Made by a program: the position numbers and the translations under genes. From Candidatus Aenigmatarchaeota archaeon (GTDB lineage Archaea > Aenigmatarchaeota > Aenigmatarchaeia > CG10238-14 > SCSR01), in the NCBI GenBank assembly GCA_016187415.1, contig JACPJT010000001.1, positions 13,634 through 77,633 of the forward strand: a stretch of 64,000 bases of DNA, in the 5' to 3' direction. This document shows, in pieces, positions 1 to 64,000 of this stretch (within the stretch, counting starts at the first letter, position 1; every line of letters begins with the position of its first letter). The notes below the pieces were generated by a model that was not told the origin of the DNA, did not search any database, and saw only the letters and a list, made by a program, of their open reading frames with translations.

Positions 1-41
1 GCTTCCGATACCGCTTGATACTGTCAAGTAATATGTCACAT

Positions 42-1838
42 CTACACCCTTATTGCAGGCACACCCGAGCCGCGTTGAAGGTACCTTAGAACAAACAAAT
101 ATCCTTGGTACATGGTTTCCAATTGGAACATTTCAGCCAGCCTGTCATCTACGGCGAATTCATACGGCCCTCTCGCCCTGAGTATGTCAAATTTTAATCC
201 GAATGTGTTGTCTAGGAATTTACCAAATTTAGTCCTCAGCTTGTCCATTTCGGCAAACATATTTTTCTGGTCGGATTTTTTTTCCTTGCCTTCATCTGGT
301 TTACCACCAAAAATTTCCGGATAGCGTTCTTTTGCAACTTCCGATATTTCCTTGAACACAGGAATACTGCCAGTCTCACTAACCAACCCCTGCTCGCCCA
401 GCAACTGACCAATGTAATTTTCCATTTGTTTTTCGCGCGCAATGAGTTCGAGTAAAGTTACAATGACCACATTTTGTGTCCTGTTTTGTACAGTCATGTT
501 TGTTATCATCAGGTTTTCCATTTCAGTGCCGTTAGGCAACTTTATGACCGCCCTTTCAAACGGCAGATCCAGAAATACGAAATACGGGCTGTACGTCCAA
601 GTCATACCAGGCGCCACAAATTCCCCTATTTTCGAGTAAGATTCACCGCCGCGAGTTTCCAAAGCCTTTCTGAGAAAGAGATTAGTCAGGCGTTTTCTTG
701 CGTCATAAATATCACCGGCGTTAAGCTTGACTTTGTAGTAGTTTTCTACTTTCGGCAGGTATCTTAGGACAATTTCGTCTATAGAAGGTTCCACAGGCAA
801 TGCAGGAACCAGCATATCGCGGTCGGATATCTTCTTCCCAGCCACGAGTTCTTCAATCTGGTCCCTTGTGAAGCCGGCTTTTCTAATCGGTATTTCGTCG
901 AGGTAATCGCGAGTAACTTTATACTTTTCTGCCGGCGCAAACGGTAAGATCGCCCAGATTCTGGTGTTGTCAATTGAAAATGCCTGCGACGCAGCCGGAA
1001 AGAAAGCTTTCAATGAGCCCGCCCTGCCGCCACCTCCTTCCAATGAATCGTTTATCATTTTGTACCTAGCTACGACCGGCTTTAGCATTTCCGAATACTT
1101 TTCTATCGATGTCTTTCTTGCTTCTGTTAACCTTAGGACATTTTGATATCTCTCTTTCAAAGTCGGTTTGAACAGGTTGTCCTTCCATTCAACAAAAAGT
1201 TTGTTTTTAGTCCCAAGAACAGCACCTTCAGCTTCAGATATTTCGTACCTTTCAGAAATCTTTTTCTGGTCGGTGTCCTTATCATCTAGGCGCATAAAAT
1301 CCACGATTATGGTGGGCCACCTTTGCGTAATTGACCTTATAGAAATGTCTCCTGTATGGGCGTCAACCTGGTCGATGAAAACCGAACGCAGCGTCTGCAG
1401 TCCTTCTTTCTGCAATTTCGCACCCTCTTCAGCTTCTTCCTTTTTCTTCGCTTTCAGCAGCTTCAGGCCCTTTTCAATCTTTGTATAATAATCCAGATAC
1501 TCTTGGTATTTTCTCAGGTCGTGTGAAACCAAATCATAATCGTGTATCGCAGTTGCGATTTGCGCAAGGCCGGATTTCATTTGCGCCTCCAAAGCTTCCT
1601 TTTGGTGTATGGTCAATTCCCAGTATTGCTTGAACATCGGAGAAACGTTTATGCTTTCATCCATCTTGAAAACAAAAAAGCCGTTTTTCCCAAGCTGGAA
1701 CATAAGCGAATAGTACAGGCCGCTCAGTGATCCCATGGGTCCTGTAAGGTCAAGATAAATCTCTGATTCAAACGGGTTGGCGTTTATTCCCATACCGGGA
1801 TCTGTGTCCAAAATGAACTCTTTCACGACATTAGACAT
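42..1838 (-). CDS. hypothetical protein (598 aa, helical/coiled-coil N-terminal half)
   Basis: Long ORF with host-like codon usage; no motif recognised. Confidence 0.8.
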   Translation of the reverse strand: MSNVVKEFILDTDPGMGINANPFESEIYLDLTGPMGSLSGLYYSLMFQLGKNGFFVFKMDESINVSPMFKQYWELTIHQKEALEAQMKSGLAQIATAIHDYDLVSHDLRKYQEYLDYYTKIEKGLKLLKAKKKEEAEEGAKLQKEGLQTLRSVFIDQVDAHTGDISIRSITQRWPTIIVDFMRLDDKDTDQKKISERYEISEAEGAVLGTKNKLFVEWKDNLFKPTLKERYQNVLRLTEARKTSIEKYSEMLKPVVARYKMINDSLEGGGGRAGSLKAFFPAASQAFSIDNTRIWAILPFAPAEKYKVTRDYLDEIPIRKAGFTRDQIEELVAGKKISDRDMLVPALPVEPSIDEIVLRYLPKVENYYKVKLNAGDIYDARKRLTNLFLRKALETRGGESYSKIGEFVAPGMTWTYSPYFVFLDLPFERAVIKLPNGTEMENLMITNMTVQNRTQNVVIVTLLELIAREKQMENYIGQLLGEQGLVSETGSIPVFKEISEVAKERYPEIFGGKPDEGKEKKSDQKNMFAEMDKLRTKFGKFLDNTFGLKFDILRARGPYEFAVDDRLAEMFQLETMYQGYLFVLRYLQRGSGVPAIRV

Positions 1839-1866
1839 TAAGTAATATTATGTATTTTTCTTTTCA

Positions 1867-2055
1867 TTAACTTTTAACCAGAAGGTATATTCCCACGCCT
1901 ATGATGGCAAGGCCGATTACTATTATCACGCTTGCAAATTCATCGGGCATATAGCCGCCCCTACCGGGCGTCGAGGTATTCATACCAGGCAGGGCGACAA
2001 CAAAAAAGAGACCTGTAAGGATAAGTATCCAGCCGAACAGCTTCTGAAGCACCAT
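1867..2055 (-). CDS. small two-TM membrane protein
   Basis: 62 aa, two hydrophobic helices; co-oriented with the 598-aa ORF. Confidence 0.7.
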   Translation of the reverse strand: MVLQKLFGWILILTGLFFVVALPGMNTSTPGRGGYMPDEFASVIIVIGLAIIGVGIYLLVKS

Positions 2056-2116
2056 AATACTAATTGGTTGTATATACTTTTTAGCCTTAGATTCCTATAT
2101 TTTATCAAGTGATAAT

Positions 2117-2644
2117 TTGCCAGTATTCGCAAGATCGAGAATCTTAATTCATGACTATTGCCTCATACCGCGACCAACGGCTACTCTTGAATACACTGGT
2201 CCCAATCCGCAGAGGGCGTATGAATACATACGCAAACTTTTCGGGTCGTTGTTCAACGTTTCGGAAAAGGAGATACAGGAAAGAGAGTTCAGATGGGAAA
2301 AGGTTGCTGACGGCGAGAGTTTCCATGTGAGATGGGAAGTAATAAAGGATTTGGATTCGCACACATTCCAGGACATAACGATTACAATTGACGGTCTGGC
2401 GAGGCCAAGCAAGGAATTCGGAAAAGAGGGCAACCTGAAGATTGCATTTGAGGGGAAGATAAGGACCGAGTATCCTCAAGATACGATTTGGCAGAGAAGC
2501 CTTCTTTACGAAATGTTCCGTACTTTCTATCACAAGGTAATTTACCAGAGCATACGCAAGACGTACATAGAGGAATGCCGTGCCTTGTTGTTGCAATTTA
2601 CCGACGAAATAAAATCATTTTTCAACATACTACCAAAGATGTGA
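2117..2644 (+). CDS. conserved hypothetical protein, paralog 1 of tandem pair
   Basis: Similar to next ORF (D.CL.P, G.NP.R.Y, E.EFRW, G.+.T..P..T..QRS.LY, R..YIEECR); TTG start after GTGA. Confidence 0.8.
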   Translation: MPVFARSRILIHDYCLIPRPTATLEYTGPNPQRAYEYIRKLFGSLFNVSEKEIQEREFRWEKVADGESFHVRWEVIKDLDSHTFQDITITIDGLARPSKEFGKEGNLKIAFEGKIRTEYPQDTIWQRSLLYEMFRTFYHKVIYQSIRKTYIEECRALLLQFTDEIKSFFNILPKM

Positions 2645-2648
2645 ACGA

Positions 2649-3164
2649 ATGCCAACATGGATATTGGAAGACGACTGTTTGACCCCTGAGAGAATAATAC
2701 GGATCGATTTCAAAGGGGTGAACCCATTCAGAGTTTATTACAGGATGTCGGAGTTCCTCAAATTCATATTCGATGTCCGTGGAAAGGACGTATATGAAAA
2801 AGAATTTAGATGGGACTTCACGTCCGATCCGCGTGATTTTCTATCAAGATTCATCGTGAAGAAGAAGTATGACGAGTGGACCAATGCATGGATTGAGGCC
2901 AAGCTGCAGGGAAAACAACCGGCAGACTCCAATAAAGACGGTGAGGTGACTATCCTATTGACAGGCAAGTTGCAAACAAAATCGCCTGAAAGGACCGTTA
3001 TGCAGAGGAGCACATTGTACAAATCCCTCAGATGGCTGTACTTCCGAACTCTTTATAATGACTTACGAAGAAATTATATAGAAGAATGCAGGATCAAAAT
3101 TAATGATCTAAAGAGGACTCTAGAAAAAACTTTGGGGATATCGCCAGAAGTTGTGTTGAAGTGA
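2649..3164 (+). CDS. conserved hypothetical protein, paralog 2 of tandem pair
   Basis: Shares motifs with 2117..2644. Confidence 0.8.
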   Translation: MPTWILEDDCLTPERIIRIDFKGVNPFRVYYRMSEFLKFIFDVRGKDVYEKEFRWDFTSDPRDFLSRFIVKKKYDEWTNAWIEAKLQGKQPADSNKDGEVTILLTGKLQTKSPERTVMQRSTLYKSLRWLYFRTLYNDLRRNYIEECRIKINDLKRTLEKTLGISPEVVLK

Positions 3165-3168
3165 TAAA

Positions 3169-3471
3169 ATGAGCATATGGAGCATCATAGGAAAAATAAT
3201 AACATTTCCGTTCAGATTGATTTTTCGGGAAAAGAAGCAGGAACCGCCTATGGAGGAAACATCACAAGCAGATACAACTAATACGCCATCGCCAGGTGCA
3301 ACATCGCCAGTTGTCGCGCCTAATCAGTCAGACAACACCGACTTGGAAACAAGGATTGATTTGATGCTTTCCCAATTCGACAATATCAAACTGGAATACG
3401 AAGCAATGAACCAGAGAGTGCAAAACATAGAAAGAATGGTAAAAGAACTTTACACGATGGCCAAAAGCTAA
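3169..3471 (+). CDS. small protein with low-complexity linker and C-terminal coiled coil
   Basis: Operonic spacing; heptad pattern LETRIDLMLSQFDNIKLEYEAMNQRVQNIE. Confidence 0.7.
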   Translation: MSIWSIIGKIITFPFRLIFREKKQEPPMEETSQADTTNTPSPGATSPVVAPNQSDNTDLETRIDLMLSQFDNIKLEYEAMNQRVQNIERMVKELYTMAKS

Positions 3472-3529
3472 CTTATTGAAACACCCACTGATATAACCCT
3501 TTAAAATTCTTTTCAGACAGATAATTGGT

Positions 3530-4678
3530 ATGGAAGTCGCTTTAGCAGGAAAGACAAACTCGGGCAAGTCAAGCTTCTTCAAAGCAGCCACCATGATAGA
3601 CGTGGAGATATCAAACAGGCCATTCGTTACAATCAAGCCGAACGAGGGAGTCGCGTATCTTACCACAGAATGCGTTGAAAAGGAATTTGGCATAAAGTGC
3701 AAACCCAAAACAGGATTTTGTAAAAACGGTACAAGATTCGTGCCCATCAAATTATGGGACATTGCGGGTCTTGTCCCAGGCGCCCATGAAGGAAGGGGTC
3801 TTGGTTTACAGTTTTTGGATGATATACGTCAGGCGTCTGTTTTGCTTCATATAGTGGATTTCTCAGGCATGACAGATTCTGAAGGGATGCCGACTGAAAA
3901 TCATAACCCTGAAGACGATATACAATTCGTAGAGAATGAAATCAATTTGTGGTTTGTAGATGTGATAAAAAGAAATCTGGAGAAAATCAAAAAATTACCA
4001 CCAGGCAAAGCCGAACTTATGGATGTGCTGCAACAGCAGTTAAGCGGGTTGGGCGTTACAAAAGAACAGATATCGCAAACACTGGATAAGTATGCTATAT
4101 CCGATGTAGAATCGTTTGCCAAAGGACTCAGACAGATATCCAAACCGATTCTTACAGTCGCCAATAAAATGGATTTGAAGAAATCGCAGGAAAATTTCGA
4201 AAAGTTGTCCCAGAAACACCCCAACATAGTCCCGGCAAGTGCAGAGTCAGAAATAGCATTGAAAAAAGCAGGCGAAAAGAAACTGATTAATTACACATCT
4301 GGTAATGGTTTTGAAATAGTCGGGGAGTTGGATGACATTAAACGGAATGCATTGGAGATGATCAAGAGAGAAGTGATCGACAAATACGGATCTACTGGCG
4401 TGCAGAATGTTTTGAATAAAGCAGTTTTCGAGATTCTGAATTATATTATTGTATATCCTGTTGCCGATGCAAGCAAACTTACTGACAAGGACGGCAACTA
4501 TTTGCCAGACGCTTTTCTTGTGCCAAACGGAACTACGATGAAGGAATTTGCATTCAGGGTTCACACCCAGCTTGGGGAAAAGTTCATCACGGGAATAGAT
4601 GCGCGGACAAAATTAAGGTTATCAGCCGATTACAAGTTGAAAAACAGGGATGTTGTTTCCATAGTTTTCGGCAAGTGA
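3530..4678 (+). CDS. ychF: Obg-family YchF-like GTPase/ATPase with TGS domain
   Basis: GKTNSGKSS, PFVTIKPN, DIAGLVPGAHEGRGLG, NKMD, C-terminal TGS. Confidence 0.92.
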   Translation: MEVALAGKTNSGKSSFFKAATMIDVEISNRPFVTIKPNEGVAYLTTECVEKEFGIKCKPKTGFCKNGTRFVPIKLWDIAGLVPGAHEGRGLGLQFLDDIRQASVLLHIVDFSGMTDSEGMPTENHNPEDDIQFVENEINLWFVDVIKRNLEKIKKLPPGKAELMDVLQQQLSGLGVTKEQISQTLDKYAISDVESFAKGLRQISKPILTVANKMDLKKSQENFEKLSQKHPNIVPASAESEIALKKAGEKKLINYTSGNGFEIVGELDDIKRNALEMIKREVIDKYGSTGVQNVLNKAVFEILNYIIVYPVADASKLTDKDGNYLPDAFLVPNGTTMKEFAFRVHTQLGEKFITGIDARTKLRLSADYKLKNRDVVSIVFGK

Positions 4679-4718
4679 CAAAATTAAAAGCTTATAAATT
4701 TTAGAAACGTATTTTCCT

Positions 4719-6309
4719 GTGTCCCATACTGCGACAAAAACACTAGCCGAGAAAGCGGTTGAGCACGAATCTTATTCTTCTATACCAGATGGCTACCAAT
4801 CCGGTAAAACAAAATACATAATCGTAACAGGGAGTGTGATGTCCGGCGTTGGCAAAGGCACATTCTCCGGAGCATTGGCTTCGTTGTTGAGTTGTCATGG
4901 ATTCAAAGTGTCTCCCGTTAAATTCGATGGCTATATCAATTATGATGCTGGTACGTTGAATCCGTTTAGACATGGAGAAGTTTTTGTTTTGGGAGACGGT
5001 ACAGAGTGCGATTTAGATTTGGGTTCGTATGAAAGAGCGCTTCATAGAAACCTGACAAAAGACAATTACTTGACTGGGGGGAAGATCTTCAAAATCATCA
5101 TTGACAAAGAACGTGCAGGCAAATATCTGGGAAGAGACGTCCAGTTCATCCCGCATGTAACGGGCGAAATAAAGAATTTCTTACGCGAGCTTGCAACGAA
5201 GACAAGTGCCGATATAGTCTTGGTTGAAGTTGGCGGCACGGTCGGTGACTTGGAAAATTCTTATTTTGTAGAGGCTATGCGCGAGCTCAGATATGAAGAA
5301 GGCAGAGAAAACGTCATGTTTGTCAATGTGACTTACATAATTGAGCCGAATTCATTAAATGAATACAAAAGCAAAGCGGCTCAAATCGGAATAAGGCAGC
5401 TTATGGCATTGGGTGTACAGCCCGATATGATAATATGCAGATCGCAGACATCTGTTCCAAATTCGATAAAAGAAAAAATTAGCGTGTTCGGCGACGTCCC
5501 AATTGAGCGGGTGTACAATCTCCACGATTTTTCCAACATATATGAGATACCATTGATTCTTCGCGATGTCGGCCTCGACAAGGAGATATTCAAAATTCTA
5601 GGCGTATCTCCAAAAGAAAATAGCGACAAGATACTCAATTTTAAAAATTGGGAAAGTTTCGTGGAAAAAATAAAAGGTGCAAAGAAAGAGGTCGTAGTTG
5701 GAATAGCTGGCAAGTACACAAATGTCCACGACGCTTACTTGAGCATATTAAAGGCGCTGGAGCATGCTGCACCATATTTCGGTGCTAAAGTAAAAATAAA
5801 ATGGATCGAGGCGACAGACATAGAAGACGGGAAGATTTCTGCAGAAGAGGCTTTGAAAAATGTGGATGGCGTTATTGTTCCCGGTGGTTTTGGGAAAAGA
5901 GGAATTGAAGGCAAAATAAAAACCATTGAATATGTGCGGAAAAACAACATCCCTTATCTCGGTTTATGCTATGGAATGCAACTTGCTGTAGTCGAATTCG
6001 CCAGAAATGTATGCGGTTTGAATGGTGCCCACACGACAGAAGTGAATCCCGATACGGAGTGCCCGGTCATAGACATAATTCCGGAGCAGAAAGGTAAACT
6101 GAGTGAACCCAGAATTCCATAAAATACTGGAAGAGAAGGGATTGAGCTTGTCTGGAATCTATCCGGATAGGAATTTGGTGGAATTCATAGAAATACCTAA
6201 AAACAGATTCTTTGTCGCAACCCAGGCCCACGGCGAATTTACATCCAGACCATTGACACCCAGCCCGTTGTTTATGGGATTTGTTCAGGCGTGCTTAACA
6301 AGAAAATAA
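4719..6309 (+). pseudogene. pyrG: CTP synthase, split (4719..6122 + 6103..6309) by an internal deletion/frameshift
   Basis: TGSVMSGVGKG, HGEVFV, VPGGFG, GLCYGMQ; the expected GGTMRLG...ERHRHRYE segment is missing at ~6100 and the C-terminus (VNPEF...ATQAHGEF) continues in another frame; may be an assembly artefact. Confidence 0.85.
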
Positions 6310-6345
6310 TTCCGAACATTATATTTTAATAACCGAAATAATATC

Positions 6346-6465
6346 ATGGTGCAACTAAAGGAAAGATTCCGCAAGGTAAGGCAGGGTCTGAGAAAATTCA
6401 GGGCGGTTTGGGAGAAAGTAAATATCTCTAAATATTGGAAACGCTATAAGACAAAGCGGTTATAA
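6346..6465 (+). CDS. putative small basic peptide (39 aa)
   Basis: MVQLKERFRKVRQGLRKFRAVWEKVNISKYWKRYKTKRL; ATG after AT-rich promoter-like stretch; below ORF-track cutoff. Confidence 0.35.
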   Translation: MVQLKERFRKVRQGLRKFRAVWEKVNISKYWKRYKTKRL

Positions 6466-6571
6466 GATTCATACTAATCCCTATTAGCCGGCTCTTTATT
6501 TTCAGTAGTTAGAAATATGTTTTGAATACTATTATTTTATATTCCCGAACCATTATTATATTGGGAAAAGC

Positions 6572-7903
6572 TTGTACTCTCAAGATATTGAGTCGTTGCT
6601 CAACGCCAAGAAGATTAAGATTGGAGATAAAATTTTAGTAACTAAGGTCAATGACGAGTATGCAGGTATACTAATGCCCAGAATCAAGCTCGGCGATATT
6701 TCTTCAATCGTAATAAAGCTCTCAAACGGCTACAACATAGGCATAAAATATGACAAAGATGTGAAAATAAGGCGACTAGAGTCAGGTAAACCAATAAGAT
6801 TCAAACCAGCCGAAACAGTTCCAAGAAAAGACCCCGAAAAACCTACTGTATCGATATTGGGTTGCGGCGGAACTATAGCTTCTAGGGTAGAATACACTAC
6901 AGGAGCGGTATTTCCGGCATTCTCGCCTGCAGACCTGTTATTATCCTTCCCTGAATTGGGGGATATAGCCAATATTAAGGCTAGAAAGTTATTTGACCTT
7001 TTTTCAGAGGATATTACAGCTGAGCATTGGAAAATAATCGCTAACGAGATAATTAAAGAAATACAATCTGGTGTTGATGGTGTTGTTCTTATGCATGGTA
7101 CAGACACTATGCACTATACCGCAGCAGCTTTGAGCTTCATGCTAAGAGATTTACCAGTTCCTGTGATTTTGGTAGGCGCGCAGAGAAGTAGTGATCGTGG
7201 TAGTAGCGATAATCTTGTTAATCTGGTATCAGCTGTAGTCGCAGCAGCACAATCGAGTGTTGCAGAGGTTACCGTATGCATGCATGGAAGTATGAACGAT
7301 GATTTCTGTTATCTGCACCAAGCAACCAAGGTGAGGAAACTTCACACATCCAGAAGAGATGCATTTCAAAGCGTGAACGTAAAGCCTTATGCAAAAATTT
7401 TCTATCCTGACAAAAAAATTGAATATCTGCGAAATGATTACAAACTAAGAGAAAAGAGAACGGTAAAAATCGATGACAAATTGAATACTAATGTAGCACT
7501 AGTTTACACGTATCCTGGAATAAAACCAGAGTTCATACAATCTTTAAGAAATTTTGATGGTGTTGTTATTGCAGGTACAGGACTAGGACACGTTCCTACA
7601 AATCCAACAGGAGACAAATTCACACAAAGTCTGTTGCCAGCATTAAGAAATTTGATTCATTCTAATATCCCCGTTGTAATAGCGCCTCAGACGATATACG
7701 GCAGGTTGGATTTGAATATCTATGAAGCTGGACGCATGCTGAATGAAATTGGTGTGATTGGTGATGGTTGTGACTGGCTCCCCGAAGTTGCTCTCGTGAA
7801 ACTAATGTTTGTATTAGGAAAGACCAAAGATATGGATAAAGTCAGGGAAATGATGTTGACGAACTATGCAGGCGAGATAAGCGAGAGAACTGAAATAAGT
7901 TGA
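6572..7903 (+). CDS. gatD: Glu-tRNA(Gln) amidotransferase subunit D
   Basis: IKLSNGYNIG, GGTIASRV, HGTDTMHY, AQRSSDRGSSD, HTSRRDAF. Confidence 0.96.
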   Translation: MYSQDIESLLNAKKIKIGDKILVTKVNDEYAGILMPRIKLGDISSIVIKLSNGYNIGIKYDKDVKIRRLESGKPIRFKPAETVPRKDPEKPTVSILGCGGTIASRVEYTTGAVFPAFSPADLLLSFPELGDIANIKARKLFDLFSEDITAEHWKIIANEIIKEIQSGVDGVVLMHGTDTMHYTAAALSFMLRDLPVPVILVGAQRSSDRGSSDNLVNLVSAVVAAAQSSVAEVTVCMHGSMNDDFCYLHQATKVRKLHTSRRDAFQSVNVKPYAKIFYPDKKIEYLRNDYKLREKRTVKIDDKLNTNVALVYTYPGIKPEFIQSLRNFDGVVIAGTGLGHVPTNPTGDKFTQSLLPALRNLIHSNIPVVIAPQTIYGRLDLNIYEAGRMLNEIGVIGDGCDWLPEVALVKLMFVLGKTKDMDKVREMMLTNYAGEISERTEIS

Positions 7904-7907
7904 TATT

Positions 7908-9326
7908 ATGGAAGCTAAAATTGGGATTACAGACGGGAAACAGGCTTGGTTAAACCATTCTAATCAAAACCAAGTTTATTTTGCTTCCTTTAAAAAACAT
8001 GTGGGAAATGACCTCCTCCGAAAAGAGGATATGCTATTATTGGTAAATTACATGAGAAAGGTGATGTTAGATGGACAATCTAAATTTAAAGCAGAGCTAA
8101 CGCCAGAAGTTATTAGAAGACTCTATTGGGAAGATAAGAAATCGTTGCCAGAGATAGGAAAACTCTACAGAATTGACAGCGGTAGCTTGTATCGATGGAT
8201 GAAACAACATGGAATACACACTAGGAGTAAATTAGTTGCTGCTCAGCTACATAAAAAATTAACAATTCGCCCAGATAAGTTATATGAGTTATATTGGAAA
8301 AAGTCAATGACGACAAGTGAAATAGGAAAATTATATGACGTATCAGGTGCAGCCGTTCAGCATTTAATGCTTAAGCACAAAATACCTACACGAACTCCTT
8401 TACAAATTGGCTCGTCTAAAACAAAATCCCCATCTTACAAAATACTCCATCATTTGTACATAGTTGAACGAAAATCGACCATAAAAATAGGAAAACAATT
8501 AGGTGTTGCACAAGCCTCTGTACGTAAATGGCTGAAGAAATATAAAATATCTGTTAGAAGTCGCTCTGAAGCGTGCAGAGAATACACGAGAACATCCTTT
8601 TCAGGAGATAAAACTGAGAAATCTTATATGCTTGGATTTTGCGTTGGTGACGCATACGTTTCTAAACGTTACCAGAGTATAGATATACATACAACAACTA
8701 CACATCCAGCGATGATCAAACTTTTTCATACAACATTTTCAGGATACGGTCACCCTTCGAAGTATGCTAGAAGCGGTACTCTACAATATGAATGGGCACT
8801 TCGATGCAGTTTAGATCAATCATTTTCATTTCTTTTAGAAAAATACAAAAGATTGATACCAGATTGGGTTCTTGAAGACGATACTACTTTTTATTCATTC
8901 TTAGCAGGCTATGCGGATGCTGAAGGTTGCTGGATGGTAATTAAATCGCATAAGGACGGCATAGGAGCTTTATTCGAAATTCGGAGTAGAGATGTAAAAG
9001 TTTTAGAAACAATCAAAGCGGAATTAGAAAAGTACGACTATCATCCTACTTTTGGTTTATGCAGTGGGTCGCTACATTTTGTACGTTTGTCTAGAGCCAG
9101 TGAAATTAGAGAACTTGCTAAAAAATTACTCTCATTTTCTAAACATGACGAGAAAATAGAAAAAATGCAGTTCATTCTTGATATCGAAAAAGAGAAAAGT
9201 TGGTCTGAAATTAGACCTAAATTACTAGAATTAAAAGACAAAATTAGGAGTCAAGTTCTTGGGTGTGTACTGAAAGCTGAAGGCTTGTATAAAGAGAAAC
9301 AAAGAATGGAGGTGATGCAACTTTGA
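7908..9326 (+). CDS. free-standing double-motif LAGLIDADG homing endonuclease with three N-terminal HTH repeats (true start possibly 8031)
   Basis: Repeats LY...K.S..EIGK.Y/LG......W/L...H/Y.I..R; motifs YMLGFCVGDA and FLAGYADAEG; AT-rich; GAGG SD before ATG 8031. Confidence 0.85.
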   Translation: MEAKIGITDGKQAWLNHSNQNQVYFASFKKHVGNDLLRKEDMLLLVNYMRKVMLDGQSKFKAELTPEVIRRLYWEDKKSLPEIGKLYRIDSGSLYRWMKQHGIHTRSKLVAAQLHKKLTIRPDKLYELYWKKSMTTSEIGKLYDVSGAAVQHLMLKHKIPTRTPLQIGSSKTKSPSYKILHHLYIVERKSTIKIGKQLGVAQASVRKWLKKYKISVRSRSEACREYTRTSFSGDKTEKSYMLGFCVGDAYVSKRYQSIDIHTTTTHPAMIKLFHTTFSGYGHPSKYARSGTLQYEWALRCSLDQSFSFLLEKYKRLIPDWVLEDDTTFYSFLAGYADAEGCWMVIKSHKDGIGALFEIRSRDVKVLETIKAELEKYDYHPTFGLCSGSLHFVRLSRASEIRELAKKLLSFSKHDEKIEKMQFILDIEKEKSWSEIRPKLLELKDKIRSQVLGCVLKAEGLYKEKQRMEVMQL

Positions 9327-10788
9327 GAAATATTAATTACAAAAGTATCAGGCTGAAGGCTGGACTCGAAAGTTAACAACCGGGTAAATCCACCAACAGC
9401 TTGAGGTAAATCGAAAACTTTTCTGTAGTTGTTCTACAGCTATGAAGGAAAAAGTACCTATCATGACAATATCTAGACGTCAACACCCAGTTGCATCGGA
9501 AATGGGCTTGATAGACACAGCTGCGCAATTTGAATATTTACGCGATAGAACTTTCCATTACCAAGTGTTCAACAATGAAAATTGTCTCGTTGAAGTTGAT
9601 TGTGAACCACCACACAATTTGAATCCTGAGGCTTTAGAGATTGCTCTACAAATTGCACTATTGCTCAATTGCGAGATTCTAAATGAGATTCATGTCATGA
9701 GAAAAACTGTTATTGACGGCAGTAATACAAGCGGATTTCAACGTACGGTAATTGTAGGATTAAACGGTCACATTAGTTACAAAGGTAAAAGAATTCTGAT
9801 AACACAGGTAACTTTGGAAGAAGACGCAGCAGCGATTGTCGATGAAGAGAATGGTAAAGTGGTGTATCGATTAAATCGCCTAGGGGTTCCATTGGTAGAA
9901 ATTGACACAGGAATTCTGGAAGGATACTCACCTCAAGAAATCCAAGAGATTGCCTATTTAATTGGTATAATAGCTCGTTCAACAACTAAAACAAAACATG
10001 GCATAGGTTCAATCAGGCAGGATGTCAATGTCAGCATAAGAAACGGACCGAGAGTAGAGGTTAAAGGCATGCAAGAATTGGGCATGCTGGCGAAGGTTGT
10101 TGAATTGGAAGCCCAGAGACAAACGAAGGAGAAAATCAAAGAAGAAACCCGTGCGGCAAACCCCGACGGTACGACAAGGTTTCTAAGACCTTTGCCCGGA
10201 GCCAGCAGGATGTATCCCGAGACCGATATACCGCCTGTGGTGCTTTCGAAGGAATACATCGATGAAATCAAAAAGAGTTTGCCAGAGCCTTGGACGAACA
10301 AAATTGAACGATTCAAATCCAAATTAAAATTGCCCGATGTGCTGGCAAAGGAAATACTTGGATCAGAATATCTTGATTTGTTTGAAAGGATTGTCGCCAA
10401 AACGAAAGTGGATCCCACTATTGTTGCTAACACATTTGTATCAGTTGTCAAGGATTTGGTTCGAAGGGAGAAAGTGGAGATTAACAGGATACAGGAGCAC
10501 AGGTTCTTCGAACTTTTCGAGTCTCTAGGGGAAAAGAAATTCGTCAAGGAAGCGATGCCTGAGATTATAAAATATCTTGCGGCATATCCGCAGAATGGTG
10601 TAGCTGATGCGCTGAATGAATTGGATTTGAAGCCGATGACATCAGAAGAAGTTCGTGAAATTGCGAAAGGAATTCTTACGCAACCAAATATGCCATTCGA
10701 AAAAGCATACGGGATTGTTATGAGCAAGGTTAGAGGGAAGATAGATGCTCAGGAAGTCATGAAGATTGTCAAGAGTATGGTCAAATAG
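9323..10788 (+). CDS. gatE: Glu-tRNA(Gln) amidotransferase subunit E, join(9323..9370,9388..10788); short form lacking the AspRS-like insertion
   Basis: GGAGGTGA SD then TTG: MRNINYKSIRLKAGLE + IHQQLEVNRKLFCSC in frame with 9442; MRKTVIDGSNTSGFQRT, LNRLGVPLVEI, RPLPGASRMYPETD. Confidence 0.93.
9371..9387 (+). other. putative 17-nt bulge-helix-bulge micro-intron in gatE mRNA
   Basis: AGTTAACAACCGGGTAA separates GGA CTC GAA from ATC CAC CAA CAG; contains an in-frame TAA; CTCG/CGGG helix flanked by AAA and TAAA bulges. Confidence 0.75.
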
Positions 10789-11314
10789 GTTCGACTCTCT
10801 GCATGTCGATTTGTTGTTGGATAGGACGCGCAAAATAACCTCTATACTTTCTTTGTAAATCCTCTCTTCTCCAGTCATTTCCAGTAACAACTCTTCTGCA
10901 ACTATCCGCTCCGCAAGCACAGTTGAACTCGTATTCCAGATGCAAATCCACCATTGCATAATCGATAGTTATTTCTTCATTTGGTTTTATGCGTCTTCTC
11001 GCAACTACAGTTATCCGACCATCGATTCCACAGTTTGGATTGCATGAGTGATTGATATAATCACCACCGTCAAGTTCCTCCGCATGGAGTTTTGCAATTG
11101 CAAAATCCCGACCCACAGCTACGGCAGAAATATCTACAGGCGTTTCGTGTCCGTCAGTTGAAACGGCAAGCTCCCTTAATTGTGAACTGCGCAGTATGTG
11201 CCCACCCCAGACAACCACCTTTTCGCCTTTACGAATATAATAAGTCGCAAATAACCCATAACCTCCAATGTGCGATTCTCTTTTTGAGGTCTTAGGACTT
11301 ACCCAATTATACAT
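10781..11314 (-). CDS. SET-domain protein-lysine methyltransferase with post-SET Cys motif
   Basis: GYGLFA, YINHSCNPN, EEITIDY, CACGADSCR. Confidence 0.92.
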   Translation of the reverse strand: MYNWVSPKTSKRESHIGGYGLFATYYIRKGEKVVVWGGHILRSSQLRELAVSTDGHETPVDISAVAVGRDFAIAKLHAEELDGGDYINHSCNPNCGIDGRITVVARRRIKPNEEITIDYAMVDLHLEYEFNCACGADSCRRVVTGNDWRREDLQRKYRGYFARPIQQQIDMQRVEPI

Positions 11315-11371
11315 TAATTAACAATATCCGTAAAAGGATAAAAACTAAGCTTAGCTTTGTTTAAAAATTGT

Positions 11372-12979
11372 TCATATCAATAAAGCTTGTTGACGGGATC
11401 CGGATTTTATAATTTGTTTCGTACACATGTAAGCTGGCGTCCCTGCGACAGAACCGCATGGATAAGACCCCGACCCGCAGTAAAATATATTTTCATTATC
11501 ACCGAACTGGTAGAAATTCTTTTCCGGATTAGGAGAATAATTACGCTCAAAAAATGTCTGTCCGTTTGAAACACCAATGTGATCCATATTCCCCTTTGGA
11601 ATATGGAACATGTCTCTCAGATCCTTCGGAGTGATAAAAATGCTTTTTATCAGATCTTTTTTATTTTCAATTTTTGACAATATGACACGTTCTATTTCCT
11701 TTTTGGCACTGTTCAAGTCCTTTCCTTTTTTGGAAAACGCAACATTTTTACAAATGGCCGATACGATATCATAATCCGTTTTTATCCCAAGTTTCCGCAT
11801 CCCCGCGCCTTCACAGTAAAGTTCAAAGTAAGCAGGTTGAAAGTCCTTCTTATTCTCAGCAACGGCTTTTGTAGTTTTCTCATACTCGTCAAGTGAATTG
11901 ACAGAAAAAATAAGGCGAAATGCAGAATCGAAGTCTTCCTCGTTTGTTCTATTCTTCCATATGACCGGTTTTTTGAAAATTAATATCATTTTACCAGATG
12001 TACCAAGAAATTCTTTCCGAGAAATTTTATTCACGAGTTCCTTGTCATGTAGCAGTTTGGCTGCAGTAAGCGGATCGGTTGCAAAAATTATATAGTCTCC
12101 CTTTATTTTGAATTTCTCGCGTGATTTCACATAAGTTACTTCTCGTGTTTCTTTTGACACGTCGATTACTTTTGATGCCGTAATTATATTGACGCCGCAT
12201 TTTTTGTTAATCATACCCAGCGTCTTTGTTAAGTTCCATATGCCACCCTTTACAATGCCCCACTTGCCGTCGAAGATTGTACCGGAAAACATCAGAGGAA
12301 GAGTGAATGCCGAATAAGGAGAGTCTAAAGATACAGGACCGTCCATAGTAATAGGCACGCTAAAAACCAATTTGGTTTTTTCTGATGTAAAATAATAATC
12401 CAATAGCCCTCTAGCACTTCCAGATATCCACAATTTTGCAAGTTTTTTCCCCAGATATTTTTCAGCATTCTCAATGGTTGGCACCTCCGCATTCCTATAG
12501 CCTTTAATCAGAAACGACCTTACTTTCTCAAGATCCCAAAAAAACAAATTGACTTTACCCCTTTCGCCCCACCTTTCTCTAAATTCTTTTTTCAGTTGAA
12601 AAATTTCATCTAACAAAAGCATTTTTTTATTCAACTTGCCCAGCATCCTGAATATTGCCGTGAGACTATTTTCACTAGAAGCATCGGAATCTTTTTCCGA
12701 TTCGAAATAAATTATTTCTGGATGTTTCGGAAGGTAAGCAGTCAGATATTTATCAAGCCCAGTCTCTTTAAAAACGAAATCCTGCATCAATCCCAAAACG
12801 CTGGCTCCAGTGGCGTAAGGAATCCTTTTTCCTTTGTATTTGAAGTAATCGACTGCGCATGCGCCACCCACGACATCATTTCTTTCCAGGACAGTGACGT
12901 GAAACCCGTTTTTTTGAAGATAATTTGCGGCAACAAGACCGTTTATACCGCCGCCCACAATAATAACGTTCCCACTCAT
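11372..12979 (-). CDS. FAD-dependent oxidoreductase, phytoene dehydrogenase-like
   Basis: IVGGGINGLVAANYL...LERNDVVGGAC; C-terminal FYCGSGSYPCGSVAG. Confidence 0.85.
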   Translation of the reverse strand: MSGNVIIVGGGINGLVAANYLQKNGFHVTVLERNDVVGGACAVDYFKYKGKRIPYATGASVLGLMQDFVFKETGLDKYLTAYLPKHPEIIYFESEKDSDASSENSLTAIFRMLGKLNKKMLLLDEIFQLKKEFRERWGERGKVNLFFWDLEKVRSFLIKGYRNAEVPTIENAEKYLGKKLAKLWISGSARGLLDYYFTSEKTKLVFSVPITMDGPVSLDSPYSAFTLPLMFSGTIFDGKWGIVKGGIWNLTKTLGMINKKCGVNIITASKVIDVSKETREVTYVKSREKFKIKGDYIIFATDPLTAAKLLHDKELVNKISRKEFLGTSGKMILIFKKPVIWKNRTNEEDFDSAFRLIFSVNSLDEYEKTTKAVAENKKDFQPAYFELYCEGAGMRKLGIKTDYDIVSAICKNVAFSKKGKDLNSAKKEIERVILSKIENKKDLIKSIFITPKDLRDMFHIPKGNMDHIGVSNGQTFFERNYSPNPEKNFYQFGDNENIFYCGSGSYPCGSVAGTPAYMCTKQIIKSGSRQQALLI

Positions 12980-13129
12980 GACAAATCGCCAAACAATCTA
13001 TTAGGATGTTCAAAGGTTATAAATATACAATATCACTAATACGATACAATGTCTGCATATAACCTTACAGCGAAAGTAGTTTACATATAAATCTCCTTCT
13101 TAGTTAACTCTCTCTGAAATGTGATATCC

Positions 13130-14134
13130 ATGGTTAATGAAAAACAATTGAAAAAAGCGCATGAATACGATTTTCGTAAAACAATTGCTCTGAAAAATTT
13201 CGTTGATGTTAAAGGCTATGACTTCTCCAAACCTTTCGATTTCAAACAGTTCTTGGAATCATTCAAGAATACAGGGTTTCAAGCGACGAACATCGGAATA
13301 GCCATGGATATTATCAAGAAAATGCGCAAGGACAACGTAAAGATAATTCTCACTTACACATCCAATCTGGTAACATCCGGCCTAAGGGATGTAATCGCCT
13401 ATTTGGTGAAAAATAAACTAGTTCATGCACTTTGCACAACAGGCGGCGGCATAGAGGAGGACATAATGAAATGTTTCAAGCCGTTTGTCATCGGACATTT
13501 TGACAAAGACGCGAAGGAGCTTTATGTAAGAGGCATGAACCGCACCGGTAACATCTACGTTCCAGATTCTATTTACATGGAATTCGAGCAGTTTGTATTG
13601 CGCCTATTGGAAAAATTTTATAAGAGGCAGCTAACAGAAAACAAGGTGGTCAGTACCATCGAGTTTGTCGATGAACTCGGTAAGGAGATAAACAACGAAT
13701 CATCGATATTGTACTGGGCATACAAAAACAGGATACCGGTATTTGCTCCAGGATTAGTCGATGGCGCTATAGGCGACATAATATGGTTTTTCAAAAACAA
13801 GCACCCCGACTTTAAGCTTGACGTGTCGGACGATGTTCTGAAGATGAATAACCTGCCTGTTGAAGCGGATAACACCGGTGTGATAGCTTTAGGATCCGGC
13901 TTGCCACGGCATTACGCATTGAACGCGAACATATTCCGTGGCGGCACAAAATATGCAGTTTATATTTCCAGCGGGACCGAATGGGACGGTTCGACATCCA
14001 GCTCAAAGCCCAACGAGGCTTATACATGGGGAAAAATAAAATTATTCGAGCCGTTTGAAAAAAATTCCGTGGAAGTTGTAGGCGATGCGACAATAATTTT
14101 TCCCCTTATAGTCGCTTGCGCATTCCGGCAATAA
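13130..14134 (+). CDS. dys: deoxyhypusine synthase
   Basis: TGFQAT, YTSNLVTSGLR, TTGGGIEED, EAYTWGKI, GDATIIFPL. Confidence 0.93.
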   Translation: MVNEKQLKKAHEYDFRKTIALKNFVDVKGYDFSKPFDFKQFLESFKNTGFQATNIGIAMDIIKKMRKDNVKIILTYTSNLVTSGLRDVIAYLVKNKLVHALCTTGGGIEEDIMKCFKPFVIGHFDKDAKELYVRGMNRTGNIYVPDSIYMEFEQFVLRLLEKFYKRQLTENKVVSTIEFVDELGKEINNESSILYWAYKNRIPVFAPGLVDGAIGDIIWFFKNKHPDFKLDVSDDVLKMNNLPVEADNTGVIALGSGLPRHYALNANIFRGGTKYAVYISSGTEWDGSTSSSKPNEAYTWGKIKLFEPFEKNSVEVVGDATIIFPLIVACAFRQ

Positions 14135-14173
14135 GTTAATTTTAATAGGAATCTAAATAATTTTACGGTTTAA

Positions 14174-14536
14174 ATGGCAGAACCAGGAACTTACGGGTAT
14201 GAACTGATAATGAATTTGCGCGGTTGCAATCTGGAAAAATTATCTTCACGAGAACATTTGGTCGATTTTGTAGATAAGCTGTGCAATTTGATTAAAATGA
14301 AAAAATTCGGCGAGACGTTTTGCGAAAGATTTGGATTGGGTTTAGATTATGCGGCAGGTTATTCTGTCGTCCAACTCATAGAATCCAGCTCAATCACAGG
14401 CCATTTCTCAGAATTGTGGAGAACGGCTTACATCAATGTATTCTCGTGCAAGGAATTCGACTCTAAAGCCGTGGAGAATTTCACTAAAGAGTTCTTTGAA
14501 GCTAAGGATACAACCAGCACATTCCTAGTCAGATAG
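14174..14536 (+). CDS. speD: pyruvoyl-dependent S-adenosylmethionine decarboxylase family protein
   Basis: GYSVVQLIESSSITGHF, AYINVFSCKEF. Confidence 0.8.
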   Translation: MAEPGTYGYELIMNLRGCNLEKLSSREHLVDFVDKLCNLIKMKKFGETFCERFGLGLDYAAGYSVVQLIESSSITGHFSELWRTAYINVFSCKEFDSKAVENFTKEFFEAKDTTSTFLVR

Positions 14537-14646
14537 TATTCCCGATTAGATGCAGAAGAGTATTTTTAACGAATCAATATGGAAAAATAGGGATCGTCGA
14601 GCGGCTATTTGGAATACTTAAATAGCTAACTATTTAGAGTGGAATT

Positions 14647-14961
14647 ATGAAACAAACACTCTTGGGAATTAGAAATGGTCTTGTAGAATTGGGGCTGTGC
14701 TTAGGTTGCCTCATTGGTGGAGGAGTTGCTATTCCAGTTAACATGGAAGCCGGATATTATGGTGGCAGACCTTATCAGATTCTACGTGAATTGCGTAAAA
14801 AACCTAATACAAGAATTGCACAAAGCGTTATTGCAGTTTATGAAACTATTGGATTACCATTTTATGCACTAGCGGCATTATGTGGAAGTGTTGATGAGAT
14901 TGATCCATCGTTCCGTTCACATCCAAAATACAAATCCTACAGAGAAGAACGTAAGCAATAG
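14647..14961 (+). CDS. hypothetical protein
   Basis: 104-aa AT-rich ORF with upstream TTAAATA. Confidence 0.55.
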   Translation: MKQTLLGIRNGLVELGLCLGCLIGGGVAIPVNMEAGYYGGRPYQILRELRKKPNTRIAQSVIAVYETIGLPFYALAALCGSVDEIDPSFRSHPKYKSYREERKQ

Positions 14962-15031
14962 CGAACTGGGACACGGTTCAAAAGAATAATTATTCTAAAT
15001 CCATTTTAGCCACAATCATTTGAAACTACAA

Positions 15032-16312
15032 TTAGAGACACTCTCCAATCAATAAATTCCTTTTCGCACCCGTTATTCTGATGTCTAGAAACTCACCAAG
15101 TTTTACTGGACCATTGATTAGAACAGGCTTGTACGCGTAGTTACTGCCTATCATAGTACCATTATTCTTAATGTTGACCAATACTTTACCTTTCCATCCC
15201 ACCCATTTCTTATTTCGTTCATAGGATATTTTCCTCACCAGTTTTGACAGCTCCCTGCTGCGTTCGTCTACGACAGTTCTTGGCACTTCTATCATTTTTT
15301 CGGCATGCGTTCCCGGTCTTTTGCCAAATTTTGATATGTTCACTATGTCGGGTCTGATTTTTTCAATCAATTGGATAGTTTTTTCAAAATCCACATCTTC
15401 CTCGCCAGGATGACCAACAATAATGTCAGTAGCCAAGGCCAACTCGGGTATTTCTTTTCTGAATAATTCAACATAGCTGATGAAACCCTCAACAGTGTAT
15501 CCGCGTCTCATTATTTTCAGGACTTTATTACTTCCAGACTGCACGCATAGATGCAAGAATTTGTAAATCTTTTCATTCTTGAATGCCTCTATCAGATCTC
15601 TAATTTCCACTTTTTTGAAGTGTAACGGATTCATCATCCCGACACGGATAAAGAATCTCCCTTCCAATCTTGTCACCGATTCCAGCAGTTCAGGAAGACT
15701 TGTGTCGATGTCCCTGCCATAAGCGCTGGAATCTTGCGATGCCAGCCAGAATTCTTTACAGCCGTCTTTTATGCCATCTTTGATTTGCTCCCTTATTGCA
15801 TGCGGCCGATAACTGTGCAAATCACCGCGCGCCAGTTTTGTCGCACAGAATGAACAATTGGAAATGCACCCACTGCTAATTTCCACTATATCAATTATAG
15901 GAGTTGTTCTCAAATGTGGCAGTGAAACCTTTTCTTCATTTAACCTCTCCAATGATAGTACCTTTTCACCATTCAATGTTGCATATGCTACGTCCACAAT
16001 ATCTGTAATCGCATCAGGCCCGATGAAACTCGCTTTCGGATTTATCTTTTCAACTAGTTTTCTTTCTTTGTCAATCTTGGACAAACACCCGGCTACTATT
16101 AATGGTCTGTTCACCTTTGTCAACTCCCGGGATCTGAAAATCATTCTCGCCACTGTCGGAGACTTGACTGCACATGTTGTAATTAAATTGATGTCAGCTT
16201 CTTTGGGAGATCCGACTGTCTTAAACCCCGATTTTTTCAGTAACCCTAGCATTATTTCATGATCAGCTTTGTTCGCACTGCATCCATAAAATTCCCCATA
16301 AACTTTTACCAT
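15032..16312 (-). CDS. mtaB: MiaB-like radical SAM tRNA t6A37 methylthiotransferase (archaeal MtaB type)
   Basis: YGCSAN, TCAVK, VAGCL, GCISNCSFC, TDIIVGHPGE, C-terminal TRAM. Confidence 0.9.
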   Translation of the reverse strand: MVKVYGEFYGCSANKADHEIMLGLLKKSGFKTVGSPKEADINLITTCAVKSPTVARMIFRSRELTKVNRPLIVAGCLSKIDKERKLVEKINPKASFIGPDAITDIVDVAYATLNGEKVLSLERLNEEKVSLPHLRTTPIIDIVEISSGCISNCSFCATKLARGDLHSYRPHAIREQIKDGIKDGCKEFWLASQDSSAYGRDIDTSLPELLESVTRLEGRFFIRVGMMNPLHFKKVEIRDLIEAFKNEKIYKFLHLCVQSGSNKVLKIMRRGYTVEGFISYVELFRKEIPELALATDIIVGHPGEEDVDFEKTIQLIEKIRPDIVNISKFGKRPGTHAEKMIEVPRTVVDERSRELSKLVRKISYERNKKWVGWKGKVLVNIKNNGTMIGSNYAYKPVLINGPVKLGEFLDIRITGAKRNLLIGECL

Positions 16313-16316
16313 CTAA

Positions 16317-17204
16317 TCACTCGGTGTGGACTTCTACAATGTCGTTGTCCTGCAGTTTATAGCCCAGTCCAACCTTTTTGCCTGAGAATTTTGTAGAATT
16401 GAATATGCGCGCAAATTTGAATTCTTTTGCAAGATCCTTGTGTATCTTTTTTGCAAGGTCTTCTACAGTAGAATTTATTTTTAATGCCACAGCTGGTATG
16501 GCCTTTGGCTTGTTCGGAGATTTTGTGTAAATTTTTATCATGCCCAATTCTTTCCACATCTTTTCTTTCAACTCGTCAAGTCCAATTCCAGTTTTAGCAT
16601 CTATGCAAACTGTATCGGGATCCAATCCACACACCTTGCTTTTATTTTTAACCAGAACACGCTTTTTATTTCCAATCCTGAAATCTTTCACATTTTTCAT
16701 TAATTCGTTTTTCTGTTTTTCAATATTATGCTCGGAATCTAAAATGACCAATATCAAATCGCACGAATGTAAGAGACCCGATAGTTCACGGTTGAAAGTT
16801 GATGGTATTTCCACTAACTGGAACTGCAGATCATTGTAAAACATCATTCCAACTTTCGGTTCCTTTGTTGTGTATGGGTACTCACCGATCTCAACATCTG
16901 CATTTGTCAATGAATTGAGCAATGTGCTTTTGCCTGATTTGGTAATGCCAACAATGCATATTTGGGCCGCGCCGTCTTTCCTTATAGTGAATTTCGGTCT
17001 CTGTGATTTCCTCCTTTCGATTGCAGCTGCCCTTTTAAGTTTTGACAAACGTTTTCTCAAATCTGCCAGAAGATGTTCAGAACTTTTATGCTTGGGAGCT
17101 GTACGTATCATCTCTTCCAAAGCGATTATTTTCTCTTCAAGTGTTCTGGCTTCTGAATAGCGTCTTTCTGCTGCGAAATATTCAGGTCCGGCATTGACAG
17201 GCAT
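16317..17204 (-). CDS. DRG/Obg-family GTPase with TGS domain (degenerate G motifs)
   Basis: PKHKSSEHL, GITKSGKST, YPYTT, C-terminal TGS (KVGLGYKLQDNDIVEVH). Confidence 0.85.
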   Translation of the reverse strand: MPVNAGPEYFAAERRYSEARTLEEKIIALEEMIRTAPKHKSSEHLLADLRKRLSKLKRAAAIERRKSQRPKFTIRKDGAAQICIVGITKSGKSTLLNSLTNADVEIGEYPYTTKEPKVGMMFYNDLQFQLVEIPSTFNRELSGLLHSCDLILVILDSEHNIEKQKNELMKNVKDFRIGNKKRVLVKNKSKVCGLDPDTVCIDAKTGIGLDELKEKMWKELGMIKIYTKSPNKPKAIPAVALKINSTVEDLAKKIHKDLAKEFKFARIFNSTKFSGKKVGLGYKLQDNDIVEVHTE

Positions 17205-17220
17205 AATTAAAGAATCGTGC

Positions 17221-17751
17221 TCATTCCTTTTCTGCTTTGTCCTTTTTACCGAACATTTCCAGCTGGCCTTCCCTTACAAGATTGACGCGGTTCTGTATCA
17301 TGGCATGTATTCTTTCAGGGTATCTGACGCCTTTCAATACCATATCGCTGTCAGCTTTGAAAGAACCTACACTCAATGTCCCGTAATTAAATATCCTACC
17401 TAAAACATTCTTTTCCACACGTACATCTGCTACTGTCGCATAAGGCAAAATGACCCTTTCTTTATTGATTATACCTTCCTGTTTTATGACTTCATTTAAT
17501 GTAAGAACCATTCGCAGTCTGTACCTTTCCCATTCTGGCTGTTCTATCATTGCAGCCGCTATGCCGAAAATGCCCAGAAGAATCAAAGTCGACAATAAAT
17601 CTCCTTCTGTCTTCGGAAACAGCGTAAATTTCATGTTAAAGTTTGTATAAAGCAATACTAGAAATACAATCACAAGAGCGGCTATCAAATAATTGCCTAA
17701 GAAGTATAGTCTGGATGTCTTAAGCACAATTTCCTTTTGCCCATTTTCCAT
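17221..17751 (-). CDS. membrane protein with bacterial PH domain (bPH_2-like)
   Basis: Two TMs then VADVRVEKNVLGRIFNYGTL. Confidence 0.75.
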   Translation of the reverse strand: MENGQKEIVLKTSRLYFLGNYLIAALVIVFLVLLYTNFNMKFTLFPKTEGDLLSTLILLGIFGIAAAMIEQPEWERYRLRMVLTLNEVIKQEGIINKERVILPYATVADVRVEKNVLGRIFNYGTLSVGSFKADSDMVLKGVRYPERIHAMIQNRVNLVREGQLEMFGKKDKAEKE

Positions 17752-17840
17752 AAACTAAATTAGTATTCTAGGATTTAATTATTCACGTCAGAAACGAAAA
17801 AGTAAAAAATTAAAGAAAGTTAAATGACTGCAAACCGGAT

Positions 17841-18209
17841 TTATTCCTCTTCTGGTTGTTCTTCGTTTTCGGATTCTGATTCTTCTTCGTCGTCATCGTA
17901 TTTCATTTCAGTTGTCTCCTTCTTCTCAGAAGTTTCACCTTCTGCTGATTTGACCTCGTCAGTTCTTTCACCGATGGCATACTTGTTTCTAACATCTTTT
18001 ATTTTGATGTGGATTTTCTCTCCAAGTTTGGCACCGTTTACGAACACGACAAAGTTGTTTATCCTTGCTATGCCGTCGCCTTTAGAACCGGTTTCTTTTA
18101 TTTCAACATCGTATTCTTCGCCGACTTTGACGGGCTTTGGTTCGTTTGACTCGCGTTCAAATCTTGAACCACCAAATCTACCGAAGCTTCTTCTTTCACC
18201 AAATCTCAT
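17841..18209 (-). CDS. single-TRAM-domain RNA-binding protein
   Basis: PVKVGEEYDVEI...GSKGDGIARINNFVVFV; RG-rich N-terminus, acidic tail. Confidence 0.9.
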   Translation of the reverse strand: MRFGERRSFGRFGGSRFERESNEPKPVKVGEEYDVEIKETGSKGDGIARINNFVVFVNGAKLGEKIHIKIKDVRNKYAIGERTDEVKSAEGETSEKKETTEMKYDDDEEESESENEEQPEEE

Positions 18210-18354
18210 TTAAAACGTAGACCTCCTTTATAGTTTCTTAAACCAATTTTGTTAAGAATTGGCTTCTTAGAGTAAACATAAGAAACAGATAGTATCAAAT
18301 CACCTTGTTACTTTCACCTAAGGTTTATTCCAAGTCAAAGTATTTAAAGGTTAG

Positions 18355-18436
18355 CGCCGAGGATGGGAGTCGAACCCACATGGCCTCACGGCCGCTAGTT
18401 TTCAAGACTAGTGCACCACCATTATGCGACCCCGGC
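18355..18436 (-). tRNA. tRNA-Ser(TGA)
   Basis: GCCGGGG/CCTCGGC acceptor, CTAGT-CTTGAAA-ACTAG anticodon arm, long variable arm, GTTCGA. Confidence 0.93.
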
Positions 18437-18453
18437 TTAGTTTACACTGGTTA

Positions 18454-18606
18454 TCAGATATCAAGCCTATATCTTATTTCTTGATAACAATTTTTACATA
18501 AATGATATTTTTCAACTTTATTATCTTTATCTGGAGGGCTCAACAGAATAGCGCCGAAATCGTCTAGTTCTTTATTGCATTTAACACAAACAGGACTTAT
18601 TGGCAT
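18454..18606 (-). CDS. small Zn-binding protein (50 aa)
   Basis: MPISPVCVKCNKELDDFGAILLSPPDKDNKVEKYHLCKNCY: two CxxC pairs; not in ORF track. Confidence 0.7.
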   Translation of the reverse strand: MPISPVCVKCNKELDDFGAILLSPPDKDNKVEKYHLCKNCYQEIRYRLDI

Positions 18607-18648
18607 ATATCATAGATATGGTTAGATAATTAGATAGGGATTTGTTAT

Positions 18649-18936
18649 TTACTTGACGACTTCCAATTTCCCGCCTTTAGGCATGCTCAATTGCAGAACA
18701 TTCCTGAACTGCGTGACATAGGCGCCTTTAACAATTACGTTATCACCCACGGAAACTGAATTAATTTGTTCTTCCCACAATGAAAGTTTTATTTGCCCGG
18801 TTTCATCTTCGAGTACAGAATCGGCTACACTTTTAACGCCGTATTTTGTATTCACATCCCGTGGCTCACCTTTTTCTACAACTTTGGCTTCAACGGTTAT
18901 TCCGCTCAAGCCGAGTTTGATATCCGCGATTTTCAT
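18649..18936 (-). CDS. single OB-fold ssDNA-binding protein (SSB/RPA)
   Basis: LEDETGQIKLSLW, GDNVIVKGAYV. Confidence 0.88.
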   Translation of the reverse strand: MKIADIKLGLSGITVEAKVVEKGEPRDVNTKYGVKSVADSVLEDETGQIKLSLWEEQINSVSVGDNVIVKGAYVTQFRNVLQLSMPKGGKLEVVK

Positions 18937-18961
18937 AAAATTTCACTCGGTTTTCAATTTA

Positions 18962-19921
18962 TTAAGCTTTATCCCATCTCGGATATGTTCCTCTGTTCAT
19001 CAGAACTCTGTCAACTCTAACAGAAATACCGGTTTTTCTCTTTATCATTTCACCACTCTCCATTTTAGCTATCCCTAATGCTATCAATTCTTCCTTCAAT
19101 GTCATTATCAAAATGGTTTCACCCCTCACAATTTCCTTTTGGATCCTGCATATACCGTTGGGATATAGCGGCGAACCATTGCATATAGCATCCACAGCTG
19201 AATCCTTGATAAAAACTTTTTTCACATGCCCTAAAGCATATTCAACTGGCATTAGCATCTCTCTCAACTTTTTCTCATCGCCATTTTCCCTCCAAAACTC
19301 GTAAGCGTCTCTGATTTCCACTAATGAGTGCGCTTCCTCTTCTGTAAAGTTGCCAACCTTGCTCCTTCTCAATTCTGCCATGTGCGCTCCTACTTTTAGA
19401 GCTTGGCCTATGTCGTGGCACAATTTCCTTATGTACGTCCCGGCTTCGCATCCGACTTTGAACAATACATCCCTGCCTTCAACTTCCAGTATATCAAAAA
19501 AATAAATATCCCGTTCCCTTTCAACTCGCGCAACTGCAGATTTGACTGGCGGTCTCTGTGTTATCGTGCCTACGAATTTGTTCAGGATGACATTCCTCAG
19601 AACATCTTCCGGGACTTCTGTGTGAAGGTGCATGACACCGACATACTCCTTGTCAAGTCCGCTCAGCACCGGCATTGTTTTTGTGGCGTTTTCTAACGCA
19701 ATTGGCAACACGCCAGTCACAGCAGGATCCAATGTCCCTGCATGTCCGTTCAATTTCGCTTTGAAAATATCTCTCACCCATGCAGTCACTTGGTGTGAAG
19801 TGGGCCCAGAATGTTTATCCGCGATTATCACAGCGGAATTAATCAGTTCTTCTATAGTTCTTTCTTTCGGCGATTTGCCGTATTCATGATTCGTTTCTTC
19901 CTCGCCTTTTGTCAACCACAT
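18962..19921 (-). CDS. cbf5: RNA-guided pseudouridine synthase Cbf5
   Basis: GPTSHQV, GHAGTLDPAVTG, GTYIRKLCHDIG, PUA domain. Confidence 0.95.
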   Translation of the reverse strand: MWLTKGEEETNHEYGKSPKERTIEELINSAVIIADKHSGPTSHQVTAWVRDIFKAKLNGHAGTLDPAVTGVLPIALENATKTMPVLSGLDKEYVGVMHLHTEVPEDVLRNVILNKFVGTITQRPPVKSAVARVERERDIYFFDILEVEGRDVLFKVGCEAGTYIRKLCHDIGQALKVGAHMAELRRSKVGNFTEEEAHSLVEIRDAYEFWRENGDEKKLREMLMPVEYALGHVKKVFIKDSAVDAICNGSPLYPNGICRIQKEIVRGETILIMTLKEELIALGIAKMESGEMIKRKTGISVRVDRVLMNRGTYPRWDKA

Positions 19922-19960
19922 AAAATGTAACTTTGAATTTAAAAATTAAAAGAGAGTGTC

Positions 19961-20314
19961 TTATTCTTTCTTTTCTTTAATCATCTTGGCAGTCGCCTCT
20001 TTTGCTTCGGCCTTGGTTTTCTCTCCCTTCAACTCGCCAGCTGAAGGCAGTTTCAAATTAAATTTGTGTATAACGCCGGCCTTCTTGTAAGCTTCTAGAA
20101 CATCTTCATCAGTCGCATCTTCTTTAAGCTCGACCTTAATTGAGCTGGGCTCCAAATGTGCTATGTTGCATTTTCTTCGCTTGATGCCAGTCAAAAGCTT
20201 AGGTCCGGTAATAGTAACAAAATTGCCGTTTGCGGGTTTTACAACGCAGCATATCCCGCCCGCTTCCCTGCCCACAATTTTCATGCATACAGTTCCAACA
20301 TCAACGCTTGCCAT
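19961..20314 (-). CDS. rpl14e: 50S ribosomal protein L14e
   Basis: VGTVCMKIVGREAG, TGIKRRKCNIAHLEP. Confidence 0.93.
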   Translation of the reverse strand: MASVDVGTVCMKIVGREAGGICCVVKPANGNFVTITGPKLLTGIKRRKCNIAHLEPSSIKVELKEDATDEDVLEAYKKAGVIHKFNLKLPSAGELKGEKTKAEAKEATAKMIKEKKE

Positions 20315-20315
20315 A

Positions 20316-20555
20316 TTATACACTCCTTATTTTTTCTTTAAATATTTCCCTGCTGCAGCCTGAACAGAGATAGCCGCCATATGGTCTCTCGGGACCCTTT
20401 TCACTTGCACTTAATTTCTTAAATTCGCTTTTAGTGGATTTCTTTATGCCCTGTAGAGGCATTTTGCAATTTGCGCATATGACTCTGGCGGGTTTCTCAT
20501 CTATCTGATAAATCCTTATCTTACCTGCCGGCGACTTGTTTTTTATCCTCTTCAT
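20316..20555 (-). CDS. rpl34e: 50S ribosomal protein L34e
   Basis: CANCKMPLQG, PERPYGGYLCSGC. Confidence 0.9.
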   Translation of the reverse strand: MKRIKNKSPAGKIRIYQIDEKPARVICANCKMPLQGIKKSTKSEFKKLSASEKGPERPYGGYLCSGCSREIFKEKIRSV

Positions 20556-20556
20556 C

Positions 20557-21045
20557 TCATTCACCTATGAATTTTCTCAGCAACCAACTTCCTGTAACTG
20601 AGACAAGTATATACCATAAAACCCAGCTTATATTGTTTCCTAAAAACGGCAAATAGAACGGCAAGCTTGCGATTCCTGCCAAGCTACCGAATTGCCTGCT
20701 TGCCCACGGAAACAGTACAATCAGCACTAAAAACGAGACTATCATCACTTTGAATGTTTGACCAAGATGCTGGTTGTTTATTGTCATGTACTCTTTCAAG
20801 AATCTGTTCACATCATCCTGTTTCCCTTCTTTCTGAGCTTTATTCATATTCTCTTTTACAGCCGCGAGTTTTTCCTTGATCTCTTTCATAACGTTTTTGT
20901 TTACCAGCAGCTTGTTCAGACCGTATATGAGCGCAGTCAATATTAGCGAAAAAAGGAATATTGCTATATGCGGCTTGAAAATTAGTAGAGGCGAGAATAC
21001 GGGATCTATAAGCACAGCCAATGGATTCAACAAATCTAACACCAT
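20557..21045 (-). CDS. DUF106 / EMC3-TMCO1 family membrane protein
   Basis: TM-coiled coil-TM, WVLWYIL motif; canonical position after secY. Confidence 0.85.
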   Translation of the reverse strand: MVLDLLNPLAVLIDPVFSPLLIFKPHIAIFLFSLILTALIYGLNKLLVNKNVMKEIKEKLAAVKENMNKAQKEGKQDDVNRFLKEYMTINNQHLGQTFKVMIVSFLVLIVLFPWASRQFGSLAGIASLPFYLPFLGNNISWVLWYILVSVTGSWLLRKFIGE

Positions 21046-21046
21046 T

Positions 21047-22474
21047 TTATTCACCAACAAATTTTCTAATCAACGGATGTGCCTCGTCCAGCTTCTCATG
21101 CTGGAGCTGCTCGTAATAATTATAAACGATCATAACAGTTAAAAGTATTCCAGTTCCCGTTCCTATGGCTCCTGTCAAGTCAGCGAATGCGGCGAGCAGA
21201 CCGATTGCAATACCGCCCAGTACAGACAACGCCGGTATATAGCGATTAAGCACGGCCTCCATGACTTTTGGATCTTTCCTGTATCCTGGTATCTGCAGCC
21301 CAGAGCTGTCCAATTGTCCTGCGACGCTTGCAGCATTCATGCTGGCGGTATTGACCCAGAATATAGAGAATATAGTTGCGCCCACTGTCAAAAACAGCGT
21401 ATACGTTAACGCCCTTACAAGTTCGGATGGAATCAATGAACCGGTGACAATCTGTGCCAGCAGGCTGTTATGAAAGCCGCCCCTGCCAGGCGCGGAAAGA
21501 TAATAGACTAGTCCGCTTTCAGCCACGCCTCCCTGGCCGAAGCATCCCAGCAGACTGCAAGTCAATCCATCTGATGTAACGGTTGCACCAAATCTGCCAA
21601 GCAATTGTATGTTCGCAATCAATGCGGCTGTAAGTATGACTGGGATATTGCTCGTGTACAAAAGTTTCAGATCCCATGTCCTGCCGAATCCCCTTAAAGT
21701 GGAAAATGTTAGTGGCAATTGAATTTTGATGTGCTGGGCATAAACAACCATGAAAAATATGGCTAGAGTCGTTATTACGGGGAGTATATACCCAAGTGCC
21801 AGCGTGCTGTTTCCCACCATCATGCTATCTATGAACCCCGGTATGCCACCCGCAATTCTGCCACCGCTGGCCAGCGGACTTATCACACCGATGATGACTT
21901 GCGTGGCTACTCCTGATGCGATGAAAAGGCTGACGCCTGATCCGAATCCCCACTTGCTAACCAATTCATCCAAGATGATAACTATAATTCCGCCTGCGGC
22001 AAGCTGAATTATTACGAAGAAAATTAAGAAAGGCGATGGCGATAGCGGTATTGTTCCAGAAAATGTAAATGCAGCCGCCTCTACAAAAGCCAATAGTACG
22101 GCCATTATCTTGTTCCAAGTCTGGAATTTCTTCCTGCCTTCAGGCTTTGTCACATCCCAGCTTATTATTTTTGAACCTATCAGAAGCTGCATTATAATAC
22201 CGCCTGTAACTATAGGACCGATGCCCAGCGTCATCAGGCTTCCGAATTTCGAACCTAGTAATACTTCATATGGTTTGAACTGGTCGAACGAAACGTCTTT
22301 GCTTACCCCGACAACGGTAATGTGGGAAAGCAGTAGGAACAACAGTAATGCTATTCCAGTCCATTTTAGTTTCGAGTTCAGACTCTCTTTATAGTCCGGT
22401 TTGCCGACAGAAGGGAAAAATCTTGAAACTCTAGAAGCAAAATCTTTTTTATCTTCCGACTGATTCTCGTCCAT
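21047..22474 (-). CDS. secY: preprotein translocase SecY
   Basis: LGIGPIVT, DELVSKWGFGSGVSLFI, YTSNIPVIL, GTGILLTV. Confidence 0.97.
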   Translation of the reverse strand: MDENQSEDKKDFASRVSRFFPSVGKPDYKESLNSKLKWTGIALLLFLLLSHITVVGVSKDVSFDQFKPYEVLLGSKFGSLMTLGIGPIVTGGIIMQLLIGSKIISWDVTKPEGRKKFQTWNKIMAVLLAFVEAAAFTFSGTIPLSPSPFLIFFVIIQLAAGGIIVIILDELVSKWGFGSGVSLFIASGVATQVIIGVISPLASGGRIAGGIPGFIDSMMVGNSTLALGYILPVITTLAIFFMVVYAQHIKIQLPLTFSTLRGFGRTWDLKLLYTSNIPVILTAALIANIQLLGRFGATVTSDGLTCSLLGCFGQGGVAESGLVYYLSAPGRGGFHNSLLAQIVTGSLIPSELVRALTYTLFLTVGATIFSIFWVNTASMNAASVAGQLDSSGLQIPGYRKDPKVMEAVLNRYIPALSVLGGIAIGLLAAFADLTGAIGTGTGILLTVMIVYNYYEQLQHEKLDEAHPLIRKFVGE

Positions 22475-22483
22475 AGAGCAACC

Positions 22484-22921
22484 TTATATTTTGACGGCTT
22501 TGCCGCCAACTTCTTCCAATTTTTTAATCGCAGACTTTGAAAAATATTTACCCTCTACAATCAGCGGTTTGATTGCCTTGCCTGTGCCTAGAAGTTTTTC
22601 ATATCCGAGTTTGGCCAGCGCTATTTTTACTTTCCCGTCTTGTTCCTCAACAAGTTTCTGGTCTTTAAGTTTGTCAACCATAAGATAAAGCTCTTTCAAG
22701 TTTATGGTTCTCACATCTTCCATTAGCGAATGGTGCCTTTTGAAGCCATGTTTGCCAAAATGTTCTGGGTCGTATTTTAGCATAGTCCCTTTCTTGTGGT
22801 GAGCCAACCCTACGTTGCCTCTGCCGCCATGGTTTCCAGGTCCTCTCCATTTTTTATGCGAGCCATGATAAGTTCTATACCCACGGAACCTCGAATGTTT
22901 CTTTCTTTTTCTGACTACCAT
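22484..22921 (-). CDS. rpl15: 50S ribosomal protein uL15
   Basis: RGPGNHGGRGNVG, FGKHGF, KLLGTG. Confidence 0.95.
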   Translation of the reverse strand: MVVRKRKKHSRFRGYRTYHGSHKKWRGPGNHGGRGNVGLAHHKKGTMLKYDPEHFGKHGFKRHHSLMEDVRTINLKELYLMVDKLKDQKLVEEQDGKVKIALAKLGYEKLLGTGKAIKPLIVEGKYFSKSAIKKLEEVGGKAVKI

Positions 22922-23380
22922 TCAAATCATTTCCTTAAGCAAGCCGTTTATAGCTACACCTCTGTAACCCAAATCCCCTTTTGGATAGTGCGATTTTATA
23001 GATTTAAACCCTTTGGAAGGCGGTGAGAGCCGGAAAATGCGTTTAATATTTTTGAAATCGCTTAATTTAATCTTCCCAGACAACAACGCATCTGCAAGTT
23101 CTTCATAAGAATTATGGCCAAAAATTACCTTCAACGAGTCTTCGCTTACCCTTTCTTCATTGTTCAATCTAAGCCTCTTTCGGAGAAGCTCCACCAGTGT
23201 GGGCTTGTCTATTTCGCCGAACGTGATGTAATTCCTCATCTTTTCGAGCATTCCTTTGTAGCTAGGTTCATCTGGCAACAATATGCAATGATGCGGCGCG
23301 TCCAATTTCAACATCCTCAGAGTATCCTTGAACCCTTTCATCATATCCACATTCCCTCTTATTCTGATTATGCTGAACAT
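22922..23380 (-). CDS. rpl30: 50S ribosomal protein uL30
   Basis: IIRIRG, FRLSPPSKGF, GDLGYRG. Confidence 0.95.
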   Translation of the reverse strand: MFSIIRIRGNVDMMKGFKDTLRMLKLDAPHHCILLPDEPSYKGMLEKMRNYITFGEIDKPTLVELLRKRLRLNNEERVSEDSLKVIFGHNSYEELADALLSGKIKLSDFKNIKRIFRLSPPSKGFKSIKSHYPKGDLGYRGVAINGLLKEMI

Positions 23381-23499
23381 AGTTTCACTTAGATTAATGA
23401 AATTTAATGTCTTTTAAGCTTTAAGAAATTTTGTTAGAGATAAAATATTGCGTTTAAGAAAAGATAAGCCTAAAAACATAACATAATCTAAAGGAATAT

Positions 23500-24606
23500 A
23501 TGAGACCAGAAATAAGCGTGTTCATACCGGTATATAAGGGGATCGGTCTCTTATCCAAGAATTTGGGAAATCTGGTAACCCAGAAGATCAATAAGGAAAT
23601 ATTCGTTGTCGTAGACGGCGAACCGTCGCAAGAGAGTCTGCATGCATTTAAAGAATTTGGCAAGAATGCCAATTTCATTTTCAACAGCAAAAGAATAGGA
23701 AAGGTAAACGGCCTGAACAAGGCTGTAAAAAGAGCAAAAGGCAATGTGTTCGTTTTTTTGGACGATGACGTCGAAGTTGCAAATGATTCAAGGTTTCTTC
23801 AGAAAATCGTAAGCGAGATGCACGATACGGATATACTGGAAATTAAAAAAGAAGTTGTTGACAATTCCTTGCTCTCAAAGATGACTTACTGCGAATACGT
23901 CGGGTTTAACATCTGGGCATGGCTGTTGACGAGGTTTGGCAAGAGGTCGCCGTCTGTAAACGGCCAGGCGTTCGCCATAAAAAGGAACATTTTTGATTCA
24001 TTAAACGGATTCAGGAGAGTCATAGCCGAAGATTTGGACATGGGCATGAGGGCCTTCCTGAAAAATTACAGATTCAAATACACAGACAAAGTAAAGGTTT
24101 ACAATCATGTAATTTCTGATTTTAAAACTTGGGTCATTCAGCGCACAAGATGGGCCACAGCAAATGCATTTTGCGTCAGAGAATGCTTCTTGGAACTGAT
24201 AAAAAAATCTGCAACCAAATATCAGATATTCATTCCCGCGCTACTTTTCCTCTTCCCGTCAATTATACTGCTGTTATCAGGATTTTTAGTGCCTAAGATA
24301 ACGGTATACAACATCGTTTCATCGATCTCGTCGTTTCTGACGAACTTTGACATGTCCATGCCGATCTGGTTTCTGACAACCGTGGGCCTGAATTTAATCA
24401 AGGGGATATCACTTTCTATAATAAGTTTTGCGATATTTTCAAGCCTGTCGTTCATGCTGTCCAAAAGAGTGGGGCTGGAGTTCAAGTTAGACGGTTTCCT
24501 TATGTACTACTTCTTCTATTCAGTCCTCAGCATGCTGATACAGATAGTCGGCTTCACCAAAGTATTCATTTTTAATGACACCTCGTCTTCGGACTGGAAA
24601 GTTTGA
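23500..24606 (+). CDS. GT2-family membrane glycosyltransferase
   Basis: ISVFIPVY, VVVDG, GKVNGLN, FLDDD, AEDLD, QRTRW motif, C-terminal TMs. Confidence 0.88.
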   Translation: MRPEISVFIPVYKGIGLLSKNLGNLVTQKINKEIFVVVDGEPSQESLHAFKEFGKNANFIFNSKRIGKVNGLNKAVKRAKGNVFVFLDDDVEVANDSRFLQKIVSEMHDTDILEIKKEVVDNSLLSKMTYCEYVGFNIWAWLLTRFGKRSPSVNGQAFAIKRNIFDSLNGFRRVIAEDLDMGMRAFLKNYRFKYTDKVKVYNHVISDFKTWVIQRTRWATANAFCVRECFLELIKKSATKYQIFIPALLFLFPSIILLLSGFLVPKITVYNIVSSISSFLTNFDMSMPIWFLTTVGLNLIKGISLSIISFAIFSSLSFMLSKRVGLEFKLDGFLMYYFFYSVLSMLIQIVGFTKVFIFNDTSSSDWKV

Positions 24607-24610
24607 TTAT

Positions 24611-24916
24611 CTACCTACGGTTTTCAAAATTTTCAATCATATAGTCGATTATACCTTTTTTATTACGATTCGTTAAATAATCCAATCCTCGGGCTAATGT
24701 GTAAAAGGCAATCCCCCCGACAATACCCACACCCCAACCCATTGAACCATATTCAACATAACCCATCACATCTTTATTTTTGGCTGCTGCCTCTTCCAGT
24801 CCAGCAACCGCACCTACAATTGATAAACCAACAGCGCCAAGTGTGGCAAGACCAAATGCATGTAGACTTCTAAAATTTAGAACGACCCTTGCGGCATTGC
24901 GTCGTATATTATACAC
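24611..24916 (-). CDS. hypothetical two-TM protein
   Basis: 101 aa with two hydrophobic segments. Confidence 0.55.
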   Translation of the reverse strand: MYNIRRNAARVVLNFRSLHAFGLATLGAVGLSIVGAVAGLEEAAAKNKDVMGYVEYGSMGWGVGIVGGIAFYTLARGLDYLTNRNKKGIIDYMIENFENRR

Positions 24917-25011
24917 ATTTATATATTATTCCAGAAAGTTTAAAAGTTTGGAGTAGCACTATCACAGAGTCATTGCTTAATTTTAAATATGCGAACTGAT
25001 TAACTAAATGT

Positions 25012-25440
25012 ATGCCTTTATTGTACACTCTATTTGAATTGCTCGACAAAATATTTCCCGCTAAGATTGCTTATGCGCATTGCGACATACCGTGCGGCAT
25101 TTACGATCCTCATCTGGCTCAGATGGCTGCGCATACAGTCATCAGGATGGTCACTTTGATCAATGAACTTACTCCAAAAATGACGCCGGATGCGAAACCC
25201 GAACAAATGCATGAGCATGTCCAAAAGAATCCGGACCTCCATGATCTTGTGTGGAAGGTGATGAAGCTCGGCTCAAAAGTGAAACAAGAAGTGAATTTAC
25301 AATCTTCAGAGGATCTGCTGGAAACTGTCAATAAGATTGCTGAGATATTCTGGAAAACGAAAGACATGGGAACTGTAAGATACAAATCACCGTATCCAAC
25401 AGCAAGAGAAACTGTATATCCAGCACCAAAGAAAAGTTAA
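25012..25440 (+). CDS. sodN: nickel superoxide dismutase precursor (appears to lack a central segment)
   Basis: Leader then Ni-hook AHCDIPCGIYDP; C-terminal IAEIFWKTK; expected KEEHAE...LW.DYFKPE helix is absent. Confidence 0.88.
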   Translation: MPLLYTLFELLDKIFPAKIAYAHCDIPCGIYDPHLAQMAAHTVIRMVTLINELTPKMTPDAKPEQMHEHVQKNPDLHDLVWKVMKLGSKVKQEVNLQSSEDLLETVNKIAEIFWKTKDMGTVRYKSPYPTARETVYPAPKKS

Positions 25441-25467
25441 TTTAGTTTATTTCACCATTCCTATTTC

Positions 25468-25773
25468 ATGTTTCCCATAATGCGGTTTAAGGTCGAAGAC
25501 AGGAGTATGGAACCCGCAATTCGGGCTGGCGATTATGTCGTAGTCAACAGGCTGGTTTATGCATTGCGAAATCCCTCTAAAGGCGACATAATTGTTCTAA
25601 GACATCCGAAAGAAAAAAAGAAATTTTTAATCAAGCGTATATCCGTTGTAACAAACTCAAACGAATATTATGTTGTTGGTGACAATAAGGATTTCAGCCA
25701 AGACAGCAGGCATTTCGGGCCGATTAAACAAAGTTCAATAATTGGAAAAGTTTGGTTCCATGTGAAGTCTTGA
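25468..25773 (+). CDS. sodX: NiSOD maturation protease (S26 family)
   Basis: SMEPAIRAGD, LIKRI, VVGDN..FSQDSRHFG; adjacent to sodN. Confidence 0.88.
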   Translation: MFPIMRFKVEDRSMEPAIRAGDYVVVNRLVYALRNPSKGDIIVLRHPKEKKKFLIKRISVVTNSNEYYVVGDNKDFSQDSRHFGPIKQSSIIGKVWFHVKS

Positions 25774-25774
25774 T

Positions 25775-26569
25775 TCATTTCTCGTAAACATACAAATTTT
25801 TCAAAGCATCAAAAACGGCTAAAATCAGGTTGACCCTGTTGGAAGTATTTCCAAAAGTCTTTATCCATACGTCTTTGATACCAGCTAATCTGAGCAACTT
25901 TTTGGTTTCGTTGTCTGCCACAAGTCCAACGCCTTTAGGAGCCGGCATCAATTCAACCCTTACAGACCCTGAATGTCCTTTTGTTTTAAATGCTATCGAA
26001 TGTTCCGTACCGCAACCGCATTCCCAATCGCCGCAACCTCTTTTTATTTTTATGACACTTAATTTGGCCTTTCTAAGCGATTTTTCCATCGAAGTTCTAG
26101 GTTCGACACTGGCGCCTCTTCCCACACCTAAGATACCGTTGCCATCCCCGACGACGAAAAGTGCGGATGTACTAAATCTTCTTCCTGAACCATGCATCTT
26201 CGCAGTTATTCTAATCGGAATCCTTTGTATACCGCCGCCTTTGCCCCCCCTTCCGCCTATGAGTATTAGTTCACTTTGAAGAGCAGGAACAAGATGATCG
26301 ACTATCTGATATTCAACTATCTTGCTGCCAGAGGAAAATATTTCATCTATGTTTTTAATTTTCCCTTCCAAAACCCGTTTCCCAAGAATTGTCTTGGGTT
26401 TCCATGATGATTCAGGCTGCGGCTCTTCGACAACTGGGACCTGAGCTATGACTTCGGGAGCTTCTTCCGGAGTTACCATAACAACGACGGGCACCTTTTC
26501 CATGGATTCTTCCGAAGTTGTATTATTAGGTTCACTTTCAGTTTTATTTTTTTCTTCAGACTTTTCCAT
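25775..26569 (-). CDS. rps5: 30S ribosomal protein uS5
   Basis: WKPKTILG, GCGDWECGCG, PAPKGVGLV. Confidence 0.95.
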   Translation of the reverse strand: MEKSEEKNKTESEPNNTTSEESMEKVPVVVMVTPEEAPEVIAQVPVVEEPQPESSWKPKTILGKRVLEGKIKNIDEIFSSGSKIVEYQIVDHLVPALQSELILIGGRGGKGGGIQRIPIRITAKMHGSGRRFSTSALFVVGDGNGILGVGRGASVEPRTSMEKSLRKAKLSVIKIKRGCGDWECGCGTEHSIAFKTKGHSGSVRVELMPAPKGVGLVADNETKKLLRLAGIKDVWIKTFGNTSNRVNLILAVFDALKNLYVYEK

Positions 26570-27082
26570 TTATCCACCCAGTATCTTATTCTTGACCTTT
26601 TCAAATTCTGAAGTCAAGTTCTTAAACTTCTCATTTGATGAAATGTGCATTCCTTTAATTCTCTCATCACTAGGCAGCATCTCATCCTCTACTGACATGC
26701 TCATGCCAGCATCTTTAGCGCCTTTAATAACCGCAAAAATTCTCGAACCCCTAACCGGAGCATACAAACCGGAATCAGGAATAACTCCATCCAACTTTTT
26801 TTCCACTGCGCTCTTCCCAATCAACAGTCCTGTCAAATATGCTGCTGATATGTTATCACACGCAAAGTTCCACCCCAGCTTTTTTAATTCTCTGCTGCTC
26901 GCAGCTACAACTACTTTGTCGCCTTTGTTACCAAATTCCGCTATCTGCGCGGTGATGTAGTTAAGGCTTCGCCTAATTACCAATCTTGGCGCGCCAGACT
27001 TTAACAATCGCAATCTTTGCTGATAATCCGTCTTACCTTCTTTTCTTCTCTTGAATGGCATTTTATATCGTGGCGACTGCAT
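26570..27082 (-). CDS. rpl18: 50S ribosomal protein uL18
   Basis: RRKEGKTDY..RLRLLKS, AAYLTG. Confidence 0.95.
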   Translation of the reverse strand: MQSPRYKMPFKRRKEGKTDYQQRLRLLKSGAPRLVIRRSLNYITAQIAEFGNKGDKVVVAASSRELKKLGWNFACDNISAAYLTGLLIGKSAVEKKLDGVIPDSGLYAPVRGSRIFAVIKGAKDAGMSMSVEDEMLPSDERIKGMHISSNEKFKNLTSEFEKVKNKILGG

Positions 27083-27086
27083 GAAA

Positions 27087-27509
27087 TCACTTTAACATTT
27101 TATTCTGTTCTATGTACAGCTTCAAGTGCGCCCTGCTTCTAAACATGCCGCCTTTTATCAAACCATAGAGCGATCTATAACTCACATTGTCCAATTTGCT
27201 TTCATCCTTAAGCTCTTTGATCATCCTTCTTTGAGTGCGGACAGCGGCCATCCATCTGCTTTTTCGGGAAACAATCGAATATTTTTTACCTTCTTTGCTG
27301 CCATGGCCTCGTTTTCTCTTGACTTTCGCAACTGATATTCTCACTTTTTTAGGGTGAATTTTGATATCGCCTTTTTTGATCAGTTTGCGTATATCCCAAT
27401 TGGTTATGGCCTTTTCTATGTCCTTCAGTTTATCAGGATTAAACCACACTCTAGATATGCCCGCTTTCATTACTTTCGCAGCCATTCTTTTTTGTACGTT
27501 TGGCATCAA
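27087..27509 (-). CDS. rpl19e: 50S ribosomal protein L19e
   Basis: QKRMAAKVM..G..RVW, RGHGSKEG, KGGMFRS. Confidence 0.95.
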   Translation of the reverse strand: MMPNVQKRMAAKVMKAGISRVWFNPDKLKDIEKAITNWDIRKLIKKGDIKIHPKKVRISVAKVKRKRGHGSKEGKKYSIVSRKSRWMAAVRTQRRMIKELKDESKLDNVSYRSLYGLIKGGMFRSRAHLKLYIEQNKMLK

Positions 27510-27559
27510 ATCACTTCAATAATTCTGAAGAATAGAATTTAAATGCTTTAAAAGATTTA

Positions 27560-27901
27560 CTAGGGATTCAGAACCTTCAACTTCAGTTCTTCCGCTTTCT
27601 TTAGTATGTCGGTTCTCTTTCTGTTGCCTACAGACGAAGATATCCTCACAGCTTCCTTTCCTGCGTCCATTTTTCCCAATGCATCCACATTGCTGACCAG
27701 AACTTCCCTGAACCCTGACGGGTGCAGGTATCTCAAATCTCTGGGACCCCGATAACCAACATTGGGCATCTGCAATTTGCCCTTTCTTTTCTCCGCCACC
27801 TTGGAGTTTATGCCTTTCGGTTTTCTCCAAGACGACTTTACCCTTTTCAAGGATGCGGACAGCCATCTTACAAATTTCGGATTTTTTTTCTTATTGACCA
27901 T
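27560..27901 (-). CDS. rpl32e: 50S ribosomal protein L32e
   Basis: WRKPKGINSK, GYRGP, LHPSGF. Confidence 0.95.
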   Translation of the reverse strand: MVNKKKNPKFVRWLSASLKRVKSSWRKPKGINSKVAEKRKGKLQMPNVGYRGPRDLRYLHPSGFREVLVSNVDALGKMDAGKEAVRISSSVGNRKRTDILKKAEELKLKVLNP

Positions 27902-27906
27902 TGATA

Positions 27907-28434
27907 TCACTTTTTACCTGATACTAAATATATGCCATCGGAAAATCTTCTTTTGTCAAAACCCACTATTCTGCAGGATTGCTCGATATTGGATGCGGTC
28001 TGCCCGACATCTTCCAGATTTATGCCGGTGATGGTTACATCCAGGCCGTCTATCTTTACTTGGGTATCTCCTATGATATCAGCGACTCTTGATGTCCTTT
28101 CACCAATGAAATTCTGTGTGACCACCTTCCTGCCTTCAAGCTTGACTGTCATTGGGAAGTGGCTGTAGACTATTTTCATACGATAAGTATAACCATTGGT
28201 CACACCTTCGGCCATGTTTCTTATATGCGCAATCATCGTGCCGATCATCGCCTTCACTTCCCTCTTTGACAATTCCGAAGAGATCTTGACCTTGTTTTCG
28301 GTTTTTTCGATTTTTATACCAAAAGCAAGTTTGAATGTCCTTTCCAGCTGGCCTTTCGCCCCGGAAACCCTTACCTTACCGCCATCAGTTTCAATAGAAA
28401 TATTCGCTGGAATCAAGAATTCTTTAGAATACAT
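27907..28434 (-). CDS. rpl6: 50S ribosomal protein uL6
   Basis: YSHFPM, NFIGER, VGQTASNIEQ, DKRRFSDGIY. Confidence 0.95.
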   Translation of the reverse strand: MYSKEFLIPANISIETDGGKVRVSGAKGQLERTFKLAFGIKIEKTENKVKISSELSKREVKAMIGTMIAHIRNMAEGVTNGYTYRMKIVYSHFPMTVKLEGRKVVTQNFIGERTSRVADIIGDTQVKIDGLDVTITGINLEDVGQTASNIEQSCRIVGFDKRRFSDGIYLVSGKK

Positions 28435-28442
28435 AAAATCAC

Positions 28443-28829
28443 TTAATAGATGTAAGATAGCAACCTTCCGCCAATCTTAAGCTCTTTGGCTTTTTTATGT
28501 TCCATGACGCCTTGCGATGTAGACATGATTAACAAACCCATGTTTCGTGCTGGTAGGAACCTTTTCTCAAATTTTTCATATTTGTCAGTGGTCACAGCAA
28601 ATCTGGGTTTGATGATCTTGCAGTCGATTATCTTGCCCTTTAATTCAACTTTGAACAAGCCGCCTTTGCCGTCTTCTATTTTTTCAAACGATCCGATATA
28701 ACCGTTATCATGCATGACCTTGAGAACATTGCCTATCAGTTTGCTGGACTTGACTACACAATCCCTGTCTCCTATTCTTTCAGCATTCTTCACTACTGTC
28801 AGTGCATCTGCCAATGTATCCTGCAACAT
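28443..28829 (-). CDS. rps8: 30S ribosomal protein uS8
   Basis: [27 protein letters not shown]. Confidence 0.95.
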
Positions 28830-28926
28830 AAATTCACTCTATTATCTATGGAAATAGCATTTAAAAAGTTTAAAGCAATGCTAGAATTTAATATACGGTA
28901 CCAATTAATTAACTGGTTAGAAAATA

Positions 28927-29679
28927 TTACTCGCTATCAGATACTCTCGGTGCAAGGACAAATGACAAGCTAGCCTTGTCGCCTGATTTGAATTCCAATC
29001 TCATCGGATAATCCTGCCCCAGCCAGATAGTAACATTGTCTGCGATTTTAGCAGCCTTCATCATCTTCTTGAGATAATCCAGCGGATACCTTGATTTTAC
29101 TTCGCTTGCAGCTTCCAAATTCAAAAGATTTTCATTTCCGCGTTCAAGTTCCAGTTCGGCCTTGCTGACATCGCCTTCTGCGCGCATGACAAACTTGTCT
29201 TTCAAAGCCTCCATCATAACAGCATCTGAAATAACATCAGCGTCCTCTATTCCAGATTCCAAAATTTGCGGTTTTACTTCTACTTTGACTGGGAAGTCCA
29301 ATTGTTGTATCGGCGGTATTTCTTCCTGGCTTATATCAAGCAGTGGTATAACAAATCTCCTCTTGGATTTTCCCTCCAGCTTTATTTCAAGTTTTGATCC
29401 TTGCAGGTTGAGCGACATCTTGTCATCCGCACCAATCCTCTTCAATACAGACAACATGTTGGTGATATTTAGTCCGATCTTCTGGTCGGCATCTACCTGA
29501 AATTCGTCAAACGCACTGGAAGCCATTTTAAAATCGACTACAGCAACCATGGCCCTGTCGGCCGCAACAAGATTAATACCATCTTTTGTGATGTTGAATA
29601 CGCCTTCATCTATCAGTTCGCCGATGGTAGAAATGGCATTGACGAACAATTTCGCATCTGATAGTTTCGCGCTGAACAT
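28927..29679 (-). CDS. pcn: DNA polymerase sliding clamp PCNA
   Basis: AADRAMVAVV, YPLDYL, DYPMRL, FVLAPR. Confidence 0.95.
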   Translation of the reverse strand: MFSAKLSDAKLFVNAISTIGELIDEGVFNITKDGINLVAADRAMVAVVDFKMASSAFDEFQVDADQKIGLNITNMLSVLKRIGADDKMSLNLQGSKLEIKLEGKSKRRFVIPLLDISQEEIPPIQQLDFPVKVEVKPQILESGIEDADVISDAVMMEALKDKFVMRAEGDVSKAELELERGNENLLNLEAASEVKSRYPLDYLKKMMKAAKIADNVTIWLGQDYPMRLEFKSGDKASLSFVLAPRVSDSE

Positions 29680-29976
29680 TTAGACACCCGATGAATTATA
29701 TAGACTATTAATCTTTTTAAATAGATCCAAGTCAAGTCCCTCCATATTCTGTACAAAATCCGCTTTCAATTTTTCATCCGCAACGGAGCAGAACACCCTG
29801 ACGACTCTGCCTTTTTCAGCATCATTCTCGCACGCTATTTCAATCTTGCCGGTGTCATCGGACAAAACAAATGAATTTTTGTACACATCGCTAACGACAC
29901 CCAAAATAGAGACCTTTATGTCGCTGGCCTTAATTTCGGAAATTCGTTTCGGGATATAGTGGTATGTTGGCATCAA
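29680..29976 (-). CDS. small OB-fold protein (RPA14/RPA3-like)
   Basis: KVSILGVV, FVLSDDTGKI, C-terminal helix DLDLFKK. Confidence 0.7.
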   Translation of the reverse strand: MMPTYHYIPKRISEIKASDIKVSILGVVSDVYKNSFVLSDDTGKIEIACENDAEKGRVVRVFCSVADEKLKADFVQNMEGLDLDLFKKINSLYNSSGV

Positions 29977-30005
29977 TCTAAGTTCCTAGTCGAAAACTTA
30001 AATAA

Positions 30006-30332
30006 TCAACTGTAGCTTCGCCAGCTATAGCCGCATTTGGTGCATCTGTAAAACATTGTCGGAGGCTCGTCTGCCGACCTCGTCTGCTGCATCCACCAGT
30101 ATGCTTCCATATGTTCGCATTGCGGGCAGATTATTTTCGTCTTTGGCAATTCGGAGAACTGGTCCTTTTCAGTCATTACAATAATTTTTTTCTTCGAGTC
30201 GGAGACGTTTGAAGAAATCCTCAGTTTCTCTCCCTTTTTGTATACTCTTTTGCATTTTCTGCATGTAAGATAAACGTTCTTCCTTTTCCTTTCAATTACG
30301 AGCAGATTGCCGCATTTTTCGCAGAATTGCAT
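30006..30332 (-). CDS. tfs: transcription factor S / RpoM
   Basis: FCEKCG, CPQC, QTRSADEPPT.FYRCTKC. Confidence 0.95.
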   Translation of the reverse strand: MQFCEKCGNLLVIERKRKNVYLTCRKCKRVYKKGEKLRISSNVSDSKKKIIVMTEKDQFSELPKTKIICPQCEHMEAYWWMQQTRSADEPPTMFYRCTKCGYSWRSYS

Positions 30333-30896
30333 TTATACACCACTCAGTCTATTCAATATTACCTTAAAATAACCAATTTTGGGTATTATAAAGATTACCT
30401 TGCCTTTTATCTGTTCTGGTTTTACGCTCTGCTCATAACTAAGCTGCCCCAAGTTGTTGTCACCCTTTGTTTGGTATGTCCCATCATCATTGATTTTTAT
30501 TATCCTGTGAATTATCGGCGCGCTTACGCCGTTTACAGAATAAACGATCACATCACCGACCTCATACTTTTGATTTTCACTAGGGCCGGCCAGTGAGAAG
30601 AGTCCTGTGAACGGTTTGCCACCTTCGACTATGGGCATATCACCCACGTTAAAGCCGTTCGAGTCCGGCCACGATTCTATATAGCTCCTGTTATAACCCA
30701 GATTTTTCCCCAACCACTGATAATATGTCACTTCGGGGTTGGTGTGTTCCATAGAGCTGCTCACAACCGCCACGACCGGCGTGCTTGAGGACAGGACACC
30801 GGCTAAGATAACATAATAGAAAATGACGGCTGCCAGAAACCCGAGTAGTATGTTTCCCCACCATTTTTCTGTCAATATCTTTGGTATTATTCTCAT
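30333..30896 (-). CDS. sec11: signal peptidase I (Sec11 type)
   Basis: VVSSSMEH, GDVIVY, PIIHRII, TKGDNN. Confidence 0.9.
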   Translation of the reverse strand: MRIIPKILTEKWWGNILLGFLAAVIFYYVILAGVLSSSTPVVAVVSSSMEHTNPEVTYYQWLGKNLGYNRSYIESWPDSNGFNVGDMPIVEGGKPFTGLFSLAGPSENQKYEVGDVIVYSVNGVSAPIIHRIIKINDDGTYQTKGDNNLGQLSYEQSVKPEQIKGKVIFIIPKIGYFKVILNRLSGV

Positions 30897-31474
30897 GCCC
30901 TTCCACTGCTTTCTCCTTTTACTATCGCACCGGCAATCATGTGCGCCACCCGCAGAGGTTCGGGTATGTCGCCGTGCGTTGTACTCAATCGGATCAAGTC
31001 CTCAGCTTCCGAATCCTCCAATCCAATAGTCTGATAATATACCTTTTTATCGCTTTTAATACTACAGACCTTTATTTCCCCTGCATTTAAAAGCATTTCC
31101 CACCGTTCATTAAAGTCGGCAAAATTCTTTTCCAATGCTTCCTTGACAGAAGGCAAATTGGGGTGTTTTCTGTTTATGACGATAATCGGTATATTCGTTT
31201 CTTCGTAAAGTCTTTTGATGTCTATTATGTTGAAACCGCCAAGTGTTATGCCGTCAAACATCATAACTTTTAGCTGCGGCTTGTGCTTGGACTTGTTGAT
31301 GAGGGCGGCCAATTTTTCCGTTGCATCCAGTCCATCGACCTCAACGTCTGTCTTAAGAGCGCCATCAAGAAAACTGCCGCCGCGATAGATTATGCCAATT
31401 ATGGAAACCTTCTTGTCAGTTCGTTTAAACGGCGAATCGTCGAACCCCAGTATCCTGACTTCGGACTTGAACAT
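30893..31474 (-). CDS. DUF99 family (endonuclease V-like) protein
   Basis: RILGFDDSPF, VDGLDAT, DGITLGGFNIID, PEPLRVAH. Confidence 0.9.
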   Translation of the reverse strand: MFKSEVRILGFDDSPFKRTDKKVSIIGIIYRGGSFLDGALKTDVEVDGLDATEKLAALINKSKHKPQLKVMMFDGITLGGFNIIDIKRLYEETNIPIIVINRKHPNLPSVKEALEKNFADFNERWEMLLNAGEIKVCSIKSDKKVYYQTIGLEDSEAEDLIRLSTTHGDIPEPLRVAHMIAGAIVKGESSGRA

Positions 31475-31532
31475 GGTATGATTATAAAGATTGCACAAGG
31501 ATATTTAAACCTAACACCGAAATTATAGAGTT

Positions 31533-31706
31533 ATGGTAAAGAAACTTGCCCCAGAAGCCATGGGAAGATTGTATAACAGGGTGTATGTTTGCAAAGTGTG
31601 CTCAAGTAAGATCAGGGCAGATCCAACAAAGGTAAGGCACGGCAAAGTCAAGTGCAGGAGCTGCAGGTCTACAATGTTGCGCCCGAAAAGAAAGCCTTTG
31701 GTGTAA
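31533..31706 (+). CDS. rpl40e: 50S ribosomal protein L40e
   Basis: 57 aa, PEAMGRLYNRVYVCKVCSSKIR...KCRSCRSTMLRPKRK; missed by ORF track. Confidence 0.88.
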   Translation: MVKKLAPEAMGRLYNRVYVCKVCSSKIRADPTKVRHGKVKCRSCRSTMLRPKRKPLV

Positions 31707-31709
31707 TCA

Positions 31710-31991
31710 ATGGAGAGCAAACTCATTGAAAAATGGGAGAATTCTGGATTGAGGCCAAGCACTTTTGAGTTCTTTACAAACAGGTCGGACTTGGTGATTG
31801 GGAAGCTTCCGAATCAGGATGCCGAAGTGGAATATGTGTGCCCGTATTGTCAATTCTATGAAATCAAGACTGTGCCGATGGAAAAGGGAACTACAAAAAG
31901 CGGCAAGACGAGCAAAAAGTTTAGCAGGCCTGAGTTCCCCTGTTCAAAGTGCAGTAGGGTAATCAAAGTGACTCCACTAAAGCAGAAATAA
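31710..31991 (+). CDS. Zn-ribbon hypothetical protein
   Basis: CPYC ... CSKC; follows rpl40e by 3 nt. Confidence 0.75.
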   Translation: MESKLIEKWENSGLRPSTFEFFTNRSDLVIGKLPNQDAEVEYVCPYCQFYEIKTVPMEKGTTKSGKTSKKFSRPEFPCSKCSRVIKVTPLKQK

Positions 31992-32022
31992 ATTAAAACC
32001 TACTTCTTATATAATAATGAGT

Positions 32023-32113
32023 GCTCAGGTGGCAGAACGGCTATGCAGACTAGATTATCTAGGCAGAAGCGCCTGCAGAGCGTCGCAAGCGAGTTCGACT
32101 CTCGCCCTGAGCT
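32023..32113 (+). tRNA. tRNA-Cys(GCA) with 20-nt intron at position 27/28 (32049..32068)
   Basis: GCTCAGG/CCTGAGC acceptor; removing the intron gives GGCGC-CTGCAGA-GCGTC; BHB-like AGA/AAG bulges; immediately upstream of cysS. Confidence 0.88.
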
Positions 32114-32147
32114 CAATAATTTAATTTAAAACCGTCAATTACTCATA

Positions 32148-33587
32148 ATGGCATTGAAGCTTTTCAACACCTTGACCAGAAAAAAAGAAACTTTCAAGCC
32201 CCTCAAAGACAGGCAGGTCAAACTGTATACTTGCGGTCCGACTGTTTACGATTATGCGCACATCGGCAATATGCGAGCTTATGTCTGGGAAGATTTGTTA
32301 AGACGAGTTCTCGAATTCAACAAGTTCAAGGTGACTCATGTGATGAACATAACAGACGTCGGACATCTGACTTCAGATCAGGATACAGGCGAAGACAAGA
32401 TGGAAGTAGGCGCCAAAAGAGAACATAAGAGTGCGTGGGAAATCGCGGAATTTTACACAAAGGAATTCATCAAGGACATTGAAAAATTGCACATCTTAAA
32501 GCCGCATATTGCCCCGAAAGCAACAGACCATATACAGGAACAGATAGAACTAATTAAAATTTTGGAAAAGAAAGGTCACACTTACATAATTTCCGACGGT
32601 GTTTATTTTGACACTTCGAAATTGAAGGATTACGGCAAGCTCGCAAGACTAAATGTAGAAGGGCTGAAAGCTGGCGCAAGAGTTGAGATGGCCGAGGGAA
32701 AAAGAAATCCTACAGATTTTGCCCTTTGGAAATTCTCACCAAAGGATCAGCACAGGCAGATGGAATGGGGGTCGCCTTGGGGCACCGGATTTCCGGGATG
32801 GCACATAGAATGCAGCGCAATGAGCATGAAATATCTCGGCACTACTTTCGACATTCATACAGGCGGCGTTGATCACATACCGGTTCATCATACAAACGAG
32901 ATTGCACAATCGGAAGCGGCAACCGGGAAAAAATTTGTAAATTATTGGCTGCACTGCAATCACTTGATTGTTGACGGAGAGAAGATGTCCAAGTCTCTAG
33001 GAAATTTCTACAGACTTAAAGACATAACAGACAGAAATTACAAGCCTATACATTTGAGATACTTTTACACCAATTCCAATTATAGAAGCCAGTTGAATTT
33101 CACATTCAAAGGACTAGACTCGGCTAAGAAAACAGTAGAAGGATTGTTTGATTTTGTCAGGAAGCTGAAGGATATTCAAGGGAACAAGGACAATCCAAAA
33201 GTCTCCGCGTTAATTAAAAAATTCAGAAAACAATTTCTTGTCGGAATAGACGACGATCTTAACTTCCCTAAAGCTCTGGCTTCCATGTTCGATTTTATCA
33301 GAACCGCTAACAAACTGATCGCTCAAAATAAAATTAGCAGGAAAAACGCAGAGACTATAATAAAGTTGATGATCGAGGTGGATAACATATTAGGTTTGGG
33401 TTTCATCGATTTGATTGAAGAGAAAAGGGAGATGCCCAAAGAAGTTCTTGATTTGATTAGAAAAAGAGAATCTGCTAGAAAGTTAGGCGACTTTGCAACA
33501 GCAGACGATATAAGGAATGAAATCCGGGACAGATTCAACATTGTCATAGAAGATACCAAAGACGGTCTCAAGTGGAGATTTGCTTAA
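32148..33587 (+). CDS. cysS: cysteinyl-tRNA synthetase
   Basis: [25 protein letters not shown]. Confidence 0.97.
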
Positions 33588-33614
33588 TAAGCTTTTCCCA
33601 ACAAATATAATTCA

Positions 33615-33938
33615 ATGGCTGTTAAGGTAGTTACTCACATACCAGTTCTCGGTCCTGACGGTAAACCCTGCGGAAAAGTGACTTATGACGGAAGGCGATT
33701 CGACTATAGAGATTCTGGGAATCTTTATGACGTTTTTGATGAAGATTCTCCATATGGAAGGAGAAACACGCGAAGAGTGTTTAAGGAATTGACAGATCGC
33801 GGTCATATGCCATTGGCTGTTGCAAGTGGATTGGCACCTTATGCTTTACACCGAAGATGGGAACTGGCATTACAACAATTACGTAAAGATTTACCAGAAG
33901 CATCAGAGGAAACTTTGTCTTCTAGAATTACATGGTAG
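33615..33938 (+). CDS. hypothetical protein
   Basis: 107-aa ORF filling the cysS-primase gap. Confidence 0.5.
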   Translation: MAVKVVTHIPVLGPDGKPCGKVTYDGRRFDYRDSGNLYDVFDEDSPYGRRNTRRVFKELTDRGHMPLAVASGLAPYALHRRWELALQQLRKDLPEASEETLSSRITW

Positions 33939-34004
33939 TTCAACCAATTTAAATCCTTCCTTTCAATATAATTTCGAGGAGTCTAACTTCTCAAGGCAAT
34001 TCCC

Positions 34005-35291
34005 ATGGTGGATTTTAAAAAAGTTTGGTCTTGGTATTCTAGAGAGTCCGTCCAGAAGGCTATTCTGGAAGTTGCAAAGAATCGCGAGGTTGCTTCCGTT
34101 TTTCAGGATGGTTCTTTTGGTAAGCGTCCGAATGTAGTGCAGTATCCGGCAGATGTGCTTCAGGCCGTTTCGGATGGTTCGATTTCATTTCATGGTTCTG
34201 TTGAGCAGTGGTCCAATCCTATGGGATTGGAAGTCGGCATGCCCAAAGGGGACTTGGACAAGTTGAGAATCGGTTGGAGTCTGTTAATCGACCCTGATGT
34301 AAAGGATTTTGAAATCGGAAAACTGGTTACAAAGGAAATACTGCAGACATTGGAAAATTTCGGCGTCAAAAGCTATTCTGTAAAATTCACAGGTGGCAAA
34401 GGATTTCACATCGGCGTGCCATTCGAGTCCCTTCCCGAAAGGGTCAACCTTCAGCCTACGAATGCATTGTATCCATCCTTGGCGCAGACATTGATAGAAT
34501 ACATCAAGTGGTATTCAAAAGATTCGCTGAAAGAAAAATTACTCGCGTTGGATGAACCAGAAAATCTGGCCAAAAGAATAGGCAAGTCACTAAAGGAAAT
34601 TGTAACAGAAAACGAGTTAGACCCCTACAAAGTTATCTCGATGGATATTTTCGGATCGCGCCATTTGTTCCGGTTGCCATATTCATTGCACGAGTCATCG
34701 CTGTTGGTGAGTCTCCCGATAAAGCCGGAAAGGATTGACAAGTTCCAAAAAGATGATGCGAAAATTGAATCGGCGAAAGTTGAAGAGAGGTTCTTGATTC
34801 CGAAAGAAAGGAATGACGCGGAAGGTTTTTTGGTCGAGGCTATGGACTGGGCCAGCAAGTATAAAGTTGAAATCAAAGAGCATGTTCCCCAGATGAAGAA
34901 ATTCCTCAGGGTTAGGGAAATCTCAGAATCGCTGTTCCCCCCTTGCATTACGCATTTGCTTCAGACTGGTTTGGGCGACGGCAAAAAACGTGCGCTATTC
35001 ATTTTGATTACGTTTCTAAGGAACATGGGGTGGTCGGATGAAAAAATCCAGGACAGGATATTCGAGTGGAACGAGAAGAATGTCCCGCCTCTCAGGTCGA
35101 ATTATCTGCGTTCCCAGCTCAGGTGGCATTTCAGGCAGGACAGGAACCTTCTTCCGCCAAACTGCGAAAATGATGTTTTCTACAAGCAGATTGGACTGTA
35201 TGACATTTGTTGCAAGGAGATAAACCATTCCACTGTCAAGAATCCGGTTAATGTGCCGTTGAGAAGACTGCGGGACAGAAGGCCTAAATAG
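34005..35291 (+). CDS. priSL: fused DNA primase PriS-PriL
   Basis: N-terminal AEP motifs (LIDPD, KFTGGKGFHI, HLFRLPYSLH) fused to PriL-CTD (FPPCI, DGKKRALF, PPNC). Confidence 0.9.
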   Translation: MVDFKKVWSWYSRESVQKAILEVAKNREVASVFQDGSFGKRPNVVQYPADVLQAVSDGSISFHGSVEQWSNPMGLEVGMPKGDLDKLRIGWSLLIDPDVKDFEIGKLVTKEILQTLENFGVKSYSVKFTGGKGFHIGVPFESLPERVNLQPTNALYPSLAQTLIEYIKWYSKDSLKEKLLALDEPENLAKRIGKSLKEIVTENELDPYKVISMDIFGSRHLFRLPYSLHESSLLVSLPIKPERIDKFQKDDAKIESAKVEERFLIPKERNDAEGFLVEAMDWASKYKVEIKEHVPQMKKFLRVREISESLFPPCITHLLQTGLGDGKKRALFILITFLRNMGWSDEKIQDRIFEWNEKNVPPLRSNYLRSQLRWHFRQDRNLLPPNCENDVFYKQIGLYDICCKEINHSTVKNPVNVPLRRLRDRRPK

Positions 35292-35356
35292 TCGACTCTG
35301 ACTAACAGGATGCCATTAGGTTATTAATCTTTTCATTTAATCTATAATTGTCGCAT

Positions 35357-35884
35357 ATGCCAGAAGAGACCATAACCTTCGAACTAATAAGGAAAATACA
35401 GCTCGACGAACAGAACACGTCCACTTTGACGCGGCTGCCTGTCAACTTTTTTCTTGCAATATCCAATTATCTGGAGCAAAAGAAAAGGCTGGTCGCAGGC
35501 GACAACAGAAAAGATGCACTGGAAATAAAGACGATAGAAAGGCTGGTGGAAGACATTTACAACAGGAGAGAGAGAAAAATAATCAATGCCGCCATCATAT
35601 CTGCTCGAAGCGGTCTGCCTCCAGAAAATCTTATAGACGAAGAAAAGCCATTTTACAATTCCATCGTAGCCACGATAAAGAATAGGAGAACAGACTTGCT
35701 AAAGACGATAATGGGCGTAAAATCTGCGGCATCACCAACAGTAGTCTTCAAGGAAGACACGCCGGAATTTGTAGGCATCGATGAAAAGACATACGGCCCA
35801 TTTAAGGTCGGCGATACGGCACTATTGCCTTATGACAATATGAAGATACTGCTTGAAAGAGGCGTGGTAGAGGAAGCTAAATAA
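35357..35884 (+). CDS. GINS complex subunit (Gins15/51 type)
   Basis: RRERKII A-domain; PEFVGIDEKTYGPF B-domain; conserved priS-GINS-L44e-S27e order. Confidence 0.88.
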   Translation: MPEETITFELIRKIQLDEQNTSTLTRLPVNFFLAISNYLEQKKRLVAGDNRKDALEIKTIERLVEDIYNRRERKIINAAIISARSGLPPENLIDEEKPFYNSIVATIKNRRTDLLKTIMGVKSAASPTVVFKEDTPEFVGIDEKTYGPFKVGDTALLPYDNMKILLERGVVEEAK

Positions 35885-35915
35885 ACTTTTAAACTAAACG
35901 TTCTAATTGATTAAA

Positions 35916-36197
35916 ATGAAATTCCCAAAAGTCATGCGAACATATTGTCCGAAATGCAACAAGCACACTGTCCACGAAGTGGAGATGGTAAAGAAAAAGT
36001 CAAGAAGAACAATGGCTCAGGGGCAGAGAAGGTTCAACAGGAAGCTCAAAGGTTATGGCAGTTTTCCAAGGCCTCAGCCGGACTATGAAAAATCGACCAA
36101 GAAAATCGACTTAAGGTACAAATGCACAGTATGCGGTAAGAAACATATGCGCGGTCAGGGTTGGAGAGCCAAGAAATTCGAATTTGTTAAAAAGTGA
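35916..36197 (+). CDS. rpl44e: 50S ribosomal protein L44e
   Basis: [26 protein letters not shown]. Confidence 0.95.
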
Positions 36198-36201
36198 TTT
36201 G

Positions 36202-36390
36202 ATGAAAGAAACATTACAGATGCCCAAAGGCAAATTTTTAAGGGTGTCCTGCAGAAAGTGCAGGAACGAACAGGTTGTGTTCAGCAAAGCATCTACCGTG
36301 GTAAAATGTCTCAAATGCGATGCGGAATTGGTTTCGCCTACAGGCGGCGAAGCCGAAGTCAAGGGCAAAATACTGCAGGCATTATCCTAA
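36202..36390 (+). CDS. rps27e: 30S ribosomal protein S27e
   Basis: FLRVSCRKCRNEQVVF, CLKC, PTGGEA. Confidence 0.95.
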   Translation: MKETLQMPKGKFLRVSCRKCRNEQVVFSKASTVVKCLKCDAELVSPTGGEAEVKGKILQALS

Positions 36391-36430
36391 GATTTAAATA
36401 CAAGTTCTGTCCAATAATCAATCGATAGCT

Positions 36431-36856
36431 ATGCCATGGGATTTATGGGATCCTTTCGAAGAAATAGAGAGAATGCGCAAAAAGATGCGGAAGCTCATGG
36501 AACGCTTCGGCGAAACCATGGAAGAAAAAACATACGGATTCCCGTTGGACATAAGCGAAACTGACGATGAACTAATTGTAAAAGCTGAATTGCCTGATTT
36601 TAACAAGGATGAGATTTCCATCAAGGCGTCTGAAAACAGTCTTGATATTTCTGCGTCCCGTAAGGAAAAGAAGATAGAGAAAACAGGGAAGGTATACAAA
36701 GCCGAAAAGAAGTTTGGCGGCGTAAGAAGATATGTGACATTGCCGGCACCAGTAAAGATTGATGATGTGCGAACCAGTTTTGATTCCGGTGTGCTCACGA
36801 TCAGACTCAAGAAAGCAAAAGCTGGAAAGAAAACCAAAGAAATAAAACTCAAGTAA
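36431..36856 (+). CDS. hsp20: small heat shock protein Hsp20
   Basis: WDPFEE, DISET, AELP, FDSGVLTIRL. Confidence 0.93.
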   Translation: MPWDLWDPFEEIERMRKKMRKLMERFGETMEEKTYGFPLDISETDDELIVKAELPDFNKDEISIKASENSLDISASRKEKKIEKTGKVYKAEKKFGGVRRYVTLPAPVKIDDVRTSFDSGVLTIRLKKAKAGKKTKEIKLK

Positions 36857-36893
36857 ACTTATCTTTTTTAACTCCCATATTCCATTAGATAGC

Positions 36894-37442
36894 ATGTTCT
36901 GGGACAAGAAATGTAAAGGTTGCAATAGTAAGATAAAATCCGAATGGGCGTTCTGTCCTAGTTGCGGTGTTCCTCTAAGAGAAACTAAAAAAGTTTCAAG
37001 CGAATTCGATAAGGAACCGATAGAAATTGGCAGGATGCCGGAGATGAATATACCGAACTTGATGTTCAAGCCGTTCATGAAAGACAAGGGGATAAGCATA
37101 ACGATAACGGCAGACAATAATGCGCCGCCAAGAATAGAGGTTGTCACATCCGGCGACCAACGCAAGCACCACCATCATGAAGCGAAACCGGTTAGATTGC
37201 CAAAAATCACGGAAGAACCGGAAATGAAAGTAGAGCAGGAACAGAACAAAGATGTCATAACATTAAACTTGCCTGATGTTAAAAGCCTGAATGATATCGA
37301 TATAAAACAGCTGGATCAAAGCATCGAAATAAAAGCATTCGCAGGCGACAAGGCGTACTTCAAGTTGATTCCTATTCCATCAAATGCAACCGTCAACAAT
37401 CAGTTTAAAGACGGTGTGTTGAAGATAGAAATCCAGAAATAA
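36894..37442 (+). CDS. Zn-ribbon + Hsp20-like domain protein
   Basis: CKGC..FCPSCG; EEPE; LPDVKS; FKDGVLKIEI. Confidence 0.8.
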   Translation: MFWDKKCKGCNSKIKSEWAFCPSCGVPLRETKKVSSEFDKEPIEIGRMPEMNIPNLMFKPFMKDKGISITITADNNAPPRIEVVTSGDQRKHHHHEAKPVRLPKITEEPEMKVEQEQNKDVITLNLPDVKSLNDIDIKQLDQSIEIKAFAGDKAYFKLIPIPSNATVNNQFKDGVLKIEIQK

Positions 37443-37463
37443 TTCTTATCGTATTTTTATACC

Positions 37464-38585
37464 TTAAAAAATCACATCAAGCGCTTTTTCTATTTCGTGC
37501 CATCCAACAGGATTGCTATAACCGCCCATTCCATTCTTTTGCAGAGAGCCAATTCCATTAGGAAGTACATAGTTAACAACACCACCTACTGTTTTTTTAT
37601 CATGTACCATAGGTCCCATGATATCACTTTTTGTGACAACATATCCAATTTGGCTTATTTTGGTTGGCAAGCCATATAGTTTGAGCAATGCAACAATTCG
37701 ACTAGCGTTATCACGTGACATAATTCCTCTCATCGCTGATAATTCGGTCGCGACCACTAACCCTAGGCCAACTGCCAAACCATGTTGTAAACCGTAATTA
37801 GTTGCTTTTTCAATTCCATGCCCAGTTGTATGACCGAGATTTAAACTTGTTCTGATATCTCTGGTTTCGCGAGGATCTTCTTTGACAACACTCACTTTCG
37901 TCTTTGCACTTTCATGAACAATAAACTCATACGTTTCTGGATTACGTGCGAACACTTTTTCATGAGACTGTTCGAGGAATTCAAATATGTCGGGACGAAA
38001 ACCCACACCATATTTAATCACTTCTCCCATACCATTGACAACTTCCTGGTTAGGAAGAGAAACAAGCAATTTGGGATCTAGGTATATCCTTCTTGGATTG
38101 TAGAAAACTCCTATCATATTTTTTCCAAACTCATCATCAACACCTGTCTTCCCACCGATTCCCGCATCAGTTTGACCAATAAAGGTCGTTGGGATGTTGA
38201 TGTATGGTATTCCGCGTTTGTATGTACCGGCGACATATCCTACAAGATCGCTGAGGGTCCCGCCACCGACAATTATTAAGCACGACCTCCTATCAAACTC
38301 TTCACGGTGGAGAAGTCTTCGTAGTTTGGCGGCAACTGTGTCGCGCTTTACCTCTTCGCCGTCCTTAATCGGTTCAAGTGTAACATTTAATCTTAGTTCT
38401 TTCATTCCTTCAAACAATGGTTCTCCATAGAGACCTGCAATGTCTTCACTAACAAAAATTTTATATTTATTTCCAAGCGGATAATTCTGAAGATGCGTTG
38501 GAACATCTTTGAGCATATCATATCCTGTAACCACATCGAACGATTCATCAAAGTAGACTGGTGAATGTGTAACTGGCATATTCAT
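37464..38585 (-). CDS. aroB: 3-dehydroquinate synthase
   Basis: GGGTLSDLVG, RGIPYINIPTT, DAGIGGKTG, EVIKYG, LNLGHTTGH, HDKK. Confidence 0.9.
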   Translation of the reverse strand: MNMPVTHSPVYFDESFDVVTGYDMLKDVPTHLQNYPLGNKYKIFVSEDIAGLYGEPLFEGMKELRLNVTLEPIKDGEEVKRDTVAAKLRRLLHREEFDRRSCLIIVGGGTLSDLVGYVAGTYKRGIPYINIPTTFIGQTDAGIGGKTGVDDEFGKNMIGVFYNPRRIYLDPKLLVSLPNQEVVNGMGEVIKYGVGFRPDIFEFLEQSHEKVFARNPETYEFIVHESAKTKVSVVKEDPRETRDIRTSLNLGHTTGHGIEKATNYGLQHGLAVGLGLVVATELSAMRGIMSRDNASRIVALLKLYGLPTKISQIGYVVTKSDIMGPMVHDKKTVGGVVNYVLPNGIGSLQKNGMGGYSNPVGWHEIEKALDVIF

Positions 38586-38628
38586 TGTACTTGTTGAAAA
38601 AGCTTAAATACCCAATTAAAAGATGTGA

Positions 38629-39843
38629 TCATCTAATCTTGTATCTCATGAACCCGCCAATCCCGCCCAATTGCTTGAATTGCATCCCTTCCGGCGTATC
38701 GGTGGAGATTATTTCGACTGTGGTGCCGAAATTCTGCGCCTTTTCAGATAACAGTTCGCCAAGATAATCCTTGTCCTGCACCTTTAGTGCCGCCCCGCAA
38801 ACTCCACACGTCTGCCTGCCAATTTCACTTCCCGGCAAATCCTTTTCAGTCTCATGCGTATTGTCGCATTTTAACTTGACCCTGACCCAGTCAAACTCTT
38901 CGGAGACCAGAAGCGTCTCTATCGCGCCGATATTCAACGCCTCGATCGTTTGCGTATATCCATAAACTACGTTGCCTCCCTTCTGGAGTTGTGTCAGGAA
39001 TTTTTGCAGCAATTGCCTCTCTTTCATAACTGCCGCTTCTTTCAACAGGTCTTCAGACCTTTGGACAAGCTCCTCGAAGCCGTGGTCGCCGGTATATCCG
39101 ATATCCTTTATTCCGAGAATTTTTGGTATCAGCTGGTAATTGAGATATTCTCCCTTGACGAACTGGTCCTTTATCGGTCCCGGGCCGCCGATTATTATGC
39201 CTTTCAATTCCTCCTGCTTCATGAAAATATCAGACGCAATGCTTGCAACTTCCTTAAAATATTCTATTATAGCATCTTCGCGAATTCTATCATAGCGCCT
39301 CTGGCTCATCCCTCCTTTTATCGCCTTGCCCGCCACAAGAGAGTCAATATGTTTCATCGGTATGATTCTTTTTCCGTGCAATATTCCAATATCCGCTTCG
39401 GACGAATCAAGAACAACAAGCCCGTAAACTTCCTTCTCAGAAATCATCTCCCTTAGCGGATCCAGAACAAAAACTTGGTCACACCAATAAATCTTCGTAT
39501 TCAATTTATCCGGGGGTTCAAAACTCCAGACTTTCAGGTCTTCGTGCCCTTCCACTTCGGACACATTCCCGCAGAAAACCACGAGGCCGTTCGTTGGCGT
39601 CTGCTTGAAAATCCTCAAGTGCTGGATTATCTTTTCCAATGCATCAAGGACATTTTTACGCGTTGTCTTGGATTTTATATTGGATGCAGTCGATTTTTCA
39701 GTGTATATTTGGTTTATTATATCGACAAGATTGTAACCTGCAGGAACATAGACAGAAACCAATTCGGTGTGCCTTCCGCGTATCGCTTCCAGTTCTTTCA
39801 AAAGTTTTTTTATCCTGATTTTTGATTCTTCGTTAAATACAAT
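38629..39843 (-). CDS. prf1: peptide chain release factor aRF1 (start uncertain: TTG 39801 or non-canonical ATT 39843)
   Basis: GRHTELVSVY, ASNIKS, KGGMSQRRY (GGQ replaced by GGM), GGIGGFMRY. Confidence 0.93.
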   Translation of the reverse strand: MVFNEESKIRIKKLLKELEAIRGRHTELVSVYVPAGYNLVDIINQIYTEKSTASNIKSKTTRKNVLDALEKIIQHLRIFKQTPTNGLVVFCGNVSEVEGHEDLKVWSFEPPDKLNTKIYWCDQVFVLDPLREMISEKEVYGLVVLDSSEADIGILHGKRIIPMKHIDSLVAGKAIKGGMSQRRYDRIREDAIIEYFKEVASIASDIFMKQEELKGIIIGGPGPIKDQFVKGEYLNYQLIPKILGIKDIGYTGDHGFEELVQRSEDLLKEAAVMKERQLLQKFLTQLQKGGNVVYGYTQTIEALNIGAIETLLVSEEFDWVRVKLKCDNTHETEKDLPGSEIGRQTCGVCGAALKVQDKDYLGELLSEKAQNFGTTVEIISTDTPEGMQFKQLGGIGGFMRYKIR

Positions 39844-39898
39844 ACACCTTATTGTAGATTTAATTTAATCGTATTTGATATTTAAATCACGCACAAGT

Positions 39899-40684
39899 TC
39901 AAGCTTTGGGGGAATCAGGTGATTGTGTAGGCTGGGATTGATAAATAACTATTCCGGGAAGATTTGTAGGTTTTGTACGTTTATATCCTCGTGTTTGAGC
40001 AGATTCTGCTAACCCTAAAAATAACTTATCGATTTCAGAGTCAGGCACCAAATCACCTGCAGCAAACAGGTAAGGATCGTCGCTACCATAAACTGGATTG
40101 AGATGTAGAAACTCTATATGTGTACGATACCTCTCATCAACTTTATGGCTCTGAAGCCTGGGTAATATTGTTAGTCTATAAAAATCATCCCCCGAATGTT
40201 CTCTATCCCCCAAATACATTCTAACTTTATCCAAGTTTTCACGATGTTCTTCAGCATGCGTCAATGAAATAGCCGTTTTCAGTAAACGTATTCCACGGGA
40301 TAAACTCATTACTTCACGTAAGAGCGACGGCATCATGCCATAAACAGCCTCTTTTTTCTCTTCATCTGTCAACCCTTCTACAGAAAGCATATGTTTTAAA
40401 AGTGAAACATAAAATTCACTCTCTTCAAAATCAGGCATTGCAGGAACTCTGTCACGACTTTTTTGAACACCTTTTTTAATACTTTCTGATAACTCTGGGG
40501 GAAGACGAGAAGCAAAATCTCGCCACAAAGGCAATAAAAGTGGATCATGTTGACTATAAGGCGCCCACCTATTTGAAGACGGCATTTCTACGCTTACAGC
40601 ACCCAGTTCGTTTACAGCTAATTTTTCAAGCGAAGTTAGGACGTGATTCCAGTCAAGGTTCTGTTTAGTTCTTAGCCCGACCAT
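39899..40684 (-). CDS. hypothetical protein
   Basis: 261-aa ORF, AT-rich codon usage, no motif recognised. Confidence 0.7.
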   Translation of the reverse strand: MVGLRTKQNLDWNHVLTSLEKLAVNELGAVSVEMPSSNRWAPYSQHDPLLLPLWRDFASRLPPELSESIKKGVQKSRDRVPAMPDFEESEFYVSLLKHMLSVEGLTDEEKKEAVYGMMPSLLREVMSLSRGIRLLKTAISLTHAEEHRENLDKVRMYLGDREHSGDDFYRLTILPRLQSHKVDERYRTHIEFLHLNPVYGSDDPYLFAAGDLVPDSEIDKLFLGLAESAQTRGYKRTKPTNLPGIVIYQSQPTQSPDSPKA

Positions 40685-40732
40685 AATTAATATTACATAA
40701 TAAACCTTTTAAATTTCATCGTCGTTACGGCA

Positions 40733-43060
40733 CTAAACATTAAGGTTGTGCATGGCTTTAAGGTCTTTCTCAAACGGATTCAAGTCCTTAGGCAACTCCA
40801 TGGTGATCGGATCTTTCAGTGAGAGTTTATTTTCTTTCTTTCTATTCCATACAGAGGAATTGAACTCTATAATCTTTGGCGTGGAGTCGGACAGCTTGCT
40901 TTTCCATTCCGGTTTTGGAAATTCTTCCGTGTGTATGCTGTACTTATGATACAGTTTTCTCGCAATAAAGTCCGTCATATGCGGCACAATGGGCGCCAGC
41001 AATTCCAGAATAGTCTCAAGGCACTTATGAAGCGTGAACCACGCAGATTGTTGCTCTTCCTTACTGAACCCTTCGCCGTATGCCCTTTTCTTTATCATCT
41101 CGATATAGTGGTCCGCAAAAACATTCCAAGCGAATTCCCTTATTTTGTTTGCAGGTATGAAAAAGTTGAAATCACTGTAGCCCGCCATGCATTCTTCGGC
41201 AAGCTTGCTTAATTCGGAGAGAATCCATTTGTCAGTTTCTGTCAATTCCGCCTTCTCGACTGTCGGGAACATGGATATGAATCTGGAAACATTCCATAAC
41301 TTTGTCAGGAATTTGCCGCCGTTGGCTATTCTTTGGTCGGAGCATCTAAAGTCCGACCCCAACGAGGATTCTGTCGCATTCCAATATCTGAACACATCGG
41401 CTCCGTAAGTCTGCAAAATCGGAATCGGATCAATGACATTTCCCTTGCTTTTACTCATCTTTTCCCCCTTCTCGTCAACGCAGTATCCGCTTATCCATGC
41501 ATGTTCGAACGGTACTTTCTTTGTAATCTGGTGACATCTCAATAGCGTGTAGTAAAGCCAGGTCCTGATTATGTCCTTTGCCTGCGGCCTCAATGAATTC
41601 GGATACGTCTTTGAAAAGAATGGCTTGTCCTTTCCGTACTTTGAAATGAAAAGCGGCGTAACACTGGAGTCGACCCATGTATCGAAAGTTCTGGTGTCGC
41701 CGACAAAATCCTTGCACCCGCACTTGTCGCATTTCTTGATAGGCGATTTCTTTTTCCATGGCTGGTAGTATTTGCCAGCAGGCGGAACAAAAACCTTCTT
41801 ACAGTCCCTGCAATACCAGATGGGTATTTCTGTTCCGTAAAATCTCCTTCTGGATATGGGCCAATCGATGCTTACATTGTCAATCCAGTCCAAAAGCAAC
41901 TGCCTGTGAGCATCGGGATGGAACTTTAGTTTTTTCGCAAGTATTCTCATTTTGTCTTTCATGTCGATCTGTTTGATATACCATTCATTCATCGGGACAA
42001 TCTCGATTGTATTCTTGCTTCTTTCGCAGGTCGGCGTCCTGTGCATTATATCCTCTTTCTTGACAACCAGTCCCTTTTCTTCCAAGTCGAGAACGACTTT
42101 CTTTCTCGCTTCATCGGCAGTCATGCCGGCATACGGGCCGGCGTTTCTTGTCAGCCTGCCTTCGGCATTTATCATGATAATTTCCTCGAGTTTCAATTCC
42201 CTGAAAAGCCTGACATCCTCGTAATCGCCGTAGCTGCATATCATCACAACGCCGGTGCCGAATTCGGGATTGGCCTGGGTATGGGCTATGACTTTTACTT
42301 CCCTGTTGAAAAGCGGGATGACGGCCGTTTTGTTCACAACATCGCGGTATCTTTCATCGTCCGGGTGGACTATTATTGTCTGGCACGCGCCTAAAAGTTC
42401 CGGACGGGTTGTCGCAATGGTTATCACGCCGCCCTCCTTCAATCTGAAGGTTATGTAAACCAGTTTCGTGGGCATATCATTGTACACAACTTCGGCGTCT
42501 GCAATCGTAGTTCCGCAGATGGTGCAATAATTATTGGGCCTCGTGTCTTCGTACACCAGTCCTTTTTTCCACAAATCGATGAAAGTTGTCTGCGTCAATA
42601 TCCTGTATTCCTCGGAATCAGTGCGGTAGTAATTTTTGAAATCGCCGGACATCCCCATCGTTTTCATCGTGCTGATCATTTCTGCCTCCAGGTCATCCAA
42701 TGCACCTTTGCAGTATTCTATGAACTTGTCACGGGGCGTCGCATGAATGGATATGTTGAATTTCTTTTCCGTGTAAATCTCGACAGGCAAACCGTTCCTA
42801 TCAATTCCTATCGGAAAAAATGTCTCATGCCCGAGCATCCTTGCAGTGCGTGCTATCATGTCTATCTGCGAGTAGTGCGCCGCAGCGCCGGCATGCCACG
42901 GCCGTCCCGACGGGTATGGCGGCGGGGTGTCGATGACAAAAACAGGCTTCTTCGACTTGATGTTAAAACTGTATAGTTTCTCCTTTTCCCAGAGACCTCT
43001 CACTTTCTCTTCGAGCTGTGGATTCCAGACAGTCTCTGTGATTTTAGGCGTGAACTTCAT
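40733..43060 (-). CDS. valS: valyl-tRNA synthetase (archaeal type)
   Basis: DTPPPYPSG..HAGA, ATTRPELL, DWPISRRR, KMSKSKGN. Confidence 0.95.
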   Translation of the reverse strand: MKFTPKITETVWNPQLEEKVRGLWEKEKLYSFNIKSKKPVFVIDTPPPYPSGRPWHAGAAAHYSQIDMIARTARMLGHETFFPIGIDRNGLPVEIYTEKKFNISIHATPRDKFIEYCKGALDDLEAEMISTMKTMGMSGDFKNYYRTDSEEYRILTQTTFIDLWKKGLVYEDTRPNNYCTICGTTIADAEVVYNDMPTKLVYITFRLKEGGVITIATTRPELLGACQTIIVHPDDERYRDVVNKTAVIPLFNREVKVIAHTQANPEFGTGVVMICSYGDYEDVRLFRELKLEEIIMINAEGRLTRNAGPYAGMTADEARKKVVLDLEEKGLVVKKEDIMHRTPTCERSKNTIEIVPMNEWYIKQIDMKDKMRILAKKLKFHPDAHRQLLLDWIDNVSIDWPISRRRFYGTEIPIWYCRDCKKVFVPPAGKYYQPWKKKSPIKKCDKCGCKDFVGDTRTFDTWVDSSVTPLFISKYGKDKPFFSKTYPNSLRPQAKDIIRTWLYYTLLRCHQITKKVPFEHAWISGYCVDEKGEKMSKSKGNVIDPIPILQTYGADVFRYWNATESSLGSDFRCSDQRIANGGKFLTKLWNVSRFISMFPTVEKAELTETDKWILSELSKLAEECMAGYSDFNFFIPANKIREFAWNVFADHYIEMIKKRAYGEGFSKEEQQSAWFTLHKCLETILELLAPIVPHMTDFIARKLYHKYSIHTEEFPKPEWKSKLSDSTPKIIEFNSSVWNRKKENKLSLKDPITMELPKDLNPFEKDLKAMHNLNV

Positions 43061-43202
43061 AGCATCTTTCTCAGTTTAAATTGAAATTTAGGAATGGAAG
43101 TAATTAAAAGACAGTCAACCCGCGACCCGTAATCCACCAGACATTGTCTCAAAAACTAATTATGACTCTGGTTATTTAAGCCATGAATTCAACTTCTATT
43201 TA

Positions 43203-43276
43203 CCTTGCCTTTTAACGCCTCTGTGTAGTGATGAGTTAAGCAAGCTATGACCATAGAAGCACGGGGCAAGGCGATA
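43203..43276 (+). ncRNA. candidate H/ACA-like guide RNA hairpin with K-loop
   Basis: CCTTGCC/GGCAAGG lower stem, internal loop, GCCTCTGTG/CATAGAAGC upper stem, GTGATGA...ATGA K-loop, ATA 3' of stem. Confidence 0.4.
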
Positions 43277-43531
43277 TTCATTATCTTTAAACAGTCGTCA
43301 CATGATAATAACATATGTTACAAAAAATAACACTAATAGAATAATGGAAATATTTTTTGAAAATCCCAGTAAAAAGTTTCAAATCTTATTCCTATGAAGC
43401 CAATGCCGAGTTTCTAAAGAAATTTTATTCAGTTAACGTAGGGTATGGCAAATATAAAAAGTGGACAGATATAATGAATTAGACTCCAAGCCTTGTAAAA
43501 CGTTTAAATCCTTATCTTTCATTAATATTTC

Positions 43532-44242
43532 ATGGTAAATGCAGAAGTTGCAGGATCCCTTAGAAGAAAAGGTTATCTTCCAAAAACAGATCTTTTTACG
43601 AGAATTCAAGAAACAGAAGAATTAAATGGTTGTTCTTTTGATATGTTATTCAGTAGTGCCAATGATTGGGGCTGGAAACCTGAGAAAGTTAGAGCAGCTT
43701 TATCGGCACACGGAATGAAAGTGGAAAATGTTGCCGTAGTTAATTGGGACAGTGACAGTACTGGAGCAACATTTACAGGAGATGAGTTAAGTCCTCAAAA
43801 TCCATTAGTAATTGTCAATTCCCATCTTCAGTATGGAAGAAAATTTGGTGAATTGTGTGGGGCTTTAGAACAAGATGGAAGACAACTAGGATGGAAAGTC
43901 AAGCCAGGAACTTATGCCTTTTTCAAGCGAGTATACAGCAGTAATGATGGTTCGTTATATGGATTGAATACAATGGTTCCAGTTTATATGACTGGTCTTG
44001 ATCCAAAAATGGTTTCCGATGATATGTGTGAAAGGGGGTACGCACTTTGGTTCAGTCACGATTGGGAAAAGGGTGTAAACCATTATTCAATGGTCGCACC
44101 TGATAAAGTTACTGGTAAAAAGAAATGGTTCTCATGGGAAGAGCATCCTTTTGACGAAGAAGCTTGGAGAGTTGACAAAAATATAGAGAACAATGCTGAA
44201 TTCGGTGGATTTGCCAGACGACACTCATACGTTAGATTATGA
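43532..44242 (+). CDS. hypothetical protein
   Basis: 236-aa ORF with TTTAAA box about 25 nt upstream. Confidence 0.7.
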   Translation: MVNAEVAGSLRRKGYLPKTDLFTRIQETEELNGCSFDMLFSSANDWGWKPEKVRAALSAHGMKVENVAVVNWDSDSTGATFTGDELSPQNPLVIVNSHLQYGRKFGELCGALEQDGRQLGWKVKPGTYAFFKRVYSSNDGSLYGLNTMVPVYMTGLDPKMVSDDMCERGYALWFSHDWEKGVNHYSMVAPDKVTGKKKWFSWEEHPFDEEAWRVDKNIENNAEFGGFARRHSYVRL

Positions 44243-44384
44243 AAATAAATTGATTTTAAAAGAAATTTCTAAAAATCTATAAATATCAGAACAACCAATT
44301 ATTCGATAATTCAGTGCTGTATTCTTCACGCCTCATTCTCGATGCAACGGTAACTACTTTTAATTGGAAGCACCATTATATTGT

Positions 44385-45404
44385 ATGAAGGACGACAAAG
44401 TTCTCCTTATTCTGCTGGGCGCAATGGCTGTAATAAGTGTGCTTCTCCTGATGCCGTTCCTGTCTTATGCCCTATTTGCAATTACTCTTGCCGTCATATC
44501 ATATCCGCTGTACACCAGATTCAAATCCAGCCTCAAGTTCGCCCCCTTGTCCGCGATAGTATTGATCATCTTGCTGATCCTGATAATCATCATACCATCC
44601 ATATACATCACGATAACAGTTTTCAATCAAGCCCGTGATATAATAACAAACATTGGCGCCAGCCAGTTCAAGGATGTGCAGCAGCTGGAGGCCACGCTGA
44701 ACGGCGTCCTTGGCGTGCAATTGAACTTCGCCACGCCATTTAGAATCTGGATATTGGATTTTTCATCGACAATCAGGTCATATATTCTGGCTAACATCTT
44801 CGACCTTACAAAGTACATTATAAATTTCTTGGCAGGAGCGAGCTTGACGCTTTTCATAATGTTCTATCTTTTTGTCGACGGCAAGGAAATTGTAGAAAGT
44901 TTAAAGTCCCATTTTCCAATAGAAGACGAATACAAGAACAGGCTATTCAGCAGGGCATACCGCACCATACAGGGTCTGTTTTTGGGTTTCTTCCTCACGG
45001 CTTTATTGCAAGGCATGCTGGGAGGTCTGGGTTACTTTCTCTTTGGTGTGCCTAACGTAATCCTTCTTTCGGTCTTGACAGCCGCATTCTCATTGGTGCC
45101 TTTCATCGGACCGCCGATTGTTTATGTCCCAGCATCCATTTACCTAATGTTGAACGGCAATACACTGGCTGGCGTGGGTTTGTTTTTGTATAGCATACTT
45201 TTAATCAGCAACATCGACAACATTGTGCGTCCATGGGTTGTCAGATTCAGATCCAAGATACACCCATTGTCGGTCATACTCGGTGTCATAGGCGGCATTT
45301 CCATTCTTGGTTTCATAGGGCTTTTCGTAGGACCCCTGATAATTACATTATTCTTGGAAACACTTGATGTGTATCAGATGGCGAAAAACAAGAAACAGAA
45401 TTAA
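44385..45404 (+). CDS. AI-2E family (PerM) transporter
   Basis: FYLFVDG, LQGMLGGLGY, VPFIGP, IDNIVRP, HPLSVILG, GLFVGP. Confidence 0.9.
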   Translation: MKDDKVLLILLGAMAVISVLLLMPFLSYALFAITLAVISYPLYTRFKSSLKFAPLSAIVLIILLILIIIIPSIYITITVFNQARDIITNIGASQFKDVQQLEATLNGVLGVQLNFATPFRIWILDFSSTIRSYILANIFDLTKYIINFLAGASLTLFIMFYLFVDGKEIVESLKSHFPIEDEYKNRLFSRAYRTIQGLFLGFFLTALLQGMLGGLGYFLFGVPNVILLSVLTAAFSLVPFIGPPIVYVPASIYLMLNGNTLAGVGLFLYSILLISNIDNIVRPWVVRFRSKIHPLSVILGVIGGISILGFIGLFVGPLIITLFLETLDVYQMAKNKKQN

Positions 45405-45471
45405 ACGAATTTCGTCAGACAGGCTGGTCAAGTAAATTTGTTATAAGACACTTGAAATAGAAACATACACC

Positions 45472-46791
45472 TCACTTTATAACAACTCTAGGACGATGAC
45501 TAACAGATAATGTATTTCGTTCTAGATACCCAAAATATTCTAAAGTCTCTTTTAATTCTTGAGAATCTCTAGCGAGGTATGGAGCAACTCTAAAAATCAA
45601 TCCTTTTTTAGAAGGTTTTGCAGTTACATCATCATAGCATCCTAGAACATCTCTAGATCGGTCAAAATAAAATAAATCCATGAACATTTTACCAGTTGTT
45701 GGAGTAGTATATTTGTATCTTTCTAAATCCGATAAAAAGTAATGGCCAGCCGAACGTAATAAAAGAGACTTCATATGTTGTTCTCCCAAGTCTTGAGTTT
45801 TCAATTGTGCCAATATATCATCTGAATGTAATTGGGTAAATTGACTCTCATCAAAAATTATGAAAGCACCGTCCCTTAATAATGCGTCCAACCTTTTAAC
45901 CAAATCTTCGTCATATTCTCCAGATAGTAGTATACCTTCATCTAAACTGAAGTAGTGTTTTGTGTTATCTGCATCTAATAAAAATAGTTGATCTTCCAAT
46001 GCTCTTTTACACACACCATTTAAATAATTTTTATTACCTTGTTTTAACTGATCTTGGAATAGTTTTCCAGTCTTTCTTCTATACGATTCATTGATGTTTC
46101 CAAATCTTGGATTGATCTGAAATATATCTGGCAAATATAAGTTGTGTCTACCATTATACATAATCGACAAAACACGTCGGCTAATTCCTATATCCCTTCT
46201 AAACTCCTTGTACAGTTTTAGAAGTTCTGGGTCTCTGACAATATCCAGCCAACTAAAGTTCTTTAGTTTTGTAGGATCGGTTTGTTCTAACCAAATTCGG
46301 AATTGATCCTGCAAAGTAGTGCCTGCTAAATCATAATGAGTTTTAACTTTTAATTTCTCTCTCTTTCCATAAAGATTTACTGATAAAATACCTTTTGGTG
46401 ATAAAACTTGTCTAGACGATATATATCTCAAGATAGTGAGCACGTCATCTGACAACTGGCCTTCAAAATCAAGGGATATGACATCGAATCTATCTTTTGT
46501 AGTCGCGAAAAAATCCCTAGCTTCACCGCTAAATAAATTAATTTGTAACTCCTGAGATTCAAGATCGTCTGATCTTTCTTTAACTCTCTCAGCACCCGTG
46601 ATATTGATTCTGGGTACATTGATTTTATCGAATACACTGGTTACCTCTAAAGCTTGTGTAGGCGATGTATAAGGTAAACAAAAAACTTTAATTTTACTGG
46701 GTGGTTTATCTAATTTAGGAAGCGTCTTTTGGTCGAATTCCAATTCTCTTTCCCTTGATTTTCTTTTGATTGGCGTATCAAATCTTGACAT
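45472..46791 (-). CDS. class I SAM-dependent methyltransferase-like protein
   Basis: Rossmann-like KVFCLP..., ITGAER, FDVISLDFEG, LSPKGILSVN; likely start MSRFD at 46791. Confidence 0.5.
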   Translation of the reverse strand: MSRFDTPIKRKSRERELEFDQKTLPKLDKPPSKIKVFCLPYTSPTQALEVTSVFDKINVPRINITGAERVKERSDDLESQELQINLFSGEARDFFATTKDRFDVISLDFEGQLSDDVLTILRYISSRQVLSPKGILSVNLYGKREKLKVKTHYDLAGTTLQDQFRIWLEQTDPTKLKNFSWLDIVRDPELLKLYKEFRRDIGISRRVLSIMYNGRHNLYLPDIFQINPRFGNINESYRRKTGKLFQDQLKQGNKNYLNGVCKRALEDQLFLLDADNTKHYFSLDEGILLSGEYDEDLVKRLDALLRDGAFIIFDESQFTQLHSDDILAQLKTQDLGEQHMKSLLLRSAGHYFLSDLERYKYTTPTTGKMFMDLFYFDRSRDVLGCYDDVTAKPSKKGLIFRVAPYLARDSQELKETLEYFGYLERNTLSVSHRPRVVIK

Positions 46792-46822
46792 AAACACAAA
46801 TAAAAACAGAAATACGATTAAA

Positions 46823-48556
46823 TTAATTATCAATACCCATTGCTTTTACACCATTCATATAAAACCTGATTGCCATATGTGGTACAAAATCTCTTAAATA
46901 TTGAGTAGGGTCCTCGCCTACGGTTTCACATAATTTCAATACTTCTCCGATAGCAACTTGATGACTGATTAAGTGCGCATCAAATCTAGCTAATCCCTCT
47001 TCATCTCTTTGACGTTCAACTTGTTTTCTAAGTGTGTGCGCAGTATTAATGTAAACTTTCCCTTGTGACGGATCCAGTTTGCTAGTTAAATGCATTTCCT
47101 GTAAATCAAATTCTGTTCTGTGAACAACATAAGATATTAATCTCCTTCCTCCTCTAATATGTCTGTATTCACCATCTCCTGTTTGTTCATAAGTTGGTCT
47201 TCCCTTTGTTTGCTCAGGTGTTTTCCCATTCCCTTTCCCTTGGATTCTTGTTACACCTCTTCCGCCAGTTGGTGACACACTTAATATTGGGTCTTCTTTC
47301 ACACCTGGAACAAGAACATGCCCGCCTAAGAAAAGTTCTTTCCTTAAATCTTTCCATGTGGTGTCTAATGAATTTATGAATGTATCCGTGAGTTCGGCAA
47401 GCTTATCACTTTCGGTTTTATTTACCACTTGGTATTTTCTTAGTTCATCACCAACATGTTTTTTGAGTTTGTCAACAATATCTAAGAATCCATCGAATTC
47501 GGTATTTCTAATAAAACTATCACGATTTATATTAGGCGTTAGAAAATTTTGTGTGATAAATCCTGTAACATTTTCAGATGCTAAAGGAGTGCCCATCAAA
47601 TCTGTTTCTAGTTGTGGTAATTGTACTACTAAAACACCTCTATCATATACGCGGATAGCAGTTGGTGCCTTTTGAGGTGTGTATACTATGTAGCATCTTA
47701 CAGTCCCATTTTGTGTCTTGCCTGAAGAATCAGTAAATGGCACATTTATTGTCTCATCTGTTATAACTGTTCCATTATATTCTAGAGGTTTTAGTCGTGT
47801 CTGTTTTTTCCCGCCCCACGTACCTATAAATATTTGTGCCCTATTTTCTCTCAATAGAGGATCGTACATTTCTCTTAGTTCTTTTGGAAGGTTTCTAAGC
47901 AAATGATCCATTTGCCTGTCTGGAATACCTTGGACAACGGTTCTCACACCATGTTTAAATGGTACATGTGGTTCGAGGTTTCCTTCGCCAACAACGTCTA
48001 TATTAACGTCTCTATTGTTCTTAAAATCGCGCATGCTGGGCCATTCACCTATATAGTAGCAGATATCGGGTGTTTTTGACGAAGTGACACGTAAACCTGA
48101 TGAGCGAAACTGTTCTGAAATTTTTTGGTTAACACTATCATATACTTTCTCAGGAGCTTCTCCAAATCTTGAATATGGTCTAGTATACATTCGCATAGTA
48201 GTTGAATCTGAGAAATTTCCATATGCCCAAAGACCGACAGCTTTTTTACCTATCAGCATTTGCTTATCCCTTTTATTAGATAACCCCACTTTCTCAGGAG
48301 CGTGCAATAAAGTCTGCCACATCATTCCAGTGCCATCATCTTGAATAATTATTCTCGGTGCTCTAGCACCGTTTCTCTGAGTATAATCCTTGTTAAATAA
48401 AACCAAAACTCTAATTGATGGTAAGCCAAATTCTAACATGTTGTCGACTGAGTTAGAAACATACTCTTTCAAGGCGTCTACGGGATTTCTATAAGATTGC
48501 GCCAATTGTGCTATTAAATATCTCTGATCACCAATTGCAGCTTTGACTAATGGCAT
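46823..48556 (-). CDS. GHKL (MORC/HSP90-like) ATPase
   Basis: Y.NPVDALKEYVSNSVD, IIIQDDGTGM, IGKKAVGL, HGVRTVV, S5-like half LTPNINRDSF. Confidence 0.85.
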   Translation of the reverse strand: MPLVKAAIGDQRYLIAQLAQSYRNPVDALKEYVSNSVDNMLEFGLPSIRVLVLFNKDYTQRNGARAPRIIIQDDGTGMMWQTLLHAPEKVGLSNKRDKQMLIGKKAVGLWAYGNFSDSTTMRMYTRPYSRFGEAPEKVYDSVNQKISEQFRSSGLRVTSSKTPDICYYIGEWPSMRDFKNNRDVNIDVVGEGNLEPHVPFKHGVRTVVQGIPDRQMDHLLRNLPKELREMYDPLLRENRAQIFIGTWGGKKQTRLKPLEYNGTVITDETINVPFTDSSGKTQNGTVRCYIVYTPQKAPTAIRVYDRGVLVVQLPQLETDLMGTPLASENVTGFITQNFLTPNINRDSFIRNTEFDGFLDIVDKLKKHVGDELRKYQVVNKTESDKLAELTDTFINSLDTTWKDLRKELFLGGHVLVPGVKEDPILSVSPTGGRGVTRIQGKGNGKTPEQTKGRPTYEQTGDGEYRHIRGGRRLISYVVHRTEFDLQEMHLTSKLDPSQGKVYINTAHTLRKQVERQRDEEGLARFDAHLISHQVAIGEVLKLCETVGEDPTQYLRDFVPHMAIRFYMNGVKAMGIDN

Positions 48557-48560
48557 AATA

Positions 48561-49394
48561 TCACCTTATCCTAAACACTCCCAGCTTCACAAATCTTTTC
48601 CATTCTTGATCGCTGTATAGTGCATTTGCAAGTGTTGTCAAGTAACCTACTAATTTCGGATCCAATTTTTTTGTCAATTCACGTCTTTCGGAATCATCGA
48701 CATGTTTATAATGTTCCAATTCCTCAATGAGCGTTAACAACAATTCTCTAACATTGGATACTCTTTCTTTTGGCGGCGTATCTGTTTTTGATTGTAAATG
48801 TTTCCATTCACCCGGAAGTCTCTCAGACTCTAAATAATTTACTACTGAAAAAAGTGCGTCTTTAGCTGTTTTAAGAGCTTCGTTGGCTTTTCCGGATTCT
48901 CCCATTCCAGGTTGTCTATAATATGGCACTGGACTTAAGTCGATTTCATCAACAGGCGCAAAATATTTTAGCCCAGTTGCGTCATACATTTTTTTGCGCA
49001 AAGCACCTTTTATTAAGTATGGGTTTTTAACTCTCTTCGACAACCAATTTGATATAGTAGAATGTTTAATGCCAGTAGTTCTAGCAAATTCACTCGTCCC
49101 GATTTTTTTGTCTGTTAACCATTTCTCAAGATCTTTATACCATTCACCAATCTCAAAAAAAGGTTTTAATTGTTCTATACCCAAGTCATCATATAATTGC
49201 TTGGCATTTTTTTCAGTAGGTGCAGATTTTCTATGCAGATAATCTCCTATAGTTTGACGTGGCATCGAAGATGCTTGAGAATAAGCCGTGATGGATCCGT
49301 ATCTTTCATTTATACGACTCTTCAGTAATTCTCTCCAGGTTGGTTTTTTTGTCTCTTCCATAATAACACTTGAAGGATAAAGTGTATACTCCAC
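48561..49394 (-). CDS. tandem XRE-type HTH transcriptional regulator
   Basis: SITAYSQASSMPRQTIGDYL and GTSEFARTTGIKHSTISNWL. Confidence 0.75.
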   Translation of the reverse strand: MEYTLYPSSVIMEETKKPTWRELLKSRINERYGSITAYSQASSMPRQTIGDYLHRKSAPTEKNAKQLYDDLGIEQLKPFFEIGEWYKDLEKWLTDKKIGTSEFARTTGIKHSTISNWLSKRVKNPYLIKGALRKKMYDATGLKYFAPVDEIDLSPVPYYRQPGMGESGKANEALKTAKDALFSVVNYLESERLPGEWKHLQSKTDTPPKERVSNVRELLLTLIEELEHYKHVDDSERRELTKKLDPKLVGYLTTLANALYSDQEWKRFVKLGVFRIR

Positions 49395-49446
49395 TTATAA
49401 ATGATACCACGAAGCTTTAAATACTTTACTAAATAGTAGTGAATCT

Positions 49447-50490
49447 ATGGATAATGACAGTTGGCGAGCACAGTTCATGGCTTTGGTAAGCAGATTAGTA
49501 GACGATGGTCTAAAAGACGCAGATCTAAGATTGATTAAAGCAAAAACAGCTCTAAGAGAAAAAATAATAACCGAAGCAAAAGAGGTTTTTCAGACTAAAA
49601 GAGGACCGGAACAAGATGCATATGCAGCACATTTGAAAGATATAAACTATCTATCGCTTTTATTATCGTTAACCGAAAAAGAAACCAAGCCTAGAAGGGA
49701 CGCTGTTAAAGAATCACCACTAACATACGCGTATCTGGAAAGCGTTATGGGCGATATAGTTAAAAAACATGGTTATATTAGTGCAAAATTGGTGGATCCA
49801 GATCCTGAAAGAGCTAGAATAGCTGGCTATTTGCTGTCACGAGGTTCTAAAAGACTAAACTTGGAGAAGGATCCGAAATCAAAACCCAATGACACACATT
49901 TTATACCAATAAAAGAAGTAAGAGTTGGCAAAAGAAGTTTAACATATGATGGTAAAGGAATAGGCGATTTGCTAAGAGAATATTTTGATAAACGTGATAG
50001 AGTCGATGTGACTGATTTCTCTAAAGAGTATGGTTTTCCTGATAATGAGAGCAGGCACGTCATAGCTATGCTAGCTGCAGTACTATACAAGAATCAATAT
50101 CAAGGCGAAGGTTGGGAAAAATCAACATATAAAGGAAAAACGATTTATACAAAAGATCCAATCTTAAATCAGGATAGAGTTAATCAATACGTTACTAAAA
50201 TGGATAAATATGCTGAAAAAGGATCTAGGTTTAAAGCCGATGATATAGACAGTAAACATCCAGAATTGGTTGAGCAACTTCTTCATTCTAAAATACAAGG
50301 GGACGGAACATTTATGGAAAAAGAAAATGTAGGTGAACTTACAATTAGAGGAGCACATGTATATTATTTCAGAGGCACTCCAGGTGAACCACATAAATCA
50401 TTACAACGTTACACCATAGGCCCAGATCTTACAGTTTATACCAGCGGTACTGAACCAAGTAATGATTATAATGATAGGATTGGACGATAA
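49447..50490 (+). CDS. hypothetical protein, divergent from the HTH gene
   Basis: 347-aa AT-rich ORF. Confidence 0.7.
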   Translation: MDNDSWRAQFMALVSRLVDDGLKDADLRLIKAKTALREKIITEAKEVFQTKRGPEQDAYAAHLKDINYLSLLLSLTEKETKPRRDAVKESPLTYAYLESVMGDIVKKHGYISAKLVDPDPERARIAGYLLSRGSKRLNLEKDPKSKPNDTHFIPIKEVRVGKRSLTYDGKGIGDLLREYFDKRDRVDVTDFSKEYGFPDNESRHVIAMLAAVLYKNQYQGEGWEKSTYKGKTIYTKDPILNQDRVNQYVTKMDKYAEKGSRFKADDIDSKHPELVEQLLHSKIQGDGTFMEKENVGELTIRGAHVYYFRGTPGEPHKSLQRYTIGPDLTVYTSGTEPSNDYNDRIGR

Positions 50491-50492
50491 AA

Positions 50493-51206
50493 TTAAACAA
50501 ATCTAGCTAAACCAGGTTTTATCTTATCAGTATCGATTATGACAATATCCCGGTTGACAGGGAATGCCACATTGAATATGGGAACATTATCGACCATCGC
50601 TTGTTTCAATCCCCTGTGAGAATGGCCGTGAATTACAAGGTTCGGTTTCTCCTTCAGGAAGACATTCTCATACGCGAATGAGCCCATCCCGCCATAGAAT
50701 CTCGGATTTTCGCCGACAAGGGTTTTGTATGTCGGCGCATAATGCATTATCACAATTTTATAATGCGTCAGCATTCTGTGAAGATGCTTCTCAACGGCTT
50801 CCAATCTTTCCTGATATACCTTTTCTATATTCGGTATGTGTATTTTCTGCCAGTTCGTCGGTATATCCAGACTGCCGATGGTGCCAACAATGCCCACCGA
50901 CATGACATTGTATTTTATTATCATGCTCTCATTGTCCAGGAACTTGATGTCTTTCATTTTCTGTTTTATTTCATCCCTGATGTCGGGGATGAATTCGTTG
51001 TTGCCGAAGCATGCAACTATGGGGCACGACACCTTCCCGAATAGTGTGTTGTAGACGCGCTCATATTCTTCAGCAGACGATCCCCTTTCAATCATGTCCC
51101 CGGCCAGTATGAAGAGGTCGGGCTTGACTTGCATGTTGTCGATTGCTATGACAAAATCCTCGTAGAATTTTGGTGAGTGCACGTCGCTTGTTGCGGCTAT
51201 AAGCAT
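50493..51206 (-). CDS. calcineurin-like metallophosphoesterase
   Basis: SDVH, LAGD, FGNNE, MHYAP, HGHSH. Confidence 0.92.
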   Translation of the reverse strand: MLIAATSDVHSPKFYEDFVIAIDNMQVKPDLFILAGDMIERGSSAEEYERVYNTLFGKVSCPIVACFGNNEFIPDIRDEIKQKMKDIKFLDNESMIIKYNVMSVGIVGTIGSLDIPTNWQKIHIPNIEKVYQERLEAVEKHLHRMLTHYKIVIMHYAPTYKTLVGENPRFYGGMGSFAYENVFLKEKPNLVIHGHSHRGLKQAMVDNVPIFNVAFPVNRDIVIIDTDKIKPGLARFV

Positions 51207-51266
51207 TTTCTCTACTAAAAGATAGTACCTTTAAAAACTTATCCTTTAATAATGGAATGATATTTT

Positions 51267-51530
51267 ATGGAAGACGAACCGGAAGCAGAGCGATCTGAAA
51301 AGAGCAAGGACATCAAGCTTGGCGAGTTCAAGCTTCGGGACACTGCAGTGCTTGTGATAAAAAAGACCACCTACAACGGTGAGGATAGGATAGATTTCAG
51401 GGTGTGGATGAATTCGTCAAAATACAAAGGTCCGACTAAACAGGGGTTCGTATTGACGATGGATAAGATAGACGATTTCGTGAAAGTGATAAACAATATG
51501 AAAAAGAAACTTTCCGATGCTGGAAAATAA
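51267..51530 (+). CDS. PC4/YdbC-like ssDNA-binding protein
   Basis: YNGEDRIDFRVW...GPTKQGFVL. Confidence 0.75.
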   Translation: MEDEPEAERSEKSKDIKLGEFKLRDTAVLVIKKTTYNGEDRIDFRVWMNSSKYKGPTKQGFVLTMDKIDDFVKVINNMKKKLSDAGK

Positions 51531-51557
51531 TAAATTATCGATTCTAAAGGTTTCATT

Positions 51558-53105
51558 ATGCCAAAGTGGAAAAGTTTCAAGCACAACGGTGTTTATTTCC
51601 CTCCCGAATACCAGTGGAAAAAACTGTGGGTGAAAATAAAGGGGGAGAAATTCGACCTTGACCAGAAGCAGGAAGAGATGCTATATGCATGGGCAAAGAA
51701 AATTAACACTCCTTACGTAAAGGATAATGTATTCAAACAGAATTTCTTTTCAGACCTGAAAAAGGTATTACCAGAAAAATTCTCCAGTATCGCAATGGAT
51801 GACATTGATATATCAAAAATAGTTGAATTTCAGGAAAATGAAAAAAACCTGACAAAAGAAGAGAAGAAAGTTCTCGCGGCAGAAAGGAAAAAAATCAAGG
51901 AATCTCTGAAGGAGAAATACGGCTATGTTGACATTGACGGAAAGAAGTCTGAAGTCGCGAACTGGATGGTCGAACCACCCGGCATATTCCTCGGCCGTGG
52001 ACAGCATCCTTTAAGAGGAAAATGGAAACCGAGGATATTTCCGGAAGATGTTACTCTTAATCTGGATAAAGATGCTCCTGCGCCATCTGGCAACTGGAAG
52101 ATTATTCACGACAATGATTCCATGTGGGTGGCGTCATGGGAGGACAAACTCGCCGACAAAATGAAATACGTATGGCCGAGCGAAGGATCCCAGCTCAGGC
52201 AGAAACGGGAAAAGGAAAAGTACGACAAGGCCATGTCAATAGACGATAAAATAGATGTGATAAGGGAGCATGTGCATGAGGGAATGATATCCGGGGATGA
52301 GAAGACAAGGCAGGTGGCCACTGCAAGCTATCTTATTGACAGGCTGGTGATGAGGGTGGGCGATGAAAAGGACGAGGACGAAGCCGATACGGTCGGCGCT
52401 TCAACATTGCGTGTCGAGCATGTCAAATTCACTCCAGAAAACATAGAATTTGATTTTCTCGGCAAGGACAGCGTAAGGTGGGAGAAAAAGATTAGAATTT
52501 CGGAAGCGGATCCGGCATTCGTCAAGAACATGAGAGAGTTCACGCAAAACAAAAACAAAACGGATCTTGTTTTTAATGGTATTGATTCAAGGCATGTGAA
52601 TGATTTTCTGGGAAAATGCTCCAAAGGGCTTACGGCAAAGGTGTTCAGAACATATCATGCCACGAAAACGCTTGTCTCATACTTGAAGAATGTGAAGGTG
52701 CAGCCGCAAGACGGATTTTCAAATCTTTATCAGGCGAAACTAGCGAATCTCCAGGTTGCGCTGGCATGCAACCACAAGAAGACGCCGCCCAAAACATGGG
52801 ATGAAACGTTCGCAAGGAAGCAGGCGAAACTCACAAAGTGGATGAATACAAAACCGAAAACCGAAAAACAAACCGAGAAATTAAAAGAGAGGATAGAGAA
52901 ACTGAAGCTCGATATAGAGCTTTCGAAAAAGACAAAAGAATACAATCTCGGCACATCCCTGAAGAATTACATTGATCCGCGAGTTTACAAATCGTGGTTG
53001 GATAAGGCTGGCGTAGACTGGACTAAATTGTATACCGTAGCATTGCAGAAGAAATTTTCATGGATAGAACATGCAAAAGTTAAATGGGAAGAAACAGCCA
53101 AGTAG
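51558..53105 (+). CDS. top1: DNA topoisomerase IB, eukaryote-like long form
   Basis: KWKSFKHNGVYFPPEY, EPPGIFLGRGQHP, MRVGDEK, FDFLGKDS, AKVFRTY, ACNH, GTSLKNYIDPR (catalytic Tyr). Confidence 0.95.
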   Translation: MPKWKSFKHNGVYFPPEYQWKKLWVKIKGEKFDLDQKQEEMLYAWAKKINTPYVKDNVFKQNFFSDLKKVLPEKFSSIAMDDIDISKIVEFQENEKNLTKEEKKVLAAERKKIKESLKEKYGYVDIDGKKSEVANWMVEPPGIFLGRGQHPLRGKWKPRIFPEDVTLNLDKDAPAPSGNWKIIHDNDSMWVASWEDKLADKMKYVWPSEGSQLRQKREKEKYDKAMSIDDKIDVIREHVHEGMISGDEKTRQVATASYLIDRLVMRVGDEKDEDEADTVGASTLRVEHVKFTPENIEFDFLGKDSVRWEKKIRISEADPAFVKNMREFTQNKNKTDLVFNGIDSRHVNDFLGKCSKGLTAKVFRTYHATKTLVSYLKNVKVQPQDGFSNLYQAKLANLQVALACNHKKTPPKTWDETFARKQAKLTKWMNTKPKTEKQTEKLKERIEKLKLDIELSKKTKEYNLGTSLKNYIDPRVYKSWLDKAGVDWTKLYTVALQKKFSWIEHAKVKWEETAK

Positions 53106-53106
53106 A

Positions 53107-53177
53107 TGGACCAGAGGGGAATCGAACCCCTATCTCAACCTTGCGGAGGTCGTGTTATGCCGTTAGACTACTGGCCC
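53107..53177 (-). tRNA. tRNA-Ala(CGC)
   Basis: GGGCCAG/CTGGTCC with G3:U70; CGACC-TCCGCAA-GGTTG; GTTCGA. Confidence 0.9.
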
Positions 53178-53453
53178 AACATAAAAATACTTTTGTATCA
53201 AAGCTCTTATTTCGTGCGAAAATCTCGGATTCAAACTAATCTCTAAACCATAGCTTGTGGGCTTTGACAATATGAGTCCCCTCCTAATTAATTCTCTAGT
53301 TAATTTGTCGACTCTTTTAGAACCTTCTTTACCCAAATCTCTGATGTTCCATCCTTTCTTTAAATTATCCACAGACGTATGAGCCCCACCCCATTTACCT
53401 CTTTTATCTAACTTTAAAAGAATTCTAATTTCAACTTCATCGTCAGAAAACAT
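53163..53453 (-). CDS. small hypothetical protein (possible winged helix)
   Basis: 96 aa; RGLILSKPTSYGLEISLNP; 3' end overlaps tRNA-Ala. Confidence 0.6.
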   Translation of the reverse strand: MFSDDEVEIRILLKLDKRGKWGGAHTSVDNLKKGWNIRDLGKEGSKRVDKLTRELIRRGLILSKPTSYGLEISLNPRFSHEIRALIQKYFYVGPVV

Positions 53454-53513
53454 AAGTACACTTATGATACTTCGTAAGTAACGCTTAAATACTTTATCTA
53501 TTTATGTATTATT

Positions 53514-53852
53514 ATGAAAGACGATCCAACATTGCTTGTAGAGTTTTTAGGCAACAACCCAACAATTAGAATTATAGACTTTTTCCTAGATAACAGAACA
53601 GACTATTCAAAAAATGAAATAGTGCAGGGAACTGGAATGTCAAAGACAACTTTTTACAAAGTCTGGAGCAAATTGGAAAGATTCAAAGTTGCGATACCGA
53701 CAAGAAGATACGGGAAGGCCCAATTGTTTAAAATCAACACTGAGAACGAACTTGTTAAAAAACTAATAGCCATTGATTTCACTTTAGGAATCCAAGCTAT
53801 GAATCAAGCACTAACTAAAGTTCCAGTCAAAGTAACTTCAAAACATAAGTAA
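53514..53852 (+). CDS. winged-helix transcriptional regulator
   Basis: IRIIDFFLDN..DYSKNEIVQGTGMSKTTFYKVW. Confidence 0.8.
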   Translation: MKDDPTLLVEFLGNNPTIRIIDFFLDNRTDYSKNEIVQGTGMSKTTFYKVWSKLERFKVAIPTRRYGKAQLFKINTENELVKKLIAIDFTLGIQAMNQALTKVPVKVTSKHK

Positions 53853-53911
53853 TACTCTCACTGGTCCTCAATTAAAACTTAAGTAATTCTAACTAATTAA
53901 TAAACCTGTAT

Positions 53912-53999
53912 GGGCGCGTAGCTTAGCCTGGTGGAGCAATCAAATTGGCTCATTCGACTGATACTCGATAGGCCGAGAGTTCAAATCTCTCCGTGCCCA
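53912..53999 (+). tRNA. tRNA-Ile(GAT) with 14-nt intron at 27/28 (53940..53953)
   Basis: GAGC/GCTC helix with AAT and ATT bulges; spliced arm ATCGA-CTGATAC-TCGAT. Confidence 0.9.
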
Positions 54000-54042
54000 C
54001 TATTTATTTAAATCGGACGCACAAATACAATTTAGTGGATAT

Positions 54043-54342
54043 ATGTCAAAACACGTTCTGACCAAGATTGGCGTATTGTCTTTTGCAAAAATAAGCGGAA
54101 TCTTGTACGCTATTATGGGCCTGATTGCCGGGCTGTTTTACGGATTATTTTTTTCAGCATGGGGAATGATGATGGCGTTTTATTCGGTTCGAATGTTTCC
54201 AACGCTCTTCTTATGGCTAGTGATGATAATAATTCTGCCCGTGTTTTACGGGGTGTTCGGATTTTTATGCGGCGCCTTGATGGCATGGCTGTATAATATT
54301 ATTGCCGGCTGGGTCGGCGGCATCGAATATAATACCAAATAA
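54043..54342 (+). CDS. small membrane protein (DUF3566-like)
   Basis: KIGVLSFAK...AWLYNIIAGWVGGIE. Confidence 0.75.
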   Translation: MSKHVLTKIGVLSFAKISGILYAIMGLIAGLFYGLFFSAWGMMMAFYSVRMFPTLFLWLVMIIILPVFYGVFGFLCGALMAWLYNIIAGWVGGIEYNTK

Positions 54343-54359
54343 GTTCTATCTGTTTTTGT

Positions 54360-55445
54360 ATGAATGCAAGAATAAAAAATATTTTCGCAAATGCGAATGG
54401 TTCTGCAGATGCGTTCATTGTTACCAACGGTCAGTATCCAAATGTAGATTTGAATTTTTTCTACGCGAGCGGAATAAAATCCGGAACGTTTGAAGGTTGT
54501 TATGTTGTTGGGAAGAACAACGGCAAAGGATATTTGCTGACATCGGAATTGGAGGAGACCATAGCCCGCAAGGAAACAGATCTCGAAATACTTGTTTTCA
54601 AATCAAAGGAGGACAGAGAATCGCAGTTGAAGGAACTTTTGTCGAATGTTAATAATCTGGGAATAAATTCCAGCAGTCTACCATTCAAGCAATATTCGGA
54701 CATATCCAAACTCACAAAGGCAAAATTGACAGATGTGTCAGAAGCCTTTTCAAAAACACGCTCGATAAAGGACAATGAAGAAATCAAGGATCTGTCCAAA
54801 GCATGCGAGATATCCGCTAGAGCAGGGGAGGAGTTGGTCAATCATATAAAATCGAACATCACAGAAAGGGAACTGTCTAGGAAACTGGTTGAACTTCAAT
54901 TTTCTAATGACGCAACCAACCTCGCCTTTCCGCCTATAGTCGCGTTCGGCGAGAATTCCGCGGCGCCGCATCATCTACCTACGGACAGAAAACTGGGTAG
55001 GAACGAATTCATCTTAATAGACTTTGGGGCGGAGTTCAACAGGTACGCATCTGACACGACAAGGACTTTTGTATTCGGCAAGGCAGACAAAAGGATGAAA
55101 GAAATTTACGATACCGTTCTTGATGCGCAACTTGGTGCCATAAACATGGTAAAGGAAGGGTCCAACGGGAAGTACATAGACAAATTCGCCCGTGCCAAGA
55201 TAGACAAGAAGTTCAAAGGCAGATTCATTCATTCACTTGGTCACGAAGTCGGTTTGTCGGTTCATGACGGCAACAGGTTGGGTTCGCAGGTGGATTTCAT
55301 CCTTAAGAAGAACATGGTAGTTACGGTGGAGCCTGGGGTATACATTCCTTCTGTAGGCGGGGTAAGAATAGAGGATACAGTTCTTGTTACAAAAAATAAA
55401 CCGAAGATTTTGACCGATTCAATCAAAGAACTGATTCAGATTTAA
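54360..55445 (+). CDS. Xaa-Pro peptidase, M24 family
   Basis: LIDFGA...SDTTRT, HSLGHEVGLSVHD, TVEPGVY, GVRIED. Confidence 0.93.
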   Translation: MNARIKNIFANANGSADAFIVTNGQYPNVDLNFFYASGIKSGTFEGCYVVGKNNGKGYLLTSELEETIARKETDLEILVFKSKEDRESQLKELLSNVNNLGINSSSLPFKQYSDISKLTKAKLTDVSEAFSKTRSIKDNEEIKDLSKACEISARAGEELVNHIKSNITERELSRKLVELQFSNDATNLAFPPIVAFGENSAAPHHLPTDRKLGRNEFILIDFGAEFNRYASDTTRTFVFGKADKRMKEIYDTVLDAQLGAINMVKEGSNGKYIDKFARAKIDKKFKGRFIHSLGHEVGLSVHDGNRLGSQVDFILKKNMVVTVEPGVYIPSVGGVRIEDTVLVTKNKPKILTDSIKELIQI

Positions 55446-55469
55446 ATAACTAGCCTCCGTCTACCTATT

Positions 55470-55832
55470 ATGGAATTGACATACGAACAATTGGGTTATG
55501 TTAAACGTCTGATATCTGCGGGTGTGGTAATTGACGAAGCGTTGAAAGAATTTCCCGAAGCGGAGATCGCTATTATAAGAGGATATGACGAGTTCCCGAA
55601 TCAACCTTACGTTAAAGGCGCCTATTTCAGCAGGTCAAAGGCTGCCGATGCCGCGAAAAAGATACCCAGAAACGGTGACGGTGATTTGTCAGATACTTAT
55701 CTTATTATTGCATCAACGGTGTCAAACCTTCGCGGGGGAGTTATAATGGACAGTCGGACAGAAAAGTTGCTTGACGATATAGACATCGCATTGGTTCACT
55801 GTTATTTATCAGCTCAACTGGATGCAACATAG
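55470..55832 (+). CDS. hypothetical protein
   Basis: 120-aa ORF with upstream TTTAAATA. Confidence 0.65.
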   Translation: MELTYEQLGYVKRLISAGVVIDEALKEFPEAEIAIIRGYDEFPNQPYVKGAYFSRSKAADAAKKIPRNGDGDLSDTYLIIASTVSNLRGGVIMDSRTEKLLDDIDIALVHCYLSAQLDAT

Positions 55833-55869
55833 AAAACTTTTAAATCAAGAAATGAACTATCTTTTTGAG

Positions 55870-55996
55870 GCTCCCTTCGTCTAGCCCGGTCAACCCGTGC
55901 CGAAAGGACTACAGACTTTCGATTGACTTCGAAAGATTTGACATCTGAGATGAAAGAAGAACTCTGTGGACTGGGGTTCAAATCCCCAAGGGAGCA
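55870..55996 (+). tRNA. tRNA-Glu(TTC) with two introns (D-loop 55893..55904; 37/38 55922..55961)
   Basis: GCTCCCT/AGGGAGC acceptor; CGGT/GCCG helix with CAA/AAA bulges; CTTT/GAAG helix at the anticodon; spliced arm ACAGA-CTTTCGC-TCTGT. Confidence 0.85.
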
Positions 55997-56006
55997 TACG
56001 ACCTTT

Positions 56007-56050
56007 GGGATATATATAGAGCCCGAGAAAGTTCCGCTCCCAGAAAGTTC
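56007..56050 (+). repeat. putative left terminal inverted repeat of the casposon, with two internal CCC(G)AGAAAGTTC repeats
   Basis: GGGATATATATAGAGCCCGAGAAAGTTCCGCTCCCAGAAAGTTC resembles the GGGGATATATAT-type end I recall for the Aciduliprofundum casposon; partner end not in window. Confidence 0.65.
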
Positions 56051-56063
56051 ATAAAAAATCCAT

Positions 56064-57170
56064 CTAGAGTACATTGGGGAAACGTGATTTTAGATAGTTT
56101 TTGACTGTCCATAAAAATGGTATTAAGAAAATAAAATCAAAAAGGGTAAAAGTTAATGGTCTTGAAGGCGGTAAAAGAGAAACTGTAAATTCTGCAATAA
56201 CGGTTGGTGTTAAAGCTATTATATACATGTCGTAAAGAGTTTTCCGAAAACCATATTCACGATAGTGTTCAAGAGAACCATATTTTCCGATTACACCCAG
56301 TATTAGAATAATTGCTAAGAAGAAAAGAAACTCTGAAGGGAATAGCGTTCGGTGAAAGTTTATTTTCACACTTTCAGTTAAATTGCCCCCCGCATCAAAT
56401 TTGCAGTTTTTAATTGGTACTACAATACCATTAGGCAGTGTTTGGTATAGAGAAAAGGAAATTCCATAAAACTCATTATTTCGAAGACCAACGTCGGCAG
56501 TTATCAATTGATGGTCAAATTGAATTGGTGTAGGTTTTGCAGTAAAGACAAATCCCTTGTAATGTGAATAACCAGATGGGGTTTGACATAGAATTTCACC
56601 ACTTGGAGTCTTTGCTATAGCTTCAACATTTTGTTTTATATCAGTTTCGGGAAAGATATAATGCCCGATTATTATGATGTTATTTGTTATGCTTTTTGAT
56701 TCATCGAATGGGTAATAAGCGTCGAATGGATAAAGATATTTAGAACGTAGTTCTCCAACATTCTGTACAGAAAACTTTACAGTGACATTTGAATCATTTT
56801 CAGATAACTTTATTTCATGTGAGAATATATACAACTGTTTATCGTTTTTCTTTAAATCAGAGACGTCAGGTCTTTCCTCAAGATATGTTTGATTACCATT
56901 TTCGATAATTTTAAGTTGCCAAACACGAAAAATAGTTTCACTTGTGTAATTAATTCTGATTGTTGCATTTTTACCTGTAATTTGCAATTCTTTTGAACTA
57001 GAGTCAAAATTCACATTTGTGTTTTCTAATATCCTAACAACATTGTCTGAGTTGTCTAAATGTTCATATGTTACATCAAATTTATTTCGATTAAATTGAA
57101 CTAAATTTAATAATGCGTATAGTAAAATTACCAAACCAATTGCTATAAGAATTATTTTATTCCATTTCAT
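56064..57170 (-). CDS. membrane protein with large extracellular beta-rich domain (casposon cargo)
   Basis: N-terminal TM, several N-x-S/T sequons, three C-terminal TMs. Confidence 0.7.
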   Translation of the reverse strand: MKWNKIILIAIGLVILLYALLNLVQFNRNKFDVTYEHLDNSDNVVRILENTNVNFDSSSKELQITGKNATIRINYTSETIFRVWQLKIIENGNQTYLEERPDVSDLKKNDKQLYIFSHEIKLSENDSNVTVKFSVQNVGELRSKYLYPFDAYYPFDESKSITNNIIIIGHYIFPETDIKQNVEAIAKTPSGEILCQTPSGYSHYKGFVFTAKPTPIQFDHQLITADVGLRNNEFYGISFSLYQTLPNGIVVPIKNCKFDAGGNLTESVKINFHRTLFPSEFLFFLAIILILGVIGKYGSLEHYREYGFRKTLYDMYIIALTPTVIAEFTVSLLPPSRPLTFTLFDFIFLIPFLWTVKNYLKSRFPNVL

Positions 57171-57239
57171 AATGAAACAGTTAGTGAACTATTTATTTAT
57201 CCTCCACCATATTTCTATCATTCTTGAGGTGATAGAAAC

Positions 57240-58386
57240 GTGGTAGATATGGACTTAAATAATAATTTGAATATCTCAAATAAATTCCTCTTTCTTGACG
57301 GCTATGGGATAGATGTTAGAGTAGATGATGGTAAATTGGTCGTAAAAGACGGCAATGGTTCAAAGCAAACATTCTTTCCTAAGAGATTCCCTTTCAATAA
57401 CGTGATTGTTTATGGAACGAGAGGTTCGATAAGCTTCGAACGGCAAACTCTTGACCAGTATACTTCCACAAGAAGCCAAGCAAACTGAGTTGAAATTCAG
57501 ACAATATGAAACATATAAGTCCGAAAGGCGAGTCGAGATAGCTAGAAAGTTCATTGAAGCAAAGATTCAGAGGACGAAAGATGTTCTTGATTGGTTGAAT
57601 CAAAGATATCCAGAGATTGACACTAATTTCAAATCCGACCTATCAAAAGCACAAACTATCCCAGAAATAATGAATGTTGAGGGTAGAGTTGCTGAATTCT
57701 ATTGGAGACAATTGCATAAACTTCTGAGTAAAAAGTTTGAATTCGAGAATAGAAAGATTGGTAAGACTGAAAGACCTATGGGTGCTGTAGACCCGATAAA
57801 TTGTCTGCTTAATTATGGATACTCTTTGCTTGAGAGTGAATGCAGAAGAGCAATAAATTCTGTCGGACTGGATACACATGTTGGATTTCTACATGAGGTA
57901 AATTTAGGCAAAGAACCTTTGGTGTACGACTTACAAGAGCCTTTCAGATGGTTGATTGACTTGGCTGTAATCAACGCTTTAGAGAATAAGATTTTCGACA
58001 AGAAGGATTTCATAAGGACTGAGAATTTCAATCTCAAGCTGAAAAACAGTGGTGCTAAGAAGCTGGTTAAGGAAGTTGAAAACCAGTTGAACAAGACTGC
58101 CTTTTATCAAAGCATGGAATACAGATGGTTCAACATCATTTTATTCAAGGCAAGGGAATTAGGGCAACATCTGCTAGGCAAGAGGAAAATTATTGATTTT
58201 GGTGTGACAGTAGCAAATCTGGAAAGAATGGATAACCATGAATTAAGAGAGAAAATTCTGGAGTTATCGAATTCTAAGGCTAGAAAATTAGGAATATGTA
58301 AAAGTGAGTTGTGGTATTTGAAGCGAAAAGCAAACTCTGAGAAACCATTTAAGATTTATAATAGAATTAAAGAAAGGTTAATATGA
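57240..58386 (+). pseudogene. cas1: casposase Cas1-solo with C-terminal HTH; frameshifting deletion at ~57440
   Basis: LDGYGIDVRVD, GSISFE | NGKLLTSILP, NVEGRVAEFYW, NCLLNYGYSLLE, GFLHE, LVYDLQEPFRW, ARKLGICKSELWY. Confidence 0.9.
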
Positions 58387-58389
58387 TTA

Positions 58390-58833
58390 TTACTCTGGTT
58401 GTGTAAAGAAAGTATCATGAATTATTTTATCTAGTTCTTTTACAATTTCTACTCCATTTAAGCAAATTTGCTTTATTTCATCATCAGAAGGCTCTGCACT
58501 TTCGTAGATATTTATATGACCTAATTTATCATTTCTGTCAGAATTAAATCTGAGAATTTCTTCTTCAAAATCTTTTTTAATTATCCCTAATATGAATAAA
58601 TCTTTCGCAAGTGGAGCAAAATATTTTTTATTTACGATATTCCATTTTTCTGGGTGGTTTCCTAATGGCTGGTCGTTTTCGTCCTTATTGAATTTGTATC
58701 TCAAAATAATTTTCATTTGGTGATGAATTCCAGCGTGTATGGTGGCAAAAGCTTTCCATATATTTTGCTTCAACAAATTATCAAAATAATCTAGAGATAA
58801 TTTGTTTCCATTGTAAAGCAATCTATCTTCCAT
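58390..58833 (-). CDS. putative HEPN-like protein
   Basis: All-helical with FNSDRNDKLGH (RN-x4-H). Confidence 0.5.
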   Translation of the reverse strand: MEDRLLYNGNKLSLDYFDNLLKQNIWKAFATIHAGIHHQMKIILRYKFNKDENDQPLGNHPEKWNIVNKKYFAPLAKDLFILGIIKKDFEEEILRFNSDRNDKLGHINIYESAEPSDDEIKQICLNGVEIVKELDKIIHDTFFTQPE

Positions 58834-58870
58834 TATTTTAATTAGTCTAGGTATTTAAAAATTAGAATGT

Positions 58871-59074
58871 TCATTTCTTCTTCCAAAAGAAACCAGCCTT
58901 AGTTTCTATCCTTTCTACCTTACCTTCGTTCTTCAATTCCATAAGAACCCTGTATAGCATGTGCCAATTAATGCTTTTGCCACTCTTTTCTTCGACCTCT
59001 TTCAGGACTTGGTTCGTACTCTTTATATTATTCAAAGAAAGTATACCCAAAACCGTTTCTCTATACTTACTCAT
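58871..59074 (-). CDS. small winged-helix protein
   Basis: STNQV...NWHMLYRVLMELKNEGKVERI. Confidence 0.7.
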   Translation of the reverse strand: MSKYRETVLGILSLNNIKSTNQVLKEVEEKSGKSINWHMLYRVLMELKNEGKVERIETKAGFFWKKK

Positions 59075-59160
59075 AAGAGAGTTTTACAAAATATTGTTAC
59101 TAAGCATATATCCAAAGGTTTGATACAAGAGTTTTAAAGGTAAAATGTAATAGTAAATTA

Positions 59161-59790
59161 ATGAAAAGCAAGCCTAAGAGCATATTGAAATGGTTTGGCA
59201 TAATAGTTGGAATTTTCTTTCTTGCTATGATAATATGGGGTATTCTGGGTTACTTGTCATATTCCTACATTTTAACAAACTCTACAACATCAGCCTCTCC
59301 AGATGTACAAAAATTCAACGAACTTAGCAGTAGAAGTCGGAAGGAAGTAAATCAATTTTCCAATGAAATAAAAGACTATTCAGTTAGCCTAAAAGCTGGA
59401 GATACCATTGCATCTAGAAGTAAGGTCACCAACGCTAGAAACATATTGATTGATTTGAAGAATGATTACCAATTCGTATGCGATTTCCAAGAGAGTAACA
59501 AGCAATTATTTAGCAGTGACATAGAGATACTAATTCAAAAGTGCAAAGGCTTTTTGGATGTTTTCAACTTATGCTATCCAAAATACTTGGATTCGTTGTA
59601 TAGTCTAACTTACTTAGTAGAACAAGGAAACCAAGCAAAAACTCAGCAAGGTACACAGAATTACCAAACGTCATGTGCTTCTTGGCTAAACGACTGGAAT
59701 ATTGTAAGGGGTAGCTGTAGTACATTGTCGGAAAAGTATTATTTGGGTCTAGAATTTGCAGATTTGTCCGAAATGTGCAAATTAAACTAG
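59161..59790 (+). CDS. membrane-anchored exported helical protein with several Cys
   Basis: N-terminal TM; Cys-containing ectodomain. Confidence 0.7.
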   Translation: MKSKPKSILKWFGIIVGIFFLAMIIWGILGYLSYSYILTNSTTSASPDVQKFNELSSRSRKEVNQFSNEIKDYSVSLKAGDTIASRSKVTNARNILIDLKNDYQFVCDFQESNKQLFSSDIEILIQKCKGFLDVFNLCYPKYLDSLYSLTYLVEQGNQAKTQQGTQNYQTSCASWLNDWNIVRGSCSTLSEKYYLGLEFADLSEMCKLN

Positions 59791-59836
59791 GATTCTTCTT
59801 CAATAGCTCACACTTTAATGTAAACTCTAGGATATG

Positions 59837-60107
59837 CATGGCTTGTCTAGTAAAATGTCCGATATGTCAGAAAACTAAGAAGCTTGATAGCAGAACCAAG
59901 CATTACTTTAGATGTGATTGGTGTCATATAGCTATCGAAGTAAAGCCTAACATATTGGGAGAATCGTTTGTATTGCCTAGAAAATGCAAGGATTGTGGTA
60001 GAATTAAGGGTAAAGATTGTGATTGTATTGAAATTGTAGACGGTGAACCAGAAAAATTGATATTAGTCAATGATGAGTCAGAAAAGTTAATCATTGTTGA
60101 CAATTAA
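59837..60107 (+). CDS. Zn-finger protein
   Basis: CPIC, CDWC, CKDC..CDC. Confidence 0.55.
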
Positions 60108-60620
60108 AATGGATTATATAGTTCTCCTATCTTCTTTTCTAGGAAGTAAACCGATGTCCTTCTCTTACTTCCATCATATAACTCATCGAAGCTATCAATA
60201 AACAATTTAGAAGCTTGTTTTTTACTAAGATTTTTAATTCTAACGCTTAGTGACTTGCATCTTTCAATAAAGGATTTCTCTAGAGGTTTAGGTATTTCAG
60301 CATCTTTTATTTTCGATATATTATTTTTTGTCAATTCTGCAAAAAACTTCTTTTCTAATTCCGAACCTTTTATAACAATTTCTGCAACCTTATTTTTATT
60401 TGTGAAGAATAACTTTTTTACATGGGGCTTTACACCGCTACTTTCATGCATCATCAAACCTTCAGTTTCAATAATATTTAGATAAGTTGTAATATTTTTC
60501 GCATAACCAGCATCAATTTCACCTTTTAATAATCTGGTAATCTCTTGAGGGTGTATTGCTTTATCCCAACATAAATAAATCAACATGAGATACAGATTTC
60601 TGATTTTGAAATTACCCATA
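60104..60620 (-). CDS. putative winged-helix protein
   Basis: IHPQEITRLL...NITTYLNIIETEGLM; divergent from the replication cluster. Confidence 0.55.
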
Positions 60621-60697
60621 TTGATAAGTAGATGTGTAAATATAAAACTCGATTTACAGCACAAACAATAATTTAATTCGAAATTACTAAATTAAAC

Positions 60698-60991
60698 ATG
60701 AGAAAACGAGAAGCTGATTTCGTCAAATCAGCCCCCAGAGTTAAATTAGTTTATATGGCTATTGAAAAAGAGCCAGAATTTGATTTCTTAAATGAAGTAT
60801 TTGATAGAATGATATTAGATAGAGAGATTTCTTCTTACCGTAAATCAATAATACCATTTCCACTAATCTTCAAAAGGCTTGGAGTAGTCTACCATTTTTC
60901 TAAAAAGACAAGTTTGAAGTTCTTGAAAGTTTTAGAAAAACGGGGTTACATCAAACTAGTCAACTTTCATGGAATTAAGGTGACTAGATAA
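60698..60991 (+). CDS. winged-helix protein
   Basis: FSKKTSLKFLKVLEKRGYIKLV. Confidence 0.65.
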   Translation: MRKREADFVKSAPRVKLVYMAIEKEPEFDFLNEVFDRMILDREISSYRKSIIPFPLIFKRLGVVYHFSKKTSLKFLKVLEKRGYIKLVNFHGIKVTR

Positions 60992-61491
60992 TGAAAGTTC
61001 TTAGTATAGCTAAAACAGCTTGGAGTAAGCTGAATCCAGAGAAGCGATTTACAAGGATGTTATCACTAGATGCCCTAAATCTGATGCGACATAATAAGCT
61101 TTCATTAGAGAAAGCGTCTAAGTATGTGGGATTGGACAAAGAAACTGTACAACAACATATAGCTTCTGCAATTTACAAAAGGCACAATAGGTGGATACCT
61201 AAAAGAATGGACATTATACAACGAAGAATGACTGTCTACAAAAACGGAAAATCAACATCAATTGTTGTAAGAGATTCCAAACAAGCCTCTAGGATAGGAG
61301 AATATTTCAATGATGTGAAGAAGGCTTTAACAACTGGTGATGACTCATTCCTCAGAAAATACAATAGAAGAAAAATAATCGGTGTAAGAGGAGGAAAGCA
61401 TAAGCTTGAGACACGACTTGAGAAAATCAGAGAAATAGAAGAGGCTAAAGAAGACGGTGAGTTTCAAGTTCTCTACGACACGGTGAGATGA
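60991..61491 (+). CDS. HTH-domain casposon protein
   Basis: LSLEKASKYVGLDKETVQQH; ASRIGEYFNDVKKAL; coupled to HNH and polB. Confidence 0.7.
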   Translation: MKVLSIAKTAWSKLNPEKRFTRMLSLDALNLMRHNKLSLEKASKYVGLDKETVQQHIASAIYKRHNRWIPKRMDIIQRRMTVYKNGKSTSIVVRDSKQASRIGEYFNDVKKALTTGDDSFLRKYNRRKIIGVRGGKHKLETRLEKIREIEEAKEDGEFQVLYDTVR

Positions 61492-61842
61492 ATGAATAGA
61501 GAACATTATGAAAGAGAGATAATCAATAAAATAAAGCAGAGAAAGTTCAAGGAAGCTTTGAGAGACACTGCAAAAGCAAACATATGCATACTCAAGTGTG
61601 AATGCTCTTCTATAGAAGAGCATCATTTACTCAGCAGAATAAATTCAGATGATACAGTTGGATTGTGCAAACCACCACATAGTTTTGTAACCAATGCACA
61701 AAATGAACTACCATCTCAGATAAGAAAAAACAAGTCGTCTAAAAAGAGAGGTCTCCATTTCTTCCTTGTAAGCATTGGTGCATTGCTGATTCTGATTGGC
61801 GAAAGAATGATAGATTTTGGATTGAGTGACTTGGATGATTGA
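61492..61842 (+). CDS. HNH-like endonuclease
   Basis: C.KC...IEEHHL......TVGLCKPPH. Confidence 0.65.
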   Translation: MNREHYEREIINKIKQRKFKEALRDTAKANICILKCECSSIEEHHLLSRINSDDTVGLCKPPHSFVTNAQNELPSQIRKNKSSKKRGLHFFLVSIGALLILIGERMIDFGLSDLDD

Positions 61843-64000
61843 AAAGAAGGAAATTGCGTTAAGAACGTATGTGAAACCAAAAAGAATAAAAGAAAGAATT
61901 CAAAATAAAGAAGTTAACACATCTAGAATTCTAGTTTTTGATACAGAGACTACGGATGACATGTATCAAAATCTGAAGTTTGGTTCATTTGCCATAATCG
62001 AAAACTCCAATGAGCAATACAAGGGAATATTTTATAACCCAGAAGATGTCACAGAAGACGAAAAGAAATTATTAGAAAAACACTGTAAATTAAAACAAAT
62101 TCAGTTGTATACAAAGGAAGATTTTATAGAAAATGTCTTCATAAAGGAAGTTTTTTATACGCAAACTTTATGTATTGGTTTCAACTTACCATTTGATATA
62201 CCAAGATTGTCTATTGACTGGTCTGAAGCTAGGGGGAAGAGATTTGAAAATGGGTTTTCCTTTATTTTAAGCAAAAATCCTAGCATTCCTAGATTGAAAA
62301 TAAAACATATTGACAGCACAATGTCATTCATCGAATTCGGCTCTGCTTTTGACTACAATGGGAGAAATTACAATTTCAGAGGCAATTTCCTAGATTTGAA
62401 AACCTTGATGTTCGCACTAACTAATGAAAAGTATTCACTAAAAACAGCTTGTAAATTGTTCAAAACTAAGCACCAAAAATCAGAAGCAAAAACTCATGGT
62501 AAAATAACTCCTGAATATATTGAATACAATTTGAACGACTTGGAATGCACCAAAGAGCTTTATTACAAGGCAAAAGAAGAGTACGATAAATTTTGTATCA
62601 ACCTGCCAGTTACAAAGGCGTATTCTCCAGCATCTATTGGAAAGACATGTCTCGACATGTTGGACATCAAATCATTCGAGAAAAAGAATCCAAACTTTCC
62701 AGATGCAATAAAAGGAAACATCATGGCTTCTTACTATGGTGGTAGAAGCGATGTAATGTTTAGACGAAACCCCATGCAAATTGTTCTTTTAGATTTCACG
62801 AGCATGTACCCTACCGTATGCATATTGCAAAATCTTTGGAAATTCATAATAGCTGAGAAGATAGAGACAATAGATAATACAGAAAATGTGAGGAAGCTAT
62901 TGGAGAGAATTAAAGAACCAGCAGATTTGCTAGACAATGAACTCTGGAAGACTTTCAATTGCATAGTTTTTGTCAAGTCGAATGAAGATTTACTACCAGT
63001 TAGGTCAAGATTTAACTATAATGAAGAGGCTTACAACATAGGAATAGAGTATCTGACAAATGAAAATGCCATACCATATGCCCTTTCAGATGTTATAGCA
63101 TCCAAGATACTAAATAATAAAACACCTGAGATAATGAAGGCTATTAGATTTATCCCAGTTGGCATACAGAATGGCTTGAAGAAGGTAAATATTCTGGGCG
63201 TAGAATCAGACCCTGAAAAACAAGATTTCTTTGAGGCACTCATAGAAGAAAGGCAGAAGATTAAAAACGAGATGAAAAGGTTGGGTGAAGCCTCGCCCGA
63301 ACACATGCTTTTAGACAGCAAACAAAAGGCACTGAAGACGATTGCCAATGCGATAAGTTATGGCATTTACATAGAAGACAATCCAGAAGAAAACTATGAA
63401 ATAATTGATGCATATGGAATTGAAAAGTTTGAAGCCGATGCTAGCAAGATTGACAACTTTGGGTATTTTTTCAATCCTATAATGGCTGTTTTGATAACAT
63501 CTGCATCAAGATTGCTATTGGCTATAGCTGAGAGTATCCTAGCTAAGCATGGAAAATTCTTCGCATTTTGCGACACCGACAGCATGGCTGTACCACCAGA
63601 GTGTGCAAAAGAGTTGCAAGACTATTTCCAAAAACTAAATCCTTACAAAATTGATGTGGAAATTCTAAAGCAAGAAACTCCAGTTGTTTGGTGTTATTGC
63701 ATAAGTGCAAAGAGATATGTTTTGTATAAAAAGGATGACAAAATAGAGATTTTCAAGAAAGATAAAAAATACAGATTTTCATTGCACGGGTTGGGTCACA
63801 TAGAGAACCCCTTTGGAAATGACAGAGGCGATGATATACCATGGCAAATAGAATGGTGGACAGATATACTGAATTTGGAATATGGGATTGTAGATGAGAA
63901 TGAGATAACAACCAAATATAGAAACAAATACGAGATTGCACAGCTTAGTATAACATCAACAAATATAATGAAAAGATTTGAGGTCTTAAATAAAGACAAG
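61835..64000 (+). CDS. polB: family B DNA polymerase (partial, runs off window; absent from ORF track)
   Basis: ExoI FDTET, ExoII GFNLPFD, ExoIII YNLND, YYGGR, DFTSMYP, KTIANAISYG, CDTDS, SAKRY; frame confirmed at ATG 61835, YYGGR and DTDS. Confidence 0.93.
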   Translation, partial: MIEKKEIALRTYVKPKRIKERIQNKEVNTSRILVFDTETTDDMYQNLKFGSFAIIENSNEQYKGIFYNPEDVTEDEKKLLEKHCKLKQIQLYTKEDFIENVFIKEVFYTQTLCIGFNLPFDIPRLSIDWSEARGKRFENGFSFILSKNPSIPRLKIKHIDSTMSFIEFGSAFDYNGRNYNFRGNFLDLKTLMFALTNEKYSLKTACKLFKTKHQKSEAKTHGKITPEYIEYNLNDLECTKELYYKAKEEYDKFCINLPVTKAYSPASIGKTCLDMLDIKSFEKKNPNFPDAIKGNIMASYYGGRSDVMFRRNPMQIVLLDFTSMYPTVCILQNLWKFIIAEKIETIDNTENVRKLLERIKEPADLLDNELWKTFNCIVFVKSNEDLLPVRSRFNYNEEAYNIGIEYLTNENAIPYALSDVIASKILNNKTPEIMKAIRFIPVGIQNGLKKVNILGVESDPEKQDFFEALIEERQKIKNEMKRLGEASPEHMLLDSKQKALKTIANAISYGIYIEDNPEENYEIIDAYGIEKFEADASKIDNFGYFFNPIMAVLITSASRLLLAIAESILAKHGKFFAFCDTDSMAVPPECAKELQDYFQKLNPYKIDVEILKQETPVVWCYCISAKRYVLYKKDDKIEIFKKDKKYRFSLHGLGHIENPFGNDRGDDIPWQIEWWTDILNLEYGIVDENEITTKYRNKYEIAQLSITSTNIMKRFEVLNKDK

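Follow-up and report, generated by a model that had tools for sequence, protein, structure and literature searches.

Background

LAGLIDADG endonuclease genes mostly interrupt their own target. In cyanophage S-PM2, F-CphI adjoins the group I intron of psbA. The concept of collaborative homing is set out, together with mobE and the I-TevIII intron of phage T4, in the available parts of PMC2790892 and PMC6083498. In T4-like phages the seg and mob nuclease genes are intergenic, patchily distributed and associated with co-conversion of their flanks (PMC2988022, PMC10448857; both available in part).

The cbf5 pre-mRNA of Crenarchaeota contains an intron of 16-44 bp that resembles the bulge-helix-bulge (BHB) type, is often relaxed and is removed by EndA with cuts between nucleotides 2 and 3 of the bulge. 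No nuclease gene is linked to this intron, which according to the available part of that paper (PMC2738675) is too short to encode one; ORF-less derivatives of archaeal rRNA introns that bear a homing endonuclease gene (HEG) are described there as well. In the open literature searched, cbf5 was the only archaeal gene named as having a BHB intron in its mRNA, and neither a BHB intron paired with a free-standing HEG nor one in gatE was found, subscription journals lying outside this search. An earlier reading of the present DNA, made from the sequence only, had known of no free-standing endonuclease with a BHB micro-intron in an archaeal mRNA. The pairing with a HEG had no counterpart in the literature found, but the BHB intron in an archaeal mRNA has its precedent in cbf5 (PMC2738675, available in part). 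The gatDE locus bears on the question of how BHB introns come to occupy new sites.

Organization of the gatD-gatE locus

The window (the whole stretch of 64,000 nucleotides that was analysed) belongs to the genome under study, here called G000. It contains a HEG between gatD and gatE. The features of the locus were as follows.

6572-7903, + strand: gatD, subunit D of Glu-tRNA(Gln) amidotransferase (Pfam Asparaginase, 3.5e-59; Asparaginase_C; GatD_N), the upstream flank of the element
7908-9326, + strand: HEG, a free-standing ORF of 472 aa between gatD and gatE
8103-8573, + strand: three HTH repeats of the HEG protein, about residues 66-222
8610-9191, + strand: LAGLIDADG core, spanning approximately residues 235-428 and including motif 1 (...GFCVGD248A) and motif 2 (...AGYADAE339G)
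9308-9316, + strand: Shine-Dalgarno-like GGAGGTGAT for gatE inside the 3' end of the HEG, read from the sequence
9323-9370, + strand: gatE exon 1, 16 codons with a TTG start, ending in GGA CTC GAA (GLE)
9348-9404, + strand: outer 8-bp exon-exon helix closing the splicing motif (9348-9355 with 9397-9404), predicted fold
9361-9392, + strand: predicted splicing motif, MFE fold, -20 kcal/mol, z -2.57
9371-9387, + strand: BHB-like micro-intron of 17 nt, found in independent assemblies, with homologous inserts of 26 and 21 nt at the same site
9388-10788, + strand: gatE exon 2, 466 codons plus stop, intact (GatB_N, 7e-49; GatB_Yqey)

The gatD stop is separated from the ATG of the HEG by 4 nt, and the HEG TGA (9324-9326) overlaps the TTG start of gatE (9323-9325). 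The sequence-only reading had described an ORF with three HTH repeats and a double LAGLIDADG motif in this place, its stop overlapping the TTG, and this was borne out. Exon 1 of gatE reads MRNINYKSIRLKAGLE, and the frame picks up at 9388 as IHQQLEVNRKLFCSCS. The 17-nt insert divides the codons of GLE|IHQQL exactly at a codon boundary. Its position had been given correctly in the earlier reading, but not its distance of 45 nt, which is 44 nt from the HEG stop or 48 nt if exon 1 is counted. The gatE gene is single-copy in G000. Exon 2 is 70-80% identical to that of genus relatives and has zero stops; its first start codon comes downstream of the conserved IHQQL...KLFCSCS block.

The intron was also present in the metagenome lineages L054 (26-nt insert) and L119/L055 (21-nt insert). 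HEG-bearing gatDE loci lacking it were G005, from the genome of a relative, and L056. In L054 the sequence GGGGTGAG stands at the equivalent place ahead of the gatE TTG.

The insert is genuine DNA

Logan contigs from the runs X1, X3 and X4, which belong to a single study that may be the source, spanned the insert with 0 differences. A contig from a different study (X5) spanned positions 8124-9460 free of gaps, 47 of its letters being different (96.5% identity). The insert was thus reproduced across four runs and two studies; it is genuine DNA, not an assembly error. About 3 kb upstream, near 6100, the frame of pyrG is broken, with 125 nt missing at 6101/6102 of the same MAG. This break was rejected as a second intron. 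The contigs from X1 and X3 have 125 extra letters there, so the pyrG break is an assembly deletion.

Within the insert, TAA at 9374-9376 ends the upstream frame and TAA at 9385-9387 ends the downstream frame right before ATC. Since stops shut both frames, there is no room for a working frameshift. At the order level gatE was found in 109 of 118 genomes, G000 being the sole full-length match without an upstream extension of the frame. The GLE|[ILV]H junction was unbroken in all 29 other gatE loci inspected, which agrees with the earlier statement that a conserved motif is split. Both exons are open in three diverged lineages (exon 1 of 16 codons in L054 and 19 in L119; exon 2 of 466-487 codons), and this indicates that the interrupted gatE stayed under selection. 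In a class-wide search 344 of 371 genomes gave a gatE match, and frames were inspected among the best 150 matches listed. Three suspiciously short frames among these 150 were retrieved, and all were intact. A degenerate pattern of intron-bearing gatE matched 119 stretches of genome contigs; among the 80 listed, the two archaeal matches inspected (L210 and L211) were discarded because they are not gatE.

Folding of the insert and predicted splicing

In the predicted fold of G000, helix h is formed by 9361-9364 and 9389-9392 (UGGA/UCCA) and helix H by 9365-9368 and 9381-9384 (CUCG/CGGG). The 5' bulge is AAA (9369-9371), the 3' bulge UAAA (9385-9388), and helix h' is a weak GUU/AAC. All three inserts (17, 26 and 21 nt) are predicted to fold as BHB or BHB-like motifs, and that of L054 (26 nt) is a textbook hBHBh' structure in which canonical cuts restore GLE|IHQQL. 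The comparison comprised three independent intron lineages only; across these, 24 of 24 pair cells were retained, against 9-54% for slid partners. Variation on the intron side always pairs, CGGG or CGAG with the exon CUCG and UCCA or UUCA with the exon UGGA. Compensatory double changes were absent across the three introns, their 5' strands being coding sequence that does not vary. By its predicted pairing the insert behaves like the BHB micro-intron that it had been taken for.

The introns of G000 and L119 have a 4-bp helix and both outer helices, yet their 3' bulge measures 4 nt and their h' is weak. Strict enumeration around the G000 insert yielded no canonical BHB motif releasing 17 nt. Cutting between bulge nucleotides 2 and 3 removes 16 nt (G000) or 20 nt (L119), which would leave gatE misframed in both. 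The sole rule that fitted all three introns placed the cut 1 nt ahead of outer helix h. Among the tRNA introns of G000 none fitted a 4-nt 3' bulge better than the 3-nt register, and nothing on 4-nt bulges was found in PMC4090602.

EndA is encoded in G000 (C6) as a single alpha-type unit of 212 aa (TIGR00324, 122 bits), and so is an intein-containing RtcB (514 bits). The tRNA genes have many introns of 10-40 nt, mostly with imperfect helices. When the whole G000 genome was scanned for BHB geometry combined with ORF fusion, 1147 candidates emerged, but a decoy pairing rule already produced 810, and the scan was uninformative on other mRNA introns. We infer that the gatE insert is very probably a real intron that is spliced. 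The exon end CUCGAA of gatE is identical to the anticodon-loop end of the intron-bearing tRNA-Ser(CGA) of G000; this identity hints that the site in the gatE mRNA may mimic a tRNA substrate.

The endonuclease protein

Pfam matches to HTH_28, HTH_23, HTH_17 and Sigma70_r4 were obtained at residues 71-100, 127-150 and 188-213 of the HEG protein, and the N-terminal part of its AF2 model (pLDDT 86.7) consists of three three-helix units. In the modelled LAGLIDADG core, a helix plus four strands occurs twice. Both LAGLIDADG motifs are present, and each closes with a conserved acidic residue: among 61 homologs D248 of G247 D248 in motif 1 is invariant, and in motif 2 D337 is invariant while E339 is found in at least 90%.

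The Pfam match of the single protein to LAGLIDADG was weak (E 0.0047). Of the 61 homologs, 49 matched LAGLIDADG_3 (PF14528), and a profile built from all of them matched I-AniI at 6.7e-8 as well as the I-OnuI family. The best Foldseek matches were E-DreI, I-AniI, bI3 maturase, I-SmaMI and I-Tsp061I, with E values down to 5e-9, and the 50 matches listed all belonged to the LAGLIDADG family (homing endonucleases, engineered variants and bI3 maturase). The duplicated alpha-beta-beta-alpha-beta-beta-alpha fold was recovered by AF2, Foldseek and the profile. Profile, family and modelled fold confirmed the earlier description of the ORF as a free-standing double-LAGLIDADG gene, its product being a monomeric homing endonuclease for which cleavage is predicted. 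The family consists of HTH-extended LAGLIDADG enzymes, and members adjoin several other conserved genes, among them those for MetRS, RtcB and Dph2.

Distribution and probable transfer of HEG and intron

HEG homologs were present in 13 of the 61 genomes searched, including G000 (12 of 60 relatives), and only 2 of them were at gatDE. Inserts at the same site occurred in three of five distinct gatD-HEG-gatE loci and in none of 56 genomes of relatives with gatE but no adjacent HEG. Those of L054 and L119/L055 interrupt precisely the codon boundary that is interrupted in G000, and a related HEG is next to each of them. In all five loci the HEG sits upstream of gatE exon 1 with identical junctions. 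The three intron lineages are diverged (41-63% identity to G000 for the HEG and 59-69% for gatE), and the intron-linked HEGs form one clade in the HEG tree (SH-aLRT 98).

In G005 and L056 HEGs of a second clade occupy the same insertion point without an intron, so a HEG is able to persist there on its own. The survey of co-occurrence suggested by the sequence-only reading therefore gave a strong link (3/5 versus 0/56) but no strict dependence. G005 has GHE where the others have GLE, a change that lies 4 nt away from the intron site and was unique among 30 loci. The intron-less junction sequence (1 mismatch in 20) was found in 33 of 371 genomes of the class, and potential targets are thus common. 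The HEG-less gatD/gatE junction ATGGATAAAAAAAT(A/C)AATTA was common to five of the eight HEG-less members of the genus.

Of 1359 nt of gatD, 154 (11%) are different between L055 and L119. The two contigs share a tract that starts 75 nt upstream of the gatD stop, takes in the HEG, exon 1 and the intron, and reaches 54 nt into exon 2; it shows just 2 differences in 1546 nt. Such near-identity against backgrounds with 11% divergence suggests that HEG and intron were recently transferred together. The L055 contig stops 54 nt beyond the intron, and the tract could be a chimeric metagenome contig. Between G000 and L054 the identity was 63% for the HEG and 69% for gatE, and between G000 and G005 39-41% and 74%, respectively; by these values HEG similarity is uncoupled from host similarity. 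Sliding gatE identity between G000 and G005 gave no signal of co-conversion because the species are too diverged.

Mobility of the HEG is indicated by its patchy distribution, by the host-uncoupled identity and by the L055/L119 tract with its possible assembly chimerism. Co-inheritance and co-conversion of the two parts are supported by the HEG clade, by the same tract and by the 0/56 introns without an adjacent HEG. HEG and intron together probably form one mobile unit, as judged with good confidence from these comparisons.

Interpretation

The explanation that we favour, with about even confidence, is a two-part selfish element at the gatD-gatE junction that has a host-spliced intron and acts by collaborative homing. 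Its first part would be the free-standing monomeric double-LAGLIDADG HEG with the N-terminal triple HTH, read within the operon and placed precisely where gatD stops and gatE starts. The second part would be the ORF-less BHB micro-intron, 48-57 nt downstream between the GLE and IH codons of gatE. The host tRNA-splicing endonuclease EndA would excise the intron from the mRNA and RtcB would join the exons, restoring gatE. The comparisons indicate that HEG and intron are inherited and moved between genomes as one tract. The nuclease would putatively cut gatE alleles that lack the intron, at the intron site or close to it; by splitting that site, the intron would protect its carrier as in phage collaborative homing. 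For immunity of the carrier we see a somewhat less than even chance, and the point at which the HEG itself is inserted is as good a candidate for the target of the nuclease. Only tentatively do we propose an archaeal counterpart of the proposed route by which HEG and intron first joined, in which the intron would shield gatE and the nuclease would drive the intron between species.

The nuclease may instead recognise the HEG-less gatD/gatE junction, with a micro-intron that arose once and rides along, although we consider this rather unlikely. HEG insertion at gatD/gatE would already have destroyed the enzyme's own site, and an intron 48-57 nt away would lie inside every co-conversion tract. 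Such a history would suit the usual habit of LAGLIDADG genes of breaking their own target, the intron-free second clade (G005, L056) at the same insertion point, and the junction shared by 5/8 HEG-less genus members. It accords less well with the fact that none of the three members of the intron's HEG clade has lost the intron, although their HEGs are only 41-63% identical, and with the observation that the intron was never seen without a HEG in the loci surveyed. GHE in the intron-free G005 would also be an odd coincidence if the GLE|IH site were irrelevant. The L055/L119 tract spans both candidate sites and therefore does not discriminate between this explanation and collaborative homing.

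A different order of events is improbable. The micro-intron would then be what deletion left of a larger BHB intron with the HEG inside, or the pair would be a stage preceding HEG entry into the intron, but the HEG lies upstream of exon 1 in 5/5 loci and none has it inside the intron. ORF-less derivatives are nevertheless known for archaeal rRNA introns (PMC2738675, available in part), and the co-inheritance of HEG and intron 48 nt apart would fit as well. Very improbable are a gatE pseudogene, a split gene, ribosomal bypass or frameshifting, and an insert due to assembly error. The pyrG assembly error of the same MAG and the wrong frame after a strict BHB cut in G000 would speak for readings of this kind. 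But the insert was seen in four runs of two studies, exon 1 and an exon 2 of 466-487 codons are intact in three diverged lineages, and G000 has a single gatE. The stops in both frames leave no room for a frameshift, take-off and landing codons do not match, and the first exon 2 start codon lies past the conserved IHQQL...KLFCSCS block.

The comparative evidence suggests that a BHB intron travels between genomes with a HEG lying outside it. With splicing inferred, gatE would be the second gene with a BHB intron in its mRNA, in a different archaeal lineage from cbf5. If the putative immunity is real, collaborative homing would no longer be confined to the group I introns of phages but would include archaeal introns spliced by proteins, and nuclease-bearing BHB introns would have a testable origin. 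If the two parts cooperate, host-spliced BHB introns in protein-coding genes could spread by homing, and the HEG-intron pair would be a stage preceding the BHB introns with a nuclease gene inside that occur in archaeal rRNA genes. For the study of cut-site choice by a single-subunit, DPANN-type EndA, the locus and its relatives offer three natural substrates, of which one is canonical and two have a 4-nt bulge. The known LAGLIDADG enzymes also gain a family with an HTH extension.

Comparison with known systems

As in phage collaborative homing, a free-standing nuclease gene adjoins an ORF-less intron in a conserved gene and is co-inherited with it; the nuclease gene lies outside the intron. 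The phage pairs have a self-splicing group I intron, whereas gatE has a BHB micro-intron of 17-26 nt that would depend on protein for its removal. The gatDE nuclease also differs in being a LAGLIDADG protein with HTH repeats in a cellular, DPANN-like archaeon, and cleavage of the intron-less site is a candidate activity of this nuclease. The T4-like seg and mob genes resemble the gatDE HEG in being intergenic between conserved genes and patchily distributed, but they are GIY-YIG or HNH genes in phage genomes, while the HEG is a LAGLIDADG gene in an archaeal chromosome.

The gatE insert resembles that of cbf5 in being a short, BHB-like, often relaxed intron in an archaeal protein-coding gene, with EndA as the predicted enzyme of its removal. 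The gene is a different one, and the host lineage consists of small-genome groundwater archaea; EndA is a 212-aa single alpha-type unit in G000, in contrast to the heterotetramer of Crenarchaeota. Like the archaeal rRNA introns (I-DmoI, I-PorI and I-Tsp061I), the locus associates a LAGLIDADG nuclease with a BHB intron, and the HEG protein matched the fold of I-Tsp061I with a TM of 0.69 on the target. In the rRNA BHB introns the nuclease gene lies inside the intron, whereas the gatDE HEG lies outside, 48 nt upstream, and has an extra triple-HTH module.

Organization of the gatD-gatE locus

The source genome of the window (G000; 735 kb, 10 contigs, 93.9% completeness) originates from groundwater metagenomes. 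The locus has the following layout.

6572-7903: gatD, confirmed by Pfam GatD
7908-9326: homing endonuclease gene (HEG), ORF of 472 aa starting 4 bases past the end of gatD
from TTG at 9323: gatE exon 1, 16 codons, MRNINYKSIRLKAGLE
9371-9387: gatE insert, 17 nt, directly after exon 1
after 9387: gatE exon 2, beginning IHQQLEVNRKLFCSCS, 466 codons open

The TGA of the HEG overlaps the gatE TTG start at 9323, which is preceded by a GGAGGTGAT box, and the GatB/GatE catalytic and tail domains were confirmed in gatE by Pfam. The sequence-only reading had placed an ORF between gatD and gatE with its stop overlapping the TTG, a 17-nt insert in gatE and the HEG outside this insert. All three were borne out, the insert lying between MRNINYKSIRLKAGLE and IHQQLEVNRKLFCSCS and starting at 9371, past the HEG end at 9326. 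As both reading frames hit stops within the 17 nt, a frameshift has no room.

The insert was covered with no differences by the per-run contigs of sequencing runs X1, X3 and X4, which belong to a single study, possibly the source of G000. Over 8124-9460, a 1389-nt contig from a different study (X5) aligns without gaps and differs at 47 letters.

In pyrG (CTP synthase, 4719-6309) the frame is broken and about 40 residues of the GATase domain are missing. A second intron at 6101/6102 was rejected, since X1 and X3 contigs carry 125 letters there that are absent from the MAG. The frame is broken because the MAG lacks these letters, either through an assembly deletion or as a minor variant.

Related inserts and predicted splicing

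A scan of metagenomes with the HEG alignment returned 80 loci, 4 of which had the order gatD-HEG-gatE (L054, L055, L056 and L119). In L054, with a HEG 63% identical to that of G000, a 26-nt insert lies exactly between GAA and ATT CAC. It folds as a textbook hBHBh' bulge-helix-bulge (BHB) motif with outer helix UGGA/UUCA, central helix CUCG/CGAG, bulges AAA and CUA and an inner helix of 6 bp, and cutting at the canonical positions would give back GLE|IHQQL. A 21-nt insert with an in-frame TGA occupies the same site in L119 and the related L055 (HEG 41% identical to that of G000); both helices are shared, and the 3' bulge is 4 nt, as in the best structures of both G000 and L119. The gatE of L056 (HEG 35% identical) has no insert. 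The proposed co-occurrence of endonuclease and insert thus held for G000, L054 and L119/L055, but not for L056 and the congeneric genome G005, which have the HEG without an insert.

When the three introns were aligned, 24 of 24 pair cells of the two helices were retained, and two changes affected one side only. In slid controls 9-54% of cells were paired. Cutting at bulge position 2|3, the published BHB rule (PMC2738675), would remove 16 nt from G000 or 20 nt from L119; all three introns would be accommodated by cuts placed 2 nt past the central helix on the 5' side and 1 nt short of the outer helix on the 3' side. Neither exon is interrupted by a stop in any of the three lineages, so that gatE is very unlikely to be a pseudogene. 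The insert is probably a BHB intron spliced by the host.

G000 has a single-copy splicing endonuclease EndA (212 aa, TIGR00324 match of 122 bits) and RtcB, the ligase on which BHB splicing depends, with an intein insertion. The latter is a 959-aa ORF (G000:C2:140922-143801; L269:323-3202, minus strand) in which residues 254-711 (Intein_splicing) form an intein of roughly 458 aa. ARAGORN found introns, mostly of 6-40 nt, in about 16 of 36 tRNA genes. Among nine at the canonical position, two form all four base pairs of the helix in the canonical register, and six form three of the four; relaxed BHB motifs are therefore routine in G000. Disrupted tRNA genes have been linked with single-subunit DPANN EndAs having an extra loop (PMC5829648).

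The 5' exon of the intron-bearing tRNA-Ser(CGA) (G000:C6:194716-194810) ends in CUCGAA, which also ends gatE exon 1 (window 9365-9370) in all three intron lineages and may reflect substrate mimicry or chance. At window 32023-32114 and 53912-54000 ARAGORN called a 'tRNA-Stop (tta)' and a tRNA with a 4-base anticodon, probably misread tRNA genes that are intron-containing or otherwise disrupted.

Between gatD and the HEG, L056 has three tandem paralogous hydrophobic ORFs of 101-128 aa (L056:1129-2456) sharing a C-terminal IWIYDKV motif. In L119 (2408-3847) and L055 the usual HEG stop is missing; the HEG frame reads on for about 100 nt across gatE exon 1 and the 21-nt intron, in a frame other than that of gatE.

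The gatE junction in relatives

gatE was present in 109 of 118 order-level genomes, and only in G000 did the open frame stop at the match. GLE|[ILV]H was uninterrupted in all 29 other gatE loci read; G005 alone among the loci read has GHE instead of GLE. In genus members without the HEG the gatD stop overlaps the gatE ATG. The junction Leu codon is CTC in all three intron lineages and supplies the exon side of the central helix. Among the 371 genomes of the class, the exact junction with CTC occurred in no intron-less genome, and the junction with one mismatch in 33.

The order-level table (e.g., G028, G029, G031 and G037) shows two GatE lengths, frames of about 480-520 aa, as in G000, and forms of about 620 aa in several sister genera, which have an insertion of about 130 aa absent from the shorter forms.

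The nuclease and its distribution

The HEG protein itself gave a weak LAGLIDADG_3 match and HTH matches (Pfam). Its family gave far stronger evidence. Of 61 homologs, 49 matched LAGLIDADG_3 and 19 LAGLIDADG_1, and a PDB search with their profile retrieved I-AniI (6.7e-8) and also the I-OnuI group. The AlphaFold model (pLDDT 86.7) has three units of three helices each and, after them, a core in which a helix plus four strands is duplicated, in agreement with the triple HTH and double LAGLIDADG architecture read from the sequence. The Foldseek matches listed were two-domain LAGLIDADG-family proteins (homing endonucleases, engineered variants and the bI3 maturase); one of them is I-Tsp061I, an enzyme of an archaeal intron. 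The acidic residue closing each LAGLIDADG motif is conserved in the 61 homologs (D248 invariant, E339 in at least 90%).

HEG homologs were found in 13 of 61 genomes including G000 (12 of 60 relatives); among the relatives only G005 has the HEG between gatD and gatE, with identical junctions. Other copies adjoin MetRS, RtcB, Dph2, fructose-bisphosphatase-like and pyrophosphatase-like genes (named by eye from N-termini). Family members lie directly beside conserved genes at L004, L008, L010, L011, L016, L017, L060 and L067, often co-oriented and with stop overlapping start; one neighbour has an LPLHYG motif and another is FBP aldolase/phosphatase-like (by eye). Internal stops or splits in L011, L017, L073, L077, L127 and L130 fit decaying copies, as expected in a homing cycle. 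A second, very distant nuclease homolog of G000 (L002, G000:C2:179728-180339; 28% identity, E 6e-9, 359-aa frame) forms the longest branch of the HEG tree.

Linkage, mobility and possible function

In the tree of 91 homologs the intron-linked HEGs (G000, L054, L055/L119) formed one clade (SH-aLRT 98) and the gatDE HEGs without intron (G005, L056) a separate one (SH-aLRT 100). HEG identity was uncoupled from host identity. L055 and L119 come from different backgrounds: 154 of 1359 nt differ in gatD, and upstream of it 701 of 1045 positions mismatch. Yet a tract that begins 75 nt upstream of the gatD stop and extends to where L055 ends has only 2 differences in 1546 nt; it includes the HEG, gatE exon 1, the intron and the first 54 nt of exon 2. 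Such a pattern is what a recent transfer of HEG and intron together would leave, the alternative being a chimeric contig. HEG and intron probably form a single mobile unit.

The intron may protect a putative target of the nuclease, a tentative reading for which the exclusive association of HEG and intron and the GHE variant of G005 argue. The two intron-less HEG loci favor instead a nuclease that targets the insertion point of its own gene, with the intron merely riding in the conversion tract; this reading seems somewhat less probable than the first.

Nuclease-bearing BHB introns are known from rRNA. The combination of a free-standing HEG and a BHB micro-intron was not found in print in the open literature searched, and the novelty suggested by the sequence-only reading therefore applies to the combination but not to mRNA introns as such, as cbf5 mRNA introns of 16-44 bp have been described (PMC2738675). 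Collaborative homing, in which a free-standing nuclease is partnered by an intron disrupting its site, has likewise been described already (PMC2790892, PMC6083498).

Follow-up and report, generated by a model that had tools for sequence, protein, structure and literature searches.

The locus analyzed here raises the question of whether a gatE gene that is cut in two by a 17-nt insert is a broken gene or a spliced one. Within the window, i.e., the whole analyzed stretch of 64,000 nucleotides, sequence and translation place this insert (positions 9371-9387; like all features described below, on the + strand) between the GLE and IHQQL codons of gatE. The 5' reading frame (9323..9370) starts with TTG 9323, its translation M/L-RNINYKSIRLKAGLE aligns with the N-termini of relatives, and it ends with GGA CTC GAA (9362-9370), after which AGT TAA brings a stop at 9374-9376. 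The 3' frame (9388..10788) begins at ATC 9388, straight after a TAA at 9385-9387, and is open for 466 aa, reading IHQQLEVNRKLFCSC... to its stop. Since the two frames do not overlap, simple ribosomal frameshifting is excluded. When the 17 nt are taken out, the frames join as LKAGLE|IHQQLEVNRKLFCSC, and the claim of an earlier sequence-only reading that this removal restores the conserved GatE N-terminus is thus borne out by the translation; the peptide spanning the predicted GLE|IH junction is AGLEIHQQLEVNR. Because AAA is found at both ends, four registers of the insert (9369-85, 9370-86, 9371-87, and 9372-88) are equivalent and yield the same product.

A Shine-Dalgarno-like motif, GGAGGTGA (9308..9315), which presumably functions as such, is located 7 nt 5' of the TTG, and the identical motif and spacing occur in the genomes G089 and G093. 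In the list of open reading frames, gatD (6572..7903, 443 aa) is intact; tblastn searches show that gatD adjoins gatE in relatives, where the gatD stop directly abuts the gatE start codon. No second gatE, which had been named as a possible refutation of splicing, was found: the gene is single-copy, and the only other match in the genome is GatB with 26% identity. Nor does the 17-mer itself have a further copy in the genome at up to three mismatches.

The presence of the insert in DNA, for which a check had been proposed, was confirmed in contigs of four runs from two studies, where it is unchanged. One study, which may be the source, contributes contigs of X1, X2, and X4; these span 9170-10800 without a single difference or gap. 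The X5 contig, which comes from lake water in the second study, covers 8802-9460 with 21 substitutions and 0 gaps, none of the substitutions being located in 9334-9460. In this second population the neighboring gene differs at 3%, the insert region 9334-9460 is unchanged, and 10 of the 16 differences in the endonuclease gene described below are synonymous. Past 9460, the X5 contig diverges sharply after this stretch of identity, which may reflect co-conversion of flanking exon sequence or a chimeric contig end. The identical contigs in three runs and the fourth from another study rule out an assembly artefact.

To characterize the RNA around the insert, the minimum-free-energy fold of 9345-9407 was calculated. 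Its energy of -20.0 kcal/mol compares with -12.5 ± 2.6 kcal/mol for shuffled sequences (z = -2.84; 0/200 as good), and it is the very fold that the sequence-only reading had described. The bulge-helix-bulge (BHB) core (9361..9392), which can also be followed in the pair counts of a four-lineage alignment, consists of an outer helix h (UGGA/UCCA, 9361-64/9389-92), a central helix H (CUCG/CGGG with the pairs C-G, U-G, C-G, and G-C, 9365-68/9381-84), a 3-nt 5' bulge AAA (9369-71), an inner hairpin (9372-74/9378-80), and a 3' bulge UAAA (9385-88), which at 4 nt is one base longer than canonical. Both flanking helices, h between the exons and h' within the intron, are present, h' having 3 bp. An extended exon-exon pairing (9348..9404; 9348-55/9397-9404 and 9358-59/9393-94) closes the motif and is weakly conserved, with 72.5% of cells paired over four lineages.

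A BHB motif is defined as a 4-bp helix between two 3-nt bulges on opposite strands (PMC5829648). The window's copy conforms in its 4-bp helix and in the 3 nt of its 5' bulge but has 4 nt in the 3' bulge, and whichever of the four 17-nt registers is chosen, a 4-bp helix flanked by two 3-nt bulges does not result. The geometry is therefore relaxed, as had been noted, with either a 4-nt 3' bulge or a 5-bp helix being compatible with sequence and fold. Canonical cuts at both sides would remove 16 nt and lose the frame, and in-frame excision of 17 nt needs one cut to fall one base off the canonical position. Taken by itself, a BHB-like motif is weak evidence, since a scan of the genome for the relaxed motif combined with the joining of open reading frames gave 44,551 and then 9,631 matches, a tighter version still gave 399, and, among 63 unrelated loci of ∼360 nt, 6 contained the strict motif by chance. 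A genome-wide motif search for further BHB introns in protein genes was dropped, as it returned too many matches without homology.

The decisive support for an intron is comparative and comes from homologous canonical introns at the same boundary. At this GLE|IH boundary, G089, G093, and G092, which belong to another genus, carry inserts of 29-31 nt in gatE, and G371, a member of another phylum, carries one in gatB. The insert shared by G089 and G093 is 31 nt long (h GGA/UCC, H CUUG/CAAG, bulges AAA and UUA, 10-bp inner hairpin), that of G092 is 29 nt long and also occurs in two metagenome loci, and that of G371 is 29 nt long (H CUCG/CGAG, bulges AGA and UCA). All three homologues display exact 3-4-3 BHB motifs with an h' of 8-10 bp, and cuts after the second bulge base give an exact in-frame junction in each of them. 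Over the four lineages, 93.8% of the cells are paired in h, 100% in H, and 93.8% in the inner hairpin, as opposed to 34-38% with slid partners. One pair of the central helix shows a compensatory change (C-G twice, U-A twice) and one further pair a one-sided change from U-A to U-G; with four sequences and one fully compensatory pair, this covariation was not significant in a shuffle control, in which 139 of 500 shuffles reached the observed score. Since the lengths are 17, 29, 29, and 31 nt, removed RNA is to be expected rather than an inserted peptide. Compared with its homologues, the window's copy appears as a shortened, relaxed derivative, in which most of the inner hairpin has been lost and the 3' bulge has one additional base.

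As judged from these alignments, the inserts form a small family that targets one codon boundary, GLE|IH(Q)Q, in two paralogs encoding amidotransferases, gatE and gatB. A pattern scan of 371 genomes of the window's phylum, designed such that it leaves out the window's own copy, matched only G089, G092, and G093, and a scan with looser gaps of the 41 genomes around G371 matched G371 alone. The metagenome scan yielded two loci only, both with the 29-nt allele of the G092 type, and no new variants. A class-wide GatE search covered the best ∼150 of ∼650 matches, so that interrupted genes in distant families may escape it. Stops inside the gatE matches of G055, G057, G134, G125, and G121 proved to be the stop of the upstream gene. 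Within the window's genus, 10 gatE loci were seen in 11 genomes (that of G004 was not found), and the intron is present in 1 of these loci; the corresponding frequencies are 3 of 7 gatE 5' ends seen in the genus g33 and 1 of 41 genomes around G371. The first codons of exon 2 (I, V, and S of IHQQLEV..FCSC) are closer to genus g33 than to the window's own genus, which may reflect co-conversion of flanking exon sequence or the need for AUCCA in helix h.

Taken together, the 17-nt insert is probably an archaeal BHB intron in the gatE mRNA. We infer that the window's copy is spliced correctly in vivo and that the splicing endonuclease makes one of its two cuts a single base away from the canonical position, whereby 17 instead of 16 nt are removed. 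In the proposed sequence of events, the gatD-endonuclease-gatE region would be transcribed, and exon 1 would base-pair both to the beginning of exon 2 (UGGA/UCCA) and, through CUCG/CGGG, to the 3' portion of the intron, leaving the junctions in the bulges. The single EndA would then cut at GAA|A and AA|AUCC and RtcB would ligate the exons, so that the ribosome could read MRNINYKSIRLKAGLE-IHQQL... as full-length GatE. Both enzymes are encoded in the genome, RtcB by a single gene (PF01139 in one 960-aa frame on C2), and the tRNA genes of the genome provide a precedent for BHB introns.

If the mRNA were not spliced at all, GatE would either start at ATG 9442 and miss its first ∼40 residues or be made in two pieces as in Nanoarchaeota, for which split Glu-tRNA(Gln) amidotransferase genes are described (PMC3655853). 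ATG 9442, the first in-frame ATG, GTG, or TTG of exon 2, is the start that a gene caller would choose, and the product from there scores 494 bits against the NCBIfam GatE equivalog NF003107 (cut-off 456), beginning at profile position 39. This explanation is nevertheless highly improbable, because the 18 codons 9388-9441, which include no start codon, have remained open and retain every conserved GatE residue. Among these is the IHQQL...KLFCSC motif, which is conserved in all relatives examined and whose His acts as a metal ligand in the active site of GatB/GatE. A translational hop over the 17 nt, which we group with an assembly artefact as scarcely credible, would agree with the stop two codons past GAA and with the hairpin-forming region, as a hairpin is present at known bypass sites such as that of phage T4 gene 60. 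However, the take-off and landing codons are mismatched (GAA vs UAA), and the homologues vary in length yet all keep the BHB.

A further objection is that the intron has decayed, EndA cutting it wrongly or not at all; gatE would then be a recent pseudogene in this lineage while the introns of G089, G092, and G371 are functional. The 4-nt 3' bulge, with the frame shift that canonical cuts entail, would fit such a scenario, and so would the splicing endonuclease. The genome contains one EndA gene (189 aa; PF01974, 97.5 bits, G000:C6:109708-109986), whose product aligns full-length to M. jannaschii EndA (E 3e-30) and by its sequence looks like an α4 enzyme, classically the strict type (PMC5829648). 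Many canonical BHB introns of 13-39 nt are present in the tRNA genes of the same genome, at standard and non-standard positions, and those examined follow the canonical rule. A tRNA-Arg gene on contig C2 was considered as a precedent for a 4-nt bulge and rejected, since the canonical 3-nt reading gives a better T-stem; an internal precedent for the needed cut is therefore absent.

Several observations argue against decay. Exon 2 is open over its 466 codons at ∼40% G+C, and comparison of gatE with relatives gives pN values of 0.12-0.17 and pS values of 0.74-0.81, resembling pairs of intact genes. The 17-nt allele and its flanks are identical in the second population, even though the gene next door is 3% divergent. 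In addition, gatD is intact, a GlnRS was not found in the genome, in which there is a single class-Ic synthetase gene, and GatCAB of archaea reportedly does not act on tRNA-Gln (title cited in PMC3655853). With respect to the enzyme, an extra loop in DPANN α4 endonucleases is associated with disrupted tRNA genes (PMC5829648), and, compared with the M. jannaschii enzyme, EndA of the window's genome has six additional, Lys-rich residues inserted between its Tyr and His regions. We therefore regard decay as unlikely and retain the spliced intron as the explanation of the insert.

The sequence-only reading did not mention the gene between gatD and gatE or its patchiness, which resembles that of a mobile element. 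This free-standing gene (7908..9326, 472 aa), whose TGA stop overlaps the TTG start of gatE (TTGA), codes for N-terminal helix-turn-helix repeats (Pfam HTH families) and a C-terminal LAGLIDADG domain with the two motifs ...LGFCVGD... and ...FLAGYADAEG..., in which the G-D and D-A-E-G positions do not vary among five homologues. The window protein alone scored 17.6 bits against Pfam LAGLIDADG, below the cut-off of 22.5, while all 4 aligned homologues matched LAGLIDADG_3 (best E 1.6e-8) and a profile match to I-AniI was obtained (E 1e-4). An AlphaFold model (pLDDT 84, pTM 0.85) has the expected topology, and its top Foldseek matches are all LAGLIDADG homing endonucleases, namely I-AniI, I-SmaMI, I-OnuI, and I-Tsp061I (prob 1.0). 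On the basis of the model, the protein is predicted to be a LAGLIDADG homing endonuclease in which the α-β-β-α-β-β-α fold occurs twice.

The endonuclease gene is an optional, patchy insertion between conserved genes. It is missing from the gatD/gatE position in 8 of 9 same-genus genomes with a gatE locus, and 25 genomes out of 118 in the order contain a member of the family. The order gatD-endonuclease-gatE occurs in G000 (the window's genome), G005, G088, G089, G090, and G093, and the other relatives examined are without the gene at this position. Other LAGLIDADG-like reading frames adjoin core genes of the same genome, e.g., just upstream of endA. When 68 loci of endonuclease homologues were searched downstream for BHB motifs, only scattered matches were obtained beyond gatE and gatB; since bacterial records are among them, we consider these to be chance matches.

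Gene and intron are frequently found together. The order gatD or gatA, endonuclease gene, interrupted gatE or gatB is seen in G000, G089, G093, and G371, such that in three of the four lineages the endonuclease gene is immediately upstream of the intron-split gene, 41-48 nt from the intron. In G371, the endonuclease reading frame continues in frame into exon 1 of gatB; splicing would thus choose between the endonuclease alone and an endonuclease-GatB fusion. Relatives present four states in a patchy manner: endonuclease gene with or without intron (the latter in G005), intron alone (G092), and neither. This distribution fits what is called "collaborative homing", as far as sequences can tell. 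The intron-associated endonucleases are 50-62% identical to that of the window, whereas that of the intron-less G005, from the same genus, is 37% identical, and the motif found in G005 at the insertion site, GHELHV, is unusual.

We consider the chances about even that the adjacent endonuclease cuts intron-less alleles near the site and that repair copies gene and intron together. Equally balanced is our judgment of the wider proposal that the BHB micro-intron (17-31 nt) and the free-standing LAGLIDADG gene form a two-part mobile element. The endonuclease would recognize the DNA stretch that codes for GLE-IHQQ, a near-universal motif of GatB/GatE, and cut alleles that have no intron, and repair of the cut allele would bring in both the endonuclease gene and the intron. 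By splitting the target the intron would confer immunity, and its removal by the tRNA-splicing enzymes of the host would keep it free of cost. Since the target motif is common to two paralogous essential genes, such an element could have crossed from gatE in one DPANN lineage to gatB of another phylum.

Conversely, the intron may be real and the endonuclease unrelated to its spread. The enzyme would then target the gatD|gatE junction itself, and the intron would hitch-hike or be inherited vertically with many losses. We hold this to be possible, with appreciable doubt. The intron without the gene in G092 and the gene without the intron in G005 are in line with it, as are the presence at the same junction in G005 of a second, distant endonuclease lineage (37-41% identity) and the LAGLIDADG-like reading frames beside other core genes such as endA. 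On the other hand, both elements are rare, yet three lineages have them together, separated by 41-48 nt. In one lineage, from another phylum, the split gene is gatB and its upstream neighbor gatA, not gatD; the common feature is therefore the GLE|IH site and not the intergenic junction. Moreover, the intron-associated endonucleases are mutually closest whatever the host, and vertical inheritance cannot explain the frequencies of 1/10, 3/7, and 1/41 in the window's genus, in g33, and around G371.

What appears to be new at this locus is the pairing of a free-standing endonuclease gene with a BHB intron: our literature search found no report of such a pairing, or of a BHB intron in gatE or gatB. 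A 2023 review cites cbf5 and HVO_1309 as the only archaeal mRNAs that are substrates of the splicing endonuclease and expects more to turn up (PMC10485636). If our explanation is true, an essential translation gene of ultra-small archaea would join the spliced archaeal mRNAs. Micro-introns would be mobile across phyla, providing a concrete path for tRNA-type introns into protein genes, and collaborative homing would reach from phage group I introns to protein-spliced ones. Gene callers would shorten such genes, in this case to a start at ATG 9442, or annotate them as pseudogenes, and thereby distort metabolic reconstructions of DPANN archaea. The relaxed 4-nt bulge of the window's copy also offers a natural substrate for probing the specificity of a DPANN α4-type endonuclease.

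The closest precedent for an intron of this kind is that of the cbf5 pre-mRNA of Crenarchaeota (Watanabe 2002; Yoshinari 2006; Yokobori 2009, PMC2738675), which the tRNA splicing endonuclease cuts out of a relaxed motif and which was gained and lost among relatives, features that the gatE intron would share; it was long taken for a frameshift (PMC2738675). Here, in contrast, the host genes are gatE and gatB of tRNA-dependent amidotransferases, the phyla are a DPANN lineage and one more, and the enzyme looks α4-like, whereas cbf5 splicing is linked to a hetero-tetramer. The cbf5 intron has no associated endonuclease and, as PMC2738675 points out, is not long enough to encode one, while a free-standing gene is present here. 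A second documented archaeal mRNA substrate of the splicing endonuclease, that of HVO_1309 in Haloferax volcanii, differs in gene and organism, and the passage on it in PMC10485636 reports no mobility or endonuclease association. BHB splicing combined with intron mobility conferred by a LAGLIDADG endonuclease is known from archaeal rRNA introns (e.g., those of I-DmoI and I-Tsp061I), of which ORF-less deletion derivatives are also known (PMC2738675). These rRNA introns encode the enzyme inside, whereas here it is a separate cistron 41-48 nt upstream of an mRNA intron of only 17-31 nt. In this respect the locus resembles collaborative homing of the psbA group I intron of cyanophage S-PM2 with the free-standing F-CphI (Zeng 2009, in PMC6083498), a process comparable to the trans-homing of T4 mobE/I-TevIII (PMC2790892). 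Here and in S-PM2, an ORF-less intron splits a conserved site of an essential gene and a free-standing endonuclease gene adjoins it; in S-PM2, the intron shields the host allele and the endonuclease mobilizes both (PMC6083498). Known collaborative homing involves only self-splicing group I introns of phages, with enzymes of the Endo VII or HNH type, while the system proposed here would combine a protein-spliced BHB intron with a LAGLIDADG enzyme in cellular archaeal genomes.

The gatE gene of the window is preceded by gatD (6572-7903) and by a 472-aa open reading frame (ORF; 7908-9326) lying between the two. A GGAGGTGA motif at 9308-9315 stands ahead of the gatE start codon, a TTG at 9323 that overlaps the TGA stop of the ORF. 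From there exon 1 extends to the GAA at 9368-9370 and codes for RNINYKSIRLKAGLE; past this GAA its frame reads AGT and then the stop TAA. The frame of exon 2 opens at the ATC at 9388, directly after a TAA at 9385-9387, and continues to 10788, coding for IHQQLEVNRKLFCSC... With no overlap between the two frames, simple frameshifting was ruled out as a way of joining them. Excision of 17 nt (9371-9387) connects GLE with IHQQL in frame, and four registers are equivalent because AAA is found at both ends of the insert. The predicted product is GatE, matching the NCBIfam equivalog NF003107 with 494 bits (cut-off 456). As the sequence-only reading had anticipated, a gene caller would begin at the ATG at 9442, the earliest possible start in the exon-2 frame; the resulting product enters the profile only from position 39. 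GatE comprises about 483 aa in the window's genus and in many relatives of the order and class; this form lacks an insertion domain of ~140 residues that the 600-630-aa proteins of another genus of the same order (g33) and of other families possess, and profile and tblastn matches to the window's GatE (9442-10788) are broken by a gap into two segments. A gene for a 177-aa SET-domain protein (10781-11314, minus strand; Pfam PF00856, E 3.6e-16) is convergent with gatE and overlaps its end by 8 nt.

The insert is present in the DNA, as contigs from four sequencing runs of two studies show no gaps at the site. Logan contigs of three runs from one groundwater study, possibly the source of the assembly, span it without difference or gap. 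In the second study, a lake-water run (X5) contributes a 1,389-nt contig that has 21 substitutions and no gap over 8802-9460, with no substitution within 9334-9460; 16 of the listed differences lie in the upstream ORF, 10 of these being synonymous. Beyond 9460, 52 nt of this contig are homologous yet strongly diverged, with five consecutive codons different; either the end of the contig is chimeric or the change marks a boundary of recombination or co-conversion. The bulge-helix-bulge (BHB) fold initially proposed for the insert was recovered as the minimum-free-energy fold of 9345-9407 (-20 kcal/mol; z = -2.84), and none of 200 shuffles was as stable.

The assembly (735 kb, 10 contigs, 93.9% complete) contains a single gatE; as for an intact copy elsewhere, the sole further match is GatB, with 26% identity. 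A genome search revealed one class-Ic aminoacyl-tRNA synthetase gene only, split over two contig ends, and therefore no GlnRS was found in this 93.9% complete assembly. The pieces, at G000:C3:79881-80105 and G000:C6:6-683, are GluRS-like, and the split suggests that the two contigs are adjacent. The tRNA-splicing endonuclease EndA is encoded by one gene (189 aa) and aligns end to end with the M. jannaschii alpha4 enzyme (E 3e-30), relative to which six extra residues separate its Tyr and His regions. The ligase RtcB is present as one 960-aa frame (G000:C2:140925-143642, minus strand); its Pfam match falls into two pieces (profile 1-187 and 183-426) about 460 residues apart, a gap resembling an intein within this ligase gene. 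Many of the 29 tRNA genes called by ARAGORN have introns or odd lengths, and several become normal once canonical 3-4-3 BHB introns of 13-39 nt are taken out; in this genome, a cut after the second base of each bulge yields proper tRNAs. ARAGORN miscalled 53912-54000 and 32023-32114 of the window (both plus strand) as 'tRNA-???' and 'tRNA-Stop', respectively; without a canonical 14-nt BHB intron, the former becomes a 75-nt tRNA-Ile(GAT).

The N-terminus of gatE is uninterrupted (GLELHQQL...) in each of the nine same-genus genomes in which a gatE locus is seen, so the insert is not ancestral to the window's genus; in eight of the nine, gatD abuts gatE directly. A search for the upstream ORF across the order gave matches in 25 of 118 genomes and led to genus g33. 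Two of its genomes, G089 and G093, have the order gatD, ORF homologue (59% identical), gatE, and their gatE carries a 31-nt insert at the codon boundary used in the window. G092 has a 29-nt version, an allele also carried by two metagenome loci, and here gatD abuts gatE without an ORF between them. In G085, G086, G087 and G091 gatE is uninterrupted, while in G088 and G090 gatD and the ORF lie at a contig end with the gatE start out of view. A scan of species-representative genomes with the ORF alignment yielded one further case, G371, from outside the window's phylum set, in which gatA, an ORF homologue (49-52% identical) and gatB follow one another and gatB has a 29-nt insert between GLE and IHQQ.

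Judged by their predicted folds, these three homologous inserts are textbook hBHBh' motifs. Those of g33 combine an exon-exon helix GGA/UCC, a central helix CUUG/CAAG, bulges AAA (5') and UUA (3') and an inner hairpin of 8-10 bp; the corresponding elements of G371 are UGGA/UCCA, CUCG/CGAG, AGA, UCA and 8 bp. When the tRNA cut rule is applied, exactly the insert leaves and the frame is restored in all three. When the four lineages are aligned, pairing in the three core helices reaches 94-100%, compared with 34-38% for slid partners, and at one position of the central helix two lineages have C-G where the other two have U-A. A shuffle control on this alignment was not significant with its four sequences, and we put no weight on covariation. 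Of unrelated 360-nt stretches, roughly one in ten (6 of 63) contains a strict BHB motif by chance. The strong point for the BHB reading, over motif presence alone, is the positional coincidence: both cut sites match the insert edges to the base, the interrupted motif is a conserved one, and this recurs across lineages that are independent and across a pair of paralogous genes. The window's insert is very probably homologous to BHB introns.

The window copy shares with its homologues the first bases AGTTA and the AACC ahead of the central helix; most of the inner hairpin is missing, and its 3' bulge is UAAA instead of 3 nt, features of a relaxed, shortened form of the family. The proposal of a BHB intron in gatE is supported by canonical inserts at the same codon boundary, but not by canonical geometry in the window itself, where no canonical register excises 17 nt and canonical cuts take 16 nt, destroying the frame. 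Correct splicing would consequently require one cut to be displaced by one base, falling either between bases three and four of the 4-nt bulge or between bases one and two of the 5' bulge; a reading with a helix of 5 bp is the alternative. Counting against function, no precedent for a 4-nt bulge was found in the genome's own tRNAs (tRNA-Arg on contig C2 was tested), and a search for sequencing runs that contain the stretch listed none of RNA. In favor of function, exon 2 is intact (pN 0.12-0.17 and pS 0.74-0.81, as in intact pairs), the 18 conserved codons at 9388-9441 remain open though start-less, the insert allele is unchanged in the X5 population, which differs by 3% next door, the Glu-tRNA(Gln) amidotransferase pathway appears indispensable given one gatE, an intact gatD and no GlnRS found, and, among DPANN archaea, alpha4 EndA enzymes that carry an additional loop reportedly accompany disrupted tRNA genes (PMC5829648). 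We consider it probable that the window copy is spliced in frame.

The upstream ORF combines N-terminal helix-turn-helix repeats with a C-terminal double-motif LAGLIDADG domain. All four homologues match Pfam LAGLIDADG_3 (best E 1.6e-8), whose cut-off the window protein by itself does not reach, and a profile matches I-AniI (E 1e-4). With an AlphaFold model of the protein (pLDDT 84), the Foldseek matches listed are LAGLIDADG homing endonucleases throughout, including one archaeal intron-encoded enzyme, and the acidic residues of the motifs are invariant among homologues. Like a mobile gene, the ORF is patchily distributed across the order, and it has relatives in many archaea and bacteria whose genomes are small. 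Another LAGLIDADG-like ORF (319 aa; G000:C6:108459-109418, L082:460-1419), with the motifs ...GIQVGDGSM... and ...FMRGLADTDF..., lies directly upstream of endA, and a third, weaker homologue is located at G000:C2:179728-180339. In G371 (locus L086 = G371:C1, 2522-3834) the endonuclease ORF has no stop ahead of gatB exon 1 but continues in frame through ...VGLRIGLE to the intron TAA, and the 29 codons upstream of this exon hold no ATG, GTG or TTG start; splicing would therefore produce an mRNA for an endonuclease-GatB fusion, and the unspliced message would specify just the endonuclease.

Endonuclease gene and intron occur in every one of the four possible states: both in G000 (the window's genome), G089, G093 and G371, the endonuclease gene only in G005, the intron only in G092, and neither in most genomes. 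The intron-associated endonucleases are mutually 50-62% identical, versus 37% to the enzyme of G005, a genome of the window's genus. This distant homologue (L040, G005:C19; 37-41% identity) sits at the gatD-gatE junction without an intron, and at the intron site the gatE of G005 encodes an odd GHELHVQL, where other relatives mostly have GLE and a few GFE or GIE. Because the pair recurs in gatB behind gatA in another phylum, the evidence points to the GLE|IH-coding DNA common to gatE and gatB as the putative endonuclease target, rather than to the gatD-gatE junction. Two possible hints of co-conversion are the g33-like residues that open the window's exon 2, which may instead reflect the need for AUCCA in the exon-exon helix, and the sharp X5 divergence after 9460, which may equally be due to a chimeric contig. 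The insert belongs to a family of BHB introns that is small, apparently mobile and directed at a single site of GatE/GatB; whether endonuclease-driven collaborative homing moves intron and endonuclease gene together we judge to be an evenly balanced question.

Our literature search, which covered few subscription journals, returned no report of a gatE or gatB intron and none that pairs a BHB intron with a free-standing endonuclease. In the canonical motif a 4-bp helix separates two 3-nt bulges, and cbf5 is described as the sole source of pre-mRNA examples (PMC5829648). The cbf5 intron, at 16-44 bp called "too short" for an endonuclease gene, was stated in 2009 to be the only confirmed archaeal pre-mRNA intron (PMC2738675), and a 2023 review names cbf5 and HVO_1309 and expects more (PMC10485636). 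An endonuclease aimed at the shared GLE|IH-coding DNA would fit collaborative homing, a scheme known from the psbA intron of a cyanophage and its partner F-CphI (PMC6083498).

Follow-up and report, generated by a model that had tools for sequence, protein, structure and literature searches.

Element boundaries and target site

The window, a 64,000-nucleotide stretch of DNA from a Candidatus Aenigmatarchaeota archaeon, carries near its end a cas1 gene and a family B DNA polymerase gene that lie just beyond a tRNA-Glu gene, and the question raised by this locus is whether they belong to a transposon moved by its Cas1 protein and, if so, of which family and in what condition. Our best explanation, and a very likely one, is a casposon of the family-2 type that integrated at the 3′ end of tRNA-Glu(UUC) in Aenigmatarchaeota. 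Its anatomy (terminal inverted repeats (TIRs), duplication of the target site (TSD) over 14 bp and gene set), the affinities of its casposase and polymerase (PolB), the host group and the fixed distance between the T-loop and the element end are established. The target and the ends are as follows.

55870..55996, + strand: tRNA-Glu(UUC) gene, the integration target; interrupted in the D-arm by a 12-nt insert (55894-55905) and at 37/38 by a 40-nt intron (55922-55961)
55993..56006, no strand: left TSD copy, 14/14 identical to the right copy; its first 4 nt are tRNA positions 70-73
56007..56065, + strand: left TIR, beginning GGGATATATATAGAGCC...; member of the longest inverted-repeat pair, perfect over 51 nt and ~59 nt overall
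past 64000: remainder of the element, in the contig continuation L001 (G000:C4:69001-88000); L001 coordinate + 55367 gives the extrapolated window coordinate
L001 9993-10051: right TIR, ending ...CTATATATATCCC
L001 10052-10065: right TSD copy, AGCATACGACCTTT
L001 10066-10082: terminus-like 17-mer, GTGTTATAGGTATCGCC, directly after the right TSD

The element is bounded by both TIRs and is 9,412 bp long (~9.4 kb), with its right end in the contig continuation beyond the window and a GC content of 33.2% against 40.4% for the genome. The TIRs form the longest of the 80 inverted-repeat pairs in the region (60 nt, 95%) and are perfect over 51 nt. The GGGATATATATAG terminus lies at 56007, 10 nt beyond the tRNA end, where the original prediction had placed it. 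A right end made of the inverted terminus ...CTATATATATCCC and a second AGCATACGACCTTT had also been predicted, and both this right terminal repeat and the duplication are present 1.4 kb past the window. The anticipated duplication of ~14-15 nt proved correct for 14 of 15 letters, the leading G not being duplicated; the two copies match at 14/14 positions, so that the TSD is 14 bp, or 15 if the boundary G is counted. The 13-mer terminus is unique per orientation in the whole 735-kb genome, and its sole exact reverse complement, at C4:79039, is followed by AGCATACGACCTTT. Independent contigs span the left junction (X1, X2 and X3) and the right junction (X3 and X4), drawn from four runs of one study.

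The raw tRNA-Glu sequence, with its inserts in place, receives no call from ARAGORN or Rfam. With the 12-nt and 40-nt inserts excised by coordinates in a script, ARAGORN returns a canonical 75-nt tRNA-Glu(ttc), and with the D-arm insert alone excised its intron mode returns tRNA-Glu(ttc) with a 40-nt intron; excision of the 40-nt intron alone gives no tRNA. The earlier identification of an intron-containing tRNA-Glu as the target thus holds once the inserts are removed. The TSD starts at tRNA position 70, and its first 4 nt overlap the last 4 nt of the gene. From T-loop G53 to the first TIR base the distance is 31 nt, as it is in 20 of 25 elements including this one, with 32 nt in 4 of 25 (19 and 4 of 24 among the related elements alone, where one has no adjoining tRNA). 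This spacing is kept across at least six tRNA identities, which suggests an insertion rule that applies across phyla and places the element end 31-32 nt from the T-loop of any tRNA.

Gene content

The open reading frames of the element are listed below in order.

56064..57170, − strand: 368-aa ORF, cargo; hydrophobic by eye, no Pfam, PHROGs or PADLOC match and no relative in 76 related loci
57240..58386, + strand: casposase, Cas1 with C-terminal HTH (PF01867, E 5.9e-53), split by a 53-nt gap at ~57438-57441
58390..58833, − strand: 147-aa ORF, cargo; no family match (Pfam, PHROGs, PADLOC)
58871..59074, − strand: 67-aa probable winged-helix protein; sub-threshold Pfam MCM4_WHD and FUR matches, 72% identical ORF in the Aenigmatarchaeota locus L010
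59161..59790, + strand: 209-aa ORF (orf209), cargo; N-terminal hydrophobic stretch, 48% identical ORF within the L011 casposon, no curated family
59775..60107, + strand: 110-aa Cys-rich ORF; CxxC pairs by eye, no family match
60104..60664, − strand: 186-aa ORF (orf186); perhaps a short version of the second HTH protein of family 2, weak match
60698..60991, + strand: 97-aa ORF; no Pfam family match
60991..61491, + strand: 166-aa conserved casposon HTH protein (orf166); relatives in 43 of 76 loci, always beside an HNH-like gene and polB
61492..61842, + strand: 116-aa HNH-like protein (orf116); relatives adjoining polB in 33 of 76 loci
61826..64000, crossing the window end and continuing to L001 9081 (G000:C4:78081), + strand: family B DNA polymerase with CDTDS motif C (PF00136, E 4.9e-10)
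L001 9038-9751, − strand: 237-aa hydrophobic ORF; no family match
L001 9756-9953, − strand: 65-aa possible winged-helix ORF; weak MCM_C winged-helix match, E 0.026

The core module recurs across the 76 related loci, with polB in 50, orf166 in 43 and orf116 in 33. The predicted structure of orf166 (pLDDT 89.9) has winged-helix domains as its top Foldseek matches, the best at E 0.11. The HNH gene of the original prediction stands as an HNH-like gene, with an HNH-like pattern and relatives beside polB in 33 of 76 loci; the assignment itself is weak, as orf116 has no Pfam match at E ≤ 1. The family pattern is C..C...E.HH...S...C..CH..T..QN, in which CKPPH replaces C..CH here. Pfam HNH (PF01844) is matched by 4 of 13 orf116 relatives at E 0.0017-0.045, all under the curated cut-off, and a 13-sequence profile reaches the HNH enzyme McrA (6ghc) at E 0.011. 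The orf116 model (pLDDT 78.7) has no Foldseek pdb match at E ≤ 0.001 and no VIA (pdb_via_wide) match at Z ≥ 5, and HNH entries appear in these fold searches solely at E 2-3 or Z 4.4, amid unrelated helical proteins.

The second core HTH protein of family 2 (~300 aa) lies directly upstream of cas1 in the 13 loci inspected and has no clear counterpart here. A profile of this gene from the 13 loci finds nothing meaningful among the element ORFs; orf186 matches the 284-aa gene upstream of cas1 in L011 weakly (34% over 50 aa, E 0.005, in a 13-sequence search). Gene order is also unusual, in that cas1 and polB share one orientation, unlike in most relatives. Of the 50 loci that have a polB match, 47 carry it upstream of cas1 and on the other strand, and two (L050 and L056) carry it downstream on the same strand.

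The claim that a family B polymerase had been missed by the ORF track is borne out by the PF00136 match from 61826 onward. Because 76 nt are absent from the assembly at L001 8946, polB is thrown out of frame and its assembled ORF stops at L001 8972; the C-terminal 44 residues are present in another frame directly after the gap, and an intact variant of 896 aa (P0253) is found in another assembly. Of 8,000 candidates scored, 821 are PolB relatives at E ≤ 1e-5, and the named ones include Methanolobus psychrophilus R15 (E 1.2e-205) and an Aenigmarchaeota MAG. Motif C reads FCDTDS, and CDTDS is found in 75 of the 121 relatives compared. The 'PolB_CDTDS' group is described as defined by the A. boonei casposon PolB (PMC7544198), and, judged by its sequence, the polymerase is of the non-family-1 ('RNA-primed', CDTDS) type.

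The casposase and its relatives

A Cas1-family integrase fused to a C-terminal HTH is described as a feature of family 2 (PMC9939771). The assembled cas1 lies in two pieces (57240-57488 and 57451-58386), and intact variants from other assemblies, P0001 and P0132 (396 and 399 aa), are identical to it save for 17 extra residues. The M. mazei casposase 6OPM aligns through its residues 12-410 with residues 5-394 of the 396 in P0001 (E 6.3e-118, 397.6 bits). This alignment includes the HTH and, together with the PF01867 match, supports the proposed Cas1 with a C-terminal HTH. The best score to a CRISPR Cas1 is 115.5 bits. Identity to named methanogen proteins is 47-48%.

In a Cas1 tree of 66 rows, without labelled references for families 1, 3 or 4, the casposase-type rows split from the genome's own CRISPR Cas1 and Cas1-solo (SH-aLRT 97). 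Our casposase groups with these casposases and not with CRISPR-associated Cas1, pairs with L054 (SH-aLRT 99) beside Aenigmatarchaeota rows, and sits outside a 42-row crown clade (SH-aLRT 100). It falls within a 48-row group (SH-aLRT 91) that includes Methanosarcinales such as Methanosarcina sp. 2.H.T.1A.6, a published family 2 host. The tree comparison called for by the original prediction thus separates the protein from the genome's CRISPR Cas1 and places it with Methanosarcinales, with labelled families 1, 3 and 4 outside its scope. The predicted family-2 type is supported by the TIRs, the TSD, a casposase with HTH, a CDTDS PolB, and HNH-like and HTH genes. The nearest relative, L054, has a casposase 63% identical and a left TIR 87.5% identical over 32 nt; the tRNA-Glu target is not common to the two, because the L054 element does not adjoin a tRNA.

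A family 1 assignment was rejected, as the casposase has an HTH and the target is a tRNA; family 1 is described as having a casposase without HTH, a protein-primed PolB and the 3′ end of the aEF-2 gene as its target (PMC4779613, PMC8464041).

Alternative explanations

One alternative is that the locus is a dead relic, a former casposon now immobile, with a broken cas1 and a truncated polB. In the assembly 53 nt are missing from cas1 (17 residues and a frameshift) and 76 nt from polB, and the contigs of the four runs show no empty site; should the gaps be genuine in some of the population, the copy that has them would be dead. However, the listed contigs of these runs stop aligning exactly at both gap positions or carry extra letters, and among the pieces listed none crosses either gap colinearly. 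Contigs of 1,259 and 3,974 letters agree in length with those recorded for the intact P0132 and P0253, and the TIRs are perfect over 51 nt and the TSD is perfect. We therefore regard a relic as unlikely. The frame-breaking gaps in cas1 and polB are probably peculiar to this assembly, and the casposon is probably a recent arrival that probably still works in the population; its low GC and the rarity of such casposases in related genomes point to a foreign, recent origin, and from sequence features we infer that it is mobile. The two 'pseudogenes' of the public MAG are thus probably assembly-specific gaps, which matters for expressing these proteins, and the 'repaired' Cas1 proposed for integration assays is unnecessary because an intact natural variant exists. 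Concerning the empty site, no contig of the four runs joins L001 639 to 10052; contigs cannot reveal rare forms, and we draw no inference on excision. The sole joint found, 525->606, was rejected as an empty site, being a different tRNA-Glu intron region from another organism. The left flank is matched in nine of ten same-genus genomes, and the tRNA-Glu 3′ end was located in seven loci, at least five of which are the gene adjoining an M24 peptidase gene; the downstream DNA of these relatives does not align to the right flank (blastn, 0 hits), and they yield no empty site.

If the locus were an integrated virus or plasmid with Cas1 and PolB as mere passengers, and not a transposon moved by Cas1, that might account for the absence of a known family in 8 of the 13 ORFs, two or three of which are membrane-like. 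This reading is highly improbable, as the 15 proteins searched include no PHROGs structural family, so that no viral structural genes follow polB, and no tyrosine or serine recombinase was found. Instead of att sites, the element has TIRs and a 14-bp TSD at its ends, and the position of these ends relative to the T-loop is that of 23 related elements (31-32 nt). Scarcely credible is the idea that a CRISPR adaptation locus has degenerated here, or that chimeric assembly has joined unrelated DNA beside a tRNA. The genome does hold two further Cas1 proteins, one in a CRISPR-type Cas4-Cas2-Cas1 module that opens contig C3, the other a Cas1-solo at C4:3609-4592, but the element itself has no Cas2, Cas4 or array, its Cas1 matches the casposase with a far better score than it does CRISPR Cas1, and both junctions are spanned by independent contigs. 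A CRISPR-Cas adaptation module was rejected on the same grounds: the 13 element ORFs include neither Cas2 nor Cas4, and a k-mer scan of the assembly found no array. The earlier statement that the window has no other cas genes or array stands for a second Cas1, which was not found in the window, and for the array; for Cas2 and Cas4 it applies to the 13 element ORFs. PADLOC matches no defence gene other than Cas1.

Comparison with known casposons and proposed integration

The family 2 casposons of M. mazei at tRNA-Leu (e.g. MetMaz1FA1A3-C2; 6OPM) share with the present casposon a C-terminal-HTH casposase (full-length match, 397.6 bits) and PolB, HNH-like and HTH genes. They are likewise described with a 14-bp TSD over the last 4 bp of the tRNA gene and ends in ...TATATCCC (PMC6977970), and the TIR length here lies within the reported 31-59 bp (PMC4779613). 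In contrast, the host here is Aenigmatarchaeota, the target is tRNA-Glu(UUC), the TSD starts with AGCA rather than CGCA, and cas1 has no preceding ~300-aa HTH/HEAT gene and runs in the same direction as polB. AciBoo-C1 of Aciduliprofundum boonei (family 2, tRNA-Pro) is likewise reported at the 3′ end of an intron-containing tRNA, with a TSD overlapping the tRNA end and a T-loop segment as the upstream determinant (PMC5137440), and its PolB is also of the CDTDS group (PMC7544198). Compared by description, it differs in its tRNA and in its TSD, which is 15 bp long with 5 bp of overlap, where the present one has 14 bp and 4 bp.

Family 4 (MetMaz1FA1A3-C1-like) is described as having no HTH/HEAT core gene, a Zn-finger protein and a rearranged core order (PMC4779613), and the present casposon resembles it in having no clear HTH/HEAT gene, a Cys-rich ORF and an unusual order. 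Also by description, family 4 has 225-bp TIRs and an intergenic site (PMC4779613), whereas the present element has TIRs of 51-59 nt and lies at a tRNA. Within the same host class, the L011 casposon from an Aenigmatarchaeota MAG (9.9 kb, 58-nt TIRs, 15-bp TSD, GGGATATAGATA terminus) has a PolB 48% and a casposase 54% identical, and both elements carry an orf209 homologue. L011 differs in its target, tRNA-Pro(CGG), and in its gene order, which is the usual divergent one, the HTH gene lying immediately upstream of cas1; our literature searches found no publication on it.

If this casposase works like its A. boonei and M. mazei counterparts, it would bind the GGGATAT... ends and treat the tRNA gene's T-arm region as a 'leader'. 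Published work describes the T-loop region as a positioning determinant for casposase (PMC5137440, PMC6977970), and the same recognition is presumed here. The two 3′-OH ends would then attack the two strands 14 bp apart, from tRNA position 70, and gap filling would duplicate the 14 bp and leave the tRNA intact. The element may be copied by its own PolB.

Host range and distribution

The host belongs to Aenigmatarchaeota, a DPANN phylum, in the same class as three Aenigmatarchaeota MAGs. Such a casposase is found in none of ten same-genus genomes, in 2 of 69 others of the same family and in 7 of 371 of the same phylum (its own included), and 18 of the 76 related casposase loci examined have DPANN titles. 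The original prediction had claimed an extension of the known host and target range. The DPANN host and the tRNA-Glu target are confirmed, and we found no paper describing either the host group or this target in searches that lay outside the supplementary casposon lists of PMC4779613, PMC6563490 and PMC7544198, which might include DPANN or tRNA-Glu cases. An intron-containing tRNA target is not new, because the A. boonei tRNA-Pro gene contains an intron, according to a figure legend in PMC5137440, and thaumarchaeal elements use intron-containing tRNAs. Likewise, public DPANN MAGs already contain many related casposases, so the range extension concerns print and not databases. The element supplies, from a DPANN phylum, a casposon with clear boundaries that appears intact and has a new tRNA target; it is of use for catalogues and for the choice of enzymes for assays, and it leaves the picture of casposons unchanged.

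The 14 DPANN-titled rows in the Cas1 tree need at least four separate placements, and Nanoarchaeota and Woesearchaeota rows nest within a Methanosarcinales/Methanomicrobiales clade. A speculative suggestion, which we consider rather doubtful, is that casposons are passed between DPANN episymbionts and the methanogens that may be their hosts, and that tRNA-Glu genes of the present genus may be a repeated landing pad. Under the rule of 31 nt from the universal T-loop, a single enzyme would be able to insert beside nearly every tRNA of a new host. Terminus-like motifs after tRNA-Glu in same-genus relatives match at best 7-11 of 17 positions, which is not significant, as at least 11 matches occur in ~9% of random windows. 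No partner for a scar, either an inverted copy or a third TSD with three or fewer mismatches, was found in the remaining 19 kb. The 17-mer GTGTTATAGGTATCGCC after the right TSD matches the casposon terminus at 14 of 17 positions, with at least 14 matches at 11 of 20,000 random genome positions, and is possibly the scar of an older insertion. A GGGATATGGG... motif also lies exactly 10 nt beyond the second tRNA-Glu gene of the genome, tRNA-Glu(CUC), and these two observations are those cited for a landing pad that may have been used repeatedly.

A complete casposon at a tRNA-Glu gene

The element that begins beside the tRNA-Glu gene is a real and complete family-2-type casposon. Its left terminus, GGGATATATATAG, starts at window position 56007, 10 nt past the tRNA-like 3' end. 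The window corresponds to positions 13634-77633 of contig C4, which extends 20 kb past the window end, and the exact reverse complement of the 13-mer terminus occurs once in the whole genome, at C4:79039. Directly after this right terminus stands AGCATACGACCTTT, the same 14 letters as before the left terminus; the two 14-mers of this target duplication (TSD) are identical by direct comparison. Because the matching inverted terminus and the TSD are found at C4:79039, the casposon measures 9,412 bp and runs from window position 56007 to 1,418 nt beyond the window end (positions 640-10051 of L001, the locus C4:69001-88000). At the hypothetical empty site, GTGTTATAGG... would adjoin the tRNA-Glu end. 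The original prediction had forecast both the inverted terminus and a duplication at the right end, and both are present, but the leading G of the proposed 15-mer is not duplicated. The terminal inverted repeats (TIRs) form the longest of 80 inverted pairs reported for the region by a repeat finder (60 nt, 95%), and direct comparison shows the arms to be perfect over 51 nt and discernible to about 59 nt.

We further note that GTGTTATAGGTATCGCC, at L001 10066-10082 directly after the right TSD, agrees with a casposon terminus in 14 of its 17 letters; among 20,000 positions drawn at random from the genome, 11 reach 14 or more matches. This terminus-like sequence suggests that an earlier insertion occupied the site and left only its end behind.

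Host, novelty and age

The host genome spans 735 kb and is 93.9% complete. In prolyl-tRNA synthetase it shares 62% identity with a metagenome-assembled genome titled Candidatus Aenigmatarchaeota (the source of locus L011) and 39-49% with nine other genomes. In a phylum-wide search, the genomes of the casposon-related loci L009, L010 and L011, all titled Aenigmatarchaeota, fall in the same class as the host.

In the available text of the literature, family 2 casposons are reported from Euryarchaeota, with one Thaumarchaeota case, at tRNA-Pro, tRNA-Leu or intergenic sites. A search of full texts found no description of a DPANN casposon in the parts of the literature it reached, and a search of the same scope found no paper joining a casposon to tRNA-Glu. 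The suggested extension of host and target range holds in that a DPANN host and a tRNA-Glu target are undescribed in the literature searched; in public sequence data, however, elements of this sort are no rarity. The element thus adds a member to a known kind of casposon, with a host phylum and a tRNA-Glu target that are new to that literature.

Several observations point to a recent acquisition. The casposon has a GC content of 33.2% against 40.4% for the genome, and casposase-type Cas1 (E <= 1e-60) is rare in relatives, being found in none of 10 same-genus, two of 69 other same-family and seven of 371 same-phylum genomes (its own included). Same-genus genomes have a casposon-free tRNA-Glu gene after the M24 peptidase gene. 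We read the acquisition as recent from this GC contrast, this rarity and these casposon-free sites, together with the perfect TSD.

Integrity of cas1 and polB

Compared with contigs and proteins assembled independently from runs of the same study, the public assembly is short of 53 nt in cas1 (window 57438-57441) and of 76 nt in polB (L001 8946, which lies 313 nt outside the window); both frames are shifted. The stretch is present in four runs from a single groundwater metagenome study, two of which are a possible source of the assembly. Contigs of these runs bridge the left junction (X1, X2, X3) and the right one (X3, X4); since both junctions are bridged by run contigs, the insertion is not a binning or assembly chimera.

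The casposon Cas1 matches PF01867, with its ORF split in the assembly. An intact casposase variant from another assembly, P0001 (396 aa), matches the C-terminal cas1 ORF with 100% identity, and its 17 added residues fall precisely at the break; P0132 (399 aa) is this protein begun at the upstream start codon. P0001 aligns with the M. mazei casposase 6OPM over its full length, C-terminal HTH included (E 6.3e-118), and its best CRISPR Cas1 match scores 115.5 bits. PolB is 837 aa as assembled and holds an FCDTDS motif. Its intact cluster mate P0253 (896 aa) is the same through residue 826 and then longer, with its last 44 residues coded in another frame directly past L001 8946. Contigs among those listed end their alignment at L001 2071 or have an additional 76 letters at L001 8946. 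Two records, of 1,259 and 3,974 letters, have exactly the lengths recorded for the contigs of P0132 and P0253, and no colinear crossing of either gap occurs among the contig pieces listed (150 further pieces exist). We conclude that cas1 and polB are intact in the form prevalent in these samples, the 53-nt and 76-nt gaps reflecting an assembly artefact or else a variant in the minority, and that the casposon is probably still functional.

The tRNA-Glu target and insertion geometry

On the raw sequence neither ARAGORN nor Rfam calls a tRNA at the target, which read by hand is a tRNA-Glu with two insertions. When window 55894-55905 and 55922-55961 are both removed by script, ARAGORN returns a canonical 75-nt tRNA-Glu(ttc); removal of 55894-55905 alone gives tRNA-Glu(ttc) with a 40-nt intron, and removal of 55922-55961 alone gives no ARAGORN call.

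Window 55870-55996: tRNA-Glu(ttc) target gene, called by ARAGORN after insert removal

The TSD spans the last 4 nt of this gene. tRNA-Glu is absent from the 36 ARAGORN calls across the genome.

A second gene (C2:7303-7389), read by eye as tRNA-Glu(CUC) and missed by ARAGORN, holds the same kind of 12-nt insert in its D-arm. Exactly 10 nt beyond its end, GGGATATGGGTGTAAC resembles a casposon terminus (locus L101, C2:7303-7415); this site has no inverted partner and no duplicated flank, ordinary host genes lie downstream, and the resemblance could mark an old scar or be coincidental. Many tRNA genes of the genome contain short introns (10-40 nt) in the ARAGORN list, several at non-canonical positions. 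Such introns probably also account for two anomalous ARAGORN calls within the window: 'tRNA-Stop(tta)' (32023-32114) and 'tRNA-???' (53912-54000).

A casposase scan with one genome per species yielded 171 relatives, of which 76 loci were kept. Eighteen carry DPANN titles: Woesearchaeota (9), Aenigmatarchaeota (3), Nanoarchaeota (3), and one each of Forterrea, Iainarchaeum and Micrarchaeota, the last three being groups that we take to be DPANN. The others are mostly from Methanosarcinales, Methanomicrobiales, Thermoplasmatota, Bathyarchaeota and Nitrosopumilaceae. In 25 of the 76 loci, TIRs were found together with a TSD of 14-20 nt (at most one mismatch), and in 17 of these ARAGORN called an adjacent tRNA (Leu 7, Pro 3, Ser 3, Gln 2, Arg 1, Ala 1); Glu is not among these 17.

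With element ends registered on GGG...CCC, and L083 excluded for its ends of a different type, 25 elements could be compared. Counted from G53 of the T-loop, the first TIR base lies at 31 nt in 20 of them, the present element included, and at 32 nt in four; one has no adjoining tRNA. This 31/32-nt spacing holds for Leu, Pro, Gln, Ser, Arg and Glu tRNAs (L011-L081, L001). The fixed spacing agrees with the available text on A. boonei, which describes a T-loop segment upstream of the TSD as required (PMC5137440). The geometry likewise agrees with that given for M. mazei in the corresponding part of PMC6977970, where the 14-bp TSD overlaps the last 4 bp of tRNA-Leu and the element ends in TATATCCC. 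By analogy with these two systems (PMC5137440, PMC6977970), the T-arm would serve as a 'leader', the two attacks would fall 14 bp apart, and gap repair would then follow.

Gene content and family placement

Besides cas1 and polB, the element includes two ORFs that recur among its relatives, where polB itself is present in 50 of the 76 loci.

Upstream of polB: 116-aa HNH-like ORF (orf116), kept beside polB in 33 of 76 related loci
Upstream of polB: 166-aa putative HTH protein ORF (orf166), kept beside polB in 43 of 76 related loci

The remaining eight ORFs match no curated family and no virus structural protein, and Cas1 gives the only defence-family match among the ORFs of the element.

The Cas1 tree comprises 66 rows, drawn from 63 of the 76 loci together with P0001 and two other Cas1 proteins of the host genome; it omits three loci that have internal stops and 10 whose matches are partial. 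Casposase-type rows split from CRISPR Cas1 and a solitary host Cas1 with an SH-aLRT of 97, and on the grouping named in the original prediction the element's Cas1 sides with casposases, not with CRISPR Cas1. It pairs with L054 (99), whose genome belongs to the same family as the host in the phylum-wide search, beside Aenigmatarchaeota rows and outside a 42-row crown clade of methanogens with Nano- and Woesearchaeota (100). Because the tree holds no labelled family 1, 3 or 4 sequences, the element is called 'family-2-type' and is not set apart from family 4. Unlike typical family 2 casposons, it has no clear counterpart of the ~300-aa HTH/HEAT gene upstream of cas1, and its cas1 is co-directional with polB. 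Of the 50 loci with a polB match, 47 have the polymerase gene upstream of cas1 and on the other strand, and two have it downstream and co-directional.

The host genome has two further cas1 genes. One belongs to a Cas4-Cas2-Cas1 adaptation module at the very start of contig C3 (C3:171-2023, locus L007); a k-mer scan found no CRISPR array in the whole assembly, so the array of this module may be unassembled. The other, upstream of the window within C4:2289-4592 (locus L006), encodes a solitary Cas1 of 327 aa (Pfam Cas1, 190 bits) with no adjoining Cas2 or array. It adjoins a 178-aa DEDDh/PolB-exonuclease-like protein and a 236-aa ORF with no assignment, with a LAGLIDADG ORF nearby, and in the tree it forms a very long branch with CRISPR Cas1, apart from the casposases.
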